Source of the DNA: an uncultured Eubacteriales bacterium
GTDB taxonomy: Bacteria; Bacillota; Clostridia; Christensenellales; CAG-138
Assembly: GCA_900318765.1 (NCBI GenBank)
Contig: ONLX01000122.1
Coordinates: forward strand, 1 to 63,307
Length of the DNA: 63,307 nucleotides
Direction: 5' to 3'
Positions within the stretch are counted from its first letter, which is position 1, and each line of letters opens with the position of its first letter. Both the position numbers and the translations under genes were made by a program. The notes under the pieces are model-generated. The model did not search any database, was not told where the DNA came from, and saw only the letters and a list, made by a program, of their open reading frames with translations. Below are positions 1 to 63,307 of the stretch, piece after piece.

Positions 1-626
1 TCGTTCACACGATAGCAGGTTCCCGGAACATTCCGGATTTCCCGAACGGGAATGCCTGCATCCAGTGCTTCGGCCAACGCGACGATGCTCCGCTCTCCCA
101 TGCCGTACATCAGAATGTCCGCTCCGGAATCGTACAGGATCGAATGCCGAACGCGATCGTCCCAGTAATCATAATGGGCAAATCTTCTTAGGCTTGCTTC
201 AATGCCGCCGATCAGCACCGGCACATGCGGATACGCTTCCCGGCAGCGGTTGCCGTACACGATCACCGCGCGATCCGGGCGCGCGCCGGCCTTTCCTCCC
301 GGCGTATAGGAATCGTCCGTCCTGCGGCGCTTCGCGACGGTATAATGGTTCACCATCGAATCGATGTTTCCCGAAGAGACCAAAAACGCAAGTCTTGGCT
401 TGCCGAGCGCGCGGAACGCTTCAACGTCATGCCAATCCGGCTGTGCAATAATGCCGACCGTGAACCCATGCGCCTGCAGCGTCCGGGCAATGATTGCCGC
501 ACCGAATGACGGATGATCGATGTACGCGTCTCCGTTGATATAAACAAAATCAAGCCCTTCGAATCCGAGGGCTTTGCATTCCGCCATGGACATCGGCGGC
601 ATCGTTGTGATCGGTTTACGTTTCAT
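1..626 (-). CDS. YgiQ-family (UPF0313) radical SAM protein, N-terminal part; the gene runs off the left edge
   Basis: Own translation of the minus strand from ATG (626-624): [65 protein letters not shown]... The frame stays open to the window edge. It is absent from the ORF track because it has no in-window stop. The GDAYxDHPSFG N-terminus is typical of YgiQ proteins. Confidence 0.8.
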
Positions 627-900
627 CTCCGTTGGAAGCGGCGAGCCGGTGACGACCGGTCGTACCGTAGAACGAACCCGGCGATACCGGACCGACGATG
701 ATATCCTTGACATCCGCCAATGGATCCGGAGCGAGCTGTGCCGAAAGATATTCGATCGTCGTCGCCATCTCGAGCCGTTCCTGTTCCATCTGCTTCAGCT
801 GCGCGATCAATTCATCCAGATACCGGTCAACTTCTTCGCAGTCGTACCCGTATAAGGATCGCCGGAATTCTTTCGTCGCAATGTTCTCCGCCTTAATCAT
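616..900 (-). CDS. short DivIVA-domain protein
   Basis: 94 aa. The N-terminus [22 protein letters not shown] matches the DivIVA N-terminal lipid-binding/coiled-coil motif. It lies directly downstream of sepF, as at the end of Firmicute dcw clusters. Confidence 0.75.
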
Positions 901-908
901 AACGCTGA

Positions 909-1346
909 TCAGAAATCGGTATAGTTGTTCTCACCGTTATCGACGACGTTGCAGTTTTTCGGCGCGACCAAAAAGATCCCGCGCGAAATCTTGCTGATCG
1001 ATCCGTCCAGCGCATAGACCGCGCCGAGCAAAAAGTCCAGCACGCGCTGCGCGGTTGCGCCGTCCAGCTCTTCCATGTTCACGATAATCGGTTTGGAGCT
1101 CTTGAGGTTGTCCGCAATGCTCTGGGCATCATCGTACACCACGGGGTGGAAGACGACCATCTTCATATCCGACGGAATATCCCGCGGGGTGATTCCCTCA
1201 CCGACGGCTGCGGGCCGCGTCGCCTCCCTGCGCTGTTTCGGACGGGGCGCCGCCTTCGGAGCTTGCTGAGGCTGTTGTGCCTCTTCCTCCATCAGTTCTT
1301 CGTCATCCGCATCTTCTAAACCGATAAAACTTAAAAACCTACCCAT
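909..1346 (-). CDS. sepF: cell division protein SepF
   Basis: Start moved to the internal ATG 1346 (MGRFLSFIGL...), which has SD GGGAGGA 8 nt upstream. Acidic/Pro-rich linker, then the conserved core VVFHPVVYDDAQSIADNLKSSKPIIVNMEELD...GSISKISRGIFLVAP. Confidence 0.85.
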   Translation of the reverse strand: MGRFLSFIGLEDADDEELMEEEAQQPQQAPKAAPRPKQRREATRPAAVGEGITPRDIPSDMKMVVFHPVVYDDAQSIADNLKSSKPIIVNMEELDGATAQRVLDFLLGAVYALDGSISKISRGIFLVAPKNCNVVDNGENNYTDF

Positions 1347-2040
1347 TGTGTGTTCCTCCCTGAATGGTTCTCGCGCCGAAAATGGCTGTGCCGACGCGTA
1401 CAATCGTCGCGCCTTCCTCAATCGCGATCGGATAGTCATGGCTCATGCCCATGGACAGCGTATCGACCGACGGAACGGACCTTCTAAGCTGTTCAAACAG
1501 CATGCGCATCTGCCGGAAATACGGACGCGCACTTTCCGGCTCGCCCGCCGGCGGAACGCACATCAATCCGCACAGTCGCACGCCCTTTTTGGCGCAGGCG
1601 CTCTCGGCGTATCGCATCAGATCCTCCGGCGCGAACCCGCCCTTCTGCGGTTCTCTGCCGATATTGACCTCGAACAGGATTCGCTGTTCCGTCCCTTGCG
1701 CTGCAGCACGGTTTGCAATTGCCTCAAGCAAGGGCATCCGATCGACCGACTGAATCATGTCGGCATTGCCACAGATGTATTTTACCTTGTTCGTTTGCAA
1801 TTGTCCAATAAAATGAGCCTCTAAATTGCGCTGTTTATAAAAAGTTAACTTTTCCGTGAACTCCTGCGCACGATTTTCCCCGATGAGTGTAATCCCTGCA
1901 TCCACCGCTTCGGCAATTCGATCGGTCGAAACAAACTTCGTTACCGCCATCAGGCGCACTTCGGATTCCGATCTTCCCGAACGTTCCAGCGCACGCCGCA
2001 TCGTTTCACGCACAACTTCCACGTTTTCCGCAATCGTCAT
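1339..2040 (-). CDS. yggS: YggS/YlmE-family PLP-binding protein
   Basis: 233 aa. Contains MAVTKFV (the PLP lysine context) and GENRAQE...HFIGQLQTNKVKY, both typical of the YggS family. Sits in the dcw-cluster position upstream of sepF. Confidence 0.85.
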   Translation of the reverse strand: MTIAENVEVVRETMRRALERSGRSESEVRLMAVTKFVSTDRIAEAVDAGITLIGENRAQEFTEKLTFYKQRNLEAHFIGQLQTNKVKYICGNADMIQSVDRMPLLEAIANRAAAQGTEQRILFEVNIGREPQKGGFAPEDLMRYAESACAKKGVRLCGLMCVPPAGEPESARPYFRQMRMLFEQLRRSVPSVDTLSMGMSHDYPIAIEEGATIVRVGTAIFGARTIQGGTHNG

Positions 2041-3263
2041 CAGTCATCGTCCTCCTCAATCGGCATCCGGTAGCGAAGGCCCGAGAACAGCGTGAGCTTT
2101 TCGTCACGTGCGGAGATCACCGCGTCCTCTCCGTCCGATCCCGCGATGTACACCGCAATCGGCGTATACCCATAGTCTGACTTGATATACACATAGGGAA
2201 CGCCGCCCGAATACTGAATATACTTGACGGGAACCGTAAGCCCCGACGCGACGTTCTGCACCGAGATGTCCACGACGCGCGCGTCCAGCAGCGGTTTCAC
2301 ATCCGCGGCAACCGACAAAACGTACAGAATACCGTTTGATGCGTCCTTTTCGGATACGACCGTTCCCATAAACGCGCCTTCGATTCCCTTGATGGTAAAG
2401 GGATAGGTCATGCCCGGCATCAGGCGCTTGCTCAGATCCGCCGTACTCGTCGTGCTCGCAACGAACGCAAGATAGAACATGCTGCGATCGGTAACAATCC
2501 GATACGAGAAGTTTTCCGAATCCGCCGCAAACGAGGTGGAGGACATGATGCGCTTCACCTGCGAAACGGTCAGCTGCGATACATCGCGCAGCGGTTCCTC
2601 ATTGGAATCCGTATAAAAGCTGATGTACCCATTGTATCCGCTTTTCAGCGTGCGTGCCATGTTCGTTTCAAACGAAGAGTACTGCGCATCGAGCGCCCGG
2701 ATTTCCGCGGCAAGCGTTGACGCGTCGGACAGCTGTGACACCATCAGATCGCGGCGCTCCATCAGCAGCGCAAGCAGCTCCGTCTCAAGATCCGCATAGG
2801 ATTCATTCGATTCTCCGTTCGACGCCGCGCGCATCTGCCCGCCGAGATAGGCGATCCGATCATTGAGGCTGACAACCGTAGCCGGCAGCACGCCGCCGCT
2901 CAATGTTTTCAACTGCAGTTCCAGTTTTGCGTAAAGTTCCGTCTCCTTGGACGTGATTGTGGCAAGCGCGGTTTCATATCCGTACGGATACAGAACCGCA
3001 ACGTCATCGCCCTCCTGCACATAGACGCCGCTTTTGGCAATGATTTTCGCGTCGCTTGCGGACTCGGAGATCGATTGCTCGGTCCGGATCACGACCGCCT
3101 TCGTTTCGATCTCGGAATAGATCTGATTCACCGTCATGCGGCGCACATGACCGGTCAGATTTTGCAGCACTACAACAACCCCGATGACGATCGCGACGAG
3201 CAGCGCCACGCCGAGCACCGAGAACAGATAAAACCGTCTGCTGAGTTTCAAACTGCGTTCCAT
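2040..3263 (-). CDS. membrane-anchored HlyD/membrane-fusion-like protein (function unknown)
   Basis: 407 aa. One N-terminal TM (FYLFSVLGVALLVAIVIGVVVVL), a lipoyl/barrel-sandwich-like segment (AKSGVYVQEGDDVAVLYP), a long helical middle and a beta-rich C-terminus. SD AGAGGA upstream. The stop overlaps the yggS start. Confidence 0.45.
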   Translation of the reverse strand: MERSLKLSRRFYLFSVLGVALLVAIVIGVVVVLQNLTGHVRRMTVNQIYSEIETKAVVIRTEQSISESASDAKIIAKSGVYVQEGDDVAVLYPYGYETALATITSKETELYAKLELQLKTLSGGVLPATVVSLNDRIAYLGGQMRAASNGESNESYADLETELLALLMERRDLMVSQLSDASTLAAEIRALDAQYSSFETNMARTLKSGYNGYISFYTDSNEEPLRDVSQLTVSQVKRIMSSTSFAADSENFSYRIVTDRSMFYLAFVASTTSTADLSKRLMPGMTYPFTIKGIEGAFMGTVVSEKDASNGILYVLSVAADVKPLLDARVVDISVQNVASGLTVPVKYIQYSGGVPYVYIKSDYGYTPIAVYIAGSDGEDAVISARDEKLTLFSGLRYRMPIEEDDD

Positions 3264-3278
3264 GTCGAATTATCCTCT

Positions 3279-4565
3279 TTATCGGGAAGGAATCGTCCTT
3301 CCGCTCCATGCCTCCGTCTGTTTTCGCATCGGCTCCTGTACCTTCGCCAGTCTGCCGACTGCGGCAAGCGTGAAGGAATCCCGCGTCAAAACCTTCGGAA
3401 TCAACGCGTTCACATCATCGATCGTGACCGACTCGATCCGTGCAAGCGTCTCGTTGAGATCATACCGTTCTCCGATCAGAAGTGCGGTCTTGCCGATCGC
3501 GTTCATGTGCGCCGCCGGGGATTCCATGCTCAAAACGTAGCTGCCCTTAAGCTGCTGTTTGCAGCGTCGGAATTCCTCTTCGGTCACGCCGTGCGCCAAC
3601 AGATCATCGAGTTCTGCAAGCATCAGCCGCAGCGCTTCCTTCGCCTGCTTTTCGGTGCTGCCCACATACAGGCAAAGGGAACCGATTCCTCGGTAGGACA
3701 TCGGGAACGAATATACCGAATAGCAGAGCCCCCGTTCTTCCCGGATGTGCTGAAATAGGCGCGAGCTCATATTGCCGCCGAGGATGTTGGACAATACGGA
3801 CAGCGTAAAGGAATCCTTTGTCCAGATCGGGGCTCCGGGAAACTCCAGAACCATATGCACCTGTTCTATGTCCTTTTCGGCAAACGTCGCTACAGCGCCG
3901 CGCTCCGGTGCATACGCCGGAACAGCCCTGCGCTCACCGTGCCGGACCGACGCGAACCGCCGCTCCAGCTCCTCCATGAGTTTTGCCTCGTCGTATTTTC
4001 CCGCCACGGCGATTACAATGTTTTCCGCCGTATAATGCGCATCCATATAGGCGCGCAAATCCCCGGCATACAGGTTCGAAACCGTTTCCGCAGTTCCTAA
4101 AATTTCACGCGAAAGCGCAGTCCCGCGGTAAAAGGATTCGGAAGCGCGGTCGAACACATAGTCCTCCGGGCTGTCCAACGTCATGGCAATCTCTTCCAAA
4201 ACAACGTCCTTTTCCCGCGCAAGCTCCTCCGGATCAAGCGTGCTGTTCAGTGCCAGATCCGCTAAGATATCCACGCAAAGCGGCATATCCTCATCCAGTG
4301 CTTTGACATGAAAACAGGTGCATTCCTTCGCCGTAAACGCATTCAGATTCGCGCCGATCGCATCCATTTCCATGGAGATTTCGGCAGCGCTGCGGTGCGT
4401 TGTTCCCTTGAACACCATGTGTTCAATGAAATGCGAAACGCCGGAATTGCGCTTCGATTCAAAGACGGATCCGGCATTCACCCAGACACCGAGCGAAATC
4501 GAACGCATCTGCGGCATCGGCTCAAGCGCGACGCGAATTCCGGTTGACAGTTCGCGAAAGGTCAT
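3279..4565 (-). CDS. M16-family (pitrilysin/insulinase-like) zinc peptidase
   Basis: 428 aa. Inverted zinc motif HFIEH followed by a downstream E (GVSHFIEHMVFKGT...). SD AAAGGAGAA. Lies downstream of pnp, like mlpA/ymxG in Bacillus. Confidence 0.85.
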   Translation of the reverse strand: MTFRELSTGIRVALEPMPQMRSISLGVWVNAGSVFESKRNSGVSHFIEHMVFKGTTHRSAAEISMEMDAIGANLNAFTAKECTCFHVKALDEDMPLCVDILADLALNSTLDPEELAREKDVVLEEIAMTLDSPEDYVFDRASESFYRGTALSREILGTAETVSNLYAGDLRAYMDAHYTAENIVIAVAGKYDEAKLMEELERRFASVRHGERRAVPAYAPERGAVATFAEKDIEQVHMVLEFPGAPIWTKDSFTLSVLSNILGGNMSSRLFQHIREERGLCYSVYSFPMSYRGIGSLCLYVGSTEKQAKEALRLMLAELDDLLAHGVTEEEFRRCKQQLKGSYVLSMESPAAHMNAIGKTALLIGERYDLNETLARIESVTIDDVNALIPKVLTRDSFTLAAVGRLAKVQEPMRKQTEAWSGRTIPSR

Positions 4566-4710
4566 AATTTTCTCCTTTGCAGTACAATATTGCCCCTGCC
4601 CGAACGCTCAGCCGATGGCGCGCTGCGCTCCGGGAAAACGCCCGTCGCCTGTAAAAGCGCACAGAGGGACAAAGGTCACCCCCTGCCCCTCCGTTTTCCA
4701 TTGAAAAAGC

Positions 4711-6816
4711 TTACTCCTCGTCCTTCTTCTCTTCGGGCAGGAGATCTTTCCGCGTCAGGCTGATCTTGCCGGTCTTCTGGTCGATATCAATGACACGAAC
4801 CAGAACCTGGTCGCCGAGATTCATGACGTCTTCCACCTTGTTCACGCGCGTCTTGGCCATGCGCGAGATGTGCAGCAGACCGTCCTTACCGGGCGTGAGG
4901 TTGATGAATGCGCCGAACTCCTTGATGCCGACAACTTTTCCGAGATACACATCGCCGACTTCGATATCCTTAACGATCCCATCGATGATGCGCTTGGCTT
5001 CCGCCGCTGCCGCCTCGTCGGGGGATGCGATCATGACGGTACCGTCATCCTCGATATCGATCTTGACGCCGGTCTGCGCGATAATGCCGTTGATCGTCTT
5101 GCCGCCGCTTCCGATGACCTCACGGATCTTATCCGGATGGATCTTGAAGCTGATGATGCGCGGCGCGTACGGGGAAAGCTCCGGACGCGGCTCGGAGATC
5201 GTCTCCGCCATCTTGTCCAGAATGAACAAGCGGCCTCTTCTTGCCTGTGCGAGCGCACGGGTCAGGATTTCGCGATCAATGCCCTTGATCTTGATATCCA
5301 TCTGGATTGCCGTGATGCCGTCCCGCGTGCCGGCAACCTTGAAGTCCATATCACCGAGGAAGTCCTCGAGGCCCTGAATGTCGGTCAGAACAGAGATGTT
5401 GCCGGTTTCCGTATCCTTGATGAGACCCATCGCAACGCCTGCGACCGGCTTCTTGATCGGAACGCCCGCATCCATCAGCGCCATCGTGCTTGCGCAGATG
5501 GACGCCTGCGAAGTCGAACCGTTCGAGCTGATGACCTCGGAAACGAGGCGCATGCAATACGGGAATTCTTCTTCGCTCGGAAGCACCGGCAGGAGCGCAC
5601 GCTCGGCAAGCGCGCCGTGACCGATTTCGCGGCGACCGGGGCTGCGTACAGGACGCGTCTCGCCGGTCGAATACGGCGGCATGTTGTACTGGTGCATATA
5701 GCGCTTGCTTTCCTCGAGCGTCAGCCCGTCGAGCGCCTGCGCTTCGGAAATCGTGCCGAGCGTCGCAATCGTCATGACCTGAGTCTGGCCGCGCGTGAAT
5801 ACCGCGGAGCCATGCGGACGCTCCAGAATGCCGACCTCGCTCCAGATCGGGCGAATCTCTTCCAAAGCACGTCCGTCGGGACGGATCTTATCGTTCGTGA
5901 TCTTGGAACGCATTACTTCCTTCGTCATCTGATACAGGATCGCATCGACGTCCTTCGCAACTGCAGGATCCTCCGCCGCAAATTCTGCGATCGTTTCCGC
6001 CTTGACCTGCTCGGTGCGCACTTCGCGCTCATGCCGATCAAACGTATCCATCTGCCAGCGAACCTTATCGATCGCCCATGCACGGACCTTCTCCTCAAGC
6101 TCGGGATCTGCATGATGGATATTGACTTCCATCTTCGGCTTGCCGATTTCCGCCTGAATCTCTGCGATAAACGCAACGATCTTCTTGATTTCTTCGTGCG
6201 CGAACAGGATTGCGCCGAGCATCTCCTCCTCGGAGACCTCGTTCGCACCCGCTTCGACCATCATAACCGCTTCGCTCGTTCCGGCTACGGTCAGCGACAG
6301 GCAGCTCTTTTCCCGCTGCGCAAGGTTCGGGTTCAGGATGTATTCCCCGTCGATCATACCGACTGCAACGGCGCCCGTCGGTCCCATGAACGGTGCGTTC
6401 GAGATCGACAGCGCGATCGAAGAACCGATCATGCCGAGGATTTCCGGCTGCACGTCCTGCTCAACGGACAGAACGGTCGCAATCACCTGTACGTCGTTAT
6501 AAAATCCCTTCGGGAACAGCGGACGAAGCGGACGATCGATCAAACGGCAGGTCAGGATCGCCTTCTCGGTCGGGCGACCTTCGCGCTTGATGAAGCCGCC
6601 GGGGATCTTGCCGACTGCATACAGTTTCTCTTCATACTCGATGGAAAGCGGCAGAAAGTCAACGCCGTCACGCGGGGCCTTCGCCACCGTTGCGTTGACC
6701 ATGACCGCCGTACCGCCGCAGCGAACGAGGCAGTTGCCCCCCGCCTGCTCGGCATACTTACCGGTTTCGACGATCAGTTCACGATCGCCGATCATGGTTC
6801 TGAATACTCTTTGCAT
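4711..6816 (-). CDS. pnp: polynucleotide phosphorylase (PNPase)
   Basis: 701 aa. Two RNase PH-like halves, then KH ([15 protein letters not shown]) and S1 ([20 protein letters not shown]) domains. Conserved rpsO-pnp synteny. Confidence 0.97.
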
Positions 6817-6872
6817 TTCTTTTTTACCCTCTTTATCTCTATTTTATGAATGCCGTAGAAAGAGCGAAACAG

Positions 6873-6903
6873 CAAAAAGATAAGCGGGGAGAAGCCCCCG
6901 CTT
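6873..6903 (-). terminator. intrinsic terminator/attenuator between rpsO and pnp
   Basis: 8-bp GC-rich stem (6882-6889 pairs with 6896-6903) and a 6-nt loop. On the minus strand it is followed by AUCUUUUUG. Confidence 0.75.
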
Positions 6904-6910
6904 TTGCTCG

Positions 6911-7165
6911 TTACTTTCTGAGATTCAAAGCAGCGACGATCGCTCTGTAACGCTCGATGTCCTTCTCTTTCAGATAGTTGAGAAGGCCGCGACGCTTACC
7001 GACCATCTTCAAAAGGCCGCGACGGCTGTGATGATCCTTCATGTTCAGCTTCAGATGCTCGTTGAGGTGGTTGATGCGCTCGGTCAACAGAGCGATCTGA
7101 ACCTCGGGAGAACCCGTGTCGCCTTCATGCGTTGCGTACGTTGCGATAATTTCCTGTTTCGTCAT
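6911..7165 (-). CDS. rpsO: 30S ribosomal protein S15
   Basis: 84 aa with [25 protein letters not shown]...[29 protein letters not shown]. Confidence 0.97.
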
Positions 7166-7258
7166 TATGGTTTCCTCCGTTTTTTTCTGATCCCCGCAAA
7201 CTGCGTCGCGCGTCGGAGTTGTCGCATCAACCCGGCCTGCGGATGAATTCGAATTATC

Positions 7259-8176
7259 TTACCACACTTTTATCGTGTTGTAAACACTTTTTTCCGTTTC
7301 TTCAAAAACTTTTTTCGCGTCCGCAGCGTCTTTCGCAATCCGTTCTTTCAATGCGTCGATCGAGGCAAACCGTTGCTCCTCCCGCAGCCGTTTCAAAAAC
7401 AGCACGGTCGCTTCCCGGCCGTACAAATCCATCGATTCATCCATCAGATGGGTTTCCAGCGTGCGCATCGTTCCGCCGACCGTGGGATTGCAGCCGATAT
7501 TCGTCACCGCGCCGTACAGCGTCTTTCCGATCAGAAGTGCCGAAGCATAAACGCCGTCTTTGGGCAAAAGCTGCTGCCCGGGATCGACATTCGCGGTCGG
7601 AAACCCGATTCGCCGCCCGATTGCCTTATGATGCACGACGCGTCCCGTTATCGCGTACGGTCGGTCAAGCATTGCGTTCGCCGTCACGAGATCGCCGTTT
7701 TTCAAGGCTTCGCGTACACGTGTCGACGAGCACGGTATCCCGGCGTAGCAGACCGGATCGAGAATCTCCGTTTCAAAGCCATACTGCTTTCCGAACGCTT
7801 TCATCTGTTCTCCGGTGCCCGACGCGCCGGCGCCGAAACGGTAATCGTAGCCGCAGACGATCGCCAAAACACGTCCGTCATACCGTTTCAGAAGCCACTG
7901 CACAAACGCCTCCGGCGGGATGGCGGCAAACAGCTTTGTAAAAGCAACCGTATCGACTCCGTCGATGCCGAGGCTGCCGATCAGCGTTTCCTTGAGCCGC
8001 GGCGTGCAGAGGTAGTCCGCCGAACCGGTGAATACCTCGCGCGGATGATTCGAAAACGTGAACGCTACCGCAAGATCGCCGTTTTCGTGCGCAATCGAAG
8101 CAGCGCGCTCGAGCAGTGCGCGATGCCCGAGATGCACCCCGTCAAACATACCGAGTGCGATCACCGTCCGATTCAT
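7259..8176 (-). CDS. ribF: bifunctional riboflavin kinase / FMN adenylyltransferase
   Basis: 305 aa. N-terminal GMFDGVHLGH nucleotidyltransferase motif and C-terminal kinase motif GFPTANV. SD GGGGAGGA. Confidence 0.93.
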   Translation of the reverse strand: MNRTVIALGMFDGVHLGHRALLERAASIAHENGDLAVAFTFSNHPREVFTGSADYLCTPRLKETLIGSLGIDGVDTVAFTKLFAAIPPEAFVQWLLKRYDGRVLAIVCGYDYRFGAGASGTGEQMKAFGKQYGFETEILDPVCYAGIPCSSTRVREALKNGDLVTANAMLDRPYAITGRVVHHKAIGRRIGFPTANVDPGQQLLPKDGVYASALLIGKTLYGAVTNIGCNPTVGGTMRTLETHLMDESMDLYGREATVLFLKRLREEQRFASIDALKERIAKDAADAKKVFEETEKSVYNTIKVW

Positions 8177-8197
8177 ACGTCCTCCCCCGGCACCGCT

Positions 8198-9097
8198 TTA
8201 CAGCAGCGCCTTTGCAAATTCGTCTGCGTCGAACCTCTGCAGATCCTCGATCCCTTCGCCGACGCCGATAAAGCGCACCGGAACATTCAGCGTGTCGTGA
8301 ATCTGGACGGTGACGCCGCCCTTGGCTGTCCCGTCAAGCTTGGTCAGAACGACACCCGTCAGCTCACAAACTTCCAGGAACGCCTTTGCCTGTGCCGTCG
8401 CGTTCTGGCCGGTCGTCGCATCGAGCACCAACAGCACCTCGCACGGCGTATCCGGAAGTTCGCGCGCGATCACGCGGCGAATCTTATTCAGTTCGTTCAT
8501 CAGGTTCTTCTTGTTATGCAGTCTGCCCGCGGTATCAACCAGCAGAAGGTCGCAGTCCTTCGCGCGGTAGGATGCGATCGCATCAAACACGACCGCCGCC
8601 GGATCGGACCCTTCACCGTGCCGCACCATCGGGCAGCCGGACCGATTCGCCCATTCCCCGAGCTGTTCCGCTGCGGCCGCGCGGAAGGTATCCGCCGCCG
8701 CGATCATCGGCTTTCTGCCGCGTTCCTTGTACAGATGCGCAAGCTTGCCGATCGTCGTCGTCTTTCCGACGCCGTTCACACCGACGATCAGGACAACGCA
8801 GGCTTCCTTATCCGCCCGGAAGTCCGTATTATGACGCATGGTATCCGCAATCAGGGCAGCAAGCGTCGTCTTCGCCTCATCGCGTGATGACAGCTTTTCC
8901 TGCCGCACCTTGTCTTTTAATGCATCCAACAGCTTTTCGGCGGTCTCCATGCCCATATCGGCAAGGATCATAGCCTCTTCCAGTTCGTCGTAGAACGCAT
9001 CGTTGATCCGCTCCCCGCCAAACAATCCCGCAAACCAGTTGTTCGTCTTTCCGAGGCCTTCTTTTAATCTGGTAAACCAACTTTTTTTCTGTTCCAT
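8198..9097 (-). CDS. ftsY: signal recognition particle receptor FtsY
   Basis: 299 aa. SRP-type GTPase with GVNGVGKTTTIGKLA, DTAGRLHNK and TKLDGTAKGG motifs. Confidence 0.95.
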   Translation of the reverse strand: MEQKKSWFTRLKEGLGKTNNWFAGLFGGERINDAFYDELEEAMILADMGMETAEKLLDALKDKVRQEKLSSRDEAKTTLAALIADTMRHNTDFRADKEACVVLIVGVNGVGKTTTIGKLAHLYKERGRKPMIAAADTFRAAAAEQLGEWANRSGCPMVRHGEGSDPAAVVFDAIASYRAKDCDLLLVDTAGRLHNKKNLMNELNKIRRVIARELPDTPCEVLLVLDATTGQNATAQAKAFLEVCELTGVVLTKLDGTAKGGVTVQIHDTLNVPVRFIGVGEGIEDLQRFDADEFAKALL

Positions 9098-9124
9098 AAC
9101 GTATCCTCCGATACCGGAATTTGA

Positions 9125-12100
9125 TCAGTCGAATCGTGCGGAGACGATTGTGCTGACGCCTTTTTCCTCCATTGCGACGCCATACAGGGTGTCACAAACC
9201 TCCATGCTGCCCTTGCGGTGCGTGATGATGATGAACTGCGTTTCGTCGGAATACTGTGTCAAATACTCCGCAAATCGGGAAACGTTTTCCTCGTCGAGCG
9301 ACGTTTCGATTTCGTCGAGCACACAGAACGCCGGCGCTTTGATCTTCAGCATCGCAAACAGCAATGCAATCGCGGTCAGCGCGCGCTCCCCGCCCGAGAG
9401 CAGCGACAGCAGCTGCAGTTTCTTTCCCGGCGGCTGCGCAATGATATCGATATCGCAATTGAGCACGTCGTTCTTGTCCGAGAGCCGCAGCTCTGCGTGG
9501 CCTCCGCCGAACAGCTTGACAAATACTTTCGAAAAGCTCTCCTGCACACGTGCGAATTCCGCAGTAAACGTTGCTTCCATCTGACGTGTGATCTGTGCAA
9601 TCAGCGTGAACAGATCGGCTTTTGCCTTCTCCAGATCGTCGTACTGCGTCTTCATCGACTCATACCGTTCGGAAACGGTGCGATAATCCTCGATCGCGGA
9701 AACGTTGATCTCGCCGAGCTCGCGGATCTGCGATTTCAGCTCATTGATTCGGCTGTTTGTCGCGCCGATCGGGATTTCACGACGCAGCGGCAACGCGTTT
9801 TCATAGGTCAGTTCGTAATCCTGGAAGATCCGATCCGCCATCTGCCGGCATTCCAGTTCGATACGGTCGATCGCCAGCTCGCCCTTATGCTTGCGCTCGC
9901 CTGCTTCGCGATATGCTTCCGCCAGTTCGTCACGACGCTGACGGTATCGTGCCAACAGCTCGCTCGTGCGCTGACGCTCCTTTTCCAATCGCTGCTGCTC
10001 GTCCTTCGCCGCCTGCAGATCGGTCTGCTCGCCCGCAATACTGCGTTCCATCTCGCTGAGCCGTTCCTGTGCGGTTTCGATCTGTTCCGTCATCGAGCGA
10101 TACTCGTTTTCATAATCCTCGATCCGCTGCATCGCAAGAGCGCGGTCGCGCGTCAATCGGTTCCGTTCGGCTGTACGCGCATCATCTTCCTTCTGCAGCG
10201 CCATCCGCGCAATCTTTCGCTCGGTCAAAGCAGCGTTCTCCGCTTCCCGCGCAGTACGCAGCGCGTTCAGCGACTGCTGCGCCACTATGATTTCGGTGCG
10301 GGACGCCGTATTGCTCTGCTCGATCTCGGCCTGTACCGATTGCGAGGCTTCCCGCCGCCGCTCGATATCTGCAATGCTGTCCCCGATATCCGTTCGCTCG
10401 TCGGCAATATCCGAAATGCTTTGCTCTGCGTCCTTCCAATCGCGCAGGATAATCTCCCGCTGTTCGTTCTGCCGTACGAGTTCCAGTTCATCCGCATGGG
10501 CTTCCTGCAAAAGCGCCTGCAGCTGCGTATCCGCAAGCACGATCTGCTGTTTGCAGGTCTCAATCTCTTCCTGCTTTTTCAGAACGGCCTTTTCCGCCGC
10601 CTTGCGTTGTTTGGAAATCTCTTCAATCTCGCGCTCGCGTCCGAGCAGCGAAGACCCGTTTTTTTTGACGCTTCCGCCCGTCATGGTGCCGCCCGTTGAA
10701 AGGAAGTCTCCGAGCAGGGTCGCAATATGGAACGCGTTCTTTGATTTCTTTTTCAGAGCAATCCCGCTTTCAAGGTCCTTGACGACGACGGTTCTTCCGA
10801 GCAAATAGTCCGCAACGACCGCTAAGCCCGGATCGCAGGTGATCAGCTCACTTGCAACGCCGATCACCCCATTTTCCTTCAGAAACGCGCGCTCACGCTC
10901 GTTCAGTGGATTCGGGGTCAGCATCGATACCGGCAGCAGCGTGATCCGGCCGAGATCGTTCTTACGCGCATACTCGATCACCGCCTTGCCCTCTTCCGCG
11001 GAACGCGTAACCAGATTCTGCATCGACCCGCCGAGCGACATCCCGATCGCCGTTTCATATTCCTTCGGCACGCGCAGCAATTCCGCCACGGGTCCGATGA
11101 TGCACTTTTTCAGTTGTTCGTCGCGGTCGGATGCCTGCATTACAAGTCGCACGCTGTTCTGATAGCCTTCATGCGAGCGCATCATATCGCGCAGCACATG
11201 TTCTCGGCTCGACAGCGCGCCGGCATTCTGTTCGGCAATCCGCAGCTCCTCCTGCCGGACAAGCAGGTCGGATTCGATCGAATACCGGTTGCTCTGCGCT
11301 TCCCGGTAGGCCGCGATATGCTCGTTGTGTGTTTGCTCGGCATCGGCACGCAGCTTGTCCGCCGCTTCCAACTCTTTCTGCAGAGAAGCAAGCTTTTCCT
11401 TTGCCGCCGCTTCCTCCCCGTCAAGCGCGTTCAAACGTTCCTTCAGGGAGGCAACCATCGTTTCGAACCGGGACGCATCGCTTCGCGCGTCAGCAAGACG
11501 GTTCATCGCCTCCATCATCGCGTTCTTCGCCGCGTCCAACGCCGATTCGCGCTCGGCTATCTCCGCATCCATCCGGGCAACAGCTGCATCGCCTTCGGAA
11601 ATCTCCCGATCCATGGCGTTCCGCGTTTCCCATTCCGTCTCGGAAAGTTCGGTTGCGGTAAGATCCGTTTCCAATGCAAGAACCTGCGCCTTTAACGCAT
11701 CGCGCTCTTTTCCGATTCGCTCGGTTTCTTTCTTCGCATAGTCACGACGCTCCACGAGCAGGTTGCTCTCTCCTACATGCGCTTCCACGCCGGAAAGCAT
11801 TTCGATCAGGCGATTCTGCTGCTCGGAAAGCTGCTCATCCAGCTCCCGAACCTGCGCTTCCAATGTTCCGGATTGTTCGGAAAGCTCTCGGTCATGCGCT
11901 TCGTTGTCGGAAAGTTCCGAGCTGAGCTGCTCTACGGTCTCGCGCAGCGTGTTCAACCGTTCCTTCTGACGGTCCGTCTGGTACAGAAACATGTTGACGT
12001 CCAGGTCTTTGAGCTCCTCGCGCAGTTTCAAAAACGTCCGTGCCGTTGCGCTCTGCTCCTCCAAAGGCCCGAGCCGCGTCTCAAGCTCGTTCAGAAGGTC

Positions 12101-12676
12101 CAGGAGACGCTCCATATTCTTTTCCGTTGCGTCGAGCTTGCGCTCGGCTTCCTCTTTGCGGGCGCGGTACCGCGTTACGCCTGCGGCTTCCTCCAACGCA
12201 ACACGACGGTCGCTCGATTTGTTGGATAAAATCTCATCGACCTTGCCCTGTGAGATAATCGAATACCCGTCCTTGCCGATGCCGGTATCGCGGAACAGCT
12301 CCATGATATCCTTCAGGCGGCACGTCTTGCCGTTCAGAACGTATTCGCTTTCTCCCGAACGATACATACGCCGCGTTACCGCGACTTCGTTGAATTCGAC
12401 CGGAAGTTTTTGATCGGAATTATCGAACGTCAGCGTCACTTCGCACATCGACTGCGGCTTGCGCGTCTGCGTGCCGTTGAAGATGACATCCTCCATCTTT
12501 GTGCCGCGCAGCGCACGCGCGCTCTGTTCTCCGAGCACCCAGCGCACCGCGTCGGAAATATTGCTCTTTCCGCTGCCGTTCGGCCCGATGACCGCCGTAA
12601 TTCCGCTGCCGAACTGCAGCTCGGTTCTTTTGGCGAACGACTTAAAGCCCGCAACCTCTAACTTCGTGAGTCTCAT
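9125..12676 (-). CDS. smc: chromosome segregation protein SMC
   Basis: 1183 aa. Walker A GPNGSGKSNISDA, long coiled coils around a hinge, signature LSGGERALTAIALLFA and Walker B FCVLDEIETSLD. The start overlaps the rnc stop. Confidence 0.97.
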   Translation of the reverse strand: MRLTKLEVAGFKSFAKRTELQFGSGITAVIGPNGSGKSNISDAVRWVLGEQSARALRGTKMEDVIFNGTQTRKPQSMCEVTLTFDNSDQKLPVEFNEVAVTRRMYRSGESEYVLNGKTCRLKDIMELFRDTGIGKDGYSIISQGKVDEILSNKSSDRRVALEEAAGVTRYRARKEEAERKLDATEKNMERLLDLLNELETRLGPLEEQSATARTFLKLREELKDLDVNMFLYQTDRQKERLNTLRETVEQLSSELSDNEAHDRELSEQSGTLEAQVRELDEQLSEQQNRLIEMLSGVEAHVGESNLLVERRDYAKKETERIGKERDALKAQVLALETDLTATELSETEWETRNAMDREISEGDAAVARMDAEIAERESALDAAKNAMMEAMNRLADARSDASRFETMVASLKERLNALDGEEAAAKEKLASLQKELEAADKLRADAEQTHNEHIAAYREAQSNRYSIESDLLVRQEELRIAEQNAGALSSREHVLRDMMRSHEGYQNSVRLVMQASDRDEQLKKCIIGPVAELLRVPKEYETAIGMSLGGSMQNLVTRSAEEGKAVIEYARKNDLGRITLLPVSMLTPNPLNERERAFLKENGVIGVASELITCDPGLAVVADYLLGRTVVVKDLESGIALKKKSKNAFHIATLLGDFLSTGGTMTGGSVKKNGSSLLGREREIEEISKQRKAAEKAVLKKQEEIETCKQQIVLADTQLQALLQEAHADELELVRQNEQREIILRDWKDAEQSISDIADERTDIGDSIADIERRREASQSVQAEIEQSNTASRTEIIVAQQSLNALRTAREAENAALTERKIARMALQKEDDARTAERNRLTRDRALAMQRIEDYENEYRSMTEQIETAQERLSEMERSIAGEQTDLQAAKDEQQRLEKERQRTSELLARYRQRRDELAEAYREAGERKHKGELAIDRIELECRQMADRIFQDYELTYENALPLRREIPIGATNSRINELKSQIRELGEINVSAIEDYRTVSERYESMKTQYDDLEKAKADLFTLIAQITRQMEATFTAEFARVQESFSKVFVKLFGGGHAELRLSDKNDVLNCDIDIIAQPPGKKLQLLSLLSGGERALTAIALLFAMLKIKAPAFCVLDEIETSLDEENVSRFAEYLTQYSDETQFIIITHRKGSMEVCDTLYGVAMEEKGVSTIVSARFD

Positions 12677-13380
12677 ACCGTTTTCCCCATGCGTTCCAAC
12701 GCGTCACGCGCGGCAGCCTGACCCGCGCTCTGCTTTGAATTGCCCTCGCCCGTTCCGAGCGTGCGATCCTCCAGGAGCACCGCCATTGTAAACACCTTCT
12801 GATGGTCGGGGCCTTTCTCATCCAGCATCCGGTAAACGACCTGCTTGCCGTGCGTCTCATGATGCACGATCTCCTGCAGGCGCGTTTTATAATCCTTATC
12901 AAGCTGCGGCTGCGCGGTAAAGTCCAACAGCGGCAGCACCGTCCGACGGATGAACGCTTTTGCGGGTTCCCAGCCGCCGTCAAGATAAATCGCCGCAATC
13001 ACGGCTTCGAATGCGTCCGACAGAATGGATGGTTTTTCCCGCCCGCCGCCGAGATCCTCGCCGTGGCTGAGCAACAGAAAAGCGCCGAGGTACACGCCCT
13101 TTGCCGCCTGAAACAGCGCAGATTCGCAAACGATGCTGGCGCGTGTTTTGGAAAGCCGGCCTTCCTGCATCTGCGGAAAGCGAAAATACAGCTCTTCCGA
13201 AACGCAAAGCTCGAGCACCGCATCGCCCAAAAACTCCATGCGCTCATTATCCTGCGGCTCACGCCGCCCTTTTTCACCTTTATAAAAGGAAGAATGCGTC
13301 AATGCACGCTCCAAAAGCGCGCGATTCGAAAATGAATATCCGAGCGCGGATTCGAGATCCGCAAGCCGATTTTGATTCAT
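12673..13380 (-). CDS. rnc: ribonuclease III
   Basis: 235 aa. RNase III signature ERMEFLGDAVLEL and a C-terminal dsRBD (GPDHQKVFTMAV...GEGNSKQSAGQAAA). Confidence 0.95.
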   Translation of the reverse strand: MNQNRLADLESALGYSFSNRALLERALTHSSFYKGEKGRREPQDNERMEFLGDAVLELCVSEELYFRFPQMQEGRLSKTRASIVCESALFQAAKGVYLGAFLLLSHGEDLGGGREKPSILSDAFEAVIAAIYLDGGWEPAKAFIRRTVLPLLDFTAQPQLDKDYKTRLQEIVHHETHGKQVVYRMLDEKGPDHQKVFTMAVLLEDRTLGTGEGNSKQSAGQAAARDALERMGKTV

Positions 13381-13402
13381 AGCAGTCCTTTCCGTGCCGT
13401 TT

Positions 13403-13432
13403 CCAAGCCGTTCGCAGATTCGAACGGTTTGG
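13403..13432 (-). promoter_or_regulatory. 12-bp stem-loop in the acpP-rnc spacer (rnc 5' leader)
   Basis: 13403-13414 pairs with 13421-13432 around a 6-nt loop. On the transcribed minus strand there is one C-A mismatch. No U-tract follows, so it is not a terminator. Confidence 0.35.
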
Positions 13433-13443
13433 GGACGTCACTT

Positions 13444-13469
13444 ACAAAAAGCCCGCACGGCGTGCGGGC
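13444..13469 (-). terminator. intrinsic terminator after acpP
   Basis: Stem GCCCGCAC/GUGCGGGC (13451-13458 pairs with 13462-13469) with a 3-nt loop, followed on the minus strand by UUUUUGU. Confidence 0.8.
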
Positions 13470-13492
13470 AGTCCGACGTACACTGTCGAAGA

Positions 13493-13717
13493 TTATCGGT
13501 TTTGCAGGTAACGGACAATATCGCCGACGGTTTTGACTTTGGGCAGTTCCTCATCCGGAATCTCCACATCAAATTCCTGCTCCATGTCCATCACAAGCTC
13601 CACGATGTCAAGCGAATCCGCGCGCAGATCCTCAATCAGGTTGCTGTCCATGGTGATCTCGGCGGGATCCAGATCCAACTGGTTTGCGATGATCTGACGA
13701 ACCTTTTCAAATTCCAT
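13493..13717 (-). CDS. acpP: acyl carrier protein
   Basis: Start moved to ATG 13717 ([14 protein letters not shown]...), with SD AAGGAGAA. Phosphopantetheine-attachment motif [13 protein letters not shown]. Confidence 0.93.
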
Positions 13718-13764
13718 ATGATTCTCCTTGTTCTTTTCCCGTTTCCCGGGCAATGTACGTTTGT

Positions 13765-13793
13765 ATTTTATCGAATCCGTCGGCGTTTGTCAA
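13765..13793 (-). promoter_or_regulatory. sigma-A-type promoter of acpP
   Basis: On the minus strand, TTGACA (13793-13788), a 17-nt spacer, then TAAAAT (13770-13765). Confidence 0.6.
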
Positions 13794-13897
13794 CCGTTCC
13801 GCAAGAATTTACCGCATGCGTTGGAAATCAAAACATAAAAGCAGAGTATTCGCTACGCTGCCTTCTGTGGGATTGATGATGGTTCGATCAACGCATG

Positions 13898-14269
13898 TCA
13901 GCCGTTCGCATCGGCGAGCTCGTCGAGATGGCGGCCAAGCGTCTGATACATCGGATCGTTCGTCGCGCGGAGCACCTCGACCTCCGTCAAGGTACGCACC
14001 GTCTGCCGGCCACGCTCATCCAGAAGCGCATACCGCTCCAACAGCGTGCGGCTCTCGCGATCCAAAAACATGCCCTGCTCCCCGAGCACCGGTTTGATGC
14101 CGAGCACTTTGCAGATGGTCATGATCGTTGAGAACGAAGTCCCTCCGATCCCTTTTTGCAATGCCGTCACGATTGTCGACTGGGGAACACCGATCGCCAT
14201 CGAGAACTGCCGGACACTGCGGTACTGTCGCTTAATCTCCTTCTTGATCAACAGTGTTAATTCATCCAT
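13898..14269 (-). CDS. XRE-family helix-turn-helix transcriptional regulator
   Basis: Start moved to ATG 14269 (MDELTLLIKKEIKRQYRSVRQFSMAIGVPQSTIVTALQKG...), with SD GAGGAAG. Classic XRE HTH (SVRQFSMAIGVPQSTI). Confidence 0.75.
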   Translation of the reverse strand: MDELTLLIKKEIKRQYRSVRQFSMAIGVPQSTIVTALQKGIGGTSFSTIMTICKVLGIKPVLGEQGMFLDRESRTLLERYALLDERGRQTVRTLTEVEVLRATNDPMYQTLGRHLDELADANG

Positions 14270-14416
14270 GGGTCTTCCTCGAAATCCGCGGCGCGCTGGG
14301 ATTTTTTGATGCTGCGGATTTTTGTATATGATATCAGTGAAATCGAATTCCGTCAATAGAAAAAACCCCTATTTTTCTAAGAAAATTCGGTAAAATTATC
14401 TTTTTTGCACGCACGA

Positions 14417-14445
14417 TTGACGATTGCGAAAAAAATGGATATAAT
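14417..14445 (+). promoter_or_regulatory. sigma-A-type promoter of the glutamate symporter gene
   Basis: TTGACG (14417-14422), a 17-nt spacer, then TATAAT (14440-14445). Confidence 0.65.
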
Positions 14446-14480
14446 GGAAAATCATATATGATGAAAGGGACATTTTCAAG

Positions 14481-15896
14481 GTGACAACGAGCATTCAATT
14501 TTGGGATTTTGAAGTCTGGGAATTCCTGGTTGCGCTTGCCGGTCTGTTTTTGGCGATGCTGATCGCAAACGGATTGCGGCGCACCATTCCTTTTTTGAAA
14601 AAATCGCTGATTCCGAGTTCCGTAATCGGCGGTTTTCTGATTCTTGCGTTCATCGGCATCTTCCGCGCGATTTCCGGCAAGACACCGTTCAATACCGCTA
14701 CGATGGAGATGCTCACCTACCACGGATTGGGACTCGGCGTCGTTGCCATGACGTTTCAAAACGCTGACCGCCGCTCCGGAAAGGAAGCGCGTCGGGATGT
14801 GTTCAACTCTTCGCTGATCACGGTTTCCACCTATCTGCTGCAGGGCGTAGTCGGGCTTTGCATTACGATCGTTCTGTTCTATTTGCTCGGAAGCTGGGCG
14901 CAGTCTGGCATTCTGCTCCCGATGGGATACGGACAGGGACCGGGCCAGGCGTTCAACTGGGGCACCACCTATATGAACAACTACGGATTTGAGCATGGTT
15001 CAAGCTTCGGTCTCTCCGTTGCGGCCTGCGGCTTTATCGCAGCAAGCATCGGCGGCGTCATTTATCTGAACCTTGCTTCCCGTAAGGGCAAAAAGCGGAG
15101 CGCAAACGCCGAAGAGCAGGAGGATCTGACCGCCGCGGTCATTACCACGCGCGGAGAAATTCCGCTCTCCGAATCGCTCGATAAGCTGACTGTGCAGTTC
15201 GCGCTCGTCTTCACCGCATACGGGCTCGCCTATCTGATGATGCTCGGACTTTCCGCACTCTGCGATCTCGGCGGCGGATTCTTCGTGAACACCGTGAAGC
15301 CGTTGATCTGGGGCTTCAACTTCCTCTTCGGTATGCTTGCGGCAACCATCATCAAATCCTATTTCAAGATCGGCAAGAAGGCCGGATTTGTGCATCGTTC
15401 CTATACAAACGACTTTTTGCTCACCCGCATTTCGGGCCTGATGTTCGATCTGATGGTCGTCGCCTCGATCGCCTCGATTGATCTGTCGGCGTTCCGGTAT
15501 CGTGAATTCTGGATTCCGCTGCTGCTCATCTGCATTGCCGGCGGCGTGATCAGCTATTTCTACGTCCGCTTCATTTCGCGCAAGTTCTTTGCCGGATATG
15601 CGGATGAACAATTCCTTGTCATGTACGGAATGCTGACCGGAACCGTCAGCACCGGTCTGATTCTGCTGCGCGAGGTCGATCCGCTGTTCAAAACGCCTGC
15701 CGCGAACAACGTGATCTATCAGAACCTCTGGTCGATTCTGCTCGGCGCGCCGATGCTGCTGCTGATGGGTGTCGTTGCCCAATCGATGCAGATGACGTTC
15801 CTGACGCTCGGCATCCTCATTGCGCTGCTCGGTTTGATGCTCGTACTCCTGTTCCGCTCGAAGATTTTCCGCAAAAAGCAAAAAACAGCTGAATAA
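14481..15896 (+). CDS. gltS: sodium/glutamate symporter (GltS family)
   Basis: 471 aa polytopic membrane protein. The N-terminus LVALAGLFLAMLIANGLRRTIPFLKKSLIPSSVIGGFLILAF aligns by eye to the GltS N-terminus. GTG start, because there is no in-frame ATG upstream. Confidence 0.75.
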   Translation: MTTSIQFWDFEVWEFLVALAGLFLAMLIANGLRRTIPFLKKSLIPSSVIGGFLILAFIGIFRAISGKTPFNTATMEMLTYHGLGLGVVAMTFQNADRRSGKEARRDVFNSSLITVSTYLLQGVVGLCITIVLFYLLGSWAQSGILLPMGYGQGPGQAFNWGTTYMNNYGFEHGSSFGLSVAACGFIAASIGGVIYLNLASRKGKKRSANAEEQEDLTAAVITTRGEIPLSESLDKLTVQFALVFTAYGLAYLMMLGLSALCDLGGGFFVNTVKPLIWGFNFLFGMLAATIIKSYFKIGKKAGFVHRSYTNDFLLTRISGLMFDLMVVASIASIDLSAFRYREFWIPLLLICIAGGVISYFYVRFISRKFFAGYADEQFLVMYGMLTGTVSTGLILLREVDPLFKTPAANNVIYQNLWSILLGAPMLLLMGVVAQSMQMTFLTLGILIALLGLMLVLLFRSKIFRKKQKTAE

Positions 15897-15903
15897 ACCA
15901 AGC

Positions 15904-15934
15904 AAAAAATGCTCCCGGGTTCGGGAGCATTTTT
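15904..15934. terminator. bidirectional intrinsic terminator between convergent genes
   Basis: AAAAAAUGCUCCCG-GGUU-CGGGAGCAUUUUU: a 9-bp stem flanked by A- and U-tracts. Confidence 0.8.
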
Positions 15935-15945
15935 GATTGCGAATC

Positions 15946-16860
15946 TTATTTCCAAAGTTCGACGGGGTATATGCCGTCATCCTGCATCTTTTTGATTGCG
16001 GCCTGGAGAATCGGCAGATCCGGCCGGTTCGTTACGCCATGCCAGCGAGCGCTCGTCGAAAGCATCTCGATCGTAATCTGTCCTTCGCGCATCATATCAT
16101 CAAGAATGCGCGGAAGCAGATATTCGCACTTGAGCGGATTCTTCTTCACGTTCTCATCGAGCCATGCCGGGAAGCGCTTCTCAAATTCATCGAGCACCAT
16201 CGGCTGCAGACCGAAAAGATTCATCGAAACCGGCGTTTCGAAGGCAAGCGGTTCCCACGTTGCGCCGTCGTCTTCGGTAAAGGCGGCTGCGTCGCCGCGC
16301 TTTTCAATCTTGAGCCGTTCGGTCAGTGTCTTCAACTTGCCGTCTTCGCCGACTTCGCACACGCCGCGCGCAACGGAGCCGTAATCCGACAGCGTATTGC
16401 CGAGCGCATAGGCGACCATCGCGTTATCGCTCGGATCCCGCTCGACGGCCAGATAGTCGTAGATTTTGCGAAATGCGTCCGCGCCGTAGAAATCGTCGGC
16501 ATTCAATACGGCGAACGGCGCATCGAGCTCATCCTTGGCACACAGAATCGCATGGGCGGTCCCCCACGGCTTCACGCGTCCCTCGGGGATGCCGTAGCCC
16601 GCGGGCAGCTTATCGGGCGTCTGATACGCGTAGACGAGATTCACAAACGGACGAATGCGCTTGCCGATGCGCTCCTCAAAATCCGCCTCGATCTCTGGCT
16701 TGATGATGCAGACGATCTTCTCAAAGCCCGCGCGTTTCGCGTCGAAAATCGAATAGTCGATGATGACGTGTCCCTGCGCATCGATCGGCTCAATCTGCTT
16801 CAGCCCGCCGAACCGGCTGCCCATCCCTGCTGCCATGATCAAAAGAATCGGTTTTTTCAT
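15946..16860 (-). CDS. sugar-phosphate nucleotidyltransferase family protein
   Basis: 304 aa. The N-terminal loop LIMAAGMGSRFGGLKQ is typical of NTP-transferase (GlmU/LicC/RmlA-like) folds. SD GAGGAGGAAAG. Starts 12 nt downstream of the DUF2156 gene. Confidence 0.75.
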   Translation of the reverse strand: MKKPILLIMAAGMGSRFGGLKQIEPIDAQGHVIIDYSIFDAKRAGFEKIVCIIKPEIEADFEERIGKRIRPFVNLVYAYQTPDKLPAGYGIPEGRVKPWGTAHAILCAKDELDAPFAVLNADDFYGADAFRKIYDYLAVERDPSDNAMVAYALGNTLSDYGSVARGVCEVGEDGKLKTLTERLKIEKRGDAAAFTEDDGATWEPLAFETPVSMNLFGLQPMVLDEFEKRFPAWLDENVKKNPLKCEYLLPRILDDMMREGQITIEMLSTSARWHGVTNRPDLPILQAAIKKMQDDGIYPVELWK

Positions 16861-16872
16861 GTCTTTCCTCCT

Positions 16873-17778
16873 CTAAAATGGTTGTATCGTGACGAGATAC
16901 TTCTCAATCAATTCCATCGGTTTATACTGGAGTTTCGAGTACCGAAGGCCGGCATCTCCTCCGTCGTCCTCCCGGTTGACCGTGTTCACATTCGGGAAGC
17001 ACTTTACGAACGCCTGTGCCATCGCAGGATACGCCCCTGCAACATCCAGCCTCGCCTTTTCAACGTGAACATACAGCGTATCCCCCTTGACTTCTCCGAC
17101 CGAAAGCGCAAGCGCTTGTCCGCCGTCGATCAGGCAGGCTGCCGTTTGCCCGAGACGCTCACGATTGTGCAAAAGCTCCCGTGCGCCGCGAAGCTCATTT
17201 TGCTCCAGAAGCGGGCTGTCGGGATGCTGTGCCACATACTCGTCCAAAAACGCCTGCGCCGTCTGTTCGATTTCCGGCGTGTTGACAATGGCGCAAACCG
17301 CATTCGGATGCTCGCGCCAGAATCGGTTCACATGGTTCTTCTGTGTATGAAGCTGCTTACCGGAGTAGGTCCGAAAGGCATTCGCATCGTACAGATAATC
17401 CGCCCAATCCCGGATGCTCTCCGCCCGGACACGTTCCCCGTACCGGTCGCGCAACACGCCGAGCGCCTCCTCAGGAACAACGCAAAAGCGGAGCGGAATA
17501 TGATTCTTTTCCGCATCACATTCGATACAATCGAACGCACGGTCAAAGTCCCCACAGCCGATCGGAACGGTGTAGCAATCCCCGTATTCCCCATAATTGG
17601 CACGAATACACAGGCAATGATCCACAACCGCAAAGTAGGAAACATAGATATTCCGCCATTGATAGACCGCCCCGATCGTATTGTCACAAATACCATAGGC
17701 ATACTGCAAAAAATACGGTTCAAGCGAAAGATTATTCTGTTCCGTCAACAAGGTGAATGTACAATCATTGGTTTCCAT
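16873..17778 (-). CDS. DUF2156 (MprF C-terminal, aminoacyl-tRNA transferase-like GNAT fold) protein
   Basis: Start chosen at METNDCTF (17778), giving about 301 aa. Resembles stand-alone lysyl-PG-synthase C-terminal-domain proteins by eye (...YSGKQLHTQKNHVNRFWREH...LYVHVEKARLDVAGAYPAMAQAF...REDDGGDAGLRYSKLQYKP). The start is uncertain, with alternatives at 17784 and 17805. Confidence 0.55.
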   Translation of the reverse strand: METNDCTFTLLTEQNNLSLEPYFLQYAYGICDNTIGAVYQWRNIYVSYFAVVDHCLCIRANYGEYGDCYTVPIGCGDFDRAFDCIECDAEKNHIPLRFCVVPEEALGVLRDRYGERVRAESIRDWADYLYDANAFRTYSGKQLHTQKNHVNRFWREHPNAVCAIVNTPEIEQTAQAFLDEYVAQHPDSPLLEQNELRGARELLHNRERLGQTAACLIDGGQALALSVGEVKGDTLYVHVEKARLDVAGAYPAMAQAFVKCFPNVNTVNREDDGGDAGLRYSKLQYKPMELIEKYLVTIQPF

Positions 17779-17914
17779 AACCATCAGTATACCACAGATT
17801 TGCATTTTGGGAAGATGCGTTTTCCAAAAAACGCGGAGATTCTGATTGGGCAAGCAAGATCTTTCGCTCGGAAGAGTATCCTTTATATAAAATATATAAA
17901 ATCGACGAAAAGGG

Positions 17915-17943
17915 TTGACTTTTTTGGTATAACATGATAAAGT
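17915..17943 (+). promoter_or_regulatory. sigma-A-type promoter with upstream A/T tract, driving the ABC-importer leader
   Basis: TTGACT (17915-17920), a 17-nt spacer, then TAAAGT (17938-17943). Preceded by the UP-like tract TTTATATAAAATATATAAAAT (17883-17903). Confidence 0.6.
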
Positions 17944-17974
17944 ACGAATACATTCCGGAAGGAAAAGGAATAGG

Positions 17975-18031
17975 ATGAGCATTCGGTTTGCATTTGCATA
18001 CGGCTACGATTACTACTTTAGAAGGAAATGA
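17975..18031 (+). CDS. putative 18-aa Tyr/Phe-rich leader peptide MSIRFAFAYGYDYYFRRK
   Basis: ATG 17975 lies 5 nt after AAGGA in the purine-rich SD region 17957-17970. Stop TGA at 18029-18031. 7 of 18 residues are aromatic. The ORF is embedded in alternative RNA helices upstream of a terminator. Confidence 0.5.
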   Translation: MSIRFAFAYGYDYYFRRK

Positions 18032-18074
18032 AGTAGCTGTTTGTGTTATCCACCGGTGCCCGACAAGGCAATCC

Positions 18075-18102
18075 GCCGCACAAATGGCTGTGCGGCTTTT
18101 TT
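18075..18102 (+). terminator. leader (attenuator) intrinsic terminator upstream of the ABC substrate-binding gene
   Basis: GCCGCACA (18075-18082) pairs with UGUGCGGC (18089-18096) around a 6-nt loop, followed by UUUUUU (18097-18102). It lies 30 nt before the ATG at 18133. Confidence 0.75.
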
Positions 18103-18132
18103 AACACCAAAATGATGACAAAGGAGTCTGTT

Positions 18133-19101
18133 ATGAAACACACCACACGTATCCTCGGTGCCGTTTTGGCGGCAATTCTGGTCCTCGGCTGTATCGGCTG
18201 CAGCGGTTCTGCCGCCACAGAATCAAAAACGACTTATACGGTCGGCATCTGCCAGCTCGTTCAGCATGACGCGCTTGACGCAGCAACCAAGGGGTTCCGC
18301 GATGCACTGACTGAAAAGCTCGGTGACAGCGTTGTATTCGTCGAGCAGAACGCATCGGGCGACTCGGCGACCTGCGCGGTGATCTGCAACCAGTTTGTCG
18401 GCGATGAAGTCGATCTGATCCTCGCCAACGCAACGCCCGCGCTGCAGGCGGCGCAGGCTGCGACGAACAAGATCCCGGTGCTTGGCACGTCCGTTACGGA
18501 TTACGGCGCGGCGCTCGGCCTCGAAAACTTCTCCGGCGCAACCGGTACGAACATCTCCGGTACCTCCGACCGCGTTCCCGAAGAGGAACAGGTAAAGATC
18601 CTCGGCGAACTCTTCCCGGATGTGAAGACCGTCGGCATTCTGTACTGCTCTGCGGAAGCGAATTCGAAAGTGCAGGCGGAAGCCTATCGCGCGGCTGCGG
18701 AAGCGCTCGGCTACACCGTTTCGGATTACACATTTGCGGATTCCAACGATCTTGCGCAGATCACCCGCACCGCGTGTGACGAATGCGATGTGCTCTATGT
18801 TCCGACCGACAATACGGCAGCCTCCAACGCGGAACTGATCAACAATGTTGCTCTGGAAACCAAGACGCCGATTCTTGCCGGCGAAGGCGATATCTGCCGC
18901 GGCTGCGGCGTTGCGACGCTGTCGATTTCCTACTACGACCTCGGCTTCGTAACAGGCAACATGGCGTATGAGATCCTTGTGAACGGCGCGGATGTTTCTG
19001 CAATGCAGGTTGAATACGCTCCGTTTACGCGGCAGTACAACGCGCCGAACTGCGCTGCGCTCGGCATCAACGTTCCTTCGGATTACAAACCGCTCGACTG
19101 A
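18133..19101 (+). CDS. ABC transporter substrate-binding lipoprotein (COG2984 / ABC_sub_bind-type)
   Basis: Start moved to ATG 18133 (MKHTTRILGAVLAAILVLGCIGCSG), with SD AAGGAG. Lipobox LGCIGC. The core YTVGICQLVQHDALDAATKGF...DLILANATPA is typical of this family. Confidence 0.8.
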   Translation: MKHTTRILGAVLAAILVLGCIGCSGSAATESKTTYTVGICQLVQHDALDAATKGFRDALTEKLGDSVVFVEQNASGDSATCAVICNQFVGDEVDLILANATPALQAAQAATNKIPVLGTSVTDYGAALGLENFSGATGTNISGTSDRVPEEEQVKILGELFPDVKTVGILYCSAEANSKVQAEAYRAAAEALGYTVSDYTFADSNDLAQITRTACDECDVLYVPTDNTAASNAELINNVALETKTPILAGEGDICRGCGVATLSISYYDLGFVTGNMAYEILVNGADVSAMQVEYAPFTRQYNAPNCAALGINVPSDYKPLD

Positions 19102-19140
19102 TTGTTTCCCCGGCGAATCTACGGAAGGAGATCGTAGTCT

Positions 19141-20088
19141 ATGGAAGCGTACTTCGCTTCGCTGAGTTTTTTGAAACTGCTGAAGAACATGCCCGGCGGA
19201 ATTGCGCAGGGGCTGATTTGGGGACTCATGGCGCTCGGAATCTACATCAGCTTCCGGCTGTTGGACGTTGCGGATCTGACCGTGGACGGATCGTTCACGA
19301 CCGGCGGGGCATGCGCGGCCATGCTGATTCTTGCAGGATGCCCCGCGTGGGTTGCGCTGCTCGTTGCAATGGCAGTCGGCTGTGTTGCGGGACTTGTGAC
19401 CGGACTGCTGCACACGAAACTCGGGATTCCGGCGATTCTCTCCGGGATCCTGACGCAATACGCGCTCTATTCGGTCAACCTCCACATCATGGGGATGGCA
19501 GCGAACAAAGCGATCAGCGTTGACCGGTACACGCTTGTCCTTTCGCTGCGTCATATCCCGCAGGCGATTCTGATCGGCGGAATCATCGTGTTGGTTGTGA
19601 TTGGACTGATGTACTGGTATTTCGGCACCGAACAAGGCTCTGCGCTCCGCGCCACCGGCAGCAATCCTGCCCTGGCCCGCGCGCTCGGCATCAGCATTGA
19701 CAATATGAAGGTGCTCGGACTCGCGATCTCAAACGGCATTGTCGCTCTCGCAGGCGGGCTCATGGCGCAGTATCAGGGCTTTGCGGATATCAATATGGGC
19801 CGCGGCGCGATCGTTATCGGTCTGGCCGCCGTTATCATCGGCGAAGTCATCGGCAGGGCGCTGCTCGGCAAGCATCTGAACTTCTTCGGCACGCTGTCCT
19901 TTGTTGCGATCGGCGGCGTCATTTACAATCTGGTCATGGTCATCGTGCTTTGGCTGAAGCTCGATTCGAACGACCTGAAGCTCTTTACGGCAATCATCGT
20001 TGCCATTTTCCTTGCCGTTCCGTATTTCAGAGACAAGGCGAAGACTTCGTTCCGCAAGAGTGCGCGGCAGGAGGCCCACCATGCTTGA
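19141..20088 (+). CDS. ABC transporter permease (LivH/BmpD-like fold)
   Basis: 315 aa with multiple TM segments. Lies between the SBP and ATPase genes, and its stop overlaps the ATPase start. Confidence 0.8.
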   Translation: MEAYFASLSFLKLLKNMPGGIAQGLIWGLMALGIYISFRLLDVADLTVDGSFTTGGACAAMLILAGCPAWVALLVAMAVGCVAGLVTGLLHTKLGIPAILSGILTQYALYSVNLHIMGMAANKAISVDRYTLVLSLRHIPQAILIGGIIVLVVIGLMYWYFGTEQGSALRATGSNPALARALGISIDNMKVLGLAISNGIVALAGGLMAQYQGFADINMGRGAIVIGLAAVIIGEVIGRALLGKHLNFFGTLSFVAIGGVIYNLVMVIVLWLKLDSNDLKLFTAIIVAIFLAVPYFRDKAKTSFRKSARQEAHHA

Positions 20089-20881
20089 GATTTTGCATTT
20101 GTACAAAACCTTCAATCCCGGAACGATCAATGAGAAAAAAGCCATTGTGGATCTCTCGCTTCACCTTGCGCCGGGCGACTTTGTCACCGTTATCGGCGGA
20201 AACGGCGCAGGTAAGTCGACTTTACTGAACGCCGTCGCGGGCGTCTGGCCCGTGGACAGCGGACGAATCCTCCTCGATGGGAAGGACGTAACCGCGCTTC
20301 CCGAGCACAAGCGGGCAGCTTACATCGGCCGTGTCTTCCAGGACCCGATCATGGGAACCGCTCCGAATATGCAGATTGAGGAAAACCTCGCGCTCGCGCT
20401 GCGGCGCGGCGAACATCGCGGGCTGCGTTGGGGCGTCACCAAGAAAGAACGGGAAGAATACCGCGAGCGGCTCAAAATCCTCGGTCTCGGGCTTGAAGAT
20501 CGATTGACCGTAAAGGTCGGTCTGCTCTCCGGCGGACAACGCCAAGCGCTGACGCTGCTGATGGCGTCGCTCAAGAAGCCGAAGCTGCTGCTGCTCGACG
20601 AGCACACCGCCGCGCTGGATCCGGTTACCGCTGCGAAAGTTCTGGAGCTGAGCGACCGCATCATTGCCGAAAGCAACCTGACCGCATTGATGATCACGCA
20701 CAACATGACGGATGCAATCACGCACGGCAATCGACTGATCATGATGGACGAAGGACATATCATTCTCGATATCTCCGGTGAGGACAAGCGAAAGCTCACC
20801 AAGCGCGATCTGATGGAGCGATTTGCAGCCGTTGCAGGGTATGCGCTTGAAAACGATCAAACGTTGCTGACAAAAGATTAA
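20081..20881 (+). CDS. ABC transporter ATP-binding protein
   Basis: Start moved to ATG 20081 (MLEILHLYKTF). Walker A GGNGAGKST, signature LSGGQRQ and Walker B LLLLDEHTAALD. Confidence 0.9.
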   Translation: MLEILHLYKTFNPGTINEKKAIVDLSLHLAPGDFVTVIGGNGAGKSTLLNAVAGVWPVDSGRILLDGKDVTALPEHKRAAYIGRVFQDPIMGTAPNMQIEENLALALRRGEHRGLRWGVTKKEREEYRERLKILGLGLEDRLTVKVGLLSGGQRQALTLLMASLKKPKLLLLDEHTAALDPVTAAKVLELSDRIIAESNLTALMITHNMTDAITHGNRLIMMDEGHIILDISGEDKRKLTKRDLMERFAAVAGYALENDQTLLTKD

Positions 20882-20886
20882 GCCGT

Positions 20887-20924
20887 GAAAAGCAGACGCA
20901 AAAAGTGCCTGCTTTTCGTTTCTT
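20887..20924 (+). terminator. probable intrinsic terminator after the ABC operon
   Basis: GAAAAGCAG (20887-20895) pairs with CUGCUUUUC (20909-20917), with 3 more inner base pairs, followed by GUUUCUU. Confidence 0.55.
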
Positions 20925-20941
20925 AAAAAAGAGGATACTAT

Positions 20942-21463
20942 ATGAGCAAATTGGAACTGCAAACGGAGCGATTGGTGCTGACGCCGCTGGGTACGCGCTT
21001 TTTGGAAACGGTCAACGAGTACGCAATGGATCCGGAGAATACAACCTATATGATCCACCTTCCGAACCGAAGTTCGGAGGAAACCTTGGAATTTCTGAAA
21101 GCGGTCGATGCCGAATGGGCCAAAACACCCCCGGGTTTCTATGAATTTGCGCTGCTCTATCAGGACAGACACATCGGCGCGGCGAGTATCTATCCGGAAA
21201 ACGGAACCGCAGAGCTCGGATGGATCGTGAACCGCCGCTACTGGGGAAACGGATTCGCCTTCGAAGCGGCAAGCGCAATCGTCGCGTATTTTTCGTCTCA
21301 CTTTGGGATCACAAAGTTTGTTGCGCATTGTGACGCGGAGAATGTAGCCTCATATAAGACGATGGAAAAGCTCGGCATGCAGCGAATGGGCGTGTTCCCA
21401 GGGCGCAAAAACCGGTCGGCTGTAACAGAATCCTTGGAATATCAATATGAACTCTTCCTGTAA
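20942..21463 (+). CDS. GNAT-family N-acetyltransferase (RimJ/RimL-like)
   Basis: 173 aa. LQTERLVLTPL N-terminus and RRYWGNGFAFEAASAIVAY acetyl-CoA binding motif. Confidence 0.85.
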   Translation: MSKLELQTERLVLTPLGTRFLETVNEYAMDPENTTYMIHLPNRSSEETLEFLKAVDAEWAKTPPGFYEFALLYQDRHIGAASIYPENGTAELGWIVNRRYWGNGFAFEAASAIVAYFSSHFGITKFVAHCDAENVASYKTMEKLGMQRMGVFPGRKNRSAVTESLEYQYELFL

Positions 21464-21474
21464 TGGGAACAACG

Positions 21475-21510
21475 AAAAAGGACAGCGCCATTTGCTGTCC
21501 TTCTCCGTTT
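21475..21510. terminator. bidirectional terminator between GNAT and cotF-like genes
   Basis: AAGGACAGC (21478-21486) pairs with GCUGUCCUU (21494-21502) around a 7-nt loop. An A-tract precedes it and a weak U-tract follows. Confidence 0.6.
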
Positions 21511-21519
21511 CGGAATCGG

Positions 21520-21984
21520 TTATGCGGTCATTCCATGGGAGGCCATGTAGTCGTAGATTTTCTTTCCGTGTTCCTGTTCTTCCTTCTGAATGTGGTTCAG
21601 AACATCGCGCGCCTGCTGACTGACGAATTCGAAGATGCACGTATCGTAGAGCGAGGAAACATGTTTCTCGGTGTCGAGCGCATCGCGGCAAAGGTACTCG
21701 TCCTCTTCACAGGCTTTCGACTGCTTCTTCGATCCGCCGGAACCGGAGGACGAATCCTGCTGCTTTTGGGAGCCGCTCTGGGCATTCATGGCGGGAATCG
21801 TCCCGCTCTGCATCTGTTCGAGCGTTTTCAGATGTTCTTCTTCGGTCGTCTTGATGCTTTCAAACAGCGTGCGAAGCTCCTCATCACACGCGCGGTCCGC
21901 ATAGTCTGTGTACTTATCGATGCAGATCTGTTCGGAGTTCATCATGTCTTGCAAAAGCATTGATTCTTTTTGCGTCCATTGCAT
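21520..21984 (-). CDS. spore coat protein F-like (Coat_F domain)
   Basis: 154 aa. Two ferritin-like half-repeats (LQDMMNSEQICIDKYTDYADRACDEELRTLFESI...; CRDALDTEKHVSSLYDTCIFEFVSQQARDVLNHIQKEEQEHG), as in CotF family proteins. SD GAGGTGA. Confidence 0.75.
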   Translation of the reverse strand: MQWTQKESMLLQDMMNSEQICIDKYTDYADRACDEELRTLFESIKTTEEEHLKTLEQMQSGTIPAMNAQSGSQKQQDSSSGSGGSKKQSKACEEDEYLCRDALDTEKHVSSLYDTCIFEFVSQQARDVLNHIQKEEQEHGKKIYDYMASHGMTA

Positions 21985-22177
21985 TTTTCATCACCTCGCC
22001 GTTAGTATTGCCGGTCCCATCCGCCTCTATTCCGAGGTTTTTCGAAAGATTCTGTCCAAAGTACAGAGAAATTGTCAAAACAGATTTTTCCTGCTCTTGC
22101 GCCGATCTTCGGTTGATGGTATACTCCTATTCAGAGAAGCAGCGCCCGGCGAAGGGCATGCTCCCATCGGAGGATTT

Positions 22178-24892
22178 ATGCGAAACAGATTGTTTGTTCA
22201 AATACTATGCGGCTTGCTGCTGTGCCTGCTGCCGTTCTCCGCACTCGGTGAAGATCTGCAAAACGGCGACGGTGCAGAACAGCCTGCTTTCTCGTCCATA
22301 TCGGACGAGTCCATACAGGAGGCTTCCGATCAAGGCACGCAAGAACCAATTGTCGAAGAAGCGGCCGAAACGTCATCCGAAGTTCCGGAATCCGATTCAG
22401 TGATCGAGCTTGCGCCGATCGACCTTGTCCAAGAAGCCTCGAACGAGGATCTGTTCTATGCATATGTGAACGCCATGTTCCGCAGCGGGAGAACGACAAA
22501 TCTGACGTTCCCGCGGATGAAAAGCCTTCCGGACCCCTCGCAGGTGCTTGCGCCTACGGACTTTGCATTGGAACAGGCGCTGAAGGAGCAGATGGTTCGG
22601 ATTGCTTCCGGAGTACAGACGAGCACGAAGGTGAGCATTCGCCTTGCCGATATCGGGATTTCTTCCTGGTCACAGATAGAAAACTACGAGGCCGTGATTC
22701 GTACGCTGATCCGCGATTGTTCCTATGAGATGTACTGGTTCGGACGTCGGATTCAAAACGGTTCGATCTCCAAAGGCGTTGTGACCCTGCCGTTTTTGGT
22801 TGCAAGCGATTTTGCGAAAAGCGGAGCTTCTTATGAAGTCGATCCTGCGCAGGTGCTCGCCGCAAAGGCTGCTGTAGAGAACGCGAAGCAAATCGTTTCC
22901 GAATACGCATCGCTTCCGGATTATGAAAAATTGCTGGCGTATCGGGATAAGATCTGCTCTCTTGTCTCGTATCACTACGACGCTGCCCGAAACTCGAGCA
23001 GCTATGGGGAGAATCCGTGGCAGCTGATCTATGTGTTCGATAACGATCCCGAAACGAACGTCGTCTGTGAAGGATACGCCAAGGCGTTTGAATATCTCTG
23101 CAACCAATCCGTCTTCCGCAGCCCGCTGATCAATTGCTTCTGTGCCAGCGGCAGCGTCCGGTTCTCCGCCGGCGGTGGCGGCGGTCATATGTGGAACATC
23201 CTCACGATGGATGACGGCCGCAACTATATGATCGATCTGACAAACAGCGACCTCGGCGCAACCGGCTCAAACATCCGGTTCCTCGCGCCGGCGGCATCCG
23301 GTTCGGTTGACGACGGATATACCTTCGAAACCGGCGATTGGTTCCCCTATGACACTGCGACGCGCCTGGCTTGCTCCGACGACTCCTTGACGCTTTCCGA
23401 TACTCCGTATCTGATCTCGATTCAAATGCAAACGTATCCGGACAAAGTGACTTACCATCGCGGGCAAGCGTTTGATCCGGCGGGCGGCAAACTTCTCCTG
23501 ACCTATCACAACGGAACTCCCCAGGCGATCAATCTTCCCGATGAGCGCGTCTCCCTCTCCGGCTATGACAAGATGCAGTGCGGGGAGCAGACGATCCGGG
23601 TTGCCTATGATCACTGTACAACGACCTTCCGAATCACGGTAACGGACGACGTTCCGGCATCGATTGCCGTGACTACGCTTCCGGATCGGACAATTTATCT
23701 GGAAGCAAAGGATGCGTTTGATCCGGCAGGCGGGGAAATCACACTGACCTATGCCGACGGCGAAACCGGAACAATCGATCTTGCCGAAGCAGCGATCACG
23801 GGATTTGACAATACGGCTGTCGGAGAACAGATACTGACCGTTTCCTACGGTGGACAGGCTGCAACTTTTCCGATTACGATACGGGCAAAGACGCTGCTGA
23901 CGCTTTCGATCACGGCGCTTCCGGACCGGTTGGAATACTTCGAGGGGGACGCGTTTGATCCGGCGGGCGGACAGCTTTTCCTGGAATACGACAACGATAC
24001 GACGGAAACAATCGGGTTTGCGGATGCTTCCGTAAGCGGGTATGACAGCGGTGTCATCGGCGAACAGCTCCTGACCGTTTCATACCGCGGAAAGGGCGAA
24101 ACCTTCACCGTTACGGTGCTTCGGAAGAACCGGATCGTCTTCGAAGAAGGCGCGCTTCCGCAAACCGGCACAGTCGAGGTCGACGGCATCCCCTACCCGG
24201 TTACAGACAATCAGGTACTGCTTCCGTACGGACTGGATGCTTCGATCATGACGGAGTATACCTACAATACGGTTTCCGAGAATCCGCACGAGGTCTATCC
24301 GACGGGCATGCGGGTGTGGCGCGTTGATCCGTTTGAGGACATCAAAATCGCGAGCCCGTTGCCGGAGCTGACGAACCTGCTGCAATACTCCGGAAGCTCG
24401 ATTCGCTTCTCGGGCAACAAGGGCATTCGCATGATTACTTCGATTCCGAAGGAGGAACGCACCAGTCTGATTCAAAAGGATCTGGCCGGTTTTACCCTCG
24501 TCGAATACGGAACGGTCGTCGCGTGGGACAGTGAGCTTGCGGGCTCTCCGCTTCTGCTGAACGGCGTCGGCGCGAAGCAGGCTTATGCCTACCGAAAAGG
24601 CGTTGCCGATCCGATTTTCAAGGACACGGGCAAGCTGATTCAATATACGAACGTCCTGGTTGGCCTGACGGATGAAAAATGCGTCCCGGATCTGGCAATG
24701 CGCCCGTATATGATCTTGCAGTTCGGAAAGGAAACGACCGTGCTTTACGGTGGAACCATTCATCGCAGCATCGGCTACATTGCGTATCAGAACCGGAACG
24801 CCTTCCAGCCGAAGACGAGCGCGTATCAATTCCTTTGGGATATCATCCATTATGTCTATGGAGATTCGTTTGATTCGGATTACCGTGGATGA
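22178..24892 (+). CDS. secreted multidomain protein: transglutaminase-like Cys-His-Asp core, 3 Big_3-like Ig repeats and an unknown C-terminal domain
   Basis: Start moved to ATG 22178 (MRNRLFVQILCGLLLCLLPFSALGEDL, a signal peptide), with SD GGAGGA. Putative catalytic context VVCEGYAKAF...GGGGGHMWNIL...YMIDLTNSD. Three repeats of about 75 aa, LPDRxxYxxGDAFDPAGGxLxLxY...GEQxLTVSY. Confidence 0.7.
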   Translation: MRNRLFVQILCGLLLCLLPFSALGEDLQNGDGAEQPAFSSISDESIQEASDQGTQEPIVEEAAETSSEVPESDSVIELAPIDLVQEASNEDLFYAYVNAMFRSGRTTNLTFPRMKSLPDPSQVLAPTDFALEQALKEQMVRIASGVQTSTKVSIRLADIGISSWSQIENYEAVIRTLIRDCSYEMYWFGRRIQNGSISKGVVTLPFLVASDFAKSGASYEVDPAQVLAAKAAVENAKQIVSEYASLPDYEKLLAYRDKICSLVSYHYDAARNSSSYGENPWQLIYVFDNDPETNVVCEGYAKAFEYLCNQSVFRSPLINCFCASGSVRFSAGGGGGHMWNILTMDDGRNYMIDLTNSDLGATGSNIRFLAPAASGSVDDGYTFETGDWFPYDTATRLACSDDSLTLSDTPYLISIQMQTYPDKVTYHRGQAFDPAGGKLLLTYHNGTPQAINLPDERVSLSGYDKMQCGEQTIRVAYDHCTTTFRITVTDDVPASIAVTTLPDRTIYLEAKDAFDPAGGEITLTYADGETGTIDLAEAAITGFDNTAVGEQILTVSYGGQAATFPITIRAKTLLTLSITALPDRLEYFEGDAFDPAGGQLFLEYDNDTTETIGFADASVSGYDSGVIGEQLLTVSYRGKGETFTVTVLRKNRIVFEEGALPQTGTVEVDGIPYPVTDNQVLLPYGLDASIMTEYTYNTVSENPHEVYPTGMRVWRVDPFEDIKIASPLPELTNLLQYSGSSIRFSGNKGIRMITSIPKEERTSLIQKDLAGFTLVEYGTVVAWDSELAGSPLLLNGVGAKQAYAYRKGVADPIFKDTGKLIQYTNVLVGLTDEKCVPDLAMRPYMILQFGKETTVLYGGTIHRSIGYIAYQNRNAFQPKTSAYQFLWDIIHYVYGDSFDSDYRG

Positions 24893-24988
24893 GTGCAAAG
24901 CAGAATACAGAATCCGGCGGATTGTTGCATAGAACAATCCGCTTTTTTGTTTGGTATAGGAGGGGGTGGCTATGGGCATACTGACCGT

Positions 24989-25702
24989 ATGCTGAACCTC
25001 TTTTTACGAACAATTCTTCTGTATCTGTTCCTGCTCCTGATTCTGCGGCTTACCGGAAAACGGCAAGTGGCCGACCTGGAGCCATCGGACCTGATTGTGA
25101 CGCTCGTGATTGCCGATGTCGGTTCCAACGCCATCAGCGATACGAACATTCCGCTTCTGTACAGCGTCGTGCCGATTCTTGCTTTGTATCTTGTACAGCA
25201 GCTGATCGCCAAGGCCTGTTTGAAATCGGATCGGATTCGCGCAATCATCTGCGGAAACCCGCAGTATCTGATCCGGGACGGCGTCATGCAGGAGGAAACG
25301 ATGCGCGGCACAAACTATGCGATTCGCGATCTCATTGAGCATCTAAGGGAAAAGGATGTCTTTGATCTTGCAGAGGTGACCGACGCCATCCTCGAATCAA
25401 ACGGAAGTCTCAGCGTCCGTCTGAAGCCGGAAGAGCTTCCCCCGACGCGGCGGGAACTGAACGTCCGGCCGCCGAAATCGGAGCGCCCGGAATTGCTGAT
25501 CCGAGAAGGCGATCCCTGTCCGGAAGGGATGCGGGAGAGCGGCATTACGGACCATCGGCTGTCCCTGCTGCTGAACAAGGAAGGCTTGCATGCCGAGAAT
25601 GTCTTTTATGCGCAGCGCAGCACGGACGGCACCATTCGGCTGCAAACGTTCCGAAAGGATGGCGCACGGATCCGTACCGTGCGGGAAGGAGGTTCGAAAT
25701 GA
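24989..25702 (+). CDS. DUF421 (YetF-like) membrane protein
   Basis: Start moved to ATG 24989 (MLNLFLRTILLYLFLLLILRLTGKRQVADLEPSDLIVTLVIAD), the typical DUF421 N-terminus. The stop overlaps the next start (ATGA). Confidence 0.85.
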   Translation: MLNLFLRTILLYLFLLLILRLTGKRQVADLEPSDLIVTLVIADVGSNAISDTNIPLLYSVVPILALYLVQQLIAKACLKSDRIRAIICGNPQYLIRDGVMQEETMRGTNYAIRDLIEHLREKDVFDLAEVTDAILESNGSLSVRLKPEELPPTRRELNVRPPKSERPELLIREGDPCPEGMRESGITDHRLSLLLNKEGLHAENVFYAQRSTDGTIRLQTFRKDGARIRTVREGGSK

Positions 25703-26091
25703 CGTTCTTGCGATTTCGAACGGTGTGCACCGTTTTGTTCTGCGCGGGACTGCTTGCACTTTTTTGGATCCCACAGCGGATGCTGATGCAAAGTGCTGAT
25801 GAGTGGAACCGTGCTGCCGAGGAGGCGGCCGATCTGATGCGCGCAGGCGAATATGAGCGCGGCGAACGTGTTTGCAAAGCGCTGTATGAATCCTTCCGGG
25901 ATCGTATGGACGCTTTGGAACGGTTTTTGAATCATGATGCCGTCGATGCGGTACTGACGTCTCTTCGCGAAGCATCCGCCCTTGCAGAGGCAGGCGACGC
26001 AGCCGGAACGCTTTCTGCTTTGGCCTCTGCGCAAGGCGGTATCGATCACCTGGTATGCATCGAACGATTCACCTGGAACGCATTATTATAG
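25699..26091 (+). CDS. DUF4363-like small membrane-anchored protein
   Basis: 130 aa with an N-terminal TM and a helical body. Translationally coupled to the DUF421 gene, a pairing I recall as common in Firmicutes. Confidence 0.55.
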   Translation: MTFLRFRTVCTVLFCAGLLALFWIPQRMLMQSADEWNRAAEEAADLMRAGEYERGERVCKALYESFRDRMDALERFLNHDAVDAVLTSLREASALAEAGDAAGTLSALASAQGGIDHLVCIERFTWNALL

Positions 26092-26111
26092 CCCGGAGAC
26101 AAGCTCCGGGC
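26091..26111. terminator. hairpin after the DUF4363 gene (weak U-tract)
   Basis: GCCCGGAG (26091-26098) pairs with CUCCGGGC (26104-26111). Only a poor U-tract lies on either side. Confidence 0.4.
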
Positions 26112-26171
26112 TCTGTTGAATCGATTATTTGGCGCTGCAGGCTTTGGTCCGTTCGTTTCTCCGACCGCAGC

Positions 26172-27065
26172 TTAGCCGATATCCTTCTTTCGATAGACGT
26201 TGCCGTACTCAATCGTCCCGCCTGCGCTTTCGAGCAGCTCGGTGACCGTGACAAGTTCATAGCCCTGATCAAGCAGCCAAGGAATCAGCTCATCGATTGC
26301 TTCGAGCGTCTGCTGAATGCGGTCATGGAACAATACGATGGATCCGTTCGTCACTTTTGTTTCCACGGTGTCCAGAATCTTTGCTTTGTTCCGGACCTTC
26401 CAGTCCGCAGAATCGACTGACCACAGGATCACTGCAGTTTCCGCATACTTGGCGCCGCGCAAAACGTTCGAATTGCGATTACCTCCGGGGGGACGCATCA
26501 AGTGCGTCTCATATCCGCCTTCGATCGCTTCGGAGATTTCGAGCTTGGTGCGCTCAATCCTTTTGGCGTTCGTCGACGCATCGAACCCGGTCATCATATC
26601 ATGGTTCTGCCCATGCACCCCGATTTCACAGCCGAGGTCCACCATCCGCTGCAGGATATAACCGTTGTCGTCATGAATCGCAGAGGCGAGCACAAAGAAC
26701 GTTGCTCGGACGCCATACTTTTCCAACACGTCCAAAAACTGCATGGTATAGACGTTATTCGGTCCGTCATCAAACGTCAGCGCAACCATCGGCCGGTTCG
26801 GATCGGGCGTCGCCGTTGGCTCAGGGGTCGGTTCCGGCGTTGCCGTCGGCTCAGGCGTTGCGGTCGGTGTCGGTGACGGCGCGGGTGTATCGGTCGGAAC
26901 GGGTGTAAACGTCGGCGCCAGAGTGACAACCATTTCCACGATTGTCTCCAAAGTCGCCGGGGTACTCGTCGGACTCGGCAGATTCGTTTCCGCGACAGGA
27001 GAAGGGACGCGCGTGCATCCGATCAGCAGCAGCACAGATAATATGTAAAGCATCCATCGTTTCAT
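26172..27065 (-). CDS. polysaccharide deacetylase (NodB/CE4) lipoprotein with a Pro/Thr-rich linker
   Basis: Start moved to ATG 27065 (MKRWMLYILSVLLLIGCTRV, with a lipobox). PT linker TPEPTATPEPTPEPTATP. NodB motifs ALTFDDGP and HGQNH. Confidence 0.88.
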   Translation of the reverse strand: MKRWMLYILSVLLLIGCTRVPSPVAETNLPSPTSTPATLETIVEMVVTLAPTFTPVPTDTPAPSPTPTATPEPTATPEPTPEPTATPDPNRPMVALTFDDGPNNVYTMQFLDVLEKYGVRATFFVLASAIHDDNGYILQRMVDLGCEIGVHGQNHDMMTGFDASTNAKRIERTKLEISEAIEGGYETHLMRPPGGNRNSNVLRGAKYAETAVILWSVDSADWKVRNKAKILDTVETKVTNGSIVLFHDRIQQTLEAIDELIPWLLDQGYELVTVTELLESAGGTIEYGNVYRKKDIG

Positions 27066-27121
27066 ACCGATTATGATACCACCGTTTTCGACAAATATCA
27101 ATCGAATTTGCAACAAGCCGC

Positions 27122-27153
27122 AAAAAAAGAGGTCATCCGCTTCGATGACCTCT
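27122..27153 (-). terminator. intrinsic terminator after the YDG-repeat/SH3b gene
   Basis: 10-bp stem (27128-27137 pairs with 27144-27153) with a 6-nt loop, followed on the minus strand by UUUUUUU. Confidence 0.85.
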
Positions 27154-27170
27154 TTCGTCTTTCCGTTGTG

Positions 27171-29354
27171 TCAGTTGGCTTTCACATACTTGCTGAAGAT
27201 GTATGCAGTGCCGGTGCCGTACTTCACTTTGGTCCAATTGCCTTCATACCCGAGGATCGTGACAGTCACGCCCTTCTTGATCGTGCCGAGCAGCGCAGAA
27301 CTGGACGTTGCCTTTTCACGCACGTTGACCATCGTCTTGCAGTTGTAGATGACGCCGGTCTTATCGCCCGTCGGTTCGGGATCGGGCGTTACTTTTCCAT
27401 CGACAATCTTGGAATAGTTTTTGTGAACGTAACCAACCGTCTTATCGGTATACTGAATCTTATAGTAATTGCCGGATTGTCCGAGATACGTATACGTCTT
27501 CCCGCGCGGCGCCGTTCCGATCAGTGCGGTGTTTGAGCTTCCGCCTGCACGCACGTTGCAGTATTCCTTGCAGTTCACAATCGAAACCACCTTATCGCCC
27601 GTGGGTTCCGGATCGGTTCCGCTGATCTTGCTGTACTTCTTATGAACGAAGCCAACCGTGCTCGACGTGTACTGAATCTTGTAATAGTTTCCGGATTTTC
27701 CGAGATACGTGTACTTTTCGCCCTTCAGCGCAACGCCGATCTTTTTCGTGGACGAATTGCCGCCTGCGCGAACATTGACCCACTCGTTGCAGTTCACGAT
27801 CGTCAAAGTCTTGCCGGAAGGATCGGGAGCGGGCGATTCGCCCTTCTTGGCATAGTCTTCATGGACATAGCCTTCCACACCCTCTTTGTACTGAATCTTA
27901 TAGTACTTACCCTCTTTGCCGAGGTACGGATATACGTTGCCCTTCTTTGCCGTGCCGATCTTCTCACTCGACGAGGACGGACCTTTGCGGACATTGCAGG
28001 AATTGTTGCAGTTTACAATCGTAATCGTTTCAATCGTCTTCTTGACGATCTCCAACGTAACATCTTCCGTCGTCAAGGTCGCTTCGCCGCTCTTGGTCGC
28101 GCGGATCTTGACGGTATCTTTGCCGACGTCCTTCCGCTTCGGGACAACCGTCGTCCAGGTCTTGCCGGCATCGGTCGAATACTCGATCGTATAGCCTTCC
28201 CCGTTCTCGACCGTCGCCGCTTTCAGCGCATGCTCATTGCCATCGTAATCGAATTTGGAGCTTTCCGCCTTCAGCGTCGGGCCTGCGACGATCTCCAACG
28301 TAACATCCGCAGTCGTCAGCGTTTCCGCCATATCCTTGCGCGCACGAATCTTCACCGTCGTCTTGCCGGGCTCCTTCGCGGAGGGAACCGTTTCGGTCCA
28401 GGACGTTCCGCCATCGGTCGAATACTCGATCGTGTAACCGGTTCCGTTCTCCACCTTTGCCTCGGGGAGCTTGTGCTCATTTCCATCATACGGGAACGAT
28501 GCGCTCTCCGCCTTCAGCTTCGGTTCGGTGGACGGCGCGGTGATCTCGATCGTCGCCGTCTCGCTCAGATTCGTCGTTCCGTTCGTCGCATAGACCGTTA
28601 CCGTATACTTGCCGATCTCCTTGAATGCGATCGGGGACGTTGTCTTCGTGCTGCCGCCGTCATCGGAATATTCGATCGTATAGGTCCCGAATCCGTTTTC
28701 CACGGTTGCAACGATCTTCTGCTCTTTTGAGCTGTCATACTCGAACGTTCCGTTGCCGGTGATCTTCAGCTTGGCCTTTTCTTCGATCTTGACCGTAGTG
28801 TTTTCGGTCAGCGTATCGCCCGTGCCTTTGGGCGTTGCGGTGACCTGAACCGAATACGAACCGGGATCGGTCAGCGAAACGGAAGCAACGGTTGCCCCGT
28901 TGACGGTGTACGCAAAATCGTAATCGTCCTTACTGCCGTTCTCGATCGACGCGGTGACCGCATGAGCCGATCCGTCATAGGTGAATGTACCGCCGCCGGA
29001 CAGAACGAGCTTCGCCTTCGGCGCGGGCTCGGTGATCTCGAGCTTGACGGTCTTCGAAAGCGGAGTTGCTTCCGTGTTCGTCTCGTTCGTTGCCTTGATC
29101 GAGATATTATACGTACCGACTTCGCTCTTGGAAGGTGCGGTCGTCTCATAGTCGCCCCCGTTGACCGAATATTCGATCTTATAAGTGTCCGTTCCTGCAT
29201 CCTGAACCGTTGCCGAAACCGTATGCGCAGACCCGTCATACTCGAACGTTCCCGCTCCGGTGACCTTCAGGCTCGGATCTTCGGCCAGCGCGCTCATCGG
29301 GAATACCATCAGAAGCAGAATCCCGGCCAGGATCAAACCCATCATTCGTTTCAT
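27171..29354 (-). CDS. secreted protein with about 6 YDG-motif Ig-like (MBG-like) repeats and 4 SH3b repeats
   Basis: 727 aa. Signal peptide MKRMMGLILAGILLLMVFPMSALA. Repeats such as GxGTFxYDGSAHxV. Four C-terminal units IVNCxxxxNVRxGxSSxxxxIGxxxKGxxYxYLGxxGxYYKIQY...GYVHxxY. SD AAGGAGG. Confidence 0.75.
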   Translation of the reverse strand: MKRMMGLILAGILLLMVFPMSALAEDPSLKVTGAGTFEYDGSAHTVSATVQDAGTDTYKIEYSVNGGDYETTAPSKSEVGTYNISIKATNETNTEATPLSKTVKLEITEPAPKAKLVLSGGGTFTYDGSAHAVTASIENGSKDDYDFAYTVNGATVASVSLTDPGSYSVQVTATPKGTGDTLTENTTVKIEEKAKLKITGNGTFEYDSSKEQKIVATVENGFGTYTIEYSDDGGSTKTTSPIAFKEIGKYTVTVYATNGTTNLSETATIEITAPSTEPKLKAESASFPYDGNEHKLPEAKVENGTGYTIEYSTDGGTSWTETVPSAKEPGKTTVKIRARKDMAETLTTADVTLEIVAGPTLKAESSKFDYDGNEHALKAATVENGEGYTIEYSTDAGKTWTTVVPKRKDVGKDTVKIRATKSGEATLTTEDVTLEIVKKTIETITIVNCNNSCNVRKGPSSSSEKIGTAKKGNVYPYLGKEGKYYKIQYKEGVEGYVHEDYAKKGESPAPDPSGKTLTIVNCNEWVNVRAGGNSSTKKIGVALKGEKYTYLGKSGNYYKIQYTSSTVGFVHKKYSKISGTDPEPTGDKVVSIVNCKEYCNVRAGGSSNTALIGTAPRGKTYTYLGQSGNYYKIQYTDKTVGYVHKNYSKIVDGKVTPDPEPTGDKTGVIYNCKTMVNVREKATSSSALLGTIKKGVTVTILGYEGNWTKVKYGTGTAYIFSKYVKAN

Positions 29355-29478
29355 GTTTCCTGAAACCTCCTTGTCTCTCTTTTCAAAATCCGAAAGGCGT
29401 TCGCCTCCCGTGGATCATCTGACTATACTATACCACACATAAGGCGGTGCAGTTGCAACAAACTTGTAATATTTTGGC

Positions 29479-29976
29479 TCAAACCTTGCTTTCATCAAAG
29501 TCAATCAGGATGGAAGATCGGGTCGGAACCAGCTTTTTCAGGGTAACGCCCGCCGCAAGGAACATGCGCTTGCTTGCCCGCGTCATCGGAGTTTCCGCGT
29601 ATTTATCGGAAAGATACACGACCTCGCGAATCCCGCTCTGAATGATCGCCTTCGCGCATTCATTGCACGGGAACAGGGCCACATAGATCCGGCAGCCCGC
29701 AAGGGATGCGCCGGCGTTGTTCAAAATCGCATTCAGCTCTGCATGGCACACGTAAGGATACTTCGTATCATAATCCGCGCCTTCACGTTCCCAGGGGAAC
29801 TCGTCATCGCTGCAGCCGATCGGAAAGCCGTTGTACCCGACCGACATGATTTTGTTGTGCTCATTTACGATACATGCGCCCACCTGCGTATTCGGATCCT
29901 TGCTCCGATACGACGACAGCAGCGCGATTCCCATGAAATATTCATCCCAGGAGAGATAATCCTTGCGCTTAGACAT
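29479..29976 (-). CDS. comEB: dCMP (deoxycytidylate) deaminase, ComEB-type
   Basis: 165 aa. [19 protein letters not shown], zinc motifs CHAELNA and [24 protein letters not shown]. Confidence 0.92.
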
Positions 29977-30065
29977 ACCCCGTCTCCTTTACATACACTG
30001 GTATGTTATCATGTTCCGGATAAGAACGCAAGTGATTTTGGACAATATATGAATAAAATATGAAC

Positions 30066-30097
30066 AAAAAATGCCGCAGGGATCACCTTCCTGCGGC
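30066..30097 (-). terminator. intrinsic terminator ending the GT4-GH13-GNAT-small ORF operon
   Basis: GCCGCAGG (30073-30080) pairs with CCUGCGGC (30090-30097), followed on the minus strand by AUUUUUUG. Confidence 0.75.
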
Positions 30098-30156
30098 AAA
30101 TTTGGTTCAAATCTTTCGGCGCACTTCTCCGGATCGTGCGGAACACGGCTCCCGGA

Positions 30157-30336
30157 TTATGCTTCGGGCTGCTCCGGCTCCTTCTGCTCGGCTTCGGGCT
30201 TATCCTCCGCCCAATCCGTTGCAACGTCAACGCCCTTCCGAACGGTCTTGACCAATGTTTTTCCGAGATCCTTGCCCAGCGAGGCAAAATCTTTTCCGAC
30301 CTGCTTCCAATTGCTCTTCAGTGTTTTTTCTTCCAT
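30157..30336 (-). CDS. 59-aa charged hypothetical protein (below the ORF-track cutoff)
   Basis: Own translation: MEEKTLKSNWKQVGKDFASLGKDLGKTLVKTVRKGVDVATDWAEDKPEAEQKEPEQPEA. SD AAAGGAA lies 9 nt upstream. The ORF starts 20 nt after the GNAT stop and is followed by a terminator. Confidence 0.5.
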   Translation of the reverse strand: MEEKTLKSNWKQVGKDFASLGKDLGKTLVKTVRKGVDVATDWAEDKPEAEQKEPEQPEA

Positions 30337-30356
30337 GTGATTTCATTCCTTTCTTT

Positions 30357-31163
30357 CTATGAATCTTTCCATCGGATGGCGCAAAGATGCGCACGTTCTT
30401 CAAATCCGACGCCGCGATAGGCGGCGTTGGAAGGTGCGTAATCCCGATCGGCATACAGCATCGGAATCCTGTTTTCCTGTAAAATACGTTCACAAAGCAC
30501 CGACAGCAGCGCTTTTGCGTATCCCCGATTCCGATACGGCGCATCGGTGACAACCGAATGAATCACCGAATAACCCGATCCGACATCAGCACGCCTGGCG
30601 ATCGAGGCCACCGTCCCATCCGGCGCTCGCCACCCGGCAGCAAAGGCATCTTTTCCGAAAGCCTCTCCCGCTTCCCTGCGCTGCGCCGCAGTCATCGGGT
30701 TTCCGTCCGCAAAAGACAGGCGGTCCAGCAGTTCCCCTGCGCGGACCGATACTACCTCCGAACCCGGAACAAATTCTCCCTCAGCTGTGCAGACGCGCAG
30801 TCGATCCATCCGATACACGGACATGCGCTGCCGCTCCGCGGGAATCGAACTCCAGGCAAGTTCGGCCAGCCTGGCGACCGTTCCTTTTGCGATGATCCCG
30901 GAAAGCTGCCCGGTTGATCGCAAGGTCGCAAGCGAATCAAACAGCGAGTGAAGCATCTCCTCCGAAATATCGTTTGCCGTCCAGATCCATGCAGGCGTTT
31001 TCGGTTCTCCGAGAACGAGCAGGCAGGATTGACCGTCCGTCAGCACCAGAGGCCTGCCGCGTTCGAGCATCCGCTCAATCCGAACAAACGCAAGCCGGTC
31101 ACGCGGAGGGATCAGCGTTTGCAGTGCCGTATCGCTCGGCGAAACCATGCGCAGTTCTTCCAT
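30357..31163 (-). CDS. GNAT-family acetyltransferase with an N-terminal extra domain
   Basis: Start moved to ATG 31163 (MEELRMVSPS), with SD AAGGGGGA. C-terminal GNAT motif VVTDAPYRNRGYAKALLSVLCERI. Confidence 0.7.
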   Translation of the reverse strand: MEELRMVSPSDTALQTLIPPRDRLAFVRIERMLERGRPLVLTDGQSCLLVLGEPKTPAWIWTANDISEEMLHSLFDSLATLRSTGQLSGIIAKGTVARLAELAWSSIPAERQRMSVYRMDRLRVCTAEGEFVPGSEVVSVRAGELLDRLSFADGNPMTAAQRREAGEAFGKDAFAAGWRAPDGTVASIARRADVGSGYSVIHSVVTDAPYRNRGYAKALLSVLCERILQENRIPMLYADRDYAPSNAAYRGVGFEERAHLCAIRWKDS

Positions 31164-31231
31164 GCCCGTTCCCCCTTTCCGAAATGATATACAATAGTAT
31201 ATCAGAAAGGAAGCCGATGCGCAACGGTTTT

Positions 31232-32890
31232 TCAGCAGCAGTGCCACACCTGCGCCTCATACGGACGCAGCACGCCTGCTTCCCCCGTCGGATAATTGGA
31301 AAGCTGCAGCTTCAGATCGTTCTTGTCAAAGCCCTTCGGGAGCCGGAACCGCTGTTCCCGCTCGGAGAATGAGATGAGGATTAGGTATCGATCGCTGCCG
31401 TATGTGCGCTCATACACATAGCGCCGATTCGACCACGCCTGATATTCCCGATATGTACCGAACAGCAGTGTATCGTTGGATTTTCGAAGCGCTAGCGCCT
31501 TTCGGTAAAAGTTCAGGATGCTGTCCGGATCGCGTTCCTCCGCAGCCACGTTGATCTGCCTGTAATTCGGATTCACATGGAACCACGGCGTTCCCGTCGT
31601 GAATCCGGCATTCTCGGTATCGTCCCATTGAACGGGTGTGCGAGCCGAGTCGCGAGAAGAAATATGGATGCGATGCATCCGTTTCTCCTCGGACTGATGG
31701 CGGAAGAACGTCCGATACATATTGATGGACGCTACATCGTTATAGGAATCGATCGAGGGAAGCGCGATGTTCAGCATGCCGATCTCCTGTCCCTGATAGA
31801 TGAACGGCGTTCCCTGCTGAAACAGGTACGCGGTTGCAAGCGCCGTTCCGGATTCCCGCCAATACCGCTCGCTGCCATATCGGCTGATGACGCGCGGATG
31901 GTCGTGGTTCTCCAGGTACAAGGCGTTCCATGCCTTTCCCGCAAGCTCGGTTTGCCACTTTGAAAACGCACGTTTCAGCTTTCGCAGTGAAAACGCATGG
32001 TGCATATACTCGGTGATGATGCAGTCCGCCATCATCGTATCGAACTGAATCATCATGTCAAGCACACGGTCCTTACCGACCAGATAGCGAAGTGCCGTTT
32101 TGACCGAGGTCATCGGCGCTTCCCCGATCTGCACCGCACCGTATTCCTGCGCCACTGCGCGAAACTCCCGAAGATACTGCATCAGGTTCGGTCCGTCCTT
32201 ATAAAACGGCAAACCGTTGATCGCCGGAAGGAACGGGATTCCGTCCGGCAGCTTCTCATGCTTGGAGATGTACGTGATCACGTCCTCGCGGAATCCGTCC
32301 ACGCCCATCTCGAGCCAGAACCGCATGATGTCCTTGACTTCCTCTCGAACGCGCGGATTGTCCATATTCAGATCCGGCTGTTTCTTGGCAAATACATGAA
32401 GATAGTATTGCCCGCGTCCCGCATCGTATTCCCACGCAAGTCCCTCGAACTGGCTGAACCAATTGTTCGGCGGGCGCAGTCCCTTCTTCGAAGGCTTCGG
32501 GTCGCGCCAGATATAATAGTCGCTGTACGGGTTATCCTTTCCCTTTCGGCTTTCAAGGAACCAGGGATGCTCATCGGATGTGTGATTCACAACAAGATCC
32601 ATAATAACCGCAAGCCCCAGTTCATGCGCCTTGTGCAGCACCTTTTGAAACTGCTCCAGCGTCCCGTACTCCGGATGGATATTGCGATAATCGGCGATAT
32701 CGTATCCATAGTCCGCGTTCGGCGAAGGATAGATCGGACTGAACCAGATACCGTCCACGCCGAGGTCCCGGATATATTCCAATTTGTTATAAACCCCGTA
32801 CAAGTCGCCGATGCCGTCCCCGTTCCCGTCCGCAAAGCTGCGGATCCAGATCTGATAAAACGCCATCCTCCGATAATCCAACTGTTTCAT
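31232..32890 (-). CDS. GH13 alpha-glucosidase / oligo-1,6-glucosidase family
   Basis: 552 aa. GDGIGDL...GVDGIWFSPIYPSPNADYGYDIADY, DLVVNHTSDEHPWF, GVDGFREDV and YLENHDHPR, the conserved GH13 regions. Confidence 0.92.
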   Translation of the reverse strand: MKQLDYRRMAFYQIWIRSFADGNGDGIGDLYGVYNKLEYIRDLGVDGIWFSPIYPSPNADYGYDIADYRNIHPEYGTLEQFQKVLHKAHELGLAVIMDLVVNHTSDEHPWFLESRKGKDNPYSDYYIWRDPKPSKKGLRPPNNWFSQFEGLAWEYDAGRGQYYLHVFAKKQPDLNMDNPRVREEVKDIMRFWLEMGVDGFREDVITYISKHEKLPDGIPFLPAINGLPFYKDGPNLMQYLREFRAVAQEYGAVQIGEAPMTSVKTALRYLVGKDRVLDMMIQFDTMMADCIITEYMHHAFSLRKLKRAFSKWQTELAGKAWNALYLENHDHPRVISRYGSERYWRESGTALATAYLFQQGTPFIYQGQEIGMLNIALPSIDSYNDVASINMYRTFFRHQSEEKRMHRIHISSRDSARTPVQWDDTENAGFTTGTPWFHVNPNYRQINVAAEERDPDSILNFYRKALALRKSNDTLLFGTYREYQAWSNRRYVYERTYGSDRYLILISFSEREQRFRLPKGFDKNDLKLQLSNYPTGEAGVLRPYEAQVWHCC

Positions 32891-32894
32891 ACGT

Positions 32895-34310
32895 TTATCC
32901 TTTCCGTAACGTTTCGATGCCGTGCGTAATGGTGTCGGTCAGTTTCGTCAGCAGACTGCCCAATGTATCCTCCTCGTCTGCACCGTTTTCGATCATGCCT
33001 GCGGTAACCGTCTCGAAGTTTCGAATCAGCCGATCATAGAAGATTCTGCGTTTGGTCATTCTCTCCATGCCGTGAGAGGTCAGATCCACCAAATAGTCGG
33101 TCATCTGCTTCCTCCGGGGCATAAGAAGGCCGCTCTTCCTTTCTTCAAGAACCTCTCCGTATCGCTCGTATGCCTGCGCCACGCAGTCCTTCCAGGAAAG
33201 ATACAGTTCATCCATCGCATGCTGTCCGATCTCGTGGAGCTTCGACCGATCGGGAAGCACCCGAATAAGCAGCTCTGCCATAGCCTCCGCCGTTTCCTCG
33301 ATGATGTAGCCGTTTTGTCCGTCGGTGATGCCTTCGGCCGCGCAGGAATTGCGGATCAGCACGCAGGCAAGCCCGCATGCCGCGGCTTCGCGCACGACCA
33401 AGCCGTTTGTGTCAAACGTGGACGGAAACAGGAACAGATCCGCACGCGTGTTCCACGCCCGAAGCACGTTCCGGTCATACACCGGGCCGAGGAAGATGCA
33501 CTTGCCCGGCGTGCTTTCGGTATCCATCAATCCGAGTGATTCGGCGCGCGCTCTGAGCTGCTCAAGATCCGGACCCTTTCCGATAAACACCATACGATAA
33601 TCCTGCCCGGCGTCGGAAAGCTGCTTCAATGCATCGAGAATCAACGGAATGCCCTTGTACGTAATCATTCGGCCGACAAACAGCAGCACCGGTACATCCG
33701 CCGGAAGATCATACCCTTCGGTCACAGCGGCGACGGTTTCTGCGTCCACGCGACCTTTCGGAAAATCGACACCGTTGTTCATTACGCGGTATTCACCCGT
33801 AAACCCGATTTCGCGCAGGCTTTCTCCCGCGCCGCGGCTCACCGTCCAAACCTCGTCGCATGCCTCAATGTTGCCGACCATCGCATGAATGGCCTCATCC
33901 GCCGCGAACTTCGGTTTCATATACCGGCGAATATCGATGTCGTACTTGGTATGATACGTCAGAATCACGGGCGCATTCGTACGCTCCCGCAGAATCCGGG
34001 CAACGACCGTCGATGCCGCGGGACAGTGCGTATGGATGATATCCGGCGCAAACGTTTCGAGCCTTGCCATTTCTTCCTCGGCAAACGGAACGCCCGTGCG
34101 GTATCCGTTCGTCACAGAAGCGGTGTCGAGACTCGGATACGCGACCACCGGATAGGGGTACTGCGAATAATCCGCATCCGGGTAGCGCGGTGTTCCGACG
34201 ACAACCTCAGAATCAAAGTCGCTTTGCAGATAATTTGCATAGTTCATCATCACGTTCACGACGCCGTCGATGACCGGCGGGAACGAGTCGTTCAAAAGGC
34301 AGACCTTCAT
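32895..34310 (-). CDS. GT4-family glycosyltransferase with a C-terminal extension of about 100 aa
   Basis: Start moved to ATG 34310 (MKVCLLNDSFPPVIDGVVNV), with SD AAAGGAGAG. GT-B C-terminal motif FLFPSTFDTNGLVVREAAACGL. Confidence 0.85.
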   Translation of the reverse strand: MKVCLLNDSFPPVIDGVVNVMMNYANYLQSDFDSEVVVGTPRYPDADYSQYPYPVVAYPSLDTASVTNGYRTGVPFAEEEMARLETFAPDIIHTHCPAASTVVARILRERTNAPVILTYHTKYDIDIRRYMKPKFAADEAIHAMVGNIEACDEVWTVSRGAGESLREIGFTGEYRVMNNGVDFPKGRVDAETVAAVTEGYDLPADVPVLLFVGRMITYKGIPLILDALKQLSDAGQDYRMVFIGKGPDLEQLRARAESLGLMDTESTPGKCIFLGPVYDRNVLRAWNTRADLFLFPSTFDTNGLVVREAAACGLACVLIRNSCAAEGITDGQNGYIIEETAEAMAELLIRVLPDRSKLHEIGQHAMDELYLSWKDCVAQAYERYGEVLEERKSGLLMPRRKQMTDYLVDLTSHGMERMTKRRIFYDRLIRNFETVTAGMIENGADEEDTLGSLLTKLTDTITHGIETLRKG

Positions 34311-34385
34311 GCTTGTCCTCTCCTTTGTTGTTCTGCATGCATTATAACATGTTCCGATCAAAAAGACGAGAACAATTACGCGTTC

Positions 34386-34420
34386 AAAAAAAGAAAATAA
34401 TCTGCCCGAAGGCAGATTAT
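34386..34420 (-). terminator. strong intrinsic terminator after the double-glycine-leader gene
   Basis: AUAAUCUGCC-UUCG-GGCAGAUUAU (34397-34420), followed on the minus strand by UUUCUUUUUUU. Confidence 0.88.
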
Positions 34421-34445
34421 CCGTAAAAGCATCTAAGGCCCGTTA

Positions 34446-34751
34446 TCAGACGACATACCGCGCATCAATGAAGCCGTACACATCATGCGTCCAGTCATAC
34501 GCAAGATAATAGCCGTTTTCATGATCGGGATGAACCAGCACGTGATCACCGTTCTGATACTTGACCGACATAAACGCGCCGCGCGGCTTGCGCTGCATAA
34601 CAAGGTATTCGCCCTTCGGCAGATTGGAAACGGTCAGCGCAATGTAGTTGCGAAGCTTATGCCGTTCGTCGCCTCTGGATCCGCCGGAAACTTCGTTCAG
34701 TTCATCAAGGTTGAGTTCTTTGACTTCTTGGACGGTGTTGATTTCTTCCAT
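34446..34751 (-). CDS. 101-aa protein: double-glycine (bacteriocin/C39-type) leader plus SH3b-like core
   Basis: MEEINTVQEVKELNLDELNEVSGG | SRGDERHKL... SD AAGGAGA lies 7 nt upstream. The leader has hydrophobic residues at -4, -7, -12 and -15, and Glu at -8. The core L-VMQRKPRG...NGDHVLV...NGYYLAYDW...VYGFIDARYV follows the SH3b pattern. Confidence 0.7.
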   Translation of the reverse strand: MEEINTVQEVKELNLDELNEVSGGSRGDERHKLRNYIALTVSNLPKGEYLVMQRKPRGAFMSVKYQNGDHVLVHPDHENGYYLAYDWTHDVYGFIDARYVV

Positions 34752-34864
34752 GGTTGTATCTCCTTAAAACGATTCTTTGGATTCCGATCCTGTGGCGACC
34801 GGTGAAAAAACGATCTTGTTTTTTCTTACACGTTCAGCATAGCAGACCGTTTCTCACAGAACTG

Positions 34865-35515
34865 TCACACATTCTTCCGTTTTTGAAAAAACCATCTCTT
34901 TTGCTCATTGCCCTTATCCGACTCCTGCGGCTCAATTTCGATCACGTACTTTTGAAACGCATTGATCACGCGTGTGCTTCCGATGCGGTGCAGCCGCTCC
35001 GCCCCATAGTTGAGATGCACATGTCCATGTACCAAATACTGCGGTTTCCATTGCTCGATCAAGGGCAGAAAGCACGCAAATCCCTGATGCGCATGATCGC
35101 TGATATCCTCGCATCCTTTCGGCGCGGCATGCGTCAGCACAATATCCACGCCGCCGGCTTTCTTGATTTTGTGCTGGACCTTTCGTATGCGCCGCGCCAT
35201 CTGACGCTCGGTATACTGATGCTTGGCCGGTCTGTATCGTACACAGCCACCAAGCCCGAGAATACGGATGCCACGGTAATTGATGACCGTATCTTCAATG
35301 CAATCGCACCCTTCCGGTGGATCGATGTCGTAAGCAGTGTCGTGATTCCCGTGCACAAACAGCACGGGAACGCGCGTCATCGTTACCAAAAAACGCAGGT
35401 ATTCGGCCTTGAGATCGCCTGCCGAGAGGATCAGATCATATTCGTTCAATCGCCCCGGAACATAATAATCCCAAAGAAACGGATCCTCGGTATCGGACAG
35501 GACGAGGATCTTCAT
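34865..35515 (-). CDS. calcineurin-like metallophosphoesterase
   Basis: 216 aa with motifs LVLSDTE, SAGD, VHGNHD, LTHAAP and VHGHVH. The start overlaps the stop of the upstream gene by 4 nt. Confidence 0.85.
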   Translation of the reverse strand: MKILVLSDTEDPFLWDYYVPGRLNEYDLILSAGDLKAEYLRFLVTMTRVPVLFVHGNHDTAYDIDPPEGCDCIEDTVINYRGIRILGLGGCVRYRPAKHQYTERQMARRIRKVQHKIKKAGGVDIVLTHAAPKGCEDISDHAHQGFACFLPLIEQWKPQYLVHGHVHLNYGAERLHRIGSTRVINAFQKYVIEIEPQESDKGNEQKRWFFQKRKNV

Positions 35516-37449
35516 AGCGTGACGTCAACTTTCTCGGGCGGAAGCGTATCGCGATAGATTCCTTCCAGCCGGACAATGTTCTGTGACATCGGCAGAATCT
35601 TCTCAAACGGCGGAATCTCGCCGTCGACGGCATCGCACAGCCAATCCATCCGAAGAATCTCCTCCGGAGAGAAGAGCCGCGTACCGTCCGAGCGCAGAAT
35701 GCCGTCCTGCGAAACGATGCGGCGGAAGAACGGGAACAGGCTCTCCTTGGAAAGCTCCCCTTTCAAAAGGTCCGCAAGTGTCCGAACGCCCTCGGGCAGA
35801 TCCTCCGCAAAGACGAGGTCGACTGCTCCGCTCTGCATCCCGAGCCAGTAATTAACGGCTTGCGCGGTACTGCGGAACGTACTGTCTACCCAATGTCCCT
35901 GCAGAATATCCATCAGCAGGCGAACGTAGATTTCGCCCCAGTTCCAAAACGGAGCGGCGAGCGCGTGGAGTGACCCGTCCGGCGCAATCTGATTCAGTCC
36001 CCAATGGTCCTGCGGCTGTGACGGAATCGGCAGGTCACGATTCGAAACCACATCCACGCCCTCCCGGATCAGCGCGGCCATCGGGTCCTCTTCGGAGCAG
36101 GACCAATGCAGATCGATCCGGGCCCGCGGATTCGTCATGCGCGCGCCGAGCGCAAACGCGTTGATGCCCGCCGGAACGCCGAAGGTCGGGGAAGACGCGA
36201 TATATCCGATGCGATCGGTTTTGGTCATCGCGCCGGCAATCGCTCCGGAGATGAACTTCGCCTCATAGATGCGGCTGTAATAGGTCCGCACACCCGGGAA
36301 CGGCATGATCACCGAGCAGTTCAGAATCTTGATCTGGGGATACGCGACCGCAGCCTTGCGGCAGGCGGCGATCAGCGAAGGAGTTGTGGCAAAGATTACG
36401 GTTGCGCCGTCCTCCACAGCCTCCTTAAAGCAGGCGTTTGCGTCGGTTTCCGGCGTGATGCGGTATGTCTTTGTCTTGACCTGATTGCCGAGCTTCTCCT
36501 CGGCATATTTTCGTCCCGCTTCATGGGCTGCGATCCAGTCGCTTTCTTCCGGATCATACTCATACAGAAACGCCGCCTGGATATCATCGGGCAGCAGCAC
36601 CGCATCCACGATTCGATCCAAAACCGACTTTTCGGGAGCAACGATCTGCGTCTCCACCGATACGGACGCCTCCGTCTCTGCAGCGGAAGCGGTAATTGCG
36701 GCCCGGATTTCCTCCGCCGACATAGCGCGCGCATCGTCGATGGAATACACGGAGAGAAAATGCAGGAAGGCATCGGACAGCGTCGTTCCTTTCAGCGATG
36801 CCGCTTCGGCTTCGTGGGAAAACCGCAGATACAGGCTCTGCACGGCCTGGCGCTCCTCCGGTGTCCAGACATGGTCACGCGTGAATCCGAGCGCCGCTAC
36901 AAACCGCGCATACCGGCCCGGCTGATCGAACCGGATCGCGTACAGCTTGCTTTTGTGGAAATAATCGAGAAATTCGTAATAAACGCGAGTCGCTTCATCC
37001 TCGCTCCATGCGGGAACGATCCGCAAAACGGAGGCCATCACCGTCGCCGCGCCGAAATACTTCAGCACGCTGACGCGTTTGTTGCCTTCCTGAATATAAA
37101 AATCGCCGCGATATTCATAGCAGCGAATCGGATCACGGATCCCTGTATCGCCGAGATGATCGTTGCACAAACTGATCCATTTCATGCCGAACTCGGTATT
37201 CTCCTCGAGCAACGGCATAAAATCCGCGCTGAACGCAGTGCGGCGACCCGCATTTGCGGTACCAACGATGCGATCGATCGGAATTTCAAACAAACCGAGT
37301 TCCACACGCCCCGCAATCTTGCGGTCGGCGATCAGCTCATCCAATACCTTCGGGTACGGCGAAACACCTTTTTTGAGATCGTCATGATACCGTTTGAGAC
37401 CCTGCTTTCGCGCAGTGCGATACTCGGCAGTGGCGTCGTTCAATTTCAT
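35512..37449 (-). CDS. cytoplasmic fusion protein: N-terminal ParB/sulfiredoxin-like domain plus C-terminal BMP-family (PnrA-like nucleoside-binding) domain
   Basis: 645 aa with no signal peptide or lipobox. The N-terminus FEIPIDRIVGT...GIRDPIRCYEYRGDFYIQEGNKRVSVLKYFGA follows the ParB N-domain pattern, with GNKR in place of GERR. The C-terminus YSRIYEAKFISGAIAGAMTKTDRIGYIASSPTFGVPAGINAFALGAR is BMP-like. Confidence 0.65.
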   Translation of the reverse strand: MKLNDATAEYRTARKQGLKRYHDDLKKGVSPYPKVLDELIADRKIAGRVELGLFEIPIDRIVGTANAGRRTAFSADFMPLLEENTEFGMKWISLCNDHLGDTGIRDPIRCYEYRGDFYIQEGNKRVSVLKYFGAATVMASVLRIVPAWSEDEATRVYYEFLDYFHKSKLYAIRFDQPGRYARFVAALGFTRDHVWTPEERQAVQSLYLRFSHEAEAASLKGTTLSDAFLHFLSVYSIDDARAMSAEEIRAAITASAAETEASVSVETQIVAPEKSVLDRIVDAVLLPDDIQAAFLYEYDPEESDWIAAHEAGRKYAEEKLGNQVKTKTYRITPETDANACFKEAVEDGATVIFATTPSLIAACRKAAVAYPQIKILNCSVIMPFPGVRTYYSRIYEAKFISGAIAGAMTKTDRIGYIASSPTFGVPAGINAFALGARMTNPRARIDLHWSCSEEDPMAALIREGVDVVSNRDLPIPSQPQDHWGLNQIAPDGSLHALAAPFWNWGEIYVRLLMDILQGHWVDSTFRSTAQAVNYWLGMQSGAVDLVFAEDLPEGVRTLADLLKGELSKESLFPFFRRIVSQDGILRSDGTRLFSPEEILRMDWLCDAVDGEIPPFEKILPMSQNIVRLEGIYRDTLPPEKVDVTL

Positions 37450-37495
37450 ATCCTATCTCCTGTCATGGCGGGAAAGCACCCGCTCTTTTGATTTG

Positions 37496-37524
37496 AGATT
37501 ATCACCCGTTTCGATGCGTGTCAA
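37496..37524 (-). promoter_or_regulatory. sigma-A-type promoter of the ParB/Srx-BMP operon
   Basis: On the minus strand, TTGACA (37524-37519), a 17-nt spacer, then TAATCT (37501-37496). Confidence 0.55.
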
Positions 37525-37598
37525 GCGGTTTTCGAACGAAATCACAGCAAGTTTTCCGCAATTGTGCATTGTTTTTACAGAGCGGGAAAACCGCTTGA
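37521..37598. repeat. perfect 13-bp inverted repeat overlapping both divergent -35 boxes
   Basis: TCAAGCGGTTTTC (37521-37533) and GAAAACCGCTTGA (37586-37598) are exact reverse complements, 52 nt apart. Each ends 4 nt into a -35 hexamer. Confidence 0.8.
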
Positions 37599-37624
37599 AA
37601 CAACCCGGCCGAATATGCTATGAT
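37595..37624 (+). promoter_or_regulatory. sigma-A-type promoter of the MtnA-like gene
   Basis: TTGAAA (37595-37600), an 18-nt spacer, then TATGAT (37619-37624). Confidence 0.55.
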
Positions 37625-37649
37625 AGAAGAAAAATGAGGAGTATGCAAG

Positions 37650-38714
37650 ATGGAACGAGCAGATCGGGATCTGGCTTTTATGCTGCAATATGAAAACATC
37701 GCATGGTTCGCGGATGGATCGGTGAAAATTCTTGATCGCCGCTGTTATCCGCGCAAGATTGAGTTTGTAACCTGCACGCATTACACCGAAGTTGCCAAAG
37801 CCGTGACCGATATGGTCACACAGAGCGCAGGTCCCTACACAGCAGCGGCGATGGGAATGGCGCTTGCCGCTTACGAATGCCGCAACGAGTCGGAAGCGAA
37901 ACAGCGTCTCTTTTTGCAGCAAGCCGCTGACTGCATCACCAACGCGCGGCCTACAACGGCAAAACGCATGGGACAGATCTGCAAGACGATGCTCTCCGCC
38001 GCCGAAGCGGCATGGGATTCGGGCAGCAACGTTTCCGAGGCGATCCGATCCCGCGCCATCGAAGCAAACAACGCGCGCTACCGTAAGATCGAAACGATGG
38101 CGCATGATCTGGTCGAGCGGATTCCGGACGGCGGAACCATCATGACGCAGTGCTTTGCCGAGACGATTGTCGGGATGATGCTGAAAGAAGCAAAGCGCAC
38201 CGGCAAAACGTTCCGGATCTTCTGTCCCGAAACGCGTCCGTATTTTCAGGGCGCCCGGCTCACGGCAACCGTCTGCTACGAAATGGGGTTCGACGTAACC
38301 GTCATTACCGACAATATGCCTGCCTTTGTGCTGAAGAATGAGCATGTCGACCTGTTCACATCCGCGGCGGATGCGATCTGCATGGACGGCAGCGTCATCA
38401 ACAAAGTCGGCACGTTCCAGATCGCGATTGTTTGCAACTATCTCGGCATCCCGTACTACGTTACCGGCGCACCCGACCTCGTGCATCCGTCGGCAAACGA
38501 CGTGAAAATCGAATTCCGGAATCCGGAGTTTGTTTTGCAGGCGATGGGCGTCCGCACCGCCCGGGATGGTGTGAAGGGCTATTATCCGGCGTTTGATGTA
38601 ACCCCGCCGGAGCTTGTCACCGGTGTCGTGACGGATCGCGGTGTCTTTGACCCACATGAATTGAATCGCTACGCAGCTCTCGGCGGTTCGGGCGAATATG
38701 AGGTCGTCGTCTGA
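37650..38714 (+). CDS. eIF-2B alpha/beta/delta-family sugar-phosphate isomerase (MtnA-like, divergent)
   Basis: 354 aa with SD GAGGAG. Family motifs CPETRPYFQGARLTA and SAADAICMDGSVINKVGTFQIAIVCNYLGIPYYVTGAP. The N-terminal substrate-loop region (TQSAGPYTAAAMG) differs from the Gly/Ala-rich segment I recall in canonical MtnA. Confidence 0.7.
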   Translation: MERADRDLAFMLQYENIAWFADGSVKILDRRCYPRKIEFVTCTHYTEVAKAVTDMVTQSAGPYTAAAMGMALAAYECRNESEAKQRLFLQQAADCITNARPTTAKRMGQICKTMLSAAEAAWDSGSNVSEAIRSRAIEANNARYRKIETMAHDLVERIPDGGTIMTQCFAETIVGMMLKEAKRTGKTFRIFCPETRPYFQGARLTATVCYEMGFDVTVITDNMPAFVLKNEHVDLFTSAADAICMDGSVINKVGTFQIAIVCNYLGIPYYVTGAPDLVHPSANDVKIEFRNPEFVLQAMGVRTARDGVKGYYPAFDVTPPELVTGVVTDRGVFDPHELNRYAALGGSGEYEVVV

Positions 38715-38730
38715 CCGGACATACAGAACG

Positions 38731-38759
38731 AAAAACGAACCGCGGAAGCGGTTCGTTTT
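38731..38759. terminator. bidirectional intrinsic terminator
   Basis: AAAAACGAACCGC-GGAA-GCGGUUCGUUUU (38731-38759), between convergent genes. Confidence 0.85.
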
Positions 38760-38771
38760 GCATTTGGTTTA

Positions 38772-40259
38772 TTATCTCTTGTGTTTTCTTTGACGTCCGA
38801 CCAGCAATACCATTCCGATGATACAGCCGGCAATCACAATCGCCCCGCCGATGATGACCGCCCAAAGTGGGAACGCCTGCGTGCCTTGACCGGGCTGAAT
38901 CGGCGCATCCGTTGCTATCGGTTCGGTTGTAACGGACGGCGGCACGGGTGTATCGGTCGGCGCTGCAGAGGGCGCAGCGGTCGGTTCCGGCGTTTGGGTC
39001 GGCTCAGCCGTCGGCTCCGCAGTGGGTTCTGCCGTGGGAGCGGGCGTGATCTCCGGTCCTCGCATCCGAATCATATAGGTTACGGATTTGCTGCCGATAT
39101 GGAACGTCAATGTCGTACTGTCAAACGCGCCGTCTTCCGGAGGATTAAGCAGCGTTACCGCCAAAGCAAGTGTCTTTCCGGCTGCGCCGGACGCACTCTT
39201 GGTGTTCTTGACCGTTGCGGACTTATACTTGGCATCCACGCCCTTCTCGAGCACGACGAACTCCGTATCCGAAAGCGTCGCCGTCCAATCGGTATCGGCC
39301 GAAATAATCAGCGTATAGGAATCGCCCGCGAACGCATCGTCGTCCAACGTCAGCGTGTTGCCCGAAAGGTGATCGTTCCGAACCTTCAGAACAGGTTCGG
39401 GCGTTGCCGTCGGTTTTGCGGTAGGCGTTGCCGTCGGTTTCGCGGTGGGCGTCGGGGTCGGATCGCTCGGCTTGGTCTGGCTGATCGTATAGGTCTTGGT
39501 CTCATCTCCGACATAAATCTTCATCTCGACCGAGGACTTGCTCCCCTTTTCCGCCGGAGTATCCAATTTGATTGCAAACACAAGCGTTTTTGCCTCATCG
39601 CCGGTTACACGCGTATCGCCCTCAACGCTCGCGAATTCTCCGCCGGTATACCCCGTCGGCGTTGTGAAGCGTACGTAATCGGCCTGATCGAGATCTGCCG
39701 ACCATGCAAGATCGGACTTGATCAGAACGATGATTTCTTCACCCTTCTTTGCAGACGAATCAAACGAAATTGTGCTGCCGTCCAGAGCGGAGCACTTCAG
39801 TTCGAACTTCGGCGCGGGAGCGGTCAATCGAATCTCGTATGTCGTTGTTTCCTCACCGACCGTGAACGTCAGCTTCTCGGTTGACGTTTTGCCCGCTTTC
39901 GGAACAGACTCCACCCGGATTGTCAGATAGGTCGATTCGTTTGCCAAGCCGGAGGCTTCCTTTGTATTGTTCACCGTTGCGGGAACCAAGCGCGAGCCCA
40001 CAAGCATTTCCTCCGAAAACTGAACGAACTTATCGCTTTCGAGCTCCGCTTTCCAATCCTGCGTCGAATCGACGGTAAGCAGGTACAGATCGTCCACCGC
40101 CGCGCTCTCCTTCAATTTCAGAACGCCGTCTTTCAGATCGTCCCCCTTGACGTCGAATCCGTCGATTTTTGTCGCGTCCGCCAAGGCGGTCGTTCCTGCA
40201 AACGGAATTGCGGCGAGTAGCAACAACGCTGCAACTGCCAAAATCCACCCCTTCTTCAT
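38772..40259 (-). CDS. cell-surface protein: signal peptide, 3 related beta-rich modules of about 110 aa, PT linkers and a C-terminal TM anchor
   Basis: 495 aa. Signal MKKGWILAVAALLLLAAIPFAGTTALA. Repeated module signature S(D/T)xDW(K/S/T)AxLxxxxFV. Linkers TPTAKPTATPTAKPTATP and TAEPTAEPTAEPT. C-terminus FPLWAVIIGGAIVIAGCIIGMVLLVGRQRKHKR. SD AAGGAGG. Confidence 0.7.
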   Translation of the reverse strand: MKKGWILAVAALLLLAAIPFAGTTALADATKIDGFDVKGDDLKDGVLKLKESAAVDDLYLLTVDSTQDWKAELESDKFVQFSEEMLVGSRLVPATVNNTKEASGLANESTYLTIRVESVPKAGKTSTEKLTFTVGEETTTYEIRLTAPAPKFELKCSALDGSTISFDSSAKKGEEIIVLIKSDLAWSADLDQADYVRFTTPTGYTGGEFASVEGDTRVTGDEAKTLVFAIKLDTPAEKGSKSSVEMKIYVGDETKTYTISQTKPSDPTPTPTAKPTATPTAKPTATPEPVLKVRNDHLSGNTLTLDDDAFAGDSYTLIISADTDWTATLSDTEFVVLEKGVDAKYKSATVKNTKSASGAAGKTLALAVTLLNPPEDGAFDSTTLTFHIGSKSVTYMIRMRGPEITPAPTAEPTAEPTAEPTQTPEPTAAPSAAPTDTPVPPSVTTEPIATDAPIQPGQGTQAFPLWAVIIGGAIVIAGCIIGMVLLVGRQRKHKR

Positions 40260-40271
40260 AGGTCCCTCCTT

Positions 40272-40296
40272 AAAGTCCGGTGACGCACCGGACTTT
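40272..40296 (-). promoter_or_regulatory. 11-bp stem-loop abutting the SD of the surface-protein gene
   Basis: AAAGUCCGGUG-cgu-CACCGGACUUU on the mRNA, immediately followed by AAGGAGG (40271-40265) and the ATG at 40259. Confidence 0.4.
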
Positions 40297-40348
40297 CCTT
40301 TTCTGATGCAATCTTATCCAAAGAAACGAATCCTGTCAATCCGTTTGC

Positions 40349-40375
40349 AAAAAAAAGAAAGCCGGAGACCGGCTT
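40349..40375 (-). terminator. intrinsic terminator after the ferredoxin gene
   Basis: AAGCCGG (40359-40365) pairs with CCGGCUU (40369-40375), followed on the minus strand by UCUUUUUUUU. Confidence 0.75.
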
Positions 40376-40397
40376 ACTTTTTGTCAGGATAAAAAAC

Positions 40398-40571
40398 TCA
40401 GTCGTCCGAAGACGGTGCACCGACGGGGCAAACCTCTGCGCAATTGCCGCAATCGATGCAGGTATCGGGATCGATCACATACTGGGTATCGCCCTCGGAA
40501 ATTGCTTCTACCGGGCACTCTGCCGCACATGCGCCGCACTGAATACATTCATCGGAAATCTTATATGCCAT
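40398..40571 (-). CDS. 2x[4Fe-4S] clostridial-type ferredoxin (57 aa, below the ORF-track cutoff)
   Basis: Own translation: MAYKISDECIQCGACAAECPVEAISEGDTQYVIDPDTCIDCGNCAEVCPVGAPSSDD. Two CxxCxxCxxxCP motifs. SD AGGAGGA. Confidence 0.92.
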   Translation of the reverse strand: MAYKISDECIQCGACAAECPVEAISEGDTQYVIDPDTCIDCGNCAEVCPVGAPSSDD

Positions 40572-40610
40572 CGTTCAATCCTCCTATATGATTCCAAATT
40601 GATCGATTTC

Positions 40611-40638
40611 ATTATAACACGTCAAAGGCAAATTGCAA
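40611..40638 (-). promoter_or_regulatory. sigma-A-type promoter of the ferredoxin gene
   Basis: On the minus strand, TTGCAA (40638-40633), a 16-nt spacer, then TATAAT (40616-40611). Confidence 0.55.
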
Positions 40639-40837
40639 CACGATTCGATAAAGTTCACAAACAGTTAGAGCATTCTATCTTTTCTCGTAAACGTAAGAAT
40701 CGGTGCAAGTTTTGTCCGTTCCGTTCGAGCTTTGTCACGCCTCTTTTTATCGACAATTCCCGCATGGTATGCTCTCCAAAACGCGTGATGAAAAAGGGGG
40801 GTGACCCAAAACGCCGTATTCCTTTCAACAGGGGCTG

Positions 40838-41647
40838 TTGCAGATTCCGCCCAAAAGAGATCCCGAACGGCGGCTCGTTTTGCTGCCGATCCAATCCATC
40901 TACCCGAACCCCGCGCAGCCGCGCCGGTCCTTTGACCGGGAAGCGCTCTCGGAGCTGATGATGAGCATTGCGCAGGTCGGGCTGATCCAACCGCTGACCG
41001 TGCGAAAGCAGGACAGCGGATACGAGCTGATTTCCGGCGAACGACGGCTGCGGGCGTGCCGCGCGCTCGGTATGACCGAGGTGCCCTGCATCGTCACCGA
41101 AGCGTCGGAAGAACGCAGCGCCTACATGGCGCTGATTGAGAACATTCAGCGAAACGATCTGCATTTTCTCGATGAAGCGGAAAGCTACCATAATCTGCTG
41201 CACACGTACGATCTTTCGCAAGAGCAGCTTGCGACGCGTATCGGAAAAAGTCAATCGTTTCTCTCCAACAAACTCCGGCTGCTGCGCTTGCCGAAAGCGA
41301 TGCGTTCCCGCATCCGCGAAACCGGGCTGTCCGAGCGCCATGCACGTGCGCTCCTGGGTCTCGGCGATGAGGAAACGCAGTGGCGCGCACTCGATCAGAT
41401 CCTCAAGGGAGATCTGAACGTGAAACAGACCGAGGAGCTCGTCGCCCGCATCCGCGAGAAGCAAAAACGGAAGCCGCTGCACGTCGTCCGGCTGCCGGCC
41501 GACTGCCGGCTCTTTCTGAACAGCGTCAAAACCTGTCTGGATCGACTTGAGGAAAGCGGGATGAAAACAGCAATGGAGGAGCAGCGCCACGCGGACGGGT
41601 TCGATCTGATCATCCGCGTCCGACTGAAAAATCCCACGTTGTTCTGA
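40838..41647 (+). CDS. ParB/Spo0J/Noc-family protein (orphan, no adjacent ParA)
   Basis: 269 aa. LPIQSIYPNPAQPRRSFDREAL, GLIQPLTVRK...YELISGERRLRACRALG (ParB box II / CTP-binding motif) and HTH SQEQLATRIGKSQSFLSNKLRLLRLP. Only a TTG start (40838) is available, after the in-frame TGA at 40802, so the start is uncertain. Confidence 0.75.
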   Translation: MQIPPKRDPERRLVLLPIQSIYPNPAQPRRSFDREALSELMMSIAQVGLIQPLTVRKQDSGYELISGERRLRACRALGMTEVPCIVTEASEERSAYMALIENIQRNDLHFLDEAESYHNLLHTYDLSQEQLATRIGKSQSFLSNKLRLLRLPKAMRSRIRETGLSERHARALLGLGDEETQWRALDQILKGDLNVKQTEELVARIREKQKRKPLHVVRLPADCRLFLNSVKTCLDRLEESGMKTAMEEQRHADGFDLIIRVRLKNPTLF

Positions 41648-41650
41648 CGA

Positions 41651-41676
41651 AAAAAGCTCCCCCGCAGGGAGCTTTT
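41651..41676. terminator. bidirectional intrinsic terminator
   Basis: AAAAAGCUCCC-CCGCA-GGGAGCUUUU (41651-41676), between convergent genes. Confidence 0.8.
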
Positions 41677-41686
41677 GAATGGTCGA

Positions 41687-42967
41687 TTACACGATACCGG
41701 TAATGGTCAGACCATTGAGCCGGGTGAATTTCGGAATCACAATCGTATTATACTGTTCGGTTTCCTTCGAGCAGCGCATCGTAGGAATCACATCCTGCAT
41801 CTGCCCGGAAACGCTGCCTCCGGTGATGATCTCGGTTTTTCCATCGTGATGCCAATAGCCAAGCCGGATCTCGCCCATCAGGTCGCCGCCAACCGGATCG
41901 ACCTGAAAATCGGAGAACTCAACCAATTCGAGGGTATCGCCCGTACGCAGCTCTGCTTCGGTGGCCGTCCCGCCGGATACGACAAAGTTGTAAACGATCG
42001 AGCTGTCCTTCGCGCCGAGATACTCGCTCATCTGACGGCCGCCCCAAACGCTCTCCGCCACACCGTGACGGATCAGATACCGTTCCCGGATCAGCGCGCC
42101 TTCCTCATCGACCGGGAAGGATCGGGACGAGTTGTTAAGCTTCGCCGCCGCATAAACCGAGATGCGGTCGCCGGTCGTATACGGCGCAATCTGCGTGCCC
42201 GGGGTCCAATCGGACAGCTTCATAAACTGCAGCCGCGCCATCATGCGCGCGCCGAAATACCGATACAGCTCCGCTGCGTCTTCGGTGGAAAAGATGACGT
42301 CCGCCTTGCCGAGCTTCGGCGTGGGCTGCGCCGACAAACGATCCTTGCCGAACCGAAGCGCATCCGAAACATCCCGCGCGAGCTTCTCCGCGTCGCAAAC
42401 GCCGGAACGGAAGCAGCGATACAGTTCGATCTCGTGCCCATCCCGCGAAGCGTTGATCACGACTTCGATCATCGAATCCGGATATGTCACCGTATACGTG
42501 ACCCCGTTGGAGTTCTCAAACGTTTTCCGAACCTCCCGCACGAAAATCTCGTACGAATTGATCCGCTCGGTCGTTGTTTCCTGCACGGACTGCATCGCCG
42601 TCAGAAAGTTTTTCGCGATTGCTTCGACATCCGCCGGTTCGGACGGCTCCACCGTTACGGGGCGATCCGTCAGCGAATAGACCGGATTCTTGACAAGCGC
42701 CGCCTGAGCATACAGATTTTCCAACGCCTTCTTGGTCTCCGCTTCACAAGCCGTCGGATGAATGCTCCCGGATGCGGAGCCGAGGGTCTTTCCGTCCTCG
42801 GAGAGCCGGTACAGTTTGGCTTCCAACGTCCGCGTCGTGACGACGCGATTCTGATCCAACCGATGACGGATGAAGTAGAATTCCCATGCCGTACGGGAAA
42901 CCTCCGTCAATTCATACATGGTGCAGCCGATTTCGTTCAACTGCCGTTTGATTGATTCAAACATCAT
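41687..42967 (-). CDS. pmbA: PmbA/TldE-family metalloprotease subunit
   Basis: Start moved to ATG 42967 (MMFESIKRQL), overlapping the tldD stop (ATGA-type coupling). TldD/PmbA-fold C-terminus (...VEFSDFQVDPVGGDLMGEIRLGYWHHDGK...). Confidence 0.75.
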   Translation of the reverse strand: MMFESIKRQLNEIGCTMYELTEVSRTAWEFYFIRHRLDQNRVVTTRTLEAKLYRLSEDGKTLGSASGSIHPTACEAETKKALENLYAQAALVKNPVYSLTDRPVTVEPSEPADVEAIAKNFLTAMQSVQETTTERINSYEIFVREVRKTFENSNGVTYTVTYPDSMIEVVINASRDGHEIELYRCFRSGVCDAEKLARDVSDALRFGKDRLSAQPTPKLGKADVIFSTEDAAELYRYFGARMMARLQFMKLSDWTPGTQIAPYTTGDRISVYAAAKLNNSSRSFPVDEEGALIRERYLIRHGVAESVWGGRQMSEYLGAKDSSIVYNFVVSGGTATEAELRTGDTLELVEFSDFQVDPVGGDLMGEIRLGYWHHDGKTEIITGGSVSGQMQDVIPTMRCSKETEQYNTIVIPKFTRLNGLTITGIV

Positions 42968-44400
42968 CCGAGCCTCGCTTTCGTCTTGAGATACGGGCCT
43001 CCGTCCGCAACTTTGACCCATTCCTTATAGCCTTTGCCGCATCCTCCGTTGCCTTCGACAACGCGATCCGTGCTTGCCATGGTGATTCCGCCGAGCAGAT
43101 CCGGCACGTAACCGGTCATGATGACCGGGGAGACGACCTTGCCGGTCAGTTTTCCATCCCGGATTTCATATCCGCGCGCGATGATGCATTGGATGCCCCA
43201 ATGCTTCGGATCCTCCATTCCGCTTTCGGTCCCGGAAAGCAGGTACCCGTGTCGGATCGATTCAATCATCTGTTCGACCGAATCCGTTCCGGAATCAAAC
43301 ATCGTATTTGTCATACGCGTGTATACCTTATGCGCGTAGTTTTCACGCTTGCCGTTCCCCGTCGGCACCGTGCCGAGACGCAGCGCGGAAAGCGCATCGC
43401 AAATACCGGTCTTTAAAATGCCGCGATCGATTTCGATCACGTCGCCCGCAAGCGTTCCCTCGTCGTCAAACGCGAAGGATGTGACGCTCTCGGCGCACAG
43501 CGCACCTTCATGCATCGTAACAAGCTCGGAACCGACGCGTTTTCCGATATAGTCCGCACCGAGCGCACGCTCCTTTACAAACATGTCCATCTCGACGCCG
43601 TGTCCGAACGCTTCGTGCGCTATCAGACCGGAGATACCCGGATCCGTGACAATCTCATACTCACCCGGAACGATCTTCTCCGATCCAAGCAGATCTGCCA
43701 TCTGTTTCGGGAGCTTTTCCAGTACGCCGTTCAGTCCTTCCAGAATCTCCGGTCCGCCGAGTCCCGAAACGCCTTCGTACGCGTTCTTGATTTCGCCCTC
43801 CGCATTCGGGCCGAACGCAGAGATGCTGCCCTCGGTGTAGACGTAGCTCTGTCTCAGATCGCGGTTTGCGGTCAGGAACAGTTTGGAAATGTGTGTGGAC
43901 ATACCGCGCACGTTGCAGTCGATCGCGCCTTCGATCGTAGCCATTCCGCGATCGGAAAGGCGCATCAGAAATCCGACAAGCGCTTCAACATTCTCGGTCT
44001 CCGGGAGCCGTTCCGTCTCCTTCTCGACGCGCAGCGTAAGCGGCTCGTCCGATAGGATTCCCGTGGTATAAATCTGTGCATTCGTTGCCTTCAGCAGCGC
44101 AAGCTGTGCATCCAGTGCTGCCTTCAGCCGTTCTGCTGTCGCTTCGGGATGCTCCGGGTCAAATTCATTGAACGCATACTCGCTGTACAGTCCGTTTTGC
44201 ATGACGCGAACGACCGAGCCGCGCTCCGTAGTCATCGTTTCATTGGTAACCGATTTGTTGCGCTGCGACATTGTGATCGTGAACCCGATCGAGTCGGTAG
44301 ACAGGACGCTGACATAGTCATACGTATCCCCGAGCGCGTTCACAACCGCTTTCAATGCAGGCGCAATCCCGTCCAGATAGGCGGAAAACGGTGCTTTCAT
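42964..44400 (-). CDS. tldD: TldD-family zinc metalloprotease
   Basis: Start moved to ATG 44400 (MKAPFSAYLD), with SD AAGGAGGAA. Catalytic motif HEAFGHGVEMD. Confidence 0.88.
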   Translation of the reverse strand: MKAPFSAYLDGIAPALKAVVNALGDTYDYVSVLSTDSIGFTITMSQRNKSVTNETMTTERGSVVRVMQNGLYSEYAFNEFDPEHPEATAERLKAALDAQLALLKATNAQIYTTGILSDEPLTLRVEKETERLPETENVEALVGFLMRLSDRGMATIEGAIDCNVRGMSTHISKLFLTANRDLRQSYVYTEGSISAFGPNAEGEIKNAYEGVSGLGGPEILEGLNGVLEKLPKQMADLLGSEKIVPGEYEIVTDPGISGLIAHEAFGHGVEMDMFVKERALGADYIGKRVGSELVTMHEGALCAESVTSFAFDDEGTLAGDVIEIDRGILKTGICDALSALRLGTVPTGNGKRENYAHKVYTRMTNTMFDSGTDSVEQMIESIRHGYLLSGTESGMEDPKHWGIQCIIARGYEIRDGKLTGKVVSPVIMTGYVPDLLGGITMASTDRVVEGNGGCGKGYKEWVKVADGGPYLKTKARLG

Positions 44401-44455
44401 AAGGTTGGGATTCCTCCTTTGCGTTTCGATGCGATCAGTATACCATGCGATAGGC

Positions 44456-44518
44456 AAAAAGAAAAGGACTTTTGCAGGGATTCGATCGGATTTCACCAAT
44501 CGTTGTCCGCAAAAGTCC
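44456..44518 (-). terminator. terminator-like hairpin with an unusually large loop after the TRIC gene
   Basis: GGACUUUUGC (44518-44509 on the minus strand) pairs with GCAAAAGUCC (44475-44466) around a 33-nt loop, followed by UUUUCUUUUU. An extended -10 (TGgTATACT, 44445-44437) follows and could serve tldD. Confidence 0.5.
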
Positions 44519-44532
44519 GGTTCAACCGTTGT

Positions 44533-45159
44533 TCATTTCGCTTTGGGAAGGTTCCAATGAAAGTGCGCTGCCAACAATCGCAACAGGATCGTGATCCCCA
44601 TCCCGGCCAGCATCGCGAGGATGCTTCCGACCGGCCAGAGCAGCGCGCACGCAATCGCGCCGATCAAAGCGGCGCAGGCATAGAAATGCTTGACAAAGAC
44701 GTATGGCATCGTTCCGGCCAGCACATCCCGCAAAATTCCGCCGCCGACAGCCGTCAATGCGCCGATAAACGACGTCAAAAACAGATTCGCGTCCGGAAAC
44801 GCCGCATAAGCGGCCTGCACGCCGACCACCGTAAACACGCCGAGACCGACCGCATCGATCACACGGAGCGTCAGCTCGTACGCACGCGTATGCTGTGTAA
44901 ACGCACGGCGTACCGCCGGAATAAACACAATGATGCTGACGCCGATCGCGGTCAGAGCGTACACCGGGTTCCGAAACACGGTCGGAGGCGCAATGTTTAA
45001 AAGCAGATCGCGTACTGCTCCGCCGCCCGTCGCCGTAACCATGCCCAAAATGGCAATGCCGAAGAGATCCATCTTCTTCTGAACGCCGACCATCGCGCCG
45101 GAGATTGCAAACGCGACCGTCCCGATCATTTCAAGGACGAAAAGAAAGACGTCTTTCAT
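44533..45159 (-). CDS. TRIC-family (UPF0126/YadS) cation channel
   Basis: 208 aa. Two internal repeats, each with a Gly-rich GGGxxRD motif (TATGGGAVRDLLL and TAVGGGILRDVLA). Confidence 0.85.
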   Translation of the reverse strand: MKDVFLFVLEMIGTVAFAISGAMVGVQKKMDLFGIAILGMVTATGGGAVRDLLLNIAPPTVFRNPVYALTAIGVSIIVFIPAVRRAFTQHTRAYELTLRVIDAVGLGVFTVVGVQAAYAAFPDANLFLTSFIGALTAVGGGILRDVLAGTMPYVFVKHFYACAALIGAIACALLWPVGSILAMLAGMGITILLRLLAAHFHWNLPKAK

Positions 45160-45173
45160 ACTTCCCCGCCCGA

Positions 45174-46022
45174 TCAGATCGCGATCGGAATGCCCTTGAT
45201 TTGTTCGCCGAATTGATAGCCCTCCAGCATTACGTCCTCGGGCTTGAAATCGTAGAAGTTCTTTACTTCCGGATTCAGAAGGAAGTTCGGGGCCGGGAAC
45301 GGCTCCCGCCGAATCAATTCCTCGATAATCGGGATGTGTCGATCATAGATATGCGCATCCGCAATCACATGCACAAACTCGCCGACCTCCATCTCGCAAA
45401 CCTGCGCCATCATATGCACCAGAACCGCATACTGCACAACATTCCAGTTGTTCGCGGCAAGCACATCCTGCGAGCGCTGATTCAGGATTGCGTTCAGAAC
45501 GAGTTTTCCGGTTTCCTTGTTCTTCGTGCAGTTGAACGTCATGCTGTACGCGCAGGGATACAGGTGCATCTCATGGAGATCCGAAAAGTTATAAAGATTC
45601 GTCATGATCCGGCGGCTGTATGGATTGTTTTTCAGATCGAAAATGACCCGATCGACCATGTCGAACATGCCTTCCCGATAAGCATGCTTTACCTGCATCT
45701 GATAGCCGTATGCCTTGCCGATCGATCCGGTTTCATCCGCCCATTCGTCCCAGATATGCGAATGCAGATCGTGAATGTTGTTCGACTTGCGCTGCCAGAT
45801 CCAAAGCAGTTCGTCAACCGCGGATTTGATCGCAGTGCGGCGCAGTGTCATGATCGGAAACTCTTTCCGAAGATCGTAGCGATTCACCACGCCGAATATC
45901 TTCACCGTATAGGCCGGTGTCCCATCCGGCCAATGCGGACGAACCTTCTCTCCGGTCGTATCCGTTCCGTTGTCGATAATATCGCGGCACATCGCGATAA
46001 AGACCTCGTCTGCGTAAGCCAT
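45174..46022 (-). CDS. thyA: thymidylate synthase (ThyA)
   Basis: 282 aa. LRRTAIKSAVDELLWIWQ, IWDEWADETGSIGKAYGYQM and the catalytic Cys context LYPCAYSMTF. Confidence 0.93.
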   Translation of the reverse strand: MAYADEVFIAMCRDIIDNGTDTTGEKVRPHWPDGTPAYTVKIFGVVNRYDLRKEFPIMTLRRTAIKSAVDELLWIWQRKSNNIHDLHSHIWDEWADETGSIGKAYGYQMQVKHAYREGMFDMVDRVIFDLKNNPYSRRIMTNLYNFSDLHEMHLYPCAYSMTFNCTKNKETGKLVLNAILNQRSQDVLAANNWNVVQYAVLVHMMAQVCEMEVGEFVHVIADAHIYDRHIPIIEELIRREPFPAPNFLLNPEVKNFYDFKPEDVMLEGYQFGEQIKGIPIAI

Positions 46023-46032
46023 GCTGCCCTCC

Positions 46033-48441
46033 TCAGCTCACTACGATATTCACAATATTCTTGACGACGATTACCTTGCGCACCGTCTTCCCTTCAAGAT
46101 ACGGCGCAATATCCTCGGATGCCGTTGCGGCTGCTTCGACAGCAGCTTTGTCCGCATCCGCCGGCATCGAGATGCGCGTCCGAACTTTTCCGTTCACCTG
46201 AACGCCGTATTCCACCTCAGTCGCGACAAGCGCGCTCTCGTCGTACGTCGGCCACGCGGCATGATGCAGCTGTTCCAAATAGCCGAGCTGCTCGTTCATC
46301 TCTTCGGTCATGTGCGGCGCAAACGGGTTCAGCAAGAGCAGCAGCGTATGCAGTTCCTCCCGCGTGAGGCTTCCCCTCGCGTAGAAATCGTTGACAAGCG
46401 ACATCATCGCCGCGATCGCGGTATTGAACTTCATATGTTCAATATCTTCGCTGACCTTTTTGATGCAGGCATGCACAGCGCTCCGCTGTTTTTCGTCGGT
46501 GTCGCCCTCGCCCTTGACCAGCTCCGACAACCGCCAGACGCGATCGAGGAATCGTTTGCAGCCGTTCGCGCTCTGTTCGCTCCACGGCGTTGCCGCCATG
46601 TAATCGCCCATGAACATAACGTATGTGCGGAGCGTATCCGCCCCAAGCCGATCGATGACGTCGATCGGATCGACAACGTTGCCCTTGGACTTGCTCATCT
46701 TATCGCCATCCGGTCCTAAAATCAGGCCCTGATAGCTGCGCTTGGCATACGGCTCCGGCGTATTGACTTCGCCGATGTCGTACAGAAAATGATGCCAGAA
46801 GCGCGAGTACAGCAGGTGCCGCGTGACGTGCTCCATTCCGCCGTTGTACCAATCGACCGGCATCCAATAGCGCATCTTTTCCGGATCGCAGAACCGTTCC
46901 GCATTGTGCGGATCGATGAATCGCAGATAATACCAGCTCGAGCCCGCCCACTGCGGCATTGTATCGGTCTCGCGCCGTGCGGGGCCGCCGCATTTGGGGC
47001 AGGTACAGTTCACGAACGATTCGATCCGCGCGAGCGGCGATTGCCCATCCGTTCCGGGTTCAAAGTTCTCAACATCCGGTAACTTGAGCGGAAGCTCCTC
47101 ATACGGTACGCCGACCGTTCCGCAGCTCGGGCAATGGATCAGCGGGATCGGTTCTCCCCAGTAGCGTTGGCGGTTGAACGCCCAATCCTTCATCTTGTAC
47201 TGTACGCCCTTTTGCCCGATGCCCTGTTCGACCAGGTAGCGGAGCATCGCGGCGATGGAATCCTTTTTGTTGTCGTAAACATTCAGGAAGCCCGAATTAA
47301 TCATCTTGCCGTTTCCGGTGTATGCTTCTTTTTCGACGTCGCCGCCTTCGATCACCGGGATGATCTTTGCGCCGAACTTCTTGGCAAATTCCCAGTCGCG
47401 CTGATCGTGCGCGGGAACTGCCATAATGGCGCCGGTTCCATAACCCATCATGACGTAATCGGCGAGGAAGATCGGAATCTCCGCTCCGTTTACCGGATTG
47501 ATCGCCGTAATCCCGTCGATCTTCACGCCGGTCTTTTCCTTCACGAGCTGCGTACGCTCAAACTCGGTTTTCTTGGCGCAGACGGCACGATAGGCCTCGA
47601 CCTCGTCCCAATTGCGGATCCGATCCCGATACCGATCCAACATCGGATGCTCAGGAGCCATGACCATGAAGGTCACGCCGAACAATGTATCGCACCGGGT
47701 GGTGTAGATTTCCAGTTTCTCGTCGGAATCTTTGATTGCAAAGTTTACGAATGCGCCGACGGATTTGCCGATCCAATCCACTTCCTGCTGCTTGATCGAA
47801 TCCGGATACTCCACATCCTGCAGCCCTTCGAGCAGCTTGTCGGCATATGCCGTGATCTTCAGGTACCAGACGTCCTTGGAGAGCTGCACCACGTCGCTGT
47901 GGCAGATGTCACACTTGCCGCCCTGCGAATCCTCATTCGAAAGGACCACTTTGCACGCCGGGCAGTAATTGACCTGCGTTTTGGCGCGGAACACGAGACC
48001 GTGATCGAACATCTTGCGGAAGATCCACTGCGTCCAACGATAGTACTCCGGCAAAGACGTTGCAATCTCGCGGCTCCAGTCGAACGAATAGCCGACGCGC
48101 TTCATCTGCTCTTTGAAGTGCTCAATGTTCTTCGTCGTAATCAGATGCGGATGCGTATTCGTCTTGATTGCATAGTTCTCAGCGGGCAGACCGAACGAAT
48201 CGAACCCCATCGGGAACAGGACGTTATAGCCCTGCATCCGGCGTTTGCGGGAAATCACTTCCAGGCTCGTATATGCCTTGATATGCCCGACGTGCATGCC
48301 CGCGCCGGACGGATACGGGAACTCAACGAGTCCGTAAAATTTCGGCTTCTTTGTATCTTCTTCCGCTGCGAAGCAGTTCTGCTCCGCCCAGATGGCTTGC
48401 CACTTCTGTTCGATCGCGGCAAAATCGTATCGTTCTGCCAT
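46033..48441 (-). CDS. leuS: leucine--tRNA ligase
   Basis: 802 aa. HIGH-type PYPSGAGMHVGH, a CP1 editing domain and KMSKSKGN. Confidence 0.97.
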   Translation of the reverse strand: MAERYDFAAIEQKWQAIWAEQNCFAAEEDTKKPKFYGLVEFPYPSGAGMHVGHIKAYTSLEVISRKRRMQGYNVLFPMGFDSFGLPAENYAIKTNTHPHLITTKNIEHFKEQMKRVGYSFDWSREIATSLPEYYRWTQWIFRKMFDHGLVFRAKTQVNYCPACKVVLSNEDSQGGKCDICHSDVVQLSKDVWYLKITAYADKLLEGLQDVEYPDSIKQQEVDWIGKSVGAFVNFAIKDSDEKLEIYTTRCDTLFGVTFMVMAPEHPMLDRYRDRIRNWDEVEAYRAVCAKKTEFERTQLVKEKTGVKIDGITAINPVNGAEIPIFLADYVMMGYGTGAIMAVPAHDQRDWEFAKKFGAKIIPVIEGGDVEKEAYTGNGKMINSGFLNVYDNKKDSIAAMLRYLVEQGIGQKGVQYKMKDWAFNRQRYWGEPIPLIHCPSCGTVGVPYEELPLKLPDVENFEPGTDGQSPLARIESFVNCTCPKCGGPARRETDTMPQWAGSSWYYLRFIDPHNAERFCDPEKMRYWMPVDWYNGGMEHVTRHLLYSRFWHHFLYDIGEVNTPEPYAKRSYQGLILGPDGDKMSKSKGNVVDPIDVIDRLGADTLRTYVMFMGDYMAATPWSEQSANGCKRFLDRVWRLSELVKGEGDTDEKQRSAVHACIKKVSEDIEHMKFNTAIAAMMSLVNDFYARGSLTREELHTLLLLLNPFAPHMTEEMNEQLGYLEQLHHAAWPTYDESALVATEVEYGVQVNGKVRTRISMPADADKAAVEAAATASEDIAPYLEGKTVRKVIVVKNIVNIVVS

Positions 48442-48480
48442 ACCAATGTCCTTTCCGACGGTTTTTTCCGATAATAATTT

Positions 48481-48509
48481 ACTTTAACTTTTTCCTCGAC
48501 GTTTGTCAA
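48481..48509 (-). promoter_or_regulatory. sigma-A-type promoter of leuS
   Basis: On the minus strand, TTGACA (48509-48504), a 17-nt spacer, then TAAAGT (48486-48481). Confidence 0.55.
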
Positions 48510-48513
48510 CCGC

Positions 48514-48542
48514 TTTACAAGAAATTGCGTTTATGGTATATT
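48514..48542 (+). promoter_or_regulatory. sigma-A-type promoter of lgt
   Basis: TTTACA (48514-48519), a 17-nt spacer, then TATATT (48537-48542). Confidence 0.55.
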
Positions 48543-48587
48543 AAATACAATCCATTCCATCGGAATGGATCCCGAAAGGAGATCCTT

Positions 48588-49553
48588 ATGGTAGGCGATT
48601 ATTTATTTCATATCGGCAACTTCGGCATTCCGTCGATGGGCTTTTGCATTCTGATCGGAACGATTCTTGCGATGGTGCTCTGCTACTGGGCGCGCCGCTT
48701 TACCAATCTCGATTGGAACAATGAGATACTCGACGGTGTGATCTGGGCGGTGATCGGCGGTTTCATCGGCATGAAACTGCTGTATTGGATCGTTACGCCG
48801 GACGTGTTCTTGGATGTTTTCCGCAACTTTACCTGGCGCGGACTCTGGGAGCTGATTACCTCCGGCATGGTCTTTTACGGCGGACTCGTCGGCGGTGTCG
48901 TCGGGCTGCTGCTGCTCTGTATCAAAAAGAAGCGCAATTTCTTTACGTTCTCCGATCTCATCGTGCCGTGCTTCTGCGTCGCGCATGCGGGGGGACGGAT
49001 CGGCTGCCTGCTCGTCGGCTGCTGCTACGGTATCGCAACGGGGGAGGAAGCGCTCGGTGGCCATTTCCATTATGACGGAACGTTTGCTGTACCGTATCGG
49101 GACGGCGTGATGCGTCTGCCGGTTCCTCTGATGGAATCGTTGTTCCTGCTGTTGCTTGCCGCTCTGCTGATTGTGATTCTGAAAAACAACAAGCATCGCG
49201 GCACCGTTACCGCTTGGTACCTGATTCTCTACGCCGTTTGGCGTTTTGTGATCGAATACTTCCGCGGCGACAAGATCCGCGGCATCTACGGCATCTTCTC
49301 GACCTCGCAGTGGATCAGCCTTGCGGTATTTGCGGCAGGCGTTGTCATTCTCGTGCTCTCGCGCAAGTGGTCCAAAGATGAACCGATCCGGGACTTTCAT
49401 GAAGAAGAGTTTTCCGTTCCCACGCCCGAGCAGGCGGACGGCGAAGAGATCGTTCTCGATGGGGAACCGGAGGCCGAAGCGAACGCAGATGTTGCCGAAA
49501 CGAATGCGGACGTTGCCGAAACAAGCGGCGACGGTTCGGACGGGCAGGAATAA
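48588..49553 (+). CDS. lgt: prolipoprotein diacylglyceryl transferase with an acidic C-terminal tail
   Basis: Start moved to ATG 48588 (MVGDYLFHIGNFGIPSMGFCILIG), with SD AAAGGAG. Conserved GGLVGG and AHAGGRIGCLLVGCCYG regions. The last 50 aa or so are acidic and low-complexity. Confidence 0.88.
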   Translation: MVGDYLFHIGNFGIPSMGFCILIGTILAMVLCYWARRFTNLDWNNEILDGVIWAVIGGFIGMKLLYWIVTPDVFLDVFRNFTWRGLWELITSGMVFYGGLVGGVVGLLLLCIKKKRNFFTFSDLIVPCFCVAHAGGRIGCLLVGCCYGIATGEEALGGHFHYDGTFAVPYRDGVMRLPVPLMESLFLLLLAALLIVILKNNKHRGTVTAWYLILYAVWRFVIEYFRGDKIRGIYGIFSTSQWISLAVFAAGVVILVLSRKWSKDEPIRDFHEEEFSVPTPEQADGEEIVLDGEPEAEANADVAETNADVAETSGDGSDGQE

Positions 49554-49564
49554 CGGATTCTGTT

Positions 49565-50920
49565 ATGTCATTGCAAAAAATCGTTCTGCTGCTGCTTTCT
49601 GTGCTGCTGCTCGGTTCGCTCGGCTGTTATGAACAAGCGGCCCAGGTCATGGTGCCGCCTCCCGCCGCATCCGACGCGCCGAGTCCGTCGCCGGATTCAA
49701 CCCCTGCCGTTTCCGAAATTTCGGTAAACGAAGTCGAGCCGACCGAGACGCCGACCACGGTTCCGACGGCTACGCCGTCTCCGGAGCCGACACCTTCACC
49801 AACTCCCGAACCGACCGCGACCCCTGTCCCTACGCCTCAGACCGCCGTCATCGGCGCCGTGGGCGACATTATGATTCCCAGCGGCATTATCGGAGACGTA
49901 CGCTCCGGCAGCAACTATGATTTTTCCGCGCTTTTCGCTCCGTGTGCCGAGTTGTTTTCCTCCGTCGATCTGATGTGCGCGAATCTCGAAGTTCCGCTCG
50001 CCGGTGAGAGCGCGGGATACAGCGCGATGTTGACCGGTGAAACCGGAATCCCACGATTCAATGCGCCGGATTCTCTTTTGGACGCATTGAAGGACGCCGG
50101 ATTTGATCTTTTGACGACTGCGAACAACCACGTTCTTGACAAGGAGACGGATGGAATGTATCGCACGACCGAAGTGATCCGCGACGCCGGGTTCTATCAA
50201 ACCGGAACGTTTCTCGATGAAGACGATCGTGAAACCCCCTGTATCATTGAAGTGAACGGGATTCGGATCGGGATTGTCGCCGCGACGCGCGTCATCAACG
50301 AGCGTATCAAACACATCACGATGGATGAAGCGCATGTTGCCGTCGGGCTGCTCTCGGAGGGTGATCAGCTGACCGACGATGTGCTGGAGGATCTGGAACG
50401 CGTAAAGGACGCAGGCGCCGAGTTTATCATCGTATTCGCGCACTGGGACTACGAAAACCCCAACCCCGTCGATAAGATTACGCGCAGACTTGCCGAGCAG
50501 CTTCTCAAAGCGGGCGCGGACTGCATCATCGGCTCTCATCCGCATTACGTGAAGAGCATTGAATATACGACCGTACTGCGCGGGCGGGAAGAATACACTG
50601 GGCTCGTTGCCTATTCGCTCGGAAACTTCACTGCCAACGAGGGGTTTGAGCGTTCGACGGGGCTATATCTCCAGTTAACACTGGAAAAGGACTTTGAGAC
50701 GGACACCGTTTCCCTGATCGATGCGGCATACCTGCCCACCTTCGTGATGCGCCGCGCGATCGAAAAGCCGCGCTTTGCTGCGTTCCCGGTATTTGAGGAT
50801 ACGTCCTCGCTGAAGCGATTCGATCTATCGCGCAATGAGCAAAAATCCTTCTCCCGCGCGCGGGAATACGCGATGAACGTGATCGGCGAAGTGGACGGAT
50901 TGCGGCTCCTGGACGAATGA
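49565..50920 (+). CDS. CapA-family (PGA_cap metallophosphatase-like) lipoprotein
   Basis: 451 aa. Lipobox LLGSLGC, a PT-rich linker, then GAVGDIMIP, ANLEVPLAG, TTANNHVLD and HWDYE motifs. Confidence 0.85.
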   Translation: MSLQKIVLLLLSVLLLGSLGCYEQAAQVMVPPPAASDAPSPSPDSTPAVSEISVNEVEPTETPTTVPTATPSPEPTPSPTPEPTATPVPTPQTAVIGAVGDIMIPSGIIGDVRSGSNYDFSALFAPCAELFSSVDLMCANLEVPLAGESAGYSAMLTGETGIPRFNAPDSLLDALKDAGFDLLTTANNHVLDKETDGMYRTTEVIRDAGFYQTGTFLDEDDRETPCIIEVNGIRIGIVAATRVINERIKHITMDEAHVAVGLLSEGDQLTDDVLEDLERVKDAGAEFIIVFAHWDYENPNPVDKITRRLAEQLLKAGADCIIGSHPHYVKSIEYTTVLRGREEYTGLVAYSLGNFTANEGFERSTGLYLQLTLEKDFETDTVSLIDAAYLPTFVMRRAIEKPRFAAFPVFEDTSSLKRFDLSRNEQKSFSRAREYAMNVIGEVDGLRLLDE

Positions 50921-50933
50921 GTTTCTCTACAGC

Positions 50934-50975
50934 AAAAAAGGCAATTGTCACGCAATCGGACAATTGTCTTTTTTA
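50934..50975. terminator. bidirectional intrinsic terminator
   Basis: CAATTGTC (50942-50949) pairs with GACAATTG (50959-50966). The stem is extended by the flanking A-tract and U-tract. Confidence 0.75.
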
Positions 50976-50980
50976 TTGAT

Positions 50981-52414
50981 TTAACAAAGGAGCAGCGCGC
51001 GCTTTTGGCGATCCAGCGCATCGAGCTTGTTCGCATAGGTCGGAACATCCTTCGGCGCTGCGATGCGTTCCACACGGCGTTCGGCGTTGAAGATGCGTTT
51101 GGTCATCGCGTTTGCTCCGTGCGCCAGAATGGAGGTCGTCTCTTCCATCATATCGATGTTGTACATGCAGATCGTTTCGCGCCCGGCATACCCGACGTTT
51201 TCCAAATTGCCGTTCTGGTATTTCTGCCGATACATATAGTATGGCCAAAGTCCGATCCGTTTTGCGGCATCGAATCCCATGTCGATCATGTGCGTCACGC
51301 TCTCTTTGCTCGGAAGCGGATACCGTTCGAGCTGCTCCTTAAGTCTGCTGGAACGCTTGACCGCAAGCGTGTGCACCGTCAGATTATCGGGCCTGAGGGC
51401 AATAATTTCCTCCAGGGTCCGCGCAAAATCGTTCTCGTCCTCCCCCGGCAGGCCTGCGATCAGATCCATATTGATCGAATCGAACCCCACCGCACGCGCC
51501 AACGCATACGTTTCCCGAATTTCGGCAGACGTGTGCGCGCGGCCGATGCGGCGCAGCGTTTCATCGTTCATCGTCTGCGGATTGATGGAGATGCGTCCGA
51601 TCCCGTGTGCTTTCAGCACCGCAAGCTTCTCCTTGGTGATTGTATCCGGTCTCCCCGCTTCCACCGTGCATTCCGTTCCGTAACCGCCGTAGACGGATTC
51701 AAAATGCGTCAACAGCCGATCGAGCTGATCCGCGTTCAATACCGTCGGCGTTCCGCCGCCGATATACGTGGCGCGATGATGCCATCCGCCCTCTGCCGCA
51801 ATCTTTCCGCCGCGCTCGATATCCTCAAACAGCGGGGCCAGATATCCTTCGACCGATGCGCCTCTCGCGATCTCCGCGCCGAAAGAGCAATATAGGCAAC
51901 GCGTGCGGCAGTACGGAATGCCGACATAGACATCCAGATCGCGCGGCCCGACCGATTCAAGATAGGGTTTCTGCACGGCATTGATCGTTGCCGCAAGCCG
52001 CAGCTTCTCTTCCGAGACCGAGAACACTTCCCGGAACTGACGCACGGCCTCCTCTGCCCCGTACCGATCCGCAAGCTCGCGCAAAAGCTTTGTCGGCCGA
52101 ATACCCGTAAGGCTGCCCCAAGGCATATCCATCGGAAACGCCTGCATCAGAAGGGCAAACGCAACGCGCTTTACTGCGCGCTTTTGCTGCCGTTTGCGTT
52201 CCAGAAGATCCCCGCCGTCCGGAAGCACCGCAAATCCGGCTGTTGCCTTGCCGAGCGTGCCGGACGCATACAGATCCTCTTCCTGAAGCGAAACGGTCAT
52301 GACCAGGTCCGGATCCGCTGCGTCGCTTCGGATTTCAACAGCGCCCAAAAAGAGCCGAATCTCTTCGGCAATGTCGTTTTCATATTGCGGAACGTTTGTG
52401 ATCAGTTGAACCAT
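50981..52414 (-). CDS. hemZ: HemZ-type coproporphyrinogen dehydrogenase-like radical SAM protein
   Basis: 477 aa. Radical SAM CRTRCLYCSF and a HemN-like core behind an N-terminal extra domain. Sits in the recJ-relA-dtd-MBL-hemZ arrangement I recall from Clostridia. Confidence 0.8.
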   Translation of the reverse strand: MVQLITNVPQYENDIAEEIRLFLGAVEIRSDAADPDLVMTVSLQEEDLYASGTLGKATAGFAVLPDGGDLLERKRQQKRAVKRVAFALLMQAFPMDMPWGSLTGIRPTKLLRELADRYGAEEAVRQFREVFSVSEEKLRLAATINAVQKPYLESVGPRDLDVYVGIPYCRTRCLYCSFGAEIARGASVEGYLAPLFEDIERGGKIAAEGGWHHRATYIGGGTPTVLNADQLDRLLTHFESVYGGYGTECTVEAGRPDTITKEKLAVLKAHGIGRISINPQTMNDETLRRIGRAHTSAEIRETYALARAVGFDSINMDLIAGLPGEDENDFARTLEEIIALRPDNLTVHTLAVKRSSRLKEQLERYPLPSKESVTHMIDMGFDAAKRIGLWPYYMYRQKYQNGNLENVGYAGRETICMYNIDMMEETTSILAHGANAMTKRIFNAERRVERIAAPKDVPTYANKLDALDRQKRALLLC

Positions 52415-53037
52415 GCGTGACTCCGATATTGCAGCAGCGGATTGAAAACCGATTCGTGATCGACCGTTGTCGGCTCGCCGTGGCCGGGATACAGAACATA
52501 AGATGGGGGAAGCACAAGGATCCGTTCGAGAGAGCGCATCAACTCACGAACATCTCCGGTCGGAAGATCGGTTCTGCCGACGCCTTCGTAAAATACGGTG
52601 TCGCCGGTAAACGCAAACCGGTTTTCATCGGAAACAAGCGTGATACCGCCCGCCGTATGGCCCGGCGTATGCAGCACCGAAAGTCTGAGCCCTGCCGCTT
52701 CGACGGTATCGCCGTTCTCCAAAAGGTCCGACGGTTCGCACGGCGTAAACGCGCCCTGCATCATAGCGGCATGCGCAGCCTTTGCGGAGCGCAGCCCGTC
52801 GGCATCCGACGGATGGATCAACACCCGGCATCCCGTTTCCTTTTGCAGCTGCGCTGCCCCGGCAAGATGGTCAAAGTGCCGATGCGTCAACACCAAATGC
52901 GTTAAAGAAAGATGGCGGGAATTGAGAAAAGCCAGTACCTTGGCCGCGTCCGACGCATCGATCGCAAGGGCTTCCCGGCCGTTCTCCCACACATAACAAT
53001 TGGCCCCGAGCGGGCCCATCGGCAGCGTATGCAGCAT
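52402..53037 (-). CDS. MBL-fold metallo-hydrolase (glyoxalase II-like)
   Basis: 211 aa with THRHFDH (HxHxDH) and a downstream HTPGHT. Confidence 0.88.
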   Translation of the reverse strand: MLHTLPMGPLGANCYVWENGREALAIDASDAAKVLAFLNSRHLSLTHLVLTHRHFDHLAGAAQLQKETGCRVLIHPSDADGLRSAKAAHAAMMQGAFTPCEPSDLLENGDTVEAAGLRLSVLHTPGHTAGGITLVSDENRFAFTGDTVFYEGVGRTDLPTGDVRELMRSLERILVLPPSYVLYPGHGEPTTVDHESVFNPLLQYRSHAWFN

Positions 53038-53483
53038 CAGAATGTCCTCCGCGAATCGAGCAAGATCGTAAACGGGCCGTCGTTCGTCAGGGTTACCTGC
53101 ATATCTGCCCCGAATACGCCCGTTTCCACCGGGACGGATTGTTTCAAAAGCGCGATGCAGTGCTCATACAGCGGAACGGCCGTCTCCGGGCGCGCTGCAG
53201 CAATGTAGCTCGGACGGCGGCCTTTTCGCGCGTCGCCCATCAGCGTGAACTGGGAAATCAGAAGGATTCTCCCGCCCACATCCGCAACGGAGCGATTCGG
53301 CACGCCGTTCTCATCGTCAAAGATGCGCAGACCGATCAGTTTTTCGCATAGATACGTCGCATCCGCTTCGGTATCCTCGACGTCGATACCGAGCAGAACA
53401 CACAGCCCATGCGCAATCGAACCGACGGGTTTTCCGTCGATTTCGACTTTTGCCTGACTGCATCGTTGAACCACGGCGCGCAT
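53037..53483 (-). CDS. dtd: D-aminoacyl-tRNA deacylase
   Basis: 148 aa. [15 protein letters not shown]...[16 protein letters not shown]...[15 protein letters not shown]. Confidence 0.95.
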
Positions 53484-53510
53484 ACGGCCTCCTGGAAAAT
53501 GATTTTCGGA

Positions 53511-55700
53511 TCAGACGCGGAAAGCGTCGATAACCTCGGGTAGTTTGCGTAGATTGTTCAGAATGATTTTCAGCTGTTCCGACCCGGTAACCGTGAACGT
53601 CATATCCATGATCGCGTCGCCTTCGTCGGTCGAGCGGGATTGCAGCGAGGTCATATTCACGTTGAGGCTCATCAGCACCTTGCTGACCTCCATCAGCGTA
53701 CCCGCCTTGTCGACCACGCGCAGACGGATTGTTGCCGAGAACGAGGACTTCTCCTCCGCCGCCCATTCAACCTCGATGATGCGGTCCGGCTCTTTGAGCA
53801 GGGAAATCGCATTCTTGCAGTCCGCCCGATGAATCGAAACGCCTCTGCCCCGTGTGATATACCCGATGATCGCATCGCCCGGAAGCGGGTTGCAGCAGTT
53901 GGCAAAAAAGATCGCCATTCCGGGATCGCCGTGTACAAATATGCCGTTTGTGCTCGTCCGCCGCGTGGGCTTGGCCGGTTCCTTGCCCGCTTCTTCGAGC
54001 TGGCGGTTGATTTCCTCAAGCCGTTGCTCCTTGCGGTGCAGATCCAACAGCTTATGCAGTACCTGCCCCGCGGAGATTCCCCCGAATCCAATCGTCGCGT
54101 AAAGATCGTCGAGCGTATTGATCGTCATGCGCTGCATGACGGTGTTGTAATACTCGGGCTTTAGCAGGGTCGCCAGGTTCTGGCCATGCCGCTTTGCGGC
54201 TTCCTCCAGCATCTCCCTGCCGCGCGCGATATTCTCGTCGCGGTTTTCACGCTTGAACCATTGCCGGATCTTATTCTTGGCCGATTGCGTCTTCACGATC
54301 GACAGCCAGTCGCGGCTCGGTCCGATCTGTGCGTTCGACGTCAGAATTTCAACGACGTCGTTGGTCTTCAATTTATAGTCGAGCCGCACCATATTCCCGT
54401 TGACGCGCGCGCCCTGGCAATGATGCCCGACGTTCGTATGAATCCGATACGCGAAATCGAGCGGCGTGGATCCGACCGGGAGATCAATGATCTCGCCCCG
54501 GGGCGTCAACACGAAAATGTATTCGCCGAGGAAATCCTTCAAAACGTTTTCGACAAACTCACGGCTGTCCTCACTCGTTTCCTCCGTCTCAATAATCTGC
54601 TTGATCAGGGAGGTCTTTTTATCGAGTTCGGTCATGACCTTCTTGTCGTCCTTATACATCCAGTGCGCGGCGATTCCGTATTCCGCCGTCTCATGCATTT
54701 CGCGCGTGCGAATCTGGATTTCAAACGGGATGCCGTTCTCGTTCATGACGGTCGTATGCAGCGAACGATACATGTTCGGCTTCGGCATGGCGATATAATC
54801 TTTGAAGCGGCCGGGCAGCGGTTTCCACGTTGCATGGACAACCCCGAGCGCCGCATAACAATCGTTCACCGTCTCAACAATGATGCGGATCGCAATCAGG
54901 TCATACAGCTCATTCAGTTTGTAATTGTTTCGCTGCATCTTGCGGTAGGTCGAATACAGATGCTTCGGCCGTCCCGAAACCTCGCCCGCGATATGCGCCT
55001 CCGAAAGGAGCTTCTTCATCAGCTCCATAGCACTCTTCAACGCATCCATCCGCTCCTGTTGCTGTTCCCCTACCTCAGCACGAAGCTTTTCATACGCCTC
55101 CGGCATCAGATAGCGAAACGACAGGTCCTCAAGTTCCGACCGGATGATGCCCATGCCGAATCGGTCCGCCAGCGGCGCATACACCTCCAGCGTTTCCTTT
55201 GCTTTCCGAGCCTGCTTTTCGGGCGTGCAATAGGCCAGTGTTCGCATGTTGTGCAATCGGTCGGCAAGCTTGATAATGACGACGCGAACGTCCTCCGCCA
55301 TGGAGAGGAACAGTTTGCGGAGGTTCTCCGTCTGCTCCTGCTTTTTGGTAATATAGGTCTGATTTCCGGACTTGGTCAGCTTGGTTACACCGTCCACGAG
55401 CCGTGAGACCTCTTTGCCGAACCGCTGCTCGAGGTCCTGCGTCGTAATATTGTCGCCATCCTCCACCGTATCGTGCAGAACGCCCGCGATGATCGTCGGC
55501 GCGTCCATCCCCATTTTCAGCAGATAGGAGGCTACGGTGAGCGGGTGCGTGACAAAAGGATCACCGGCATCCCGCCGCTGATTGCAATGCACGCGCTCGG
55601 CAAACGCAATTGCCTCGCGCAGTTTTTCGCCCTGCTCGATTCCGAATTTCTTCCGGAATTCTGTGAGCAGCAGCTCTTTCATTTCCCCAAGTTCTTCCAT
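53511..55700 (-). CDS. relA: bifunctional (p)ppGpp synthetase/hydrolase (RelA/SpoT homologue)
   Basis: 729 aa. HD domain (HPLTVA...HDTVEDG), synthetase domain (YRSLHTTV), TGS and a C-terminal ACT. Confidence 0.96.
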   Translation of the reverse strand: MEELGEMKELLLTEFRKKFGIEQGEKLREAIAFAERVHCNQRRDAGDPFVTHPLTVASYLLKMGMDAPTIIAGVLHDTVEDGDNITTQDLEQRFGKEVSRLVDGVTKLTKSGNQTYITKKQEQTENLRKLFLSMAEDVRVVIIKLADRLHNMRTLAYCTPEKQARKAKETLEVYAPLADRFGMGIIRSELEDLSFRYLMPEAYEKLRAEVGEQQQERMDALKSAMELMKKLLSEAHIAGEVSGRPKHLYSTYRKMQRNNYKLNELYDLIAIRIIVETVNDCYAALGVVHATWKPLPGRFKDYIAMPKPNMYRSLHTTVMNENGIPFEIQIRTREMHETAEYGIAAHWMYKDDKKVMTELDKKTSLIKQIIETEETSEDSREFVENVLKDFLGEYIFVLTPRGEIIDLPVGSTPLDFAYRIHTNVGHHCQGARVNGNMVRLDYKLKTNDVVEILTSNAQIGPSRDWLSIVKTQSAKNKIRQWFKRENRDENIARGREMLEEAAKRHGQNLATLLKPEYYNTVMQRMTINTLDDLYATIGFGGISAGQVLHKLLDLHRKEQRLEEINRQLEEAGKEPAKPTRRTSTNGIFVHGDPGMAIFFANCCNPLPGDAIIGYITRGRGVSIHRADCKNAISLLKEPDRIIEVEWAAEEKSSFSATIRLRVVDKAGTLMEVSKVLMSLNVNMTSLQSRSTDEGDAIMDMTFTVTGSEQLKIILNNLRKLPEVIDAFRV

Positions 55701-55715
55701 AGCGTTGTTATTATA

Positions 55716-57689
55716 CTACCGATACAACAAGGAATACAAGCGTCCGTTTGTAATATCTCGCTTTCCGGCGACTGCTCTTTCGTAAAATGTTTCATCCGAA
55801 TATTCGACAATGCCCGCTTCATGCAGAATCAGCAGCGTAATCAGCCCTTCCTCATACACTTCGTCGATTCGAAGGCCGGTTTGCAGCCGCCCGCGGAGCT
55901 TCACAAAAATAGTTCGCATCTGCGTCTCATCCGGTCGCATTCGCGAAGCGAGACGGACCCGAAGCCGCGCAGGACCGCTCTCCTCTTCCAACAGCATTTT
56001 TGCAGCCTCCAAAAGCGCCGCGGGGCAATCGACCCGCAACGCCGTCAGATACGCGTTCACCGAGAGGGTTCCCCGGAATTCGTTCTTTCGAACGGTGCAG
56101 AGCGTCTCGACCTTTTCGAGCGCGCTCCATGCTTTGACGCGATCGCCGAGTCGAAATCCAACCAAGCGCAGTCTGCTTTGCTGCGTCTCGAGCACAGCGG
56201 AAAGATGTTCGCCGTCACGCCCGATCGCCGCCACGGCGGACAAGGTCCCCGCAATCAAAAACAGCGGTTCTCGGTTGCTCTCGCCAAACGGCGCAAGCTG
56301 CTCGAGTTCCTCGGCAAACGGTACCGTGCAATCGGAAAGCGACAAAACGTCCTCGTATTCCAGCGGTTCCCGCGGCAGTCCATCGGGGAATTGTGCTGCA
56401 AGATCTTCCAAAAACGCCTTCCGGCAGGGTTCGAACGCGTCCAAGGGCATGGAAGCCCCTGCCGCCCCCGCGTGGCCGCCGAAGCGCATAAAGAACGTGC
56501 TGTGCTCGGACAGCAGCCGAAACAGATCGATGCTCGGTACGCTGCGGCCCGATCCGATGAGCTCTTCTCCACTGTGCGTGAACAGAAATACGGGACAGCC
56601 GTACTGCTCCACGATCCGTGACGCAACGATACCGATCACGCCGGGATTCCAGTCCTCTCCGCGCAGAATCAGCATGCGATGCTGTGCCGTCGGATCAATC
56701 TGTTGCTCCGCTTCCTTGAGGATGCGTTGCTCCTCCTGCTTCCGCGCGGCATTTGCCGCGTCCAATTCGGCTGCAAAGTGGCGGCGCGACGCTTCATCCC
56801 CTGCGATCAGAAGCTCGACCGCGCGACGCGCGTCTCCCATGCGTCCTGCCGCATTCATCCGCGGCGCGATCATAAAACCGAGCGTTGTCTCATCAATCGG
56901 ACGGTCCTGACCGCCCGCCGTCTCCAACAGCGCCATGAGTCCCGGTTCCTTCTGCACCAACGGTATCCCGCGCGCGACAATCGCTCGGTTGAATCCGACA
57001 AGCGGCATAATATCCGCCACCGTCGCAAGAGCGGCGATCGCCAGCATCGATTCGGCAGGCTGTCCGAGCTGCATTGCAAGCAGCATGGCAACCGCGCTTC
57101 CGCACAGCGAAGCGATTCCCTCCGCCTGCCCCGGCCGCGTCGCGCAAACGACCGCCGCCGCATCGGGCAGCGTTTCATGGCAGCGGTGATGATCCGTTAT
57201 CACAAGCTCCACGCCGAGCGCTTTGCAAAGCTCTGCCTCGGCATGCGCGGAGATGCCGTTATCCACTGTCACGATCAATCCGACGCCTTTTTGGGCAAGG
57301 TGTACTATGCTGCTTTCATGCATGCCGTAGCCTTCGCCCGAACGCTTCGGAATATAATAAGAAACGTTCGCGCCGAGCGTGGCGAGCGTGCGGTACAGAA
57401 TTGTCGTTGCGCAGACGCCGTCGACATCATAGTCGCCGTAAATGCAGATTGCTTTCCCCGCCGCAATCGCCCGCTGAATGCATTGTGCGGCAAGTTCCAT
57501 GTCCAACAGCATTGCAGGCCGGGGCAACGGCTGCTCCTTTGGATGTAGGAATTCCTCTGCCTGTTTCTTGCTTCGGATGCCGCGCCGGTACAGGATTTTC
57601 GCAAACGGTTCGGAGCAGCCCAAAGACGTCCGCAGCGCTTCCACGGCGGACGAATCCAGCGGTTCCCGATCTTTTGCAATCCATTCCAT
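55716..57689 (-). CDS. recJ: single-stranded-DNA-specific exonuclease RecJ
   Basis: Start moved to ATG 57689 (MEWIAKDREPLD). DHH motifs IYGDYDVDG, VDNG and ITDHH, plus a DHHA1 GGHAGAAG. Confidence 0.93.
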   Translation of the reverse strand: MEWIAKDREPLDSSAVEALRTSLGCSEPFAKILYRRGIRSKKQAEEFLHPKEQPLPRPAMLLDMELAAQCIQRAIAAGKAICIYGDYDVDGVCATTILYRTLATLGANVSYYIPKRSGEGYGMHESSIVHLAQKGVGLIVTVDNGISAHAEAELCKALGVELVITDHHRCHETLPDAAAVVCATRPGQAEGIASLCGSAVAMLLAMQLGQPAESMLAIAALATVADIMPLVGFNRAIVARGIPLVQKEPGLMALLETAGGQDRPIDETTLGFMIAPRMNAAGRMGDARRAVELLIAGDEASRRHFAAELDAANAARKQEEQRILKEAEQQIDPTAQHRMLILRGEDWNPGVIGIVASRIVEQYGCPVFLFTHSGEELIGSGRSVPSIDLFRLLSEHSTFFMRFGGHAGAAGASMPLDAFEPCRKAFLEDLAAQFPDGLPREPLEYEDVLSLSDCTVPFAEELEQLAPFGESNREPLFLIAGTLSAVAAIGRDGEHLSAVLETQQSRLRLVGFRLGDRVKAWSALEKVETLCTVRKNEFRGTLSVNAYLTALRVDCPAALLEAAKMLLEEESGPARLRVRLASRMRPDETQMRTIFVKLRGRLQTGLRIDEVYEEGLITLLILHEAGIVEYSDETFYERAVAGKRDITNGRLYSLLYR

Positions 57690-57711
57690 ATCGGCCTCGG
57701 TCAGAGAACAC

Positions 57712-58914
57712 TCAAAGCCGGATCGCGCTCTGCTGATCGCGGTGCGGCTCCCGTCCGATGACATATCCCATCAGATCGGTTGCAAACGCGTCGATCGCCA
57801 TGGAATCCCGCGCAATATCCGTGCAATCCATGATATCGGAATTTCGCAAAATCACCGGCGCGCTCCCCGCGCTCGCCATCGCCGCAAGCAGGCCGCGTGA
57901 CCCGGTCAGAAAGCCGAGTACACGCAGATACAGGTTTTCCCGATGATTCAAAAGCTCCTCCGGCAATTCCCGATTCATGTGCAGCAGAGCGGAAACCGCA
58001 ATACGCTTGCACCGTGCCATCGTATAGCGTTTTGTTTTAATCTGTTCCAAAAACGCCGACAAATCGGAGGTTTCGCGCACCGCGCGGGCGATCACCTGCT
58101 CGAATCCCTCGGACACGTCCGGCAGCGCAGCGATCTCTTCCAGCGACATCGAACGCAGCCGATACAGAATCATCGGTCCGAAATAATCGAGTGTGATCGG
58201 AAATTGTTCGTCAAACCGCATCGCGCCCGACACAAACAGCGGCATCGTATCCAGAACCGCATCGTTCCCTTCGCGCAGCGCCTGCCGGATCGCAGTCGCA
58301 CTGGAAAGAGCTCCGGTCAGCTCGGTATCGTTATAGCCGTTTCCCTGCCGAAGGATCGGCACCGCGCGGATATGCGGCGCGAATCGGCGGATTGCCTTGA
58401 TGTACTCAACGGCAAGGATATTGTTCGGCTGTGTCAAAAGCGCGACATCGCCGCGTGGGATATTCAGGTCCGATAACGCGTCAAACTGTGCGCGCGGATA
58501 CGATTTTCCCTGCTTGAGATGATAGGCAAGGTTCGTTCGAAAAGCGGGCGGCTCGCGGTCAAGAATGTCGGCAATGCGATACAGCCCGTCCATGTTTTCC
58601 GTTTCCACGCCGAACGCGATATCGGTCACAATACCGGTTGCCGCAAGCAATTTCACCGCGCCCTCGGCAAACCGTTCCGCCGACGCCACGGCAAGGCATT
58701 GGGGGATTTCCACGATCAGATCCGCTCCGGCGCGCAGCGCCCATTCGGCACGCGTAAACTTATCCGCACAGGCGGGCTCGCCGCGCTGTACGAAATTTCC
58801 CGACATCGCGATAACGCAAAAATCCGCGCCGGTCTGCGCTTTTGCCTGCTCCATGTGATAGATATGACCGTTATGCAGCGGATTGTATTCCGCTACGATT
58901 CCGACTGCGCCCAT
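57712..58914 (-). CDS. tmcAL: tRNA(Met) cytidine acetate ligase (TmcAL / UPF0348)
   Basis: Start moved to ATG 58914 ([25 protein letters not shown]), the characteristic EYNPxHNGH nucleotidyltransferase motif. Confidence 0.85.
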
Positions 58915-59014
58915 GGCTGCACCTCTTTTGAAAAAAATTCTGAAATCATTATACCATTTTTTCATGAACTATGGTAGAATAATTTATAAACTTTATTTTG
59001 GAGGTTTACGGATC

Positions 59015-60013
59015 ATGTCATTGATGGATACGATCAAGGCTAAAGCCAAGTCGGATCAGAAACACATTCTGCTGCCCGAGGGTGCCGAAGAGCGCACCGT
59101 ACAGGCGGCCGCCCGCATTACGGCGGAGGGTATCGCAAAAGTCACGCTGTTCGGCAAGCGTGAGGACATTCAGGCCGTCGCTGACAAGTTCGGCGTCAGT
59201 CTCGACGGAATCGATACGATCGATCCCGTTGCCGATCCCGATTACGAGCGCTACTGCGAGTGGTTCTATGAGCTCCGCAAAGCCAAGGGCGTTACTCCCG
59301 AAAAAGCGCGCGATATGATCGCCAACCCGTTGTTCTATGCGGCGATGATGATTAAGGACAAGAAGGCGGACGGATTCGTATCCGGCGCAATCAATTCAAC
59401 CGGCAATACGCTGCGTCCCGGTCTGCAGATCATCAAGACAAAGCCGGGCGTCAGCACGGTTTCGAGCTGCTTCCTGATGGAAGTTCCGAACAAGGCGTAC
59501 GGCGATAACGGTCTCCTCGTATTCGCGGACTGCGCGGTCAACATCAACCCGACCGCCGATCAGCTTGCCGCGATCGCCATCTCCTCCGCGGAAAGCGCAA
59601 AGGCGCTCTGCGGCATGGAGCCGCGCGTTGCCATGCTTTCGTTCTCGACGAAGGGCAGCGCAAAGCACGAAAACGTCGATAAGGTTGTCGAAGCAACGCG
59701 CCTTGTCAAAGAGCTTGCGCCCGAACTGAACGTGGACGGGGAATTGCAGGCGGACGCCGCACTAGTCGAAGCCGTCGGTCAGCTCAAGAGCCCCGGATCT
59801 CCGGTCGCAGGCAAAGCAAACGTTCTCGTCTTCCCGGATCTGCAGGCGGGCAACATCGGTTATAAACTCGTGCAGCGGCTCGGCGGCGCGGAAGCGTACG
59901 GCCCGATCTGCCAGGGCTTTGCCGCCCCGATCAATGACCTCTCGCGCGGCTGCAGCGTGGACGATATCGTTTCCGTCGTCGCGATTACTGCCGTTCAGGC
60001 GCAGATGCAATAA
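59015..60013 (+). CDS. pta: phosphate acetyltransferase
   Basis: Start moved to ATG 59015 ([28 protein letters not shown]), with SD GGAGG. Followed 12 nt later by ackA. Confidence 0.93.
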
Positions 60014-60025
60014 GGAGGATTGTTC

Positions 60026-61228
60026 ATGAAAACAGTATTGGTCATCAACGCGGGCAGCTCCTCGCTCAAATATCAGCTCATTGACATCGACACCGAATCC
60101 GTCCTTGCAAAAGGGCTCTGTGAGCGCATCGGCATCGACGGCAAGCTCACCTATCAGCCGACCGGCGGCGAGAAGTTCCAAAAGGACGCTCCGATGCCCA
60201 CGCATCAGCAAGCGATCGAACTGGTTCTTTCCGTTCTGACCGACGGGAAAATCGGCGTCATCAAGGACATGGCGGATGTTGCGGCCGTCGGCCATCGCGT
60301 GCTCCACGGCGGTCCGAATTTCACTGCCTCCGCGCTGATTGACGACGCATGCATCGCTGCGATCGAAGAAGTGATTCCGCTCGGTCCGCTGCATAACCCC
60401 GCAAACCTCATGGGCATCCATGCGTGCCGCGCCGCTATGCCGAATACGCCGCAGGTCGCGGTATTCGATACCGCATGGGGCATGAGCATGGCGCAGAAGA
60501 CGTTCCAGTACGCACTGCCCTATGAAGTCTATACCGAATATTCCGTCCGTCGCTACGGCTTCCACGGCACTTCGCATATGTTCGTGACCGGCGAAGCGAT
60601 CAAGCGGCTCGGAAGAGAAGGCGATCCCGATGTGAAAGTCATCACCTGTCACCTCGGCAACGGCTCGTCCGTGAGCTGCTCGAAGGGCGGCAAATGCGTC
60701 GATACCTCGATGGGTCTGACGCCGCTCGAAGGTCTCCCGATGGGAACGCGCTGCGGCAGCATCGATCCCGCGATCGTTCCGTTCCTGATGGACAAGATGA
60801 ACCTTTCGATCAAGGAAATGGATACGCTGATGAACAAGAAGAGCGGCATGCTCGGCATCTCCGGTGTTTCGAGCGACTTCCGTGATCTTTGGGCTGCCAG
60901 CAAAGCGGGCAACGAACGCGCGACGCTTGCGTTGGAAATGTTTGCGCAGGGCGTCAAGCGCTACATCGGTTCGTACATCGCCGAGATGAACGGTGTGGAC
61001 TGCATTGTGTTCACGGCAGGCGTCGGCGAAAACGACTGGGCAATGCGCGAAATGATTATGCAGGATATGGACGCGCTCGGCATCGATTTCGATTTCGAGA
61101 AGAACCGTACCGTGCCGCGCGGCGAAGAAAACGTGCTCTCGAAGCCCGAAAGCAAAGTCCTTGTCATGGTGCTCCCGACGAATGAGGAACTTGCGATCGC
61201 GCGCGACACCGCAGCAATCGCGCTGTAA
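60026..61228 (+). CDS. ackA: acetate kinase
   Basis: ATG 60026 (MKTVLVINAGSSSLKYQL) lies 7 nt after AAGGAGG. Contains RYGFHGTSH and VFTAGVGEN. Confidence 0.96.
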   Translation: MKTVLVINAGSSSLKYQLIDIDTESVLAKGLCERIGIDGKLTYQPTGGEKFQKDAPMPTHQQAIELVLSVLTDGKIGVIKDMADVAAVGHRVLHGGPNFTASALIDDACIAAIEEVIPLGPLHNPANLMGIHACRAAMPNTPQVAVFDTAWGMSMAQKTFQYALPYEVYTEYSVRRYGFHGTSHMFVTGEAIKRLGREGDPDVKVITCHLGNGSSVSCSKGGKCVDTSMGLTPLEGLPMGTRCGSIDPAIVPFLMDKMNLSIKEMDTLMNKKSGMLGISGVSSDFRDLWAASKAGNERATLALEMFAQGVKRYIGSYIAEMNGVDCIVFTAGVGENDWAMREMIMQDMDALGIDFDFEKNRTVPRGEENVLSKPESKVLVMVLPTNEELAIARDTAAIAL

Positions 61229-61246
61229 TCTTTACGAACTCATAAG

Positions 61247-61280
61247 ATCCCGGAAGGCGTTTCTTCCGGGATTTTTCTTT
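61247..61280 (+). terminator. intrinsic terminator after ackA
   Basis: AUCCCGGAAG (61247-61256) pairs with CUUCCGGGAU (61263-61272), followed by UUUUUCUUU. Confidence 0.88.
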
Positions 61281-61314
61281 GGAATCCAACCGTCTCGATT
61301 CCCTTTATTTGCTG

Positions 61315-61343
61315 TTGCAAAAAGCGATCGGATATGGTATACT
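61315..61343 (+). promoter_or_regulatory. sigma-A-type promoter of the acyl-CoA ligase gene
   Basis: TTGCAA (61315-61320), a 17-nt spacer, then TATACT (61338-61343). Confidence 0.6.
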
Positions 61344-61385
61344 TCGTCATTATCCGCCACAGCGGAGCAAGGAAAGGAACGCATT

Positions 61386-62891
61386 ATGAATTCACTTGAG
61401 TACTATCTGCGTCTGCTTCCCCCAGAGGAACGGGATTTCTTCCATTATATGCCGACAATCAACGATCTTGTCGCATTTGCCGAACAAAATTTTGCCGACG
61501 ATCTCGCGCTTGACGGCATCGCCGGACCGATGACCTACCGGGATATGATCGCTGCCGTTGCAGGGCTTCGCGGCTATCTCAAAGATGCCGGCATCCAGCC
61601 CGGAGATCACGTCGGAATTCAACTCCCGAATTCTGCGCTTGCCGCCGAGCTGATCCTGGCGGTCATGACGTACGGCGCCGTGATCGTCCCGATCCCGATG
61701 ACGATGGCCGGCGAAGAGCTGACTGCAAACCTCAAGAAGCAGGACATCAAACTGTATCTGTATGCCGATGTGTTGGAAGCGCGCGTTCACGCAATGCCGC
61801 TTCCCGAAGGCGTATGTGCCGTCAAAGCATCACTCGTAAAGCCGGGTGAAGCCGTCCCCGACGCGAAGAATGAGAAGGATACGCCTGCCGCCATTTTCTT
61901 CACCGGCGGTACCACCGGCAAATCCAAGGGCGCTCTGCTTTCCCACGGCGCATTGATGCGCGGCGCGCTGAATGGCGTTTATGCGCCGGGCGAAGCGCTG
62001 CGGCAGCGGTACCTTGCGCTGATTCCGTTCAGCCACGTCTTCGGCGTCGTCCGGAACCTGCTTTCCTGCTTCTATACCGGCTCGCTGCTCTATACGCTCG
62101 AGGATATGCGGACGGTCGTTGCCGTGCTGCCGAAAGCACAGCCGACGCTGTTGGTGCTCGTACCTGCGCTTGCAGATATGCTCGCCGGGCTTGCCAAGAT
62201 GCGCGGTCTTGATGCGCTCGGCGGAAAGCTTCGCATCGTGATTGCGGGCGGCGCGCACGTGCCGGAAGGCATCATTCGCCGTTATCAGGAGCTTGGCATC
62301 ATCTGCTGCCCCGGCTACGGAATGACCGAAACCGCGAATCTCGTTTCCGGCAACGGCGATCCGTTTGACAATCCGACTTCCGTCGGAATGCCGTATCCTG
62401 AGCAGCAGGTCAAGATCGTTGACGATGAAATCTGGGTCAAGGGTGATCATTTGATGCTCGGGTATTACAACGATCCCGAAGAAACCGCGAACATCTTCAC
62501 CGAGGACGGTTGGCTCAAGACCGGAGACCTCGGCCGTATCGATGAAAACGGTCTGCTCTACATCACCGGACGCCGCAAGAACATCATCGTTCTGCCGAAC
62601 GGTGAAAACGTCTCCCCCGAGGAGCTGGAGCTTGCACTCGTGAAGATTCCGCTGATCAAGGATGCGCTTGTGCGCGAAGCCGTGATCGAAGGCCGCACCG
62701 TGCTGGAAGCCGAGGTGTTCCCGAACGGGCCGGTCCTCGCAGCGATGCAGATTGCCGAGCCCGAGCCTGCGATCCGCGCAGCGGTCGAAAAGCTCAACGC
62801 TTCGCTCCCGCCCTATATGACCATTCAGAACCTGATCATCCGAAAAGAGGACTTCCAAAGAAGCCCGAGCATGAAGATTATTCGCAATTGA
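61386..62891 (+). CDS. AMP-dependent synthetase/ligase (long-chain fatty acid--CoA ligase-like)
   Basis: Start moved to ATG 61386 (MNSLEYYLRLL). AMP-binding motif FFTGGTTGKSKGALLSH, plus YGMTET and GDLGRIDENGLLYITGRRKNII. Confidence 0.88.
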   Translation: MNSLEYYLRLLPPEERDFFHYMPTINDLVAFAEQNFADDLALDGIAGPMTYRDMIAAVAGLRGYLKDAGIQPGDHVGIQLPNSALAAELILAVMTYGAVIVPIPMTMAGEELTANLKKQDIKLYLYADVLEARVHAMPLPEGVCAVKASLVKPGEAVPDAKNEKDTPAAIFFTGGTTGKSKGALLSHGALMRGALNGVYAPGEALRQRYLALIPFSHVFGVVRNLLSCFYTGSLLYTLEDMRTVVAVLPKAQPTLLVLVPALADMLAGLAKMRGLDALGGKLRIVIAGGAHVPEGIIRRYQELGIICCPGYGMTETANLVSGNGDPFDNPTSVGMPYPEQQVKIVDDEIWVKGDHLMLGYYNDPEETANIFTEDGWLKTGDLGRIDENGLLYITGRRKNIIVLPNGENVSPEELELALVKIPLIKDALVREAVIEGRTVLEAEVFPNGPVLAAMQIAEPEPAIRAAVEKLNASLPPYMTIQNLIIRKEDFQRSPSMKIIRN

Positions 62892-62916
62892 TTCGGCAAA
62901 CCGAAAGCAAGCAAAA

Positions 62917-62949
62917 GCAGGACGTATGCGACTCCCGTATACGTCCTGC
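62917..62949. terminator. hairpin terminator between convergent genes
   Basis: GCAGGACGUAU (62917-62927) pairs with AUACGUCCUGC (62939-62949). Followed by CUGAUAUUUU and preceded by an A-rich tract. Confidence 0.6.
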
Positions 62950-63029
62950 CTGATATTTTGGGTCAGAACTGCTCCTCATGCAGAATCAGCATTTTTCCGA
63001 CGCTCCGCATTTTCCAAGCACGCGCAGTC

Positions 63030-63266
63030 TTATCGACGCAGATAATACGCGCTGTACCGACCGCCGCAGGTGCGGCCGATCTGCATCCCGTACAGCTCAA
63101 GCTGTTTCAGATCATCATAGACGCTCTTGCGGTCCGCCGTGATGCCGAATGTTCCGAGCGCGGACAAAATCTCCGCCATCGTGATTGCATCCGCCCTGCC
63201 AATGTGCCGTTCCAAAATATCCCGTACGTACAGGATCCTCCGTTTATCGTTTGTTTTTCGTGGCAT
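63030..63266 (-). CDS. 78-aa winged-helix protein resembling only the N-terminal wHTH of WYL/BrxR-type regulators
   Basis: MPRKTNDKRRILYVRDILERHIGRADAITMAEILSALGTFGITADRKSVYDDLKQLELYGMQIGRTCGGRYSAYYLRR. SD AAGGAGA. The pattern ...GIxxxRKSxYDDxxxLxxxG...Y.. matches the wHTH of WYL regulators of about 300 aa, but the ORF stops right after it. Confidence 0.55.
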   Translation of the reverse strand: MPRKTNDKRRILYVRDILERHIGRADAITMAEILSALGTFGITADRKSVYDDLKQLELYGMQIGRTCGGRYSAYYLRR

Positions 63267-63307
63267 ACTTTGTCTCCTTGCCGGAATGAATTCCCTTCCT
63301 TCCGGAA

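Follow-up and report, generated by a model that had tools for sequence, protein, structure and literature searches.

The leader of a COG2984-type ABC importer operon, lying in a 63,307-nucleotide stretch of DNA (the window, which here means that whole stretch), is probably a ribosome-mediated leader-peptide transcription attenuator that senses the charging of Tyr- and Phe-tRNA. Judged from sequence, this most likely represents the classical trp/pheA attenuator logic, here in gut Clostridia and serving a transporter. A promoter-proximal small open reading frame (sORF) rich in Tyr and Phe codons is followed by three alternative RNA helices and an intrinsic terminator, and the same arrangement recurs upstream of related importer operons.

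Leader architecture and alternative folds

The initial annotation had placed in this region a promoter, a Shine–Dalgarno (SD) region and an 18-codon sORF with 4 Tyr and 3 Phe codons, all of which direct reading recovers; the terminator that it described, with its U6 tract, and the SD and ATG of the substrate-binding protein gene are likewise present (Table 1). The promoter, which is also listed by a consensus scan, carries TG at 17935–17936 and thus has an extended −10 element, from which transcription would start at about 17950. The sORF begins 31 nt past the −10 element, its SD and start being promoter-proximal, and 7 of its 18 codons specify Tyr or Phe; the terminator is situated between this sORF and the first structural gene. 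A scan of the 63-kb window found no other amino-acid-biased sORF followed by a terminator.

Table 1. Positions in the window of the leader elements and of the importer genes
Feature	Start	End	Strand	Details
Promoter	17915	17943	+	−35 TTGACT 17915–17920; 17-nt spacer; extended −10 TGaTAAAGT 17935–17943
sORF Shine–Dalgarno	17957	17970	+	Purine-rich; best-spaced match AAGGA 17965–17969, 5 nt 5′ of the ATG
Leader sORF	17975	18031	+	18 codons, MSIRFAFAYGYDYYFRRK; stop UGA 18029–18031
Regulatory codon cluster	17987	18019	+	F5, F7, Y9, Y11, Y13, Y14, F15
Segment 1, predicted anti-antiterminator 5′ strand	17995	18007	+	Inside the Tyr codons; in the MFE structure
Segment 2	18033	18046	+	Partner is segment 1 or segment 3; conserved core GUUUGUG
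Segment 3, predicted antiterminator 3′ strand	18078	18091	+	Spans most of the terminator 5′ arm, the loop and 3 nt of the 3′ arm
Intrinsic terminator	18075	18102	+	GCCGCACA 18075–18082 with UGUGCGGC 18089–18096; 6-nt loop; U6 18097–18102
Binding-protein gene SD	18121	18126	+	AAGGAG, read directly; ATG 18133
Substrate-binding lipoprotein	18133	19101	+	PF04392, COG2984 type; Glu251/Tyr267 correspond to the tyrosine-selectivity residues in CD0873
ABC permease	19141	20088	+	PF02653 domain match
ABC ATPase	20081	20881	+	PF00005; 5′ end overlaps the permease gene 3′ end

The leader RNA can form three helices from four segments. In helix 1:2, as proposed, ACGGCUAC (18000–18007) pairs with GUAGCUGU (18033–18040); this helix is part of the minimum-free-energy (MFE) structure, where it is extended by the pairing of 17995–17998 with 18042–18045. 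In helix 2:3, 18033–18046 pairs with 18078–18091 at 14 of 14 positions, G–U pairs included, and excludes the terminator hairpin (3:4). The element energies are −14.2 kcal/mol for 1:2, −21.2 kcal/mol for 2:3 and −14.0 kcal/mol for 3:4, and the antiterminator fold of the window leader is more stable than its shuffles (z = −2.3).

When the energies of the alternative structures are compared, nascent RNA folded without a ribosome forms 1:2 and leaves segment 3 free, and placing the ribosomal A-site at Tyr9 makes the 2:3 antiterminator the MFE structure. In the full leader with segment 1 masked, the terminator is still the thermodynamic winner, so the choice between helices would have to be kinetic. 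Under one footprint setting, the 5′ part of the sORF could replace segment 3 as the partner of segment 2. The geometry in the window fits a ribosome-operated switch: segment 2 starts 2 nt past the stop codon, so that a terminating ribosome would cover it, and 14 nt past the last aromatic codon, so that a stalled ribosome would leave it free. The segment 2 strand derived from the folds begins 2 nt further, at 4 nt past the stop and 16 nt past the last aromatic codon. The predicted 1:2, 2:3 and 3:4 layout held up in every computational test that was run.

We propose that transcription would begin at about 17950 from the conserved promoter and that a ribosome would load on the sORF at 17975. With Tyr- and Phe-tRNA well charged, this ribosome would reach the UGA codon and its footprint would cover segment 2, which would re-pair with segment 1 after ribosome release. 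In either state, covered or re-paired, segment 2 would permit the 3:4 hairpin (18075–18096) to form and RNA polymerase would stop at the U-tract, with termination at 18102 giving a leader RNA of about 150 nt. Were charged Tyr- or Phe-tRNA scarce, the ribosome would stall on the Tyr and Phe codons at 17987–18019, masking segment 1 and leaving segment 2 exposed; the exposed strand would then pair with nascent 18078–18091, no terminator would form, and polymerase would read through into the importer genes. An untranslated sORF would allow 1:2 to form and would therefore lead to termination by default.

Such a scheme depends on how transcription and translation are coordinated. In Bacillus subtilis the two processes are reportedly uncoupled for the most part, and if Clostridia resemble it in this respect, a coupled mechanism is less self-evident. 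The family of leaders proposed below, if real, would imply that ribosome–RNA polymerase coordination suffices for classical attenuation in these Bacillota. The leader is also a natural test case for transcription–translation coordination in Clostridia. The mechanism itself would follow the textbook scheme, which limits the conceptual surprise, and the short conserved leader is a potential reporter of Tyr/Phe starvation.

The leader across orthologous operons

Two types of comparison bear on the proposal, one of the sORF and its surroundings and the other of the paired strands. For the first, F/Y-rich mini-ORFs together with the same alternative helices do occur in related operons, a recurrence that the initial annotation had named as a check. 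Of 94 orthologous loci, 32 (about one third) have an F/Y-rich sORF and a terminator in the corresponding position. The sources of these 32 loci are metagenome-assembled genomes of Oscillospiraceae and of further Clostridia, plus two contigs that carry the labels Sphaerochaetaceae and Bacteroidaceae, and their binding proteins are 55–82% identical to that of the window. About two thirds of the orthologues, mostly in Lachnospiraceae, are without the leader, and a search of the loci lacking a detected leader for UUUGUG(C/U) plus GC(C/U)GCAC(A/G) gave no extra members. Among SD-preceded sORFs in 1.1 Mb comprising the window and the loci, those with at least 6 F/Y in 10 codons number 11 among the 108 that lie in the operon family's leader zone, versus 2 among the 3,660 outside it.

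The encoded peptides differ in order and length (for example FFAAYYYRYYF, FAYAYGYYYYF, FSFYYYFRF and FGFGFFF), and both synonymous codons are used across the relatives for Phe (TTT 63, TTC 31) as well as for Tyr (TAT 39, TAC 41), a pattern that fits selection for the codon class and not for a particular RNA or peptide sequence. By contrast with this variety, the SD, ATG and reading frame are preserved in all leaders, with GGAGG or AAGGA before the start in the alignment. Each of the 16 core relatives has the promoter, TTGACT-17-TA(A/C)AGT, at 27–31 nt 5′ of the sORF start codon, and the terminator is present in 23 of 23 leaders checked. Also preserved among the relatives are the antiterminator, the terminator and two spacings, one between promoter and ATG and the other between aromatic cluster and segment 2. 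In most of 28 distinct leaders the 5′ strand of the antiterminator begins 12–16 nt past the last aromatic codon. The length of the sORF ranges across the family from 18 to about 56 codons, and its stop codon lies between 14 nt before and 42 nt after the start of segment 2 in the relatives, some of which have an sORF that runs through segment 2; in every case a terminating ribosome could cover segment 2.

For the second comparison, we scored the pairing of 16 core leaders against a structure derived from the window sequence itself. On this basis the terminator is paired in 98% of alignment cells, with two covarying pairs (C–G to U–A and A–U to G–C), and helix 1:2 in 85%, versus 29–55% when its partner is slid. 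The antiterminator is paired in 86% of cells, a value that column shuffles reach in 58 of 500 cases, and its core in 97%; slid-partner controls over all three helices give 16–58%. Covariation is modest, few pairs being altered on both sides. RNAalifold, unaided, predicts 1:2 plus 3:4; given an alignment truncated to leave out segments 1 and 4, it predicts 2:3. Among the 28 distinct leaders the transcript preceding the terminator has a mean z of −1.9 against shuffles, with values below −1 in 22.

Two elements of the originally proposed pairing scheme are narrower than they appeared in the window. The 14-bp helix 2:3 is fully paired there, but its outer part, reaching into the terminator loop, is retained only in the closest relatives; what the relatives keep is the core, UUUGUG(U/C) with GCACA(A/G)A. 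Similarly, CUACUU (18013–18018), suggested as an alternative to segment 1, is indeed complementary to AAGUAG (18031–18036), but the full pairing is restricted to the window and three relatives (L082, L086 and L093) and is partial elsewhere. One compensatory A–U to G–C change occurs within it in L082, and we treat it as a probable minor local alternative. For some of the more distant leaders, folding does not place helix 1:2 over the aromatic zone.

We give an even chance to the broader reading that these leaders constitute an undescribed, widespread Tyr/Phe attenuator family of gut and rumen Oscillospiraceae, other Clostridia and Sphaerochaetaceae-labelled contigs, in which the F:Y ratio, sORF length and stop position have been repeatedly retuned.

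Alternative explanations

Could a protein control these operons, with the sORF playing no sensing part? A promoter repressor would suit the perfect palindrome ACTTTAGCAC-N5-GTGCTAAAGT that spans the −35 and −10 elements in several relatives, although in the window this is reduced to ACTTT...AAAGT, and, as to an RNA-binding antiterminator protein, a check by eye showed no TRAP-like repeated triplets. Orthologues with neither leader nor T-box exist, so some other regulation is necessary there, and protein-mediated control could also be an extra layer over attenuation. A protein-only model, however, leaves unexplained both the conserved F/Y sORF and its fixed distance to segment 2, and we consider control by a protein improbable.

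The sORF could instead act through its peptide, as in arrest of the TnaC or Erm-leader type, with stalling caused by free Tyr or Phe, translation stress or antibiotics. Stalling leaders (those of bmrB, vmlR and hflX) are the better documented Firmicute type, and R-F-(A/S)-F-A-Y-G or A-(L/V)-R-F recurs before the aromatic cluster in many leaders. Yet the RF and AYG motifs are restricted to subgroups and no arrest motif is family-wide, the common feature being F/Y richness; moreover, the codons for RF and AYG overlap segment 1 and its flank, so that RNA pairing explains their conservation. Sensing of free amino acids would induce the importer amid plentiful substrate, which makes little physiological sense, and none of the downstream genes is a resistance gene. 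On these grounds peptide arrest seems to us quite improbable as the sensor. The recurrent R-F...A-Y-G motif might add a nascent-chain effect to stalling of the kind we propose.

An RNA-only sensor, either a riboswitch or a tRNA-binding element that contacts its ligand directly while the mini-ORF is incidental, would account for the conserved nucleotides GCAUACGGCU, GUUUGUG and GCCGCACA and the alternative helices, and paralogues of this transporter are under T-box control. Several lines of evidence make it very unlikely. First, Rfam was searched, as the initial annotation had suggested, with the entire window at the gathering threshold and with positions 17600–18400 at E up to 10; the only hits were noise far below threshold (DicF, DLEU2_4 and sR3), and no riboswitch, T-box or leader family matched the region. 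Scans of 40 related loci placed no Rfam family in any leader, and the curated leader families (Phe, Trp, His, Leu, Thr, leu/phe and others) matched neither the window nor 20 leader-bearing loci. The T-box model RF00230 was silent on the window leader, both at the gathering threshold and with E values allowed up to 10, while the same model readily detects T-boxes on the opposite strand in two related loci, L026 and L044; a strict T-box sequence pattern found nothing in 80 upstream regions. Second, no conserved multi-helix core resembling a ligand pocket is visible, and the conserved nucleotides coincide exactly with the strands of the three switching helices. Third, the SD, ATG and frame are constant, as is the position of the promoter with respect to the ATG, whereas peptide order, length and synonymous codons vary.

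Finally, an ordinary 5′ UTR hairpin next to a fortuitous small ORF, for which one could cite a whole-leader fold only modestly better than shuffles (z = −1.7) and terminator-like sites whose frequency in the region does not exceed that in shuffles, is contradicted by the recurrence in 32 loci and by the sORF enrichment (11/108 versus 2/3,660), and its probability is negligible.

Importer substrate and relation to known systems

The attenuator reading predicts an aromatic substrate, and the importer genes point the same way. PF04392, PF02653 and ABC ATPase genes stand in one operon whose order is shared with relatives. The suggestion of aromatic import made from the leader is matched by homology of the binding protein to three solved proteins, the tyrosine-binding CD0873 (6HNI), the tryptophan-binding 3LFT and the phenylalanine-binding 3LKV, with CD0873 the closest (E = 6e-50). 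Glu263 and Tyr279, which have roles in the tyrosine selectivity of CD0873 (PMC6816091), align without gaps to E251 and Y267, and both are invariant in the 94 orthologues. Judged by these residues, the pocket is specifically of the tyrosine type. CD0873–CD0875 is a tyrosine ABC importer of Clostridioides difficile (PDB 6HNI; PMC6816091), and the window binding protein is, like CD0873, a predicted lipoprotein with the same Glu/Tyr selectivity residues. Tyrosine is the most likely substrate of the importer, perhaps together with phenylalanine. Many leaders are Phe-dominated, yet all 94 orthologues have one and the same Gly-Glu...Tyr pocket, and this identity makes a correlation between leader F:Y ratio and pocket residues impossible. 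Apart from any argument by homology, the leader hints through its regulation that this PF04392 importer, a very common one in Clostridia of the gut and rumen, may serve Tyr and/or Phe uptake. This bears on how the microbiome metabolises aromatic amino acids, for instance on its production of p-cresol and phenolic acids.

We found no published description of a Tyr/Phe leader upstream of this importer family. The predicted leader shares with Escherichia coli pheL–pheA, pheM–pheST, trpL and hisL a promoter-proximal sORF with regulatory codons, the 1:2, 2:3 and 3:4 helices and an intrinsic terminator, as well as a logic in which stalling favours the antiterminator and the stop position lets a terminating ribosome cover segment 2. 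Unlike those leaders, to which it has no sequence or covariance-model similarity, it uses in the window a mixture of Tyr and Phe codons, its hosts are Clostridia, and its target is an importer and not a biosynthetic or tRNA-synthetase operon. It would thus work like the Rfam leader families while being a member of none. A Tyr-rich leader is unusual in any phylum. Another close likeness is the F-Y-F leader aroR upstream of aroF in Corynebacterium glutamicum, for which ribosome-mediated attenuation and a response to Phe, not Tyr, are reported (Neshat et al. 2014, from the summary in PMC11802643). The two share a mixed Phe/Tyr leader peptide, an aromatic amino-acid gene and a Gram-positive host, and they differ in that aroR has three aromatic codons and a biosynthetic target in an actinobacterium, whereas the leaders described here have 6–9 aromatic residues, are often Tyr-dominated and precede a transporter.

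The initial annotation called leader-peptide attenuators classic in Proteobacteria and Firmicute amino-acid genes mostly T-box or protein-controlled; as a refinement, such attenuators are rare in Firmicutes, yet precedents exist in the phylum. The Lactococcus leu/phe leader is a known example. Others are a His leader in bacilli (PMC2965389), the Leu-rich ilv-leu leader of Staphylococcus aureus (PMC5794164) and, in Acholeplasma, a Phe uORF upstream of aroF (uORFC-13-1; PMC8632094). Amino-acid-specific, ribosome-mediated attenuation in the same phylum is what they would have in common with the present leader; they concern other amino acids, genes and lineages, none is on a PF04392 importer or in Oscillospiraceae, and the Rfam scan matched none of them. 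The leaders described here would therefore add a well-populated amino-acid-specific attenuator to a phylum in which such elements are considered rare and T-boxes dominant.

The transporter family also has T-box-regulated members, in line with the initial annotation: the Streptococcus suis trpXYZ importer is under a Trp T-box (PMC9382623). The proposed attenuator resembles that system in the transporter family, in the induction of uptake by uncharged cognate tRNA and in its terminator/antiterminator output. It differs in that the trpXYZ T-box contacts tRNA directly, whereas the sensor proposed here is the translating ribosome, and the window leader has no T-box elements. A T-box adjoins the Tyr-type operon in both L026 and L044, and in L026 it precedes a paralogue of the importer. 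Should the broader family reading hold, the same genomes would rely on the translating ribosome as sensor for the Tyr paralogue of a single transporter family and on a T-box for its Trp paralogue.

Elements of the leader and its operon

By direct reading, the promoter, the Shine–Dalgarno (SD) stretch, the small ORF (sORF), the alternative helices formed by RNA segments 1–4, the terminal U6 and the SD and ATG of the binding-protein gene all lie in the window where the initial annotation, which proposed a Tyr/Phe leader-peptide attenuator, had placed them (table below). Helix 1:2, lengthened by 17995-98/18042-45, belongs to the minimum-free-energy fold of the leader, and a scan of the 63-kb window found no other amino-acid-biased sORF with a terminator after it. 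Because the gene upstream is divergent, the terminator cannot be its own and must lie within the 5′ leader of the importer operon.

Features of the leader and adjoining genes in the window
Feature	Position	Details
Promoter −35	17915-20	TTGACT; 17-nt spacer to −10; direct reading and consensus scan
Promoter −10	17938-43	TAAAGT; TG two bases upstream (extended −10); direct reading and consensus scan
Purine-rich SD stretch	17957-70	AAGGA five bases ahead of the sORF ATG
sORF	ATG 17975, stop 18029-31	Peptide MSIRFAFAYGYDYYFRRK
Helix 1:2 (anti-antiterminator)	18000-07 with 18033-40	ACGGCUAC with GUAGCUGU
Helix 2:3 (antiterminator)	18033-46 with 18078-91	14/14 positions paired
Helix 3:4 (terminator)	18075-82/18089-96	Followed by U6
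SD of binding-protein gene	18121-26	AAGGAG, ahead of ATG 18133
PF04392 substrate-binding lipoprotein	18133-19101	Downstream of leader
PF02653 permease	19141-20088	Downstream of leader
ABC ATPase	20081-20881	Downstream of leader
LPG_synthase_C-domain protein	Start near 17778	Minus strand; upstream, divergent

In the closest relatives (L082-L085 and L091), the LPG_synthase_C-domain protein and a nucleotidyltransferase (window 15946-17778, minus strand) are syntenic with the importer. Ahead of the divergent genes, a promoter-like site (17813-17786) stops only about 8 nt short of the likely start codon, which suggests that the 5′ UTR there is very short or absent.

Leaders in related operons

Scanning one genome per species gave 80 loci with binding proteins 54–65% identical to that of the window, and a look-up of closer database homologues added 13 at 67–82% identity. 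Across these 94 loci (the window and 93 relatives), upstream regions were searched for SD-preceded small ORFs and terminators. The F/Y-rich mini-ORF described in the window recurs among the orthologous operons: it is present in 32 of the 94 loci, 140–270 nt upstream of the binding-protein start, with a terminator 50–79 nt past the stop codon in the 23 leaders where one was explicitly located. Among SD-preceded sORFs on both strands of the 1.1 Mb comprising window and loci, at least 6 F/Y in any 10 codons were found in 11 of 108 in the leader zone versus 2 of 3660 outside it.

Leader peptides of related loci
Locus	Peptide
L082	MTSNRFAFAYGYYYCFRK
L083	MAFGFAYAYGYYYYFSED
L084	MAVRFAYAYGYYYYFSNR
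L086	MSLSFAASYGYYFYFPSRK
L087	MFFRFAAAYRYYRYFKGK
L089	MNRSFSFAYRYYRYFDRK
L091	MTHLYAFGFGFFFSNCQPAVCA
L093	MSGFRFAYATSYYYYYRLDDSGLRCK
L001	MKADFFAAYYYRYYFTKR
L003	MFKFRFAFAYGFTYYFFRSCNSHLCCN
L034	...NFSFYYYFRFPRCFV
L040	...LFSSYFYFYFRS...
L056	...RFSFAFFYFFTSKTK

Judged from these sequences, what is conserved is the codon class rather than the sequence. F and Y come in a different order from leader to leader, the sORF has between 18 and about 56 codons, and all synonymous codons are in use (TTT 63, TTC 31, TAT 39, TAC 41); the few conserved residues (A-Y-G, R-F) map onto segment 1 and the bases flanking it. In 16/16 core leaders, TTGACT-17-TA(A/C)AGT lies 27–31 nt upstream of the sORF ATG, leaving a short 5′ UTR that holds only the SD, as expected of a translated leader.

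The promoters of L001, L002, L089, L093 and L013 also contain a perfect palindrome, ACTTTAGCAC-N5-GTGCTAAAGT, whose arms are the −35 and −10, and of which window 17918-17943 retains only ACTTT...AAAGT. A DNA-binding regulator might use it as an operator, adding a layer of control to attenuation.

A long-leader variant of 50–56 codons ends in ...ALRFYFFVFFF... (L012, L017, L029, L039, L059 and L071); the Phe-rich pattern ...A(L/V)RFYFF.F.F... stands near the C terminus in these loci (L029 together with L033) and in L044 and L026. These leaders have a strong terminator about 35–50 nt before the binding-protein gene (about 73 nt in L044) and a very stably folded N-terminal coding part (−36 to −56 kcal/mol).

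Leader hosts are labelled Oscillospiraceae, Candidatus Limivicinus, Papillibacter and ‘Clostridia bacterium’ MAGs, and two leader-bearing contigs are labelled Sphaerochaetaceae and Bacteroidaceae. The latter (L034 and L040) encode binding proteins about 60% identical to that of the window, which points to horizontal transfer of operon and leader or to mis-binned contigs. Most Lachnospiraceae orthologues have neither a leader element nor a T-box on the relevant strand. L081 is 97–100% identical to window 16987-19330 up to about 18580, midway through the binding-protein gene, and then 68–77% and lower, reflecting either a recombination breakpoint within the gene or a chimeric contig. L092 and L093 have identical binding proteins; upstream of position 1001, L092 carries about 170 nt extra between leader terminator and gene, possibly a small insertion element.

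Mutually exclusive helices

All three helices are maintained in an alignment of 16 core leaders, in which pairing was counted against controls with the partner strand slid by 1–3 columns. Paired cells amount to 98.4% for the terminator (slid, 16–51%), 85.4% for the anti-antiterminator (29–55%) and 86.1% for the antiterminator (30–58%), whose core, UUUGUG(U/C) with GCACA(A/G)A, reaches 97.3%. The terminator covaries (C-G to U-A, A-U to G-C), and segment 2 and the terminator loop change while preserving pairing: AGCUG/UGGCU in the window, AGUCG/UGACU in L084 and GUCG/CGAC in L087. Unguided, RNAalifold predicts 1:2 plus the terminator; once segments 1 and 4 are trimmed from the alignment, its prediction is the antiterminator. 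With the eight closest sequences, the 2:3 helix it recovers reaches into the terminator loop, as originally proposed.

We also folded 28 distinct leaders individually, among them distant ones whose terminators are unrelated in sequence. Each folded stretch began 12 nt beyond the last aromatic codon and ran through the terminator loop. Upstream RNA pairs with 7–16 nt of the terminator 5′ arm and loop, and these pre-terminator folds exceed shuffles in stability (mean z −1.9; 22/28 below −1 and 14/28 below −2). The upstream antiterminator strand starts 12–16 nt past the aromatic cluster in most of the 28, and the stop codon falls between 14 nt before that start and 42 nt after it, so that a ribosome at the stop always covers the strand.

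In the window, the element energies are −14.2 (1:2), −21.2 (2:3) and −14.0 (3:4) kcal/mol. The folds follow the switch that the initial annotation envisaged: without a ribosome, the nascent RNA is predicted to take 1:2, with segment 3 free, and with a footprint centred on Tyr9 the minimum-free-energy structure is the antiterminator. In the complete leader, the terminator state has at least as favourable an energy even with segment 1 masked, so the choice has to be kinetic, like that of the trp attenuator. In one footprint setting, segment 2 could pair with the sORF 5′ end and not with segment 3.

Mechanism, substrate and known systems

Classical ribosome-mediated attenuation, as first proposed, is the best-supported explanation of the sequence elements, conservation, alternative pairings and geometry found computationally, and we consider it probable. 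Transcription would start at the promoter, the sORF would be translated and stalling would provide a response to Tyr/Phe. The functional scheme is that of pheL/trpL; for mixed Phe/Tyr codons, the C. glutamicum aroR leader comes closest among known systems. Leader-peptide attenuators are indeed uncommon in Firmicutes, but not without precedent: bacilli have a His leader (PMC2965389), S. aureus a Leu leader and Acholeplasma a Phe uORF before aroF.

Across the 63-kb window, nothing scores at or above an Rfam gathering threshold, whether riboswitch, tRNA or rRNA, and relaxing the scan over 17600-18400 brought up noise alone, leaving no known riboswitch or T-box in the leader region. The leader is outside every curated leader family, yet works like them. 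No published description was found in the literature searched, whose coverage was incomplete; the attenuator family is solid, widespread and apparently not annotated so far. The mechanism itself is the textbook model, and the family helps to annotate a common gut-bacterial importer.

The solved structures closest to the binding protein are CD0873 of C. difficile (6HNI, E = 6e-50), SP1069 (3LFT) and VC_1101 (3LKV), which bind tyrosine, tryptophan and phenylalanine, respectively (PMC6816091), in keeping with the aromatic amino-acid import initially suggested. Two residues set selectivity: the Tyr binder has Glu263/Tyr279, the Phe binder Ala/Tyr and the Trp binder Ala/Gln (PMC6816091). A gap-free alignment places E251 and Y267 of the window protein at the Glu263/Tyr279 positions of CD0873, and their equivalents are invariant in 94/94 orthologues, which marks the importer as a predicted tyrosine type, in agreement with the Tyr-codon-rich leader. 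The abundant Phe codons, dominant in some relatives, suggest that the leader senses Phe too and that the importer perhaps carries it as well.

The link of this transporter family to T-boxes holds for paralogues: the trpXYZ importer is under T-box control, unlike the operon in the window with its leader sORF. T-boxes in L026 (2228-2478, minus strand) and L044 (2219-2466, minus strand) stand before an operon for a PF04392 ABC paralogue, which is transcribed away from the Tyr-type operon with its leader sORF. Their specifier region can be read as GAA-UGG-A (Trp); if this reading is right, two paralogues in one genome would be controlled differently, one by a T-box and one by a leader peptide.
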